Source: Paramicrosporidium saccamoebae KSL3 (taxonomy: Eukaryota > Fungi > Cryptomycota). Taken from it: a stretch of 26,118 nucleotides of DNA. Where the stretch lies: NCBI GenBank assembly GCA_002794465.1, contig MTSL01000006.1, forward strand, positions 1 through 26,118, read 5' to 3'. Below, piece by piece: positions 1 through 26,118 of this stretch (its first letter is position 1; every line of letters starts with the position of its first letter). The notes beneath the pieces were generated by a model. The model made no database searches and was not told the DNA's origin. It saw nothing but the letters and a program-made list of their open reading frames with translations. A program made the translations under genes and the position numbers.

Positions 1-655
1 TTGCCATTCAAAACGGCGCCGAACAAATTCGAAGCGCTTGCTTCCCACGACGCTCTCGTCGATCTCTCTTCTGCACTCAATGGCTTAGCCGTCTCCCTCT
101 TTAAGATTGCAAGCGACATTAGACTGCTCGGCTCAGGTCCCCGTTGTGGACTAGGCGAACTGAATCTTCCCGAGAATGAGCCAGGAAGTTCCATCATGCC
201 GGGAAAAGTAAATCCCACGCAATGCGAGGCTCTGACAATGATTTGCGCTCAAGTGATGGGAAACAACACGGCGGTAGCATTTGCTGGCACGCAGGGTCAT
301 TTTCAGCTAAATGTTTTCAAGCCGGTGATTGTAAGAAATGTTCTACAAAGCATTCAGCTTCTGGGTGATGGGTGCCGGTCCTTTGCCGTAAATTGCGTAG
401 CAGGAATCGAGCCGAACAAGTTGCGGATCAACTCGCTTCTCAACGAGTCGCTAATGTTGGTCACGTCTCTCAACCCGCACATTGGATATGACAGTACATT
501 TTGTTTCGGTGCTAATTGTAGATGCGGCCAAGGCAGCCAAAAAGGCTCACAAGGAGGGAACTACCCTAAAAGAGGCAGCTCTCTCATTAAATCTGCTGAC
601 TAGTGAGCAGTTTGATCAATGGGTCCGTCCCGAGGACATGATCTCTCCCAAATAG
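1..655 (+). CDS. FUM1: Fumarate hydratase class II, 3' part (5' end outside window); 28-nt intron at 494-521
   Basis: Signature [15 protein letters not shown]. Removing gtacattttgtttcggtgctaattgtag (494-521) restores [52 protein letters not shown], the canonical fumarase C-terminus. Confidence 0.96.
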
Positions 656-1152
656 CGAGGTTACAAGTCAAGGCCCTATTGGAATCTCTGTCTCGTATCT
701 ATATACTATCACAATTAACAGCATCTTAAACAGCAGTTTTCATAGCAAGGAAGGACTTGATAATTTTCAGGATAACCTAATCTGTGTTCACAGTTCATAT
801 TTAGAAACTTTACCTATTACGCACTCATGGTGGGGTGCGTTGTATAGTGGTTCACTTGATTCTATAAGATGGAGTTACCATCAAGTCTTTGTAACCAGTG
901 GACTAAATAAGTGTCTCTTTCCGCCAATTATTGTTGTCACGAGAAGTTAGACGCAAGACACACGAAGCATACTATTAAACAAGTGCGAATCCACCCAGTT
1001 GAAACTGTTATAATGTCTTAAACTATTGTTCAGTATGGTCTCTTTATCGTCCAATAGTTGCCTTGTTTCACAAAAAGGCATCCAACATATTCATCAAGGA
1101 GTTGCTTCTATTGGACAGTAACAAATGTGGGCTACCCCGAATTCCCCACGCT

Positions 1153-1986
1153 ATGTTGTATCTCAGATTCAGGCCGTCTAAAGAGAGCGTGATCATCCCA
1201 AAGCTGGTGACATGCCTCAGTGTCGCGACGGATGCGTTCTTTATATTACTGATGGCATGGACAGTCGTCAATATGTTCTATCCATTCTGGGGTTGGGCCA
1301 TCTATCTTTCCACCTGGCTTGGCTTCTTTTCGCATATCCCTCTCTACTATCTAATCATGCATCTTAGCCTCCGTTCTTTCATGACTGCCGAATACCGATA
1401 CAATGACGTAAATGACACAGATGGCGGACGATTAAAGCATCTCGGATTTCTCTTTTCTGTTTGGTATCATCCCGATGCCTTGACACTTGGATATTATCAT
1501 GAAGACGACAAATTTGTCTGTCGGAAGAGACGATATGTCAGCCTCGGCTACGAAATAGCACTCAACAAGTGGCTGGGCTGGCCCATTGTCCTGATCACTG
1601 ATACCATCCCCTTCATACTATTAGCAGCAGTGATCAGTGCTGGCTACTTTCTTGGCATCGGCACTCTCGTATTCTATCTGATGGGTTCCGCTCTGGCATT
1701 GAATACGCTCACCATTTTCCGTCGCTTTGCAGAATTGTTCGAATGGGATGATGAAGTGTTCTTGGAAGGGAAGATGTATACCAGAAAGTCTGTTGGCATG
1801 GTGACATGCATATTAGAAAGACCTGACGGTGAATTGATGTTGACAATGACTGAAGTGGCGATATTCAGTCATTTTATTAAACGCAGATGGTTCAGGACAG
1901 CTATGACAAAATGCACGTGCTGTCTTTCAATGGTGGAGCCAGTTAGACAGGCTTACTATCCAATTTACCAACAGCAATTTGTATAG
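1153..1986 (+). CDS. Cassette gene A, copy 1: 277-aa predicted ~4-TM membrane protein of unknown function
   Basis: First ATG shared with copy 2 (MLYLRFRPSKES). Two pairs of hydrophobic stretches. About 75% identical to copy 2 by manual count, with no indels. Confidence 0.85.
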   Translation: MLYLRFRPSKESVIIPKLVTCLSVATDAFFILLMAWTVVNMFYPFWGWAIYLSTWLGFFSHIPLYYLIMHLSLRSFMTAEYRYNDVNDTDGGRLKHLGFLFSVWYHPDALTLGYYHEDDKFVCRKRRYVSLGYEIALNKWLGWPIVLITDTIPFILLAAVISAGYFLGIGTLVFYLMGSALALNTLTIFRRFAELFEWDDEVFLEGKMYTRKSVGMVTCILERPDGELMLTMTEVAIFSHFIKRRWFRTAMTKCTCCLSMVEPVRQAYYPIYQQQFV

Positions 1987-2388
1987 CGCGTTTTAGGGTG
2001 TCGTGTAGAGAATGATTGACCACAAAGCACCGAGGTTCAAGATGTTTTCCATCGTATTCAGCAATATTCAAGCAATCATCCTAGACAATAAACTTTTTAC
2101 GTAGACAGTATTGTTTGTTAGATGGAATAATCCCCGAAACTTACAAGTTGCTCATTTCCCGATGAAGCGCCTCTTGAAGCCAAAGGAGGGTTCCAAATTC
2201 CCTCCAGATCATTCGCCATGATTTTTATAAGGCTACTAATATAGATGCTGCAAATCTCGAGTCACCAAATATCACGAAACTCGTGTAAATTTCCTAAAGA
2301 AACAACAGCACATGCATCTCAACTAAATGTTTGCAATAAGATTTATATAACATGGGAATTCGGCGTAACTACATACACTAAAGGCTTA

Positions 2389-3310
2389 TTATTTAACCCA
2401 CCTCTGCCTAGTCAGTTTGACTTTTTCTAAGCATTCAAACTGACTAGGCAGAGATGAATTCATCCAGTCGTTTCCAAGCTCTTGAAGCCCAAAGCCTTCC
2501 TCGGGAGGGCTTCGTAGCCCTAATTTCATTATACGAAACATACAAACCTTGCAACGACGGATCCAACAAAATATAGACCGCAGATGCCGGTGGGCTACAT
2601 TTAAGGGACCCGATCCCTTGGACGGTCGGCATCCGCATAATCGGCACTCTTCGACCTCTCCGTCCGAACGCCAGAGCCCTAGTTCTAACCCACTTGCGGG
2701 CTTGTATCCATTGCTAGGGGGCTTCTCGCGTGTGCTCCCGGATCTGGATAGAAAGGTCTTAATCCAGACATCCTTGGGATGCTCCCACAGTAGGAAGAGG
2801 CAGAGGATCTTGGCACGTCGGGCCCCCAGGCGATGCAGCGCATTTAGCGTAAAGTTTTGCCGCATCTCCTTGCTGAGCGCGTCAACTTTCCATGCAAGGT
2901 GCACAGCGTCCACGAGTCTCTTATTGTTACAGCCGATGAGAGACTCTAAGATGATGGCACAGTTTACGTACCATCCTCGACACTTTGCGACTTCCGATGG
3001 GTTTACAAAGAGCAGTAATCTTGCCATCTGTCGGAAGCCGCTCATGCCTAGGCATTCCGCCTTGAACTCCTCATGGCTGAGCCCTTTGCGCTCAGCTGTC
3101 ATCGTGGCGAAGACTCTTATCAATGCAGTGATGGGTAGTTCTGGGATGCAAAATGCATCGAGCTTGCCATAGTCGCGGAGTGCAATCTAAATAGATAAGA
3201 ATAGTCAAATCAACTGCAAGAGTTTGCTGAGAGCCCCCGCCTTCAATGGTTCCCTCGGGTAGCCACGTCCCGAAGGCCTTCCTCCGGTTCCATTCCTGGT
3301 AGCGTTTCGT
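2389..3310 (-). pseudogene. Cassette gene B, copy 1: 5'-truncated or decayed paralog (could still yield a 237-aa product from ATG 3102)
   Basis: Homologous to B2 from RYQEWNRRKAFGTWLPEGTIEG onward, with a putative 28-nt intron at 3187-3214. Lacks the ATG-led TM N-terminus and carries an 18-nt deletion (TVTYLD). Keeps CRLC-x27-CKVC. Confidence 0.6.
2402..2453. other. Perfect 19-bp inverted repeat (hairpin, 14-nt loop) at the 3' end of gene B1
   Basis: ctctgcctagtcagtttga (2402-2420) / tcaaactgactaggcagag (2435-2453). An imperfect homolog lies at ~7123-7176. Confidence 0.9.
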
Positions 3311-3797
3311 TTGGATGGGGAGTCCTGGGCAGAGTCTCTGTATTTGTAGGTAGAATCCGGAAAAGTCTAAATTGACTTTTTTCGCCCGCCAATACAATTG
3401 GGCGTATGACAGTCGTATGCTAGTGAGGTGCAATAGCAACTCTTTCCATAAGCTTGCATGCAATACTATGAGAGTGATCCCTAAATTTTATGAATAGTTT
3501 GGAATAGATCATGGCGACTAGCTAACATTAATGAGCCGGGTTTAGTGGTAAATACTATATCAACGACACTTGTAACCACCGACCTGTATAGATCCAGAGA
3601 TGGTACTCTCAATGGCTTTAAACAAGTGCAAATCCACACAACTAACGCTGCTGTAATGCATCAAATTATCGGCCAATCCGGGTGCTTTTATCAGCCAATG
3701 ATTGCGTCGTTCCATAAATAGCTCCCAACGTATTACCCCGAGGGGTAGTTTCTATTGGACAGCCTCATATGTAAGGCTGCTCCGAATTACCCACTCG

Positions 3798-4631
3798 ATG
3801 CTGTATCTCAGATTCAGGCCGTCCAAAGAGAGCGTGATCGTCCCAAAACTGGTGACATATCTCAGTGTCGCTACTGATGCGTTTTTTCTATTACTGATGG
3901 CTTGGACAATTGTAAATCTGTGCTATCCATTCTGGGGCTGGGCCATTTATCTTTCCATCTGGCTTGGCTTCTTCTCACATATCCCTCTATACCATCTCAA
4001 CGAGCACATTAGCCTCCGTTCTTTCATGACTACTGAGTATCGCTACAATGATATGAACTTTACAGATGACGGACGACTAAAGCATCTCGGATTCTTCTTC
4101 TCTGTTTGGCATCATCCCGATGCTTTGACACTCGGGCGTTACCACAAAGACGACAAGTTTTTTTGCCGAAAGGAACGATATGTCAGTCTTGGCTCTGAAA
4201 TAGCGCTCAACAAATGGGTGGGCTGGCCCATCGTCCTGGCCACCGATGCAATCCCACTCATAGTGCTAGCGGCAGTGTTCAGTGTCGGCTACTTTCGCGG
4301 CGTCGGTACCATTGTATTCTATCTGATGGGTTTCGCTCTGTCAGTGAATCTACTCACTGTTGTTACTTATCTAAGAGATTTTTTCAAGTGGGATGACGAA
4401 GTGTTCCTAGAGGGAAAAATGTACGCCAAAAAATCATTTGGACTTGTGACATGCATACTGGAAGGATCGGATGGTGAGTTAGTCTTGACAATGACTGAAA
4501 TAGCAAGATTTAGCCACTTTGTTAAACTTGAATGGTTTGAGTCAGCTGCTTTGACATGCAAGTGTTGCCTTTCAATGATGGAGCCTGTTAGGCTGGCTTA
4601 CTACCAAATGCATCAACAGCAATTGGTATAG
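3798..4631 (+). CDS. Cassette gene A, copy 2: 277-aa predicted ~4-TM membrane protein of unknown function
   Basis: Same length as and collinear with A1, with an open frame despite ~25% amino-acid divergence. Confidence 0.85.
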   Translation: MLYLRFRPSKESVIVPKLVTYLSVATDAFFLLLMAWTIVNLCYPFWGWAIYLSIWLGFFSHIPLYHLNEHISLRSFMTTEYRYNDMNFTDDGRLKHLGFFFSVWHHPDALTLGRYHKDDKFFCRKERYVSLGSEIALNKWVGWPIVLATDAIPLIVLAAVFSVGYFRGVGTIVFYLMGFALSVNLLTVVTYLRDFFKWDDEVFLEGKMYAKKSFGLVTCILEGSDGELVLTMTEIARFSHFVKLEWFESAALTCKCCLSMMEPVRLAYYQMHQQQLV

Positions 4632-5114
4632 CGCGTTATAGTGTATCATGTAGAGACAATGGTTACCTACAGGGCAGCAATATTCTGACTGTATTACACC
4701 ATGTTCAACAATACCCAAGCAGGAGTTGTTATCAATAAACTCTATATGTAGACATAATTGTTTGTTATATGTGATAAACTATAAGGCCTACAAGTCGCTC
4801 ACTTCCCGGTGAAGGCGCTTCTTGAGGCCTAAATGGCAAAGATCCAAATGTCTCAAACAACAGTTGATGGCTCATACAATATTTTTAGTGTAACTAATAC
4901 AAAACTCGGGCCGTCAGGTTTCACAGAACCTATCTGCAACTTCCAATAAGGCCATCAGCACGGCATTTTTCTGTAAGATCTTAGTAATGCAATGCATAGT
5001 ATTTGGGCACGGCCATTGCTGCATGCAAAAATCAGCCGAGTAATGTCTCTCTTATGTGTTAATCGGCTCGGCCAGTTAAACACAGGCATCTGCGTACACA
5101 AAATGGAGATTTAT

Positions 5115-6265
5115 TCAGTTATCTCCAAAGAGCTCTTGGAGCCCAAAGTCCTCTTGGAACGGGTCTTCTTGAGGCTCAAAGTCCTCGTCAGGGACTTCCC
5201 GCAGCCCTATCTTTATGGTACGGCGCCTGCAGACCCTGCAACGACGGGCCCAAGAGAACACGGACCGCAGACTCGCGTATATTAGACTTCTAGGGCCCGA
5301 TCCAGTGGAAGGTCGGTACCCGCAGAATCTGCATTCTTCAATATTTCTATTTGCCCGCCAGGATTTGGGTTTCAGGTCTTTGGGGTGACTCTGCTCGGCG
5401 GTTGGGAGCTTCTCCCATCCATCTTCAAGTGGCATTAGAGCCTTCATAACCCATGGGTCATTGACGTGCTCTTTCACCAAAAGTAGCCGAAGGGTCTTGG
5501 CGCGTCTGCTCCCCAGGCGATGCAACGCATTGAGTGTAAAGTCATGCTGCATCTCCTTGCCGAGCACGCCAGCCTGCCATGCGAGGCGCACAGCGTCTAT
5601 TAGTTTGTCTTTCTCAGAACCTATGAGGAGCTCCAAGACGGAAGCACATTTTACGTACCATCCTCGGCACTTTGCAGCTTCCGATGGGTTTACAAACAGT
5701 AGCAATCCCGCCATCTGTCGGAAGCCGCTCATGTCTAGGTACGTAACTGTGCCTAGGCATTCCGCCTTGAACTCCTCATGGCTGAGCCCTTTACGCTCAG
5801 CTGTCATGCTGGCAAAGACTCTTTTCAACGCCACGATGGGCAGCTCTGATATGCAAGATGCATCGAGCTCTCCGTAATCGCGGATTGCGATCTAAACAGA
5901 TAAGAATAGTCGAAACAACTGCATACCGCAAGAGTTTGCTGGAAGCCCTCGCCTTCAATGGTTCCCTCGGGTAGCCACATCCCAAGGGCCCGGGTCCGAT
6001 TCCGCTCCTGGTGACGGTCCCAAGCATACCGGCACGGTAGTAGTGCTAGGAAAAATACAATCACGCCTGCACCAACACCATATGCCCAGCTTAGACTTCC
6101 CGCGGCTGCCACTGTACCACAGAACACTGTCACAATTGACAAAACCAGGCCAGCCAAGGTTCCCCACGGATGGGTACGGTTATATTTCTTCCAAGCCAGG
6201 ACAAAGGCACCCAAACCGCCTGCTGCTGCTGCTACAACACCGAAGATCATCTGCACGTTCTCCAT
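5115..6265 (-). CDS. Cassette gene B, copy 2: 371-aa protein with N-terminal TM helices and a C-terminal CxxC-x27-CxxC motif; exons 6265-5927 and 5891-5115
   Basis: A 35-nt GT-AG intron (5892-5926, gtatgcagttgtttcgactattcttatctgtttag) joins ORF 5825..6265 in frame to ORF 5115..5834 (QQTLA|IAIRDYGELDASCISELPIVALKRVF). The intron position is conserved in all three copies. Confidence 0.8.
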
Positions 6266-6499
6266 CGTTTCTGGATGCTGTGTCGTGGGGGATGGTCGTA
6301 TTTATAGAAATAGCTACAATCTAAATTTAGCAACTTTGCTATCAGACATGATTGATCAACAAATATCCCACTGAGGGGATTGAGTTGATTGGCTAGTTGG
6401 GTAGTAAAAAAGTGAAGGCAGCGACTCTTTAGTTTTACAGCAAGGCCATATACAATGGGAACGAACGACCCTGATTACTATCAAAAGCCAATCAATACC

Positions 6500-6722
6500 G
6501 ACATTGACACTGTCATATTCTATCTAATGGGAGCATTGCTGCCAATGAATCTACTCACTGTTGCTATTAGTCTAAGAATTACTTAAGTGGGGAGGACAGC
6601 ATTCCTGGAGGGAAAATAGATGGTTTAGGACAGCGTTGGAATCGGCATGTACGTGATTGTGTTTAATGATGGAACCGGTTAGACTGGCTTATTATCAGAG
6701 TTATCAACAGCAATCTGTATAA
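6500..6722 (+). pseudogene. Cassette gene A, copy 3: C-terminal remnant
   Basis: Matches to VFYLMG...NLLTV, FLEGK and MMEPVRLAYYQ...QQ. The 5' part of the gene is missing and ~110-120 nt are deleted between FLEGK and RWFRTA. Confidence 0.85.
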
Positions 6723-7207
6723 CAATGCATTGTGCAGAGAATGATTGACTACAAAACATAACATTTTGGCTGCATTACGTCACGTTCAACAATACCCAAG
6801 CAGGAGTCGTTATCAGTAAACTCTATATGTAGACATTATTGTTTGTTATATCTGATAAACTCTAAGGCCTACAAGTCGCTCATTTCCCGGTGAAGGCGCT
6901 TCTTGAAGCCTGACTGGCAGAGATCCAGATCATTGGTCATACTCCTTACAAGGCTATTGCGTAGATGCTTCAAGTTCCGCGTCGTCAAAGATGGTACAGA
7001 ATTTGCGCAAATCCCCTATAAAAATACCAACACATACATCTCGACTAAAACTTTGCATTAAGATTCATAATTATGTGCATCCGGTGTAGCTACATATACT
7101 GAATAGCACATTACTTAATCCACCTCTGATTAGTTAGTTCGACTGTTATAAAAAAGTCGAGCTGACTGAGCAGAAGTGAATTTTTTAACGAGGTGAGGGA
7201 AATGGGA

Positions 7208-8371
7208 TTACGGGCATGGCGGTTGCCGCTCAATTTTCAATGCTTGAAGCTCAAAATCTTCGCTGCTCGCTACTGCAGTGGTATCCTGTATCGGCCCATT
7301 CTCCGGCCCCTCGGAAATGGGATGCCTGCATAGTCCCCGATCCATGGTACGGTACCCGTACGTTTTGCAACGGCGGGTGCAGCGAAACACGTACCTCTGT
7401 GACTTGTGGATCACTTCGGAGGTCTAAATCCGCATAAGCGGCACTCCTCGAGATCCCCTTGCAAGTACCAGCGCTCCACATTCAACTCTTCAATGCGCGC
7501 AAAATGGCCACTTGGGGTGGCATCGGTGCGTCTCTGGATGCGGACAAGTAGGCCCTAATCCAAGCATCCTCGGCGTGCTCTTCCTTCAATAGATACCAAA
7601 GATGACGTCTTTTGGTATTCCCCAGGCGATGCATTGCATTGAGTGTCAGATCGTGTTTCATCGCCTGGGAGAGCACGCTGGTCTTCCAGATGAGATGCAC
7701 CACGTTCACGAGATTGTCGGTATCAGATTCGACAAAAAGTCTCTAAATGCACGCGCATTTCACGTACCATCCTCGACACTCCGCAGCTTCCGATGGATTA
7801 ACAACAATCAACATTCCAGCCATCTGTTGGAAGCCGCTCATGTCTAGGCAGTTGAAAGCGCGGTGGCAGTACGTCTGAAACTCCGCCCAGCTCAGCCCCG
7901 AACGTTCGGCAAAAACCTTATGCAGAGAAGGAATGGGCAAATGCAAGACACAGGATGCATCGATCCCTCCGTAGCGGCGGAGTACGATTTACAGAGTCAA
8001 TGACAGTCGGCTTTTCTGTTTACCGAAGGAGCCTGAGCGAAGGTCGAGGCTTCAAGGTCACCCTCGGGCAACCGCACCCCGAGGGCTCGAGCCCGCCGCC
8101 GCTCTTGATGGCGGTCCCAGGCGTAACGGCACGGCAGCAGCAGGAGGATCAGGCCTGTCAACCCACCTCCAACACCGAATGGCCACGAGGTGCCTTCCTG
8201 CCGCCATTACCGTGCCACCGAACACGCCCATCGTGGCTAGCACTAGGCCAGCAATCATTCCCCAGGGGCGGGTCCGGTCCCATCCGACCCACGCCAAGAC
8301 GCAGGTACCAAGGCACCAAGGTCCCCGGTCACATCAGTGACTACTCCGACGATCGGAGACACGTTATTCAT
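7208..8371 (-). pseudogene. Cassette gene B, copy 3: pseudogene
   Basis: MNNVSPIVGVV start. Frameshifts in exon 1 and near the Cys motif, in-frame TAG at 7743-7745 aligned to Leu, and the 35-nt intron homolog (7989-8023) ends in AA instead of AG. Confidence 0.85.
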
Positions 8372-9520
8372 CTTCTTTGATACTGAACCCTGGACAGGAT
8401 CGCTGTATTTATAGGAATCGCTGCGCGTCCGCAGTAACCTTATTTTCAGCGAATATGATTGGCTAGAAATCCCACCCGAGCCTAAACTGCAGAATGGCAC
8501 GTCAACTTCCGCTAGAATCCGGATGCTACTAAGGATGCGATGGTCGTGATCTCTTCTGAAATAGCGGAAACATGTCATAAAGATCAGGCGCCGTCAATAG
8601 ACCAAGCTCGCCGGTGCCCGAAATGTCACTGTTTACAAATAACCATCAATCCGCGAGATGGCGCTTCAAACTCTTCAGAATAAACCATTTAGTAAACATG
8701 AATTCGAGTTGTTAGCGTTGATACAGTGCTTCAGATGTTCAGTCAGTTTATTTATGTCAACGAGTCAACTCTCGTCATTGTGTATGAATTCATCCTCTCT
8801 TCTCTTTAAAAGTAGTTCCTTCACAACAATGAGCAGTAAAATCGACTTTTTTCGAGAGTAGGACCTCCTAATTGCTGCAGCCGTATTTCGGGCTTTGTCT
8901 CTACTTTTGTCGGTCCAATTCGTACTTGTCCACTCGACTCAACGGTCGAGCGCCTTCCAATGAGCATTACGGTTGTTGAGTAACGCATTCTTAAAGCCTA
9001 GTGCTTCGGAAAGATGCGACTTTAGTCTGTGGTCCTGTCTCATGCAGCAAGTTTATTTCGGAGTTTGAATTTCAAAGTCAACACTCTTGGAGCAACTCAA
9101 ACGGGCGCTAGTTTCGACTCGTGACCACTAGGTATGGCTTTCCAGTTGGTCTGTGAATGACCCGTAAAAATTTTGGCACTTGAGAATTCCTAGTATGACC
9201 CATGGATTATAGCCACTACTGCGAGCACCAGAAATATTGCTTGACCATGTTCCTGTGGATTCAATGGATCGATTGTGCAGCTTAGCTGGCTTGTCTGTAC
9301 TGCGTATCGGATGGGCCGAATCGCTCCAAACTTGTCGAATCGGTTCACATCTGTGCTCTGTAGAGCTCACAGAAACAGTATACCCAACCATCAATAGCTT
9401 ATCCAGCTGATATGAACCGGTTCCTGCATAGGTTGTAATGCCTGGATACCATTTATCAACATTGCTGTGCAGTGCCCAGGCCTGTTGCTCACAAAAAACA
9501 GCTGCCACAGAGCTGTTATA
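8372..9520 (-). pseudogene. Probable decayed ~380-codon ORF of unknown family
   Basis: One minus frame (9508, 9043 and 8578 all in phase) has only 8 stops over ~379 codons, far fewer than the roughly 20 expected for non-coding DNA of this composition. The translation reads as protein-like. Confidence 0.4.
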
Positions 9521-9637
9521 TTAGAAATTTCATCTCGTCTTATATGACCAAGCCACATCAGATCAAGTCTTCAATAGTATTATTGCCTGTTGAGCATAGC
9601 GGATTGGTCTACCACAGACCAATGATTATTAAATGAT

Positions 9638-10855
9638 TTATAATTCGTCGTTAAGAGAGTCTTCATCTTCCTCATCATGTTCTTCGCCCGAGTGAGTGTA
9701 TTCGCCATCAGAGGCATTCCCCAAATCCAAAACAATATTCTCCACCTGCGGTAGCGGTCGTTTTGCGAGTATTTGCATGAGAGACTCGGTGGCGTCGTCT
9801 TTTTGCGGCACAGGATGATAGGCAAACCGATGGGCCACCTTTTTCATGCGGGACCGCATACGTTCCTCCTCTGCCTGGGGGATTGCCTTGAGAATCTCCG
9901 TCAGACGACCTATATCCCGCTGCGGCACGCGTACTGTGAATTCGCGGAAATCAACAATGGTGCGGTTAAAGGCGACATCCCACTCATCGGCAATAATAAC
10001 GGGGATGGCACCTGCCTCAATGGCATCAAAGAGTCGGGGACTCCAATGGCTCCAGCCCAACGGACACAGGGCATAACGAGCATTAATGAGCTCATGCCAA
10101 TAAAATGCACTGTGTTCCGTTCGGATAAAGTAATGTGCAGGATCCTCCTTGCCGTACTTTAGGAGCCGCTGCCTGATTCCGAGACTGTACTCATACTCAT
10201 TGGTAATGGATCCCCTAAAGTAGGCAAAAATTGTGCGTTGGGCGGGACGGGGCAATGTCTCCACGTGGCGATATTCGCCCAATGGCGGGATGGAAATGTC
10301 CTTGTGGGGATCAAAGACCTGACGATGATCTTTGTGCGCCATGCCGAGTAGAGTCAGATGGATGCTAGAAGCCACCCGATTGCGTGCGACAGACTCGTCC
10401 TTTTCGCCCAGCACATGCACTCCCCAGTCCCAGCTGAATACGAACAGATGGTCCCGACCCTGTTTCCGCTGCCAGAAGGGATATTCTTCTTCTACATGAT
10501 CCAAGATGGCAGTTAGATACTCTGCAGTCTTTCCCCGACACACTTCTGGATCGTGGTCCACCTTGCACCGATGATAATAACAGGTGCTGTACTGCGGAAC
10601 CAAAAAATAGTCGGCCTGGGCCGCATCATGGAGGGTGGAGGCAGTTTGAACAAAGCGCGAGGCGGTTAACAAAGTGGGCAATGCAAGCTCGATGGCGTAA
10701 AAGTAGTGATGGCAAGAGGAATAGTCCATGTGATAATCACGATGGAGGAGTGTCTCGGGGATGGTGTAGATGTACACTTTTGGCATCGGAACGTCTTCTG
10801 TAGTCCACCATGTTGACACCAAAGGCAGCAATGCAGCAAAGCAGGCCAGTCTCAT
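9638..10855 (-). CDS. Exostosin-family (GT47) glycosyltransferase
   Basis: N-terminal signal or anchor; KVYIY, ADYFLVP, GRDHLF, FRGS and ALCPLGWSHWSPRLFDAIEAGAIPVII motifs typical of GT47; acidic tail ending NDEL. Confidence 0.88.
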   Translation of the reverse strand: MRLACFAALLPLVSTWWTTEDVPMPKVYIYTIPETLLHRDYHMDYSSCHHYFYAIELALPTLLTASRFVQTASTLHDAAQADYFLVPQYSTCYYHRCKVDHDPEVCRGKTAEYLTAILDHVEEEYPFWQRKQGRDHLFVFSWDWGVHVLGEKDESVARNRVASSIHLTLLGMAHKDHRQVFDPHKDISIPPLGEYRHVETLPRPAQRTIFAYFRGSITNEYEYSLGIRQRLLKYGKEDPAHYFIRTEHSAFYWHELINARYALCPLGWSHWSPRLFDAIEAGAIPVIIADEWDVAFNRTIVDFREFTVRVPQRDIGRLTEILKAIPQAEEERMRSRMKKVAHRFAYHPVPQKDDATESLMQILAKRPLPQVENIVLDLGNASDGEYTHSGEEHDEEDEDSLNDEL

Positions 10856-11085
10856 CGTCACCGTTCCCAGACAGTATTGCCCAATTCAGTCAAATTGCCG
10901 AGACAGTGTCAAGACGAATAGGTCCGTGTTTATTCAGTAGTAGGTTATAGACATAGTGATGGCCGTGGCTAATTAAGAGCGTATTGTTATTATAATGCCC
11001 CTCCCGCTCAAGAAAATGCTAGCATGAAAGGATTCGTGATTTAATAATAGATTATTCACAACCACCACAAATACTATAAGGATCA

Positions 11086-11448
11086 TCACAGTCCGCCACG
11101 GAGGGCAAGCACCAGATGCAACACACTCCCTCCCTCCACATTGTACTCACTCGCCGACTTTTCATCGCTCCTAGGACATTAACTACCCCCAAGACGGTAC
11201 ATTTGCTTTCCACCAAAGATGAGACGCTGCTGGGCAGGTGGAATGCCTTCCTTTTCCTCCACGCGTTCCTTGATTCGGCATATCTATGGTTAGAGAAAGG
11301 ACGGGGTTGGTGCCTTGTCCTTGGGTTCAATGTCTATTTCTATCTAATTATGAGGTTGTCTTGAGTGGGACAATGTACCTCTTTTCCCGTTAGGGTCTAT
11401 TGCATTAGCGTTTGGCACGAGTAAAAGTACCTTGACACGAATTTGCAT
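11086..11448 (-). CDS. NEDD8: NEDD8/Rub1 ubiquitin-like protein, 77 aa; exons 11448-11431, 11396-11379, 11343-11314, 11283-11201, 11170-11086
   Basis: Spliced translation [77 protein letters not shown]. Introns are 34, 35, 30 (GC-AG) and 30 nt. Confidence 0.95.
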
Positions 11449-11461
11449 CGGTGAATTTTGA

Positions 11462-11566
11462 CCAATGGAATCACTTGGTCGACTATAAAAATATCCACTC
11501 TTTGACGATCACAATTGGTAGAAATGATGATCCAATAGAGAAGTGGAACGTACAGATCGGACCAAT
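11462..11566. promoter_or_regulatory. Cluster of four CCAAT/ATTGG boxes in the 177-nt divergent NEDD8/RasGEF promoter
   Basis: CCAAT at 11462, 11532 and 11562; ATTGG at 11514. Confidence 0.4.
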
Positions 11567-11625
11567 AATTGTACAAATGGACACTATTATAAGTGGTTCC
11601 CTGTTTCTTGGCAGCATCAGCGACT

Positions 11626-13254
11626 ATGGACGATATCCGCCATACTTTGGCTATTGCGGCGGCGTTGAAGAAGAGCTACCGGGCCGGTTCGTATTACAAG
11701 TACTTGGATGCTGTGCACCTGACGCTTGACCTGCTGGGCAGTGAATCGCTCTTCCGACCGGTTGGAGGACTTGATCGATCGATAGTGGAGCGCTTGTTCA
11801 AGGTGTGCGAAAGCGCAGTGAGGAGAGCAGGAGAGCAGATTGACGCAGTGTTGGATTTGGACGAAAAGAGTGCGAAACAGGCGAGCGAGCAGAGTGCCCT
11901 GAATGCCGAGCCAATAGAGGAGGATCCAACGGGGACCACCTTTAGTGTTCCCAAACGAGAAACATGTCAGTCAGTGTCAGGAAAGAAGCCAAACGAAGAT
12001 GATTCAAAAACGATTGAGGACAAAGCAAGATCCGCTCCTGTCATGATTGTGGAGGAAGAATTCGGAGACGAACCTGCTTTGGGAGTAAGGGATCCAGCCA
12101 CTTTACCAATGATTCCGATAAGCAGTTTGTATTTGGCACAGTGTCAAGAAATGTTGGACATGCAATTATTGATGCAACGATTGGAACCTCTCGCCAACGC
12201 CACCCCAAAACAGCGCTCTAACGCATTGTACCTGGACGCGGTGCAACAGCTGGTAGTTCGACTTCGAGGCCATGCTTTGCGCAAACTAGATTTGCAGGAT
12301 GCCAGCCACAAGGCCATGGAACTGCGAGTGCGAGCAATTCCACCCGGAGAATTAGCTCGACAGATTACGCGTCTACAGATGGAAATATTTAGGCGCGTGC
12401 CAATTGGAGAATTGGATGTGCCCATTCATGATCGCGCATCCCATGCACCCTGTCTGAGTGAGCTCGTGGCATTTTCACAATACATTACCCATTGGTGTCA
12501 ATATGAGGTGTTGCGCTACGCCACGGCACAGGATCGCGCAGGAGTTTTGGCACATCTAATCCGCACGACGACGGCATTGGCAGATTTGGCCAACTACGAG
12601 TCGTGTCGTGCAATGGTTGCGGGACTGACATCCCATCCACTGCGACGACTGCGACAGACAATGGTATTGCTCCCAAAACGACTTCGGAATGAATTGGATT
12701 CGTTGGGGATTCTCGTCTCAGAACGACGGGATTATGCACAACTGCGTGAAACTTTGGATCGACGGGCTACTCCTTGCATCCCACCCGTAGTAACGCCGGT
12801 GCGTTGGGAAGAATTCCAGAGCAGCGCCTATTTAGAACTGTTTCCTGCACAGCCCAATGTGCAGCACTATCTGCTGATCCAACCATATCGCTGGGAGGAG
12901 GAACTGTTTAGCATTTCAGTGGCACGAGAACCGCCTGGCCGTATCGAAAGTCGCGAAACTCCCGCCCTCACCGGTGCTGAAGAGGAGCGTTTGGCCTTTG
13001 CTGATGACGATGTTTTTGAGATTATCGGACGTAAAATCCAAAATCCCAATCATTGGTCGTCCAGTTCGCCACGATCAGTGTCTTCAGAAGTATCCCCAGA
13101 TGTATCCGCGCGATTGGTGTCTCCAGACGTATCCACACGATTGGTATCTCCAGACGTATCTACAAGATCCCGGTCTTCAGACGTTCCCGCACGATCTATA
13201 CCGTTAGAAGTATCCACACGACTTGCACCTTCTGACGTGACCAACCTCCGCTAA
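11626..13254 (+). CDS. RasGEF (CDC25-like) domain protein with a C-terminal 9-aa repeat tail
   Basis: FSQYITHWCQYEVL...RAGVLAHLIRTTTALADLANYESCRAMVAGLTSHPLRRLRQT...DYAQLRETL...PCIP matches the RasGEF catalytic domain. First ATG is at 11626. Confidence 0.85.
   Translation: MDDIRHTLAIAAALKKSYRAGSYYKYLDAVHLTLDLLGSESLFRPVGGLDRSIVERLFKVCESAVRRAGEQIDAVLDLDEKSAKQASEQSALNAEPIEEDPTGTTFSVPKRETCQSVSGKKPNEDDSKTIEDKARSAPVMIVEEEFGDEPALGVRDPATLPMIPISSLYLAQCQEMLDMQLLMQRLEPLANATPKQRSNALYLDAVQQLVVRLRGHALRKLDLQDASHKAMELRVRAIPPGELARQITRLQMEIFRRVPIGELDVPIHDRASHAPCLSELVAFSQYITHWCQYEVLRYATAQDRAGVLAHLIRTTTALADLANYESCRAMVAGLTSHPLRRLRQTMVLLPKRLRNELDSLGILVSERRDYAQLRETLDRRATPCIPPVVTPVRWEEFQSSAYLELFPAQPNVQHYLLIQPYRWEEELFSISVAREPPGRIESRETPALTGAEEERLAFADDDVFEIIGRKIQNPNHWSSSSPRSVSSEVSPDVSARLVSPDVSTRLVSPDVSTRSRSSDVPARSIPLEVSTRLAPSDVTNLR
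13090..13251 (+). repeat. Six degenerate 27-nt (9-aa) tandem repeats, consensus VSPDVSTRL
   Basis: gtatccccagatgtatccgcgcgattg / gtgtctccagacgtatccacacgattg / gtatctccagacgtatctacaagatcc and three more diverged units, ending exactly at the stop codon. Confidence 0.85.
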
Positions 13255-13414
13255 CTGTATATACCGATTAATAAATGCGATTGTCATTAATGTTAATAAT
13301 GATGGTATGTAAATATCGAATGGCTGTATGCAACCCCTCGAATATATAGGCCCATCCTATCGTCTATGGGTTAAGCATTACCAAATATCATAATATGATA
13401 TTAGCTAATCTATG

Positions 13415-16400
13415 CTAGTTGAGGAGATGGGCAAGATCAACAATATTGTTGACAGTGGATGGAATGGACAAGGCATCAAACTCGGCTTTAATGGCATCCA
13501 ACTTGCTGGCAGGAACGGCGGCTAGCCGAATTGCTCGGGTGGCGTCCTTGAGAACAAGCAGCAGTTCCTGGGCTGCCCGGGTCAGCTGAGGCACATCCAT
13601 GGCAAGCATACGGCTATTCCAACGTCTTTCCTCGTCAGAGCCCACAGATGGCAATCCACGTAGAGCAGTGCGACAGGCCGTTGCTACAATTCCTGCGGGA
13701 GTGGCACGTTCTGTGACGAATTGGAATTGCATTCCAGCCTGTGCAGTGCGTACAGCTTCATCGGTAATCACATTTGCTGGGGCGCTTAGTAGTTCCTCCA
13801 GAAGGGCAATAAATGTGGTAAAGGCTCTTACGGGATCCGAAGAGTCGTCCAAATGCGCCGTCAACAGTCCACTCCATACTGCCACAGAGATGGATGCACC
13901 ATATGCCAATCCTGCGCCTCGGATGCGTCTGAAAAGCGGTCCTTCCGTGTAACTGAGCAGCTGACAAAGCAGCGCCGTGCTGAGCAACCGATCAATAGTT
14001 GCATCATCATATTCGGCTGAACGGGGCAAAACGTCCAATGGTACACAAATCATCAAATAGGAAGAGGTAATGTCTGACATGGGAATCAGCTCAAATTCGC
14101 CTCCTTCGTTGACAGTTTCTCCCTCCAAGGTTCCCTGCTTTGGCAGACGATAGGGATCCTCCCAAAACGAATGCGAATCAGTGGATGTTGGCTGGCTTCC
14201 ATCTTCATTAGTTCCAAAATGAGTCAGCATGGGCGATTCTACCAGATGCTGTCGAAGCTGTTCCAAGCTAGAAATGACACTGTCTGGTTGCTCTTCGAGT
14301 TGTTCGCGCAATTGGACGAGGAACTTTGTTTGAGTGGCCATGCCAAGATGTTTCTCTATTGTCGGAGCCATTCTGCATCGAGGACGTTTGGCTGCCTTTG
14401 CGCACTCTCCCAACCGAGTGGTCAGTCGCATGTCTAGAACACTGTGAGCCTCTCCCCAAGTGTCCTTTAGTTGGCTGATGAGATTCTCCAGCACTTCAGC
14501 CACTCGATCCGCAGAAAAGACGGTACCGTGGAGGACCAACATGCACAGATTGCGCAGCTCCTCCAGCGTGTAGACAACCCGTCCGTGCAATGAAACAACG
14601 AAATGTGACTCAAAGTAGCCGCAAGAGAAAATGTCACTATCAAAGCCGACGGCTGTCTCAAAGGTGGAAAAGACTCCTGATAGCTCCTCAATAAGCTCCT
14701 GATACGAAATGGCCTCGGTGAGGAGGGGGGAGGGGAATTGTGTCAAAAGAGTGTCCGTGATTTCCAAATCACATTGGAAGAACAACTCTTGCAGCAGCAC
14801 CAAGTACGGCCACAAAGGCTCTGGGATGCACTTGGCAATGTCAAATGCAAGGGTCAGACGCTTCACTCCCGAGATGGGCAGAGAGACAATCTGTACGGCA
14901 GGAGATGGGCGATGGATGGTGCAGGGAATGGCAGCCAACTTTCCCGTGTCAAATGGCGCAATTTCCTGGGTGACCTGATACTCTTCCTCGGACAATTCGA
15001 TCACCGGAATGTTTTTCAACTGTTCCGTCTCCCACGTCTTGATGGACTCGTTCATAGTCCGAGAGGGCTTCATTCTCACCTCGGCTGGGGGAGGTCCCAG
15101 AAGGAAATGATCAATCAGTTCAGTCCAATAGGACAAGGGCTGTTGTGCCAACTCTTCCAAGTGCTGTGGCACCCGAGTAATGGATTCGCCATAACGACCA
15201 GGCTCTGTCGTCTTGGCAAATGGCCAGCGTGCACGCACAATTTCTGGCATACAATAGCCGGCGCAGAAGTCGTGTGGATCATCCTCCAAACTTTCCTGCA
15301 GCTTAATCTTTAGCGATTTTAGTGCCACCTTTCTGCGCTCTTCTAGCATTTCCTCATCAGTTCGGATAGCCCGCAACACTTCTTCCAACTCTGTCCACAA
15401 TACTCCCTCATCCAAATAGCACTTTCCGTCTTTGCCATCGGTTGGGATACCGCTAAAGATGATGGAAAGCATGGTCTGATGTGCCGGCTTTACTTCGTAG
15501 TCAATATCCGAGGCAATGGGGTCGCTGCGTTCCACAAAGTGCTGATATAAGGGACTGGCTGAAGTATCCTTGAGCATCCGAAGTAGGACGTGCAATGCCG
15601 TAATCGTGTACATATTGTCGCTGGTAGGCCCTGTCCATGCAAAACCCACCGAACCGAGCGATTCATCGTTGGCTGGGAAAGGAATAAGGACTGAGGATTG
15701 TTTTTCAATAACTGGCTCAGATGGTGGGTGAATAGGAGAGGGTGTGGGATAGAATTGGACAGAATCGAGCAGTTCCAAAAGTCCATCCAATTCGGCATCA
15801 AGTCCCGCTCCGCAGAGGACGACACAGACATTCTCCGGTCGATACCATCGGGCGTGGTAATCCTTAATTTCTTGCAGCGTCAACGTGGCAATGTCTTTAG
15901 TTCTTCCTCCGCACTCCCAACCATAAACCCCGCCTATTGTGCTACGTCGCAGTGCCAAGTCCAGCTGATCTTGTTCGCTCCATTCCCGACCAGCCATCTC
16001 ACAGTACACCACTCCACGTCCGCCTGCAGTTCCCCGATGGAAGACTTCCCGTCGAACCACCGTCTCGGAGAGGGTGGGACGGAAAATGTGGTCCAGGAAC
16101 ACGGGCAGCAAGCGAAGGAGTCCTGCCAGGGAAGAGGTCATTAGGGTGTAGCACGTGTGGTCGTCGCTTGTGTACGCATTAGTGCCCTGCGATTGACACA
16201 GTCCTGCGAGACGGTCAAGATAGCCACGTTCCGGATACGCCACCGAGCCACAAAAGATGAGATGTTCTAGTGTGTGAGGTAGCCCTTTATGGTCTTCCAC
16301 AAACGTCGGCACGGCGACATAGACTGCATACAGCGGACTGTCCACTGCACAGGTCACCAGTTCGAGCCCATTTGTGCATTTGTATGTGCTCACTCCCGTC

Positions 16401-16453
16401 TTTGGATAGTCCACTGCATCCAACACTGTCGAAAATACCTTACTTGGTGCCAT
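13415..16453 (-). CDS. M16 (insulinase/pitrilysin-like, probably M16C) zinc metallopeptidase, 1012 aa
   Basis: Inverted zinc motif GLPHTLEHLIFCGS, NAYTSDDHTCY, GVVYCEM, and C-terminal LFRRIRGAGLAYGA. Confidence 0.92.
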   Translation of the reverse strand: MAPSKVFSTVLDAVDYPKTGVSTYKCTNGLELVTCAVDSPLYAVYVAVPTFVEDHKGLPHTLEHLIFCGSVAYPERGYLDRLAGLCQSQGTNAYTSDDHTCYTLMTSSLAGLLRLLPVFLDHIFRPTLSETVVRREVFHRGTAGGRGVVYCEMAGREWSEQDQLDLALRRSTIGGVYGWECGGRTKDIATLTLQEIKDYHARWYRPENVCVVLCGAGLDAELDGLLELLDSVQFYPTPSPIHPPSEPVIEKQSSVLIPFPANDESLGSVGFAWTGPTSDNMYTITALHVLLRMLKDTSASPLYQHFVERSDPIASDIDYEVKPAHQTMLSIIFSGIPTDGKDGKCYLDEGVLWTELEEVLRAIRTDEEMLEERRKVALKSLKIKLQESLEDDPHDFCAGYCMPEIVRARWPFAKTTEPGRYGESITRVPQHLEELAQQPLSYWTELIDHFLLGPPPAEVRMKPSRTMNESIKTWETEQLKNIPVIELSEEEYQVTQEIAPFDTGKLAAIPCTIHRPSPAVQIVSLPISGVKRLTLAFDIAKCIPEPLWPYLVLLQELFFQCDLEITDTLLTQFPSPLLTEAISYQELIEELSGVFSTFETAVGFDSDIFSCGYFESHFVVSLHGRVVYTLEELRNLCMLVLHGTVFSADRVAEVLENLISQLKDTWGEAHSVLDMRLTTRLGECAKAAKRPRCRMAPTIEKHLGMATQTKFLVQLREQLEEQPDSVISSLEQLRQHLVESPMLTHFGTNEDGSQPTSTDSHSFWEDPYRLPKQGTLEGETVNEGGEFELIPMSDITSSYLMICVPLDVLPRSAEYDDATIDRLLSTALLCQLLSYTEGPLFRRIRGAGLAYGASISVAVWSGLLTAHLDDSSDPVRAFTTFIALLEELLSAPANVITDEAVRTAQAGMQFQFVTERATPAGIVATACRTALRGLPSVGSDEERRWNSRMLAMDVPQLTRAAQELLLVLKDATRAIRLAAVPASKLDAIKAEFDALSIPSTVNNIVDLAHLLN

Positions 16454-16625
16454 GTCCTTAACAATTAATCTGTTTTTATCTTTTGTGCGTGGTGTAATAA
16501 TAAGAAAGGGCTTGTGAGGCTAAAAGTAGTGACCTTGTAAAAACATGTCCATAGACCCGCGCGGGTCCGTGCATTACTGTACCATCTTGTAAATTTGCCG
16601 GTATGGCCACTTTGCTGGATAAACA

Positions 16626-18716
16626 TCATTTATTTACCGTGGTAACTGGATCATCTGGAATCGTGTCAGGTGAGCCGGGTAATAGTGGAGAATCCTCCAA
16701 TGCACCCTTGTCATTCGCATCGTTGCCGTTTGTATAGCTTGGTCCAGCTACGTCGCTCTTGTCATCGAAATGATCTGTTCCCTTCAGTCCATCCGTATCG
16801 TTTTCGGCACTGCTACCGGATATCATAACTGGGATTGACGGTGGTCGGATGGGCATTACTGGACGAGTTCCCAGACCAAACTTGAACACTGCCAGCAATA
16901 ATGTAGTGGCACCAAAGATGATTACCGTTGCCACTGTCACTGTCCAGGGAGGCAACTCTCTAAACGTCCTCCTCATCCTCTCTACTCGCTGCTGGATGGC
17001 GAGTAGACGCAATGCAAGATAGCATGGTAGCCACGCTTCAGGCTCCTCGTTCGATTTTCCCAGAGTGGCTGCCTGTTCATAGTACCGACGGGCCATGTTG
17101 AGATCTAGCGGCACTCCAATTCCATACTGATGGAGATAGGCCAGATTGAAGGCGGCTTGTGGGCTGCGCTTCTCAATTGCCTTGTGGTAGTAAGCAGCCG
17201 CACTGATGGGATCTGGCTGTTCAATGCCCCAACCTTTGTACATGTAATCGCCAAGTGCCACCAATGATGGCGCTTCGCCATTGGAAGCTGCAGACAGAGA
17301 CCACCACACAAGTGCCCGTCTCCTCAATGACTCTATCTCTTCCTGATTATTCTTGGATCGCGCCATATGGTCCAACAAAAAGGCGGCGTTGTATTGAGCC
17401 GCGTCATTCCCCTGTTCAGCAATGTACAAAAAACGCGACAGGGCTGCACCAAAACGACCTCGTGTAAATAAATCATTCGCTTCTTCAACTAGCGAGACAC
17501 TTGGATGCTTCTCCAATACGTTGAGGAGCAGCGTTTTGGCCAGATTGCAGGTCACATCCCGGTGCATGTTCAGCTTGGCCAGCTCATATCCCGCCAGCAC
17601 ATATCCACCTCGCAGAGCTGCAATATATGCCCCAAATATCGTGTCATCATGACGTACCGGATCAATCTCTGTATAAACTCGGCCCAAGTTGTAGTACGCC
17701 TCAGAGTGGTCCAAATCGGCGGCCTGTTTGAAATATTTGGCCGCCTCGTCGAGATCCTTCATTACCTCAACGCCCTTCCAGTATAGCAGACCCATTCCAT
17801 TGAGGGCGATGGCATTCTTTTCCTTGCTGGCCCGACGAAACTTGTGATATGCCTCCCGCTTGTTTGGCTTTTCCAGTCCTTCGCCATAATAGTCCATTTG
17901 GCCCAGATAGCCCGTCGCTGCCGCATTTCCTAGATCGGCAGCCTTGGTGAAATAATCCCGGGCAAGGCCCATGTCGCGATCAACTCCCCCAACTCCAAGA
18001 TAGAATACCTGTCCCAAGAAGAGCAATGCTGTGGCATCTCCCGAATCGGCATTGTATTGGTAAAAGTCAACGACGTCCCTCGAAGTGCTGCTTTTTTCGC
18101 TCCTGTTGTGTGACAGACGCACAGCCTTGGGAAAGCTGGTTCTCCGCTCACTCTCCACTTCCTTGGCCATCTCGGTGGCCACTGAGAAATAATAGTCCCT
18201 CGCCTTTAGACAACTTTTTGTCACTTGTGCGCCCGCTGAATGCATCCATCCCAGCGCCATTAATGCCCCCGTGTGTTTCTTCTCTGCCGCCATTGCATAA
18301 TATGCGAGCTTGTGAGGGATACTTCGTGTCTTTCCCCCAAGGCCATTGGAGTGGAACAGACCGAGGAGGAAATGGCACTCTGGGTCATTACAGTTGCTCA
18401 AATACGAGGCACATTTCCCATAGTCAGGCTCAAAGTTGAGTCTTCCAAAATAATATAGATCGGCGAGATGGACAGCTGCCGCATCATGGCCCAACTGTAG
18501 TGCATGGTCGAGCTTTGCAACTGCCGAATTAATGCCAGAGCCGTCCGGATGACTTAGCAGGGCAACACCTTCCTCGTAGAGCTGCTTTGCTTGTAATGTC
18601 AATTCAGTCGACGTTACAATAACGTTGCCTGCGACGGGCGACACTACAGTGTCAATTTCTCCACTCTCTGCCAGAGCTGGTAGGAGAAGAGTCAACAACT
18701 GCCAAGAAAGCCGCAT
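16626..18716 (-). CDS. HRD3: Hrd3/SEL1L-like ERAD lectin adaptor (Sel1-like repeats)
   Basis: Signal peptide, multiple SLR repeats, DVVDFYQYNADSGD...LGQVFYLG motif, AQYNAAFLLD, and a TM segment near the C-terminus. Confidence 0.88.
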   Translation of the reverse strand: MRLSWQLLTLLLPALAESGEIDTVVSPVAGNVIVTSTELTLQAKQLYEEGVALLSHPDGSGINSAVAKLDHALQLGHDAAAVHLADLYYFGRLNFEPDYGKCASYLSNCNDPECHFLLGLFHSNGLGGKTRSIPHKLAYYAMAAEKKHTGALMALGWMHSAGAQVTKSCLKARDYYFSVATEMAKEVESERRTSFPKAVRLSHNRSEKSSTSRDVVDFYQYNADSGDATALLFLGQVFYLGVGGVDRDMGLARDYFTKAADLGNAAATGYLGQMDYYGEGLEKPNKREAYHKFRRASKEKNAIALNGMGLLYWKGVEVMKDLDEAAKYFKQAADLDHSEAYYNLGRVYTEIDPVRHDDTIFGAYIAALRGGYVLAGYELAKLNMHRDVTCNLAKTLLLNVLEKHPSVSLVEEANDLFTRGRFGAALSRFLYIAEQGNDAAQYNAAFLLDHMARSKNNQEEIESLRRRALVWWSLSAASNGEAPSLVALGDYMYKGWGIEQPDPISAAAYYHKAIEKRSPQAAFNLAYLHQYGIGVPLDLNMARRYYEQAATLGKSNEEPEAWLPCYLALRLLAIQQRVERMRRTFRELPPWTVTVATVIIFGATTLLLAVFKFGLGTRPVMPIRPPSIPVMISGSSAENDTDGLKGTDHFDDKSDVAGPSYTNGNDANDKGALEDSPLLPGSPDTIPDDPVTTVNK

Positions 18717-18975
18717 GGATGACTTTACTATTATTATTTTATTTTACGACTGATACAAAAAGGCTAATTCTGCAATTGTCACGACAGTAGTGGAACGGGC
18801 GAGATTGTTACTTGCAATAACGACACTTTATTGGGGGTTTTCTCAACCATCAATGCTCAGCGGCATCAGATACCCCTTATCATAGCCAATCTTTGGTCAA
18901 CGTGATACACTCGCAAACTTTACTCCGCCTCGACAATTATAAGAACAGTGTATTCCTTCACTATGACATTGCAAA

Positions 18976-19851
18976 ATGAGATTGAATCTTTTCAATGTCT
19001 TCTTGTTCTTCACTTGTGGCTCTGGGATGTGGCCGTTTGGGCCCGAGGCGGAGAACAATTATGCCATGCCACTTGCAACTGCGGCTGAACCGAGCTACAC
19101 AGTCTATATGGAATCGGCCAGCGCCAGCTTGGCTGCCGTTGCGACATCCATGCCGGAAATGGAAAACCCGTGTCCCAAATCTGAACCACCAGTCTACGTT
19201 CCTCCGCCAATGGCCACCTCTGAGACATGCACCTGTCCTGAACAACCCACCACCAGTGTGATTCCCACGTCTTGTACATGTCCCAAAGCTCTTGCCTGGC
19301 CCGTTCCTGCCGTTCATGCTCCTGTGAATCTGCCGCCTTGCGTTAATTTGACCGCGCCGGCATATTGCAACATCACGACCGCCTTCCGCCTGGCCCCTGT
19401 GCAGGATGAATGGTGGCAGGCCCAACAATTCTGTCTCTCTCGTCGTCCAGGTGTGTATTGCTACGTTCCGGTGGGATGCACAGATTGTTTCCCAACCGTC
19501 ATGCTGAGTTGTCCAGATGTCGTGTTTTTGGCTTGCAAGGAGGGCTTTGTATGTACTGGAGATGGATGTCGGGCCATGGTTGATCTGCTCCCTCTTGCAG
19601 CCAGGAATTACGGCATTGGAGTCATTGAGCAAGATGGACGGAGGGGATTCTCTGTACAAGTTGGACCGGGACAAGTGGAACGTTTTGTTCCCAAAAAGTG
19701 TCGTGGTCCCATGCCCCTCGCCATGGAGCAATGCATCCACAACAAAACTATGACGAGGACAATTGATCCAATGGATGTGACAGACGACTATTACACGCGC
19801 AGTTGGCAAATTCCCACGCCCACTGGAACGACCATGTGCGATGTCTTTTAA
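18976..19851 (+). CDS. Secreted Cys/Pro/Thr-rich protein of unknown function, 291 aa
   Basis: Signal-peptide-like N-terminus, about 19 Cys, two TCTCP/SCTCP motifs and a Pro-rich linker. Confidence 0.75.
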   Translation: MRLNLFNVFLFFTCGSGMWPFGPEAENNYAMPLATAAEPSYTVYMESASASLAAVATSMPEMENPCPKSEPPVYVPPPMATSETCTCPEQPTTSVIPTSCTCPKALAWPVPAVHAPVNLPPCVNLTAPAYCNITTAFRLAPVQDEWWQAQQFCLSRRPGVYCYVPVGCTDCFPTVMLSCPDVVFLACKEGFVCTGDGCRAMVDLLPLAARNYGIGVIEQDGRRGFSVQVGPGQVERFVPKKCRGPMPLAMEQCIHNKTMTRTIDPMDVTDDYYTRSWQIPTPTGTTMCDVF

Positions 19852-19967
19852 GACTCTTTGAATAAATCGTTTTGCCATTGAAGATTGTAAGGTTAGAGTA
19901 AAAGGCCCTTTATGACATCCCTATGTTGCGTAGTAGGGATGATACCATGTATCTTGTCAGGCGGGAA

Positions 19968-20067
19968 GAGGTGAGGTTAGGTGAGGTGAGGTGAGGTGAG
20001 GTGAGGTGAGGTGAGGTGAGGTGAGGTGAGGTGAGATGAAATGAGATGAGACGAGATGAGATGAGAG
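19968..20067 (+). repeat. Compound pentanucleotide microsatellite: ~13 x GAGGT (TGAGG) then ~7 x GAGAT-like
   Basis: Seen directly. Includes one TTAGG variant and lies between convergent 3' ends. Confidence 0.95.
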
Positions 20068-20203
20068 CTTGTTCGCTGTCAATTCAACGGCCTAGCTTAG
20101 GTGAGAAGAGAACCTGCTCACTGTTAAAGCCTCTAAAGGCCGTGTAAGCAGATACTGTTTAACAGGATCTAATAACCTCACACTCCAAATCTGACCGGTG
20201 CCG

Positions 20204-23200
20204 CTAACTCTTTATTAAATATTCTGCAATCAGGTCAATATTGTGGACCTTTTCTTCCACCAGCAGCTCGGACGGGATCTTGGCCTTGATTTGTTGCGAT
20301 GACACCAGAATGTGGGTTATATCAGTGATCGGTTCAATGAGACTTCCGACAACTGCCTCGCCGGCCATCAAAATGCTCCGCAGACCTGGAGCCCGTTTCT
20401 GATCAGCGACAAGGAGCACTCGCCAGCCAGCAAAAGCTTTTCCCTCCCGTTGACGCCAATAGCGAGGAGCACCCGCCAAGGGATCTACGGGCCAACCAGC
20501 CTGCCATTCGTAGCGTCGTTCATCCACAATCTTTCCAGCATGTTCACACGCCTCTACAAATTCCGGTCGCAGAATCCTATCATCAGAACAAAGTCGCCGA
20601 ATCTTACCATATGCCCGCTGCACAGGCAGCTAGAAACTTTTCAGACTTTGTCAAACTGCCAATAATGAGATGGGTGGCCGAGGGATCCCAACTGGAGGAT
20701 GCTCGGATGCCTTCAGTCCCGGGAAAGCCACTCAAAATGCGAGTAAAGCTGACACGTTGGTCGTTAGAAAGACCAGAAAGAGCAAAGACTCTCTTGACCG
20801 TCGGCTCTTCTCGTGGCTTTATAGATGCCGAGAGATTATAGCTAATTGTGGGACGATTGGGTCTCCTCTCAACCGCCAATAGGGAATCAAAATCGATTGA
20901 GGACGGACTCACTGGTACAATCATTGGTTTGACTGCTTGTGGAGATGGCTCAATAATATGGGGTGTTGTCGGTTCTGAATTGACGGTCGTGTTGGCAAAA
21001 GTATGGGGATATTGTCCCTCGGAAAGCCTTTGGCCCCCTTCCTTGGCATGCTGCAGCCACCATGGGGAGACTATCCACTTTCCATGCTGTCGCACCGTCT
21101 TGAATTCCCGAAAAGTCTCCTCCACCATGTTTCCCTCTACAAAAATTATATTCGATGGTGAAATGGCCTACGATGAATGTAATGGGTACAGGATGGGTCA
21201 TACGACCAAATAAACGAACCACCCATTTCCAACACTAAATCATGAATCTCTTCTCTTCGGTGCCATAGTCGCTGGCTAATGGCAACCACACATCCACGGA
21301 GCACCATGGCGGGCTGCGTAGACTGAGTGAGACCGGTTGGTGTGACTTGCGCAGCCACATCTTTTAAACGCTTCGACGCCTGGCTCCGGAGAGGAGTGTC
21401 CACTGAAAATGCCTTCACCGGCCGTTTCCTTGAGCTCGATGTGTTCTGGGCATTGGGTTGATTCTCCTGCTGCTGATTGGGAGTTCCCAGTCGGAGAGGA
21501 GTGCCAAAAGAGGAAACTTCCAAATTGGGCAACTCGAGCGCATAATCAGCGGATGGGAGTGGAATTCCCGCTTTCACTGAATCCATGATCCACTTGGATG
21601 TGACACACAGGATCCCGGACGACATGGAATATTCGTACTTTGGGCCCACAGGTGCCGCGGATATGAGATGAGTGTTCTTCTTGCTCAGATTGTCAGTGTA
21701 TGCGGCGCCGGTCGATGTGATCAGCCGGCTGTAAAAGTCTCTTTCAACTCCCGCAAACCCAGACACGGAGACTCGGAGATTGGAAAACTTTGCCGGGTCG
21801 AGCAGAGTTTGTATGGGGACAAAATGCCACAAGTTGGTGTCCATGAGTTGATTATGTGCAATGCAAGCTTCCAACCACAGCTCATTTACTGCTATTCCTT
21901 CTGGTTTTGTGCCAATGATCATTGGCGTAATTGTATAATCTGCATTCTCAGAAACGATCGGGCCGCCATCAGTAGTAGTCTTTTCACCATTCACCTGTCC
22001 ACTCTTTATCTGCCCGCCATTGCGCTCCACCAAGTCTGTGATCTGAACAGCCCGGATACTCTCTTCTACGCGCACTGAAAAACAAAGGCCAGCAAAGATG
22101 GGTAGCGATTTTGGTGGCAGTTGGGTTGATTGGGAGGAGGGCTGAGTCGACATTTTCAGTGACCATGTAGCAGGGGCAGTAGCTTGCACTGGTGGAGTCG
22201 AATGCATTTCCTTCTTCAGCGACCATGAAGTAGTGGCAGCCGCAGGGATAGGCTGTAAAGGCTGCTGCGGTTCCTTTTTGGGGTTTAGCAAATTATCTAC
22301 ATTGACGAGGAATGGCTCGATTGGCGCAATCGTCTTGGCATAGAAACAGGCAAAGAGCCATTGATCATGGACTATTATCGGCAATGAATCCCCAAATTGT
22401 CCAAGCTGCTCCAATTCTTTCGGAGTGATTGTCTGATTGTGCACGACAAAATGCGTGATGAGCGATTTGTCAAACAGATCAGAGTGGCGAGTCCCGCCTG
22501 CCACCAAAATTAATCGCTTCAGCAAATTTAAGCGCTCCGTCGTCTGTAAATCACCCACATACACATGCAATCCCTCGAAATATGGCGATACATTGACACG
22601 CGCCACTTCATCTGCTGTCAGATCGCCATATGGGAAAGATTGGGTGGGTCGTTGGGAGACTTGTTCTCCGTCCATTTTGTATGCTGAAACATCCAAACAA
22701 ATTCTCCTGGAGACGGAATCATAGAGCCACTGTGGAGTGACCATGGCCACATTCCACTTTAGGGCGTATTGCATCTTTGGCGACTTGGCCCCCTCTGCCA
22801 CCAGCAAATGTGTGCAGGCAGCAGTTAGGTCAACCACAAATGTCCCTCCACAACTGGCCACAAGTTGGGCCATCCGTTGACGTTCATCACTTGGAACTCC
22901 TGTGACGCCCACAGTGCATCCCCACAACACGGGCACTGCGTGCAGCTGTTCCATCTGACGTAAATCAACCACACCCAGATGAGAACGTGCAAAACAGTCG
23001 TCAATAAATTTGGGCAATAGTACTGGAAGTGCCAATTGTTTGGCCATGAGATATTTTGGAGAGTTGAGGATGCGTCCCGCCAACAAATGAGTGACGTGTT
23101 TGCTTAGGTGTGGGGAGAATGCACCGCCTAACCGCTCCACCTTTTCCTGTACTTTGTCCTAACAAGAAAGTGCGAGAAGTAATAGGTACTCTGGCCGTGG

Positions 23201-23246
23201 GGGAATCAATGCCGGTGACACAGAAAACAAGTCCTTGGAAGAGCAT
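20204..23246 (-). CDS. TOPBP1: TopBP1/Cut5(Rad4)/Dpb11-like multi-BRCT protein, 981 aa; exons 23246-23190, 23158-21172, 21136-20608, 20576-20204
   Basis: Multiple BRCT repeats. GT-AG introns 23159-23189 (31 nt), 21137-21171 (35 nt) and 20577-20607 (31 nt) join four ORFs into one 2946-nt frame, restoring THYIHQGN and KFLAACAAGIWILRPEF. Confidence 0.9.
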
Positions 23247-23290
23247 CCCAAATTGTTCAATTTCTCTTAAACAGACTGAGCGACTGTAGT

Positions 23291-24475
23291 CTATGGTTTA
23301 TTACTATTCTCGACTAGATCTGTTAGTTCTGATCCCACAGTATTGCTTGCTTCAACCGGGTCAATTGAGTCTAGTAGGGTTTTCCGGACGTCAGGATCAT
23401 TATATATGCAGAGAACAGAACGAAATGAACGGAGCCGTTTTGTCTTTTCTTTAGAGGGTGTCCTGCATTGTTCTCTAAATTCTTTACACCTAACGTTCTC
23501 CGCACTCCCCGTGTCGGTGCTGTTAAAAAGAGATGCAACTCTTTCCACTAGCGAGTCAGAGAGATCTTCTGATAATGATGGCCGTTCAATCCACTGGAAT
23601 TCTTGCATCCCGTAGAACCATTTTTCCTGCCGTCTAGTGTACTGTCGGGTTTGGCTTTGGAATTCGCCAATAAACTCTACGAGGGCATCATCCCATTGCT
23701 CTCTTGGCAATCTCCTCAGTTCTGCCAGCAGATCAAGGACTTCTTTGTAGCCAATTGCCCGTCCAGCCTGACAATCAGGTCCAAATCCCTGTTTCACGAG
23801 TTGTAGCACTTCTTGGATAAGACCTCGCTGGATCATCATTTCGCAGCGCTTATCAAGATGTGCAAGAAGAGCCATGCGATCAGAGACGGTGAGATAGAAA
23901 CAGCGCCAATCGATTGAGAGCTCATCTGAAGAGTGTCGACGCTGCTTGAAAGAGGACAGTGGAGCACCAGTCATTTTCTGGACTACTAGGGCACGCTTTA
24001 ATCGGTAGTAATCGTTTTTCATTAGAACCGTTGCGTATTCCTCATCCACTTCCCTTAGCCTCCTCACTGATGTCTCCCAATCTATATCTTTGGCGAGCAT
24101 CTCCTCCACTTCCTTGAGCACCAGCGGGTCTGTGGGCGGCGCTCCAGGCCGTCCCCTTACTACCCAATCCAGGTAAAAACCAGTGCCACCCACCAAAATC
24201 GGCACTCTTCCCCTCCCCACCACCTCTTTCACCGTCCTCCAACAGGACTGCAGAAAGTCGGCCGCAGTAAATGCACAACTCCAATGTGTTAAATCGACCA
24301 GATGTTGTGGAACGGGTGTTGGTGTTTTGTTTGCACCAATGGTCAAACCCGTGTATACTTGCACGCTATCGCAAGATATCAGCTCGCCGTTTAGTCGCTG
24401 AGCGAGCAATGCAGCCAGGTCCGTCTTTCCCACGCCCGTCGGTCCTCCTATTACTATTCCACGAACCATGGCCAT
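23291..24475 (-). CDS. miaA: tRNA dimethylallyltransferase (MiaA/IPT family)
   Basis: P-loop GPTGVGKT, ELISCDSVQVY, VPQHLVD, PILVGGTGFY, AIGYKE, TRQYTRRQEKWF. ATG at 24475 or 24469. Confidence 0.92.
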   Translation of the reverse strand: MAMVRGIVIGGPTGVGKTDLAALLAQRLNGELISCDSVQVYTGLTIGANKTPTPVPQHLVDLTHWSCAFTAADFLQSCWRTVKEVVGRGRVPILVGGTGFYLDWVVRGRPGAPPTDPLVLKEVEEMLAKDIDWETSVRRLREVDEEYATVLMKNDYYRLKRALVVQKMTGAPLSSFKQRRHSSDELSIDWRCFYLTVSDRMALLAHLDKRCEMMIQRGLIQEVLQLVKQGFGPDCQAGRAIGYKEVLDLLAELRRLPREQWDDALVEFIGEFQSQTRQYTRRQEKWFYGMQEFQWIERPSLSEDLSDSLVERVASLFNSTDTGSAENVRCKEFREQCRTPSKEKTKRLRSFRSVLCIYNDPDVRKTLLDSIDPVEASNTVGSELTDLVENSNKP

Positions 24476-24515
24476 CCCTGGACCGCCCCATGGAACCTGA
24501 GCTTTTGCAACTCTG

Positions 24516-24974
24516 CAGTATTGGTTAGCTATACTGTACGATTGATTCCAAACGTTCCAATGGTGACACTTTGTCTGTACAGGCGACAATCTCGTGACCG
24601 GCGACCATTATCAGATCAAAATCGGAATACCTTCTCTACCCCACAGTACTGAACAATATTCAGTTTATCGGTTCACAATAATGTACGGCTAGCTCTAAAT
24701 ATCCCGATGGCGGCACTTTGTCTGCATAGGCAAAATTCCCGTGGTCAGTGATTATTCTCGGATCAAACTCGGAACACATTCTCTGCCCCCCCCCCTCCCA
24801 CGACGCTGTTTTAAACAGTATTCAGTTTATTGGGTGGCAATAATGTACGGCTGATTCCAGACGGCCCGGTGCACCTTGTCTGCCCACTCGAGTCCTTGCA
24901 TCTCATTGTCTGCATAGGCAAGAATTTCATGACCATTCTCGAATCGGACTCGGAACACATTCTCTACCCCGCAG
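24516..24974. repeat. Degenerate tandem triplication of the anillin-like gene 3' end (copies ~24516-24646 and ~24654-24790; source ~24816-24974)
   Basis: Shared blocks: tattcagtttat..caataatgtacggct, ttgtctgcataggc, ctcggaacacattctct. Confidence 0.85.
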
Positions 24975-25919
24975 ATGTGTTCTTTGAGATATTCCAACTC
25001 TATCACAGAGTCCAGATCAATTGTGGCACTAACTAATTTGTGGTGGAGCTCAAAGTCCTGAAGATGGAGATCGCGTCCATCTAGAACAGCATGATATCGC
25101 TTCCAATGACGTGACTCTTGAATAGTCAGATACTGACAATGGGTAAACCGGGCAAGCGGTGCCTCTTCCACCGCTGGGGCAGTGAATGAATCGGGGGAGG
25201 CGACTACATGAACAGACATTTCACCGACTATGGCTGAGCCAGGATTCTCATTGGCGTTGATGTAGAAACAGCCTGAAAGTTGAGCGGACCCATTGCTCTT
25301 TCGCAGTAGCGATCCCAATGGGATGGACAGAACCGGATCTTCGTCAATTGGCTGTTGTCTCATCTGAGAATTGGTACGCCCAAGTTTGAGAATTTCACTG
25401 GCCCGTGATTTGAGACTCCGCATTTTTGCTTGCATTTTTTGCTCCAGAGATCCACCAGTGGGACAAACAAAAATATCCAACATGGTTTCCTCTATCGTCT
25501 TTATGCCTTGTAGACTCCTACACACAATGTTAATGCAAAGGGCGAGTATACAGCAAAAAGTAGTCTTGGAGACCGGATGTTTTTGTTCCGGGACACGATA
25601 GTACTGCATCATTGCCAAGCCGCACAACAAGCTGGAATGATTTATCTCCCCAAATCATTTTTATCTTGGCCATCCTGATCAACAGCCATCCCTCTGGATT
25701 AACGATTCCCTTGGACGTTGCCTGTGGAACTGCTCGTGCCTCACCGCCCACCATTCCCAAGGGGAGTTCGCGCTCAACCTTGCAGACCCAGTCATCGACG
25801 CGCGCGCTCTGACCCAGTGGTCCCACATGCAGATGGCGGGTTGCGCAGCTGCTTGGGATTTGTGGCACCCTACGCACAGAATCCCGACGACTGTTGTTGC
25901 GAAGAAGAGATGTTTGCAT
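24827..25919 (-). CDS. Anillin/Bud4/Mid2-like protein (C2-like region + C-terminal PH domain), 352 aa; exons 25919-25552 and 25517-24827
   Basis: PH motif HWKRYHAVL...ATIDL...NVFRVRFENGHEILAYADNE...W. A 34-nt GT-AG intron (25518-25551) joins ORF 25530..25919 in frame (QDYFLL|SLQGIK). Confidence 0.7.
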
Positions 25920-26010
25920 TGTTTATGGCCCGCCTCCCTGGCTGGTTGTTCTTGAGGAAAATGGCCTGATGGGAGATGAATTGCCACAATTAGTCCAAAT
26001 TTATACCGGA

Positions 26011-26118
26011 TTAGCCGAGTCGAGTTGGGTCGAGTTAGATTGGGGTGAGTTAGGTTTGAGTGAGTCGGGTTGAGCTGGGTTGGGTAGAGTTGGGTCGGGT
26101 AGAGTTTGGGTGGGGTGG
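26011..26118 (+). repeat. Degenerate G-rich pentamer array (consensus ~YGRGT) running off the window end
   Basis: CGAGT CGAGT TGGGT CGAGT TAGAT TGGGG TGAGT TAGGT ... TGGGT TGGGT AGAGT TGGGT CGGGT. Confidence 0.85.

Follow-up and report, generated by a model that had tools for sequence, protein, structure and literature searches.

A Convergent Pair of Orphan Membrane-Protein Genes in Paramicrosporidium saccamoebae and Its Uncultured Relatives

The window analysed here, 26,118 nucleotides of contig MTSL01000006.1 from Paramicrosporidium saccamoebae, a parasite of amoebae, carries at positions 975-8470 one unit in three tandem copies, each built from two unrelated orphan genes, A and B, that converge tail to tail. 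We favour, at about an even chance, a reading in which A and B encode membrane proteins that interact with each other, form a pair peculiar to this lineage and evolve by birth and death. Two further loci of the P. saccamoebae genome have the convergent pair as well, as do three contigs of uncultured relatives, and the pairing has survived the divergence of two old subfamilies and at least one speciation event; this persistent linkage suggests that the two proteins work together.

The array on contig MTSL01000006.1

Each unit runs from an A promoter through gene A, a 3′ spacer and the convergent gene B to a B promoter, and the units are direct repeats with start-to-start spacings of ~2645-2712 nt and then ~2090-2200 nt; no inverted repeats were found among the three units of the window. 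The array is flanked by a fumarase gene (1-655) and an exostosin-type glycosyltransferase gene (9638-10861). The preliminary description had seen a tail-to-tail triplication, with both genes open in unit 2, an intact A beside an N-terminally truncated B in unit 1 and two broken genes in unit 3, and had considered that the copies might be assembly artefacts; the layout and all three states are borne out, and since the copies differ by 20-40% in DNA they are not artefacts.

In unit 2, where both genes are intact, A2 (3798-4631, +) encodes 277 aa and faces B2 (6265-5115, −), which encodes 371 aa once a 35-nt GT..AG intron (5926-5892, −) is spliced out; exon 1 (6265-5927, −) codes for three transmembrane (TM) helices and exon 2 (5891-5115, −) for a helical domain and a CxxC-x27-CxxC motif. 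Unit 1 pairs A1 (1153-1986, +), an intact intronless ORF of 277 aa with ~4 TM helices and a C-terminal CxCC, with B1 (3304-2389, −), a deletion derivative lacking the first ~83 codons, the ATG and all three TM helices. What is left of B1 is an exon-1 remnant (3304-3215, −), a 28-nt intron (3214-3187, −) and exon 2 (3186-2389, −), with neither an in-frame ATG ahead of the intron nor a TM helix; the reading frame stays open over 295 codons, and loss of the stop codon has added a C-terminal extension of 24 aa. A promoter relic (3305-3400, −; CCAAT, TACAAATAC), which resembles the B promoter consensus and the DNA directly 5′ of a B copy on contig MTSL01000035.1 (L002), is joined directly to codon ~84, and from this junction it follows that an internal deletion of ~250 nt took the ATG and the TM helices. 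The edge of a duplication was considered as the cause and rejected, the promoter-like DNA at ~3305-3400 being still in place upstream; the truncation noted earlier thus stands, with its cause corrected. In unit 3 both genes are broken: A3 (~6500-6721, +) is a pseudogene remnant of the last third only, without promoter and first ~168 codons and with an internal deletion and stop codons, and B3 (8371-7208, −) is a pseudogene with several frameshifts and stops, as far from B2 (51%) as it is from B4 on L002 (50%).

The promoter and 5′ leader of A1 (975-1152, +) hold a CCAAT box, a degraded TATA box (CACAAAAAGG) and the motif GGAGTTGCTTCTATTGGAC, and are homologous to 3618-3794 and to DNA 5′ of the A genes in loci L002, L004, L007 and L008; those of A2 (3618-3797, +) hold CCAAT, CATAAATAGC and TTCTATTGGAC. 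On the B side, the B2 promoter (6266-6400, −) has CCAATCA and then TTCTATAAATAC ~40 nt 5′ of the ATG, and the B3 promoter (8372-8470, −) has CCAATCA and CCTATAAATAC, its stretch 8386-8433 matching the L002 promoter of B4 at 90% identity. These CCAAT/TATA promoters are kept across paralogs and species. In unit 1 the spacer that separates the 3′ ends of A and B (1987-2388) contains the AATAAA signal of A1. Judged by these signals, a CCAAT/TATA promoter and an AATAAA of its own for each gene, A and B are transcribed independently, and their transcripts probably do not overlap. A tract in the A2 3′ UTR (4679-4849, +) is 89-93% identical to 6760-6930 (+) in unit 3 and is probably a gene-conversion tract. 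Beyond B3 lies a conserved non-coding block (8583-9370) of uncertain unit membership, 65-70% identical to L008 856-1595, where it sits between a divergent A and B; its indels are not multiples of three and its mismatches have no 3-nt periodicity.

The two proteins and their distribution

Protein A (277 aa, intronless gene) has ~4 TM helices by hydropathy and a C-terminal CxCC, as first described; the CxCC is found in most copies, A4 on another contig having CxxC instead. Hydropathy and the positive-inside rule predict a cytoplasmic loop, a cytoplasmic C-terminal domain and, outside the membrane, only loops of ~5-7 residues, of which the external loop CYPFWGW is almost invariant among A copies. 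The structure model is poor (pLDDT 46). Reticulon-homology-type proteins have two hydrophobic hairpin regions, a ~70-residue hydrophilic loop and a C-terminal tail, and A shares this arrangement, with its loop likewise between the hairpins; the likeness is one of layout only: each hydrophobic region of A fits two full TM helices, and the Pfam Reticulon model matched none of 8 members at E≤1.

Protein B, for which spliced B2 agrees with the earlier account of 371 aa, N-terminal TM helices and a CxxC-x27-CxxC, consists of three TM helices (by hydropathy), a helical domain and the cysteine motif, formed in B2 by C300/C303 and C331/C334. All four cysteines are nearly invariant, kept in at least 90% of 24 family members, and by this spacing and family-wide conservation of the two CxxC knuckles the motif is zinc-ribbon-like, which suggests a reducing (cytoplasmic) location; no zinc-ribbon or other Pfam model matches the B C-terminus consistently. 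In the AlphaFold model the four-cysteine part has pLDDT <50, and the soluble domain as a whole 57, only the helical core reaching 60-87. The predicted topology places the three TM helices N-terminally and, as in A, almost the whole mass of the protein in the cytoplasm, with external loops of ~5-7 residues. The single intron lies at one shared codon and is tiny throughout, 35 nt in B2, B4 and B8, 34 nt in B5 and 28 nt in B1; such introns are normal in P. saccamoebae, since the neighbouring fumarase gene has one of 28 nt.

Neither protein has a match in Pfam, NCBIfam or PDB sequences, the fold search returned nothing significant and no relatives were found among viral sequences, so that the two were rightly called orphans. 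The B family comprises 56 cluster representatives; the source was looked up for 20 of them, and all 20 come from P. saccamoebae or from metagenomes. Annotated P. saccamoebae members number 10 in all, on at least seven contigs. Taken on this sampling, the A/B unit is confined to Paramicrosporidium and uncultured organisms related to it.

The linkage that had been proposed holds at the two further genome loci, at which the genes are likewise tail to tail, and on the environmental contigs (L001/L009 and L008). L002 carries B4 (10001-11160, +), A4 (12315-11467, −) and a decayed B fragment, and L007 (MTSL01000146.1) carries A(−) B(+) A(−) B(+, broken) A(−); the broken B there lacks its N-terminal part beside an intact partner A, and A5 has no convergent partner. 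Unlinked homologs, which the earlier account had thought of, were looked for on every retrievable contig of sufficient length, the contigs of seven other B paralogs being left out, and the pair is linked on each contig retrieved. Across three arrays, intact copies per array number one for B and one to three for A. Protein identity between copies from different loci is no more than 30-68%, and across the two subfamilies of the pair it falls to 44-58% for A and 29-37% for B.

Duplication, selection and decay

Between-unit identities of A and of B correlate closely (r=0.93; 15 comparisons among six linked pairs), and it is because of this correlation that the pair can be said to duplicate as a unit; by this measure the duplicated entity, in tandem and in transfers to other loci alike, is the unit and not the single gene. 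Co-duplication, as first proposed, is therefore well founded.

NG86 estimates of dN/dS are 0.18-0.22 for A (0.18 for A1/A2) and 0.21-0.36 for B (0.36 for B1/B2), the C-terminal half of B evolving faster, with a top 60-codon window at 0.8. Under simulated random substitution, unconstrained ORFs of such length stay open in only 0.9-3.5% of trials. The low ratios and the rarity of open frames in simulation argue that the open A and B frames reflect selection, and together they indicate that surviving copies are under purifying, not diversifying, selection. The preliminary description had read selection from A1 and A2, which differ at about a quarter of residues without indel or stop, and this is upheld (75% identity in protein, 79% in DNA, zero indels). 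It had also raised the prospect of ratios near 1, and the observed 0.18-0.36 lies well below that. GC3 of the A/B genes is within the native range, which, like the conserved promoters and the intron at a shared codon, marks them as real genes.

Copies decay through deletion and frameshift. With tandem and dispersed paralogs of graded divergence, pseudogenes, and intact copies under purifying selection, the pattern in these alignments is that of a birth-and-death family, and the mixture of intact, truncated and broken copies within arrays agrees with the birth and death of units first proposed.

A partner pair and its alternatives

In the favoured reading, A and B would be subunits of a single membrane complex, would meet through their TM helices and their cytoplasmic domains, and would serve a membrane function specific to the parasite; a co-adapting pair would work best if inherited together, and linkage would persist for that reason. 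Some observations count against a partner complex: the structure models of both proteins are poor, and the unequal numbers of intact A and B, with A5 partnerless, are not what a strict 1:1 complex predicts.

The genome is also compact, 76% of it genic (PMC5701793), so neighbours can be co-duplicated passively. Independent lineage-specific genes, without functional coupling, that merely chanced to adjoin at the first segmental duplication and were carried together by later short-segment duplications would further agree with the separate promoters and poly(A) signals, the probably non-overlapping transcripts and the differing numbers of intact A and B per array. We consider this reading rather unlikely, because the pair keeps its orientation at three genome loci and on three environmental contigs across two subfamilies, passive linkage should have broken somewhere over such a time, and the flanking housekeeping genes are never co-duplicated.

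A selfish toxin-antidote system, in which one protein (e.g., the four-TM A) would be a membrane poison and the other its neutraliser, tight linkage ensuring that cells without the pair are lost at meiosis or spore formation and arrays growing by driver duplication, appears decidedly unlikely. Two tightly linked, unrelated orphan genes that behave as one inherited unit, duplicate only as a pair and turn over by birth and death are what it would predict; P. saccamoebae is probably a diploid and has a complete meiotic gene set (PMC5701793), and both B1 and the broken B of L007 are N-terminally truncated beside an intact A. The closest parallel is peel-1, a novel four-pass TM toxin, and the adjoining zeel-1, a member of an expanded family with an N-terminal TM domain and a soluble domain (PMC3144186). 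As in A/B, the two genes are adjacent, tightly linked and without homologs of known function, one encodes a small four-pass membrane protein, and zeel-1, like B, joins N-terminal TM helices to a larger soluble domain, its family being lineage-specific, expanded and present in tandem copies. The likeness observed is one of architecture and not of sequence: peel-1 and zeel-1 run in the same direction and A and B converge; ZEEL-1 has a ZYG-11-like soluble domain (leucine-rich repeats), B a small helical domain with four cysteines; and both A and B are multi-copy, old and under purifying selection. Neither gene resembles known driver families in Pfam. Old drivers do exist, but dN/dS well below 1 in both genes and a pair kept in two old subfamilies and across species are more easily reconciled with an ordinary role in the cell than with a driver that cycles fast. 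What speaks for the poison/antidote idea is only a resemblance of architecture.

A poison-antidote or immunity-type module of an early-diverging fungal parasite, in which one membrane protein would harm cells without its matched partner, we consider very unlikely. Its arrays would store spare partner genes together with B copies that have lost their N-terminal part but keep an open body, recombinable into the one active B of each array; the single intact B per array, the frame of B1, still open although its start is gone, and the conversion tract of units 2 and 3 would fit such a reservoir. The two-gene allorecognition loci het-c/pin-c and doc-1/doc-2, to which the pair had been likened, also consist of linked genes with diverging alleles or paralogs, but no HET, NACHT, WD40 or other incompatibility domain was detected in any A or B member (Pfam, E≤0.1-1), dN/dS of 0.18-0.36 is not diversifying, there is almost no predicted surface outside the membrane, and the copies form paralog arrays rather than allelic haplotypes. 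The comparison is not supported.

Microsporidia and their relatives have lineage-specific expanded families that evolve by birth and death, such as the subtelomeric InterB family of Encephalitozoon and the large gene families of Nematocida, which share with A/B a confinement to one parasite lineage, a function that is not known, tandem arrays of intact genes and pseudogenes, and poor annotation; they are single-gene families, whereas in A/B two unrelated genes, always convergent, are duplicated and conserved as a pair. A host-facing effector or surface-variant family of this kind, its variant membrane proteins meeting the amoeba nucleus, would fit the restriction to one lineage with at least ten B members, the pseudogene-bearing arrays and the faster C-terminal half of B with its window of up to 0.8. 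It seems quite improbable, given external loops of a few residues, near-invariant in A, zinc-ribbon-like cysteines that suggest a reducing cytoplasm, and the lack of matches to Pfam models of microsporidian families; nor is there a whole-gene signal of positive selection. The short external loops argue against a recognition receptor and against an effector pair engaged in an arms race. A transposon origin, with the cassette as its cargo or its coding portion, is extremely unlikely: it is multi-copy and dispersed, and the masking of repeats from a RepeatScout library ahead of gene calling (PMC5701793) may be why A genes are unannotated, but the units of the window, L002 and L007 are not bounded by terminal repeats of TIR or LTR type (the direct repeats being the units themselves), Pfam finds no transposase, integrase or reverse-transcriptase domain, the search found no viral relatives, and copies at 30-68% protein identity between loci are old paralogs under purifying selection rather than recent insertions.

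All seven A copies examined, A1 and A2 among them, are absent from public annotation. GenBank covers only a 158-aa piece of B1, gives B2 (PSACC_00057) as a mis-spliced 256-aa model and places a 141-aa model (7955-8380, +) antisense to B3; the B models that could be checked against DNA (B2, B4, B5) are all mis-spliced because the 34-35-nt intron went unrecognised. Gene counts and estimates of lineage-specific gain in P. saccamoebae are affected in consequence. Rozellomycota and microsporidia are known for gene loss, and A/B goes the opposite way, the lineage having invented a protein pair, kept its linkage and amplified it repeatedly. The unit is also a candidate selfish two-gene element. As a conserved pair of unrelated orphan membrane proteins whose genes duplicate together, A/B offers a concrete, testable lead to parasite-specific membrane biology.

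The array and its flanks

Paramicrosporidium saccamoebae is an intranuclear parasite of amoebae that lies near the microsporidia. The window spans contig MTSL01000006.1 (assembly GCA_002794465.1) in full, and in it the array of gene A and convergent gene B is flanked by a fumarase gene (1–655) and an exostosin-type glycosyltransferase gene (9638–10861), with RasGEF, M16 peptidase, Sel1-repeat and BRCT genes further along. The triplication of this cassette noted in the preliminary description is confirmed and extended: direct repeats define three units, whose starts are separated by ~2645–2712 nt and then by ~2090–2200 nt, and the pair recurs elsewhere. Units 1 and 2 share 65–88% DNA identity (from 975/3618 to ~3300/6010), and units 2 and 3 share 55–74% across the surviving part of unit 3; because this divergence is far too great, an assembly artefact was ruled out as the source of the copies. 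Within the A 3′ UTR, 171 nt (4679–4849 and 6760–6930) are 89–93% identical between units 2 and 3, against 55–74% for the coding DNA that flanks them, and only ~60–72% identical in unit 1; recent gene conversion is the likeliest explanation for this tract.

Rfam and tRNA scans of the window gave no match. The public annotation fuses the M16 peptidase ORF (1012 aa) and the Sel1-repeat ORF (696 aa) into a single 1727-aa protein (13415–18716, minus strand); the two are distinct in the window, with ~170 nt between them. Two long ORFs, one of 305 aa (18961–19878, minus) and one of 291 aa (18976–19851, plus), overlap over nearly their whole length.

The two genes and their decaying copies

A1 (1153–1986) and A2 (3798–4631) are intact, intronless ORFs of 277 aa that are 75% identical with zero indels, and A3 (~6500–6721) is a remnant: its promoter and 168 codons are gone, and what is left carries an internal deletion and stops. 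Hydropathy places hydrophobic hairpins at ~19–68 and ~139–190, separated by a loop of ~70 residues and followed by a tail of ~87 residues with a CxCC motif. By the positive-inside rule, the N-terminus, loop and tail are all predicted to be cytoplasmic, which would leave on the outer side just a six-residue turn and the segment that surrounds CYPFWGW. Of the residues in this motif, Y, P, F and the two W are invariant (8/8 A sequences), and C and G vary. An AlphaFold model from the eight sequences reached a pLDDT of 46. The only database relatives of A are six proteins, all metagenomic. None of the P. saccamoebae A genes is annotated, so that the intact copies at 1153–1986 and 3798–4631 of the window, 12315–11467 of MTSL01000035.1, and 9628–8786, 12593–11781 and 15000–14212 of MTSL01000146.1 are all absent from GenBank annotation. 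Repeats in this genome were masked with a RepeatScout library ahead of gene calling (PMC5701793), and the masking may have hidden the multi-copy A family.

B2 (ATG 6265, stop 5115), a 100% match to PSACC_00057, is open at 371 aa once a 35-nt GT..AG intron (5926–5892) is removed. This intron is credible because the fumarase gene itself needs one of 28 nt (494–521, GTACAT...TTGTAG), the removal of which restores the conserved GYDNAAK, and because introns of 34–35 nt lie at the identical codon, with conserved peptide on either side, in B4 (MTSL01000035.1), B5 (MTSL01000146.1) and B8 (on L008, an environmental contig from an uncultured relative). B1 has a 28-nt version, and very short introns seem normal in the P. 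saccamoebae genome. The public models PSACC_00057 (window 5115–6265), PSACC_00329 (MTSL01000035.1, 10001–11160) and PSACC_02139 (MTSL01000146.1, 10001–11189) miss the 34–35-nt intron and take other splice sites, with loss of conserved peptide and, in PSACC_02139, of a TM helix as well.

The B protein runs from three N-terminal TM helices through a basic stretch and a helical domain to CxxC-x27-CxxC, whose four cysteines are kept in ≥90% of the 24 family members compared; the large domain of B is predicted to lie in the cytoplasm. The AlphaFold model of the soluble domain has a pLDDT of 57 (60–87 in the helical core, the one usable model for either protein), and Foldseek against the PDB returned generic helical-repeat matches only, none significant (best E=0.36). 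An exhaustive profile search yielded 56 cluster representatives of the B family; the 20 looked up all come from P. saccamoebae or metagenomes. Ten P. saccamoebae members are annotated (PSACC_00057, 00329, 02139, 01203, 00971, 00957, 01209, 00201, 00203 and 00204). Searches of Pfam (A, B and 24 B-family members), NCBIfam and PDB sequence profiles (both families) found nothing significant, in keeping with the orphan status first proposed for the two genes.

The N-terminal truncation of B1 reported earlier stands, and its origin has been revised. A promoter-like stretch (~3305–3400: CCAAT, then TACAAATAC) is retained and abuts codon ~84 directly, which shows that an internal deletion of ~250 nt took the ATG together with the three TM helices; a cut at the duplication boundary was rejected on these grounds. 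The 295 remaining codons are open; in simulations with random substitutions at half the divergence seen, such a frame stayed open in 0.9% of trials. Given this and a dN/dS of 0.36 against B2, the deletion is recent unless a shorter, soluble product remains in use, e.g., from the first in-frame Met past the intron. Faster decay of B1 than of B2 was looked for in polarised substitutions, for which the outgroups are saturated; the counts are similar in B1 (31 non-synonymous, 18 synonymous) and B2 (26 and 12). The 5′ or TM part tends to be what broken B copies lose (B1 and B6), and several frameshifts and stops mark B3 (8371–7208) as a pseudogene. An annotated 141-aa protein antisense to the 5′ part of B3 (7955–8380, plus strand) is probably not a real gene. 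Near-perfect hairpins occur in the read-through C-terminal extension of B1 (2399–2456; 22-nt arms, 14-nt loop) and in a decaying B fragment on MTSL01000035.1 (9335–9441; 37-nt arms).

Promoters, 3′ ends and a conserved block

A promoters at every locus and in every species carry a CCAAT box, a TATAAATAGCC box and the motif CAGGAGTCACTCCTATTGGAC ~57 nt ahead of the ATG, and every B gene has CCAATCA and TTCTATAAATAC ~40 nt ahead of its ATG. GC3 is 0.48–0.58 in the A/B genes vs. 0.46–0.56 in their neighbours; A and B are genes transcribed independently of each other, with a native base composition. Since AATAAA lies near the stop codon of each, overlap between the convergent transcripts is unlikely. 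The TATA boxes of A1 (CACAAAAAGG, 1040–1060) and B1 (TACAAATAC, 3330–3345) deviate from the family consensus TATAAATA, and unit 1 may be expressed less than unit 2.

Upstream of B3, a block of ~790 nt (8583–9370) is 65–70% identical to the spacer of a divergent A and B on L008 (856–1595); its degree of conservation is roughly that of the coding DNA, and neither B1 nor B2 has such a block beside it. A hidden third gene was considered here and rejected, as indels break every frame. The block looks non-coding because the lengths of these indels are not divisible by three and the mismatches have no codon periodicity, and it may serve as a regulatory region or give rise to a long non-coding RNA.

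Linkage, selection and the nature of the pair

Beyond the window, linkage was searched by tblastn and assessed on contigs long enough, shorter ones stopping before the partner gene's possible position; in P. saccamoebae it covers the contigs of three of the ten annotated B members (PSACC_00057, 00329 and 02139). MTSL01000035.1 has B4 (10001–11160, plus) and A4 (12315–11467, minus) tail to tail with a decayed B fragment upstream, MTSL01000146.1 has an array of the form A(−) B(+) A(−) B(+, internally deleted and frameshifted) A(−), and tail-to-tail pairs are present on the environmental contigs L001/L009 and L008. Scans of metagenome contigs for more A/B loci found none. The loci fall into two old subfamilies, each with A and B: the window, MTSL01000035.1 and L008 vs. 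MTSL01000146.1 and L001. Exactly one intact B (B2, B4 and B5) is found in each array of the window, MTSL01000035.1 and MTSL01000146.1, vs. one to three intact A.

Compared across six linked pairs, identity in A correlates with identity in B (r=0.93), and B is the faster-diverging gene in every case. By the NG86 method, dN/dS is 0.18 for A1/A2, 0.18–0.22 for A1 or A2 vs. A4, 0.36 for B1/B2 and 0.26 for B2/B4, with windows of up to 0.8 in the C-terminal half of B. Purifying selection acts on both genes and is looser on B; this range (0.18–0.36) and the correlated identities support the earlier view of a co-inherited pair under selection.

That the two genes stay together through passive linkage is possible, if rather unlikely. 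A toxin-antidote element is less probable than that. There is a real architectural parallel in peel-1/zeel-1, where a four-pass TM toxin adjoins an antidote with a TM domain and a soluble domain (PMC3144186), and P. saccamoebae is probably diploid with a complete meiosis gene set (PMC5701793); the likeness is nevertheless one of architecture, a TM protein next to a TM-plus-soluble-domain protein, and the A/B pair is kept across species with dN/dS well under 1. The specific analogies first drawn, to drivers, allorecognition loci and effector pairs, were unsupported by the tests possible, and the driver idea keeps this low standing. A host-facing variant family is more doubtful again. No viral relatives were found in IMG/VR, and a mobile element is highly improbable, since neither terminal repeats or transposon ends around the units nor transposition enzymes were found.

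Overall, a lineage-specific two-gene unit duplicates as a unit and decays copy by copy, and purifying selection has long maintained it with an unchanged gene order. We give about an even chance to the reading that A and B would be partners in one membrane complex, with its bulk on the cytoplasmic side, and that co-adaptation of the partners would keep the two genes linked.
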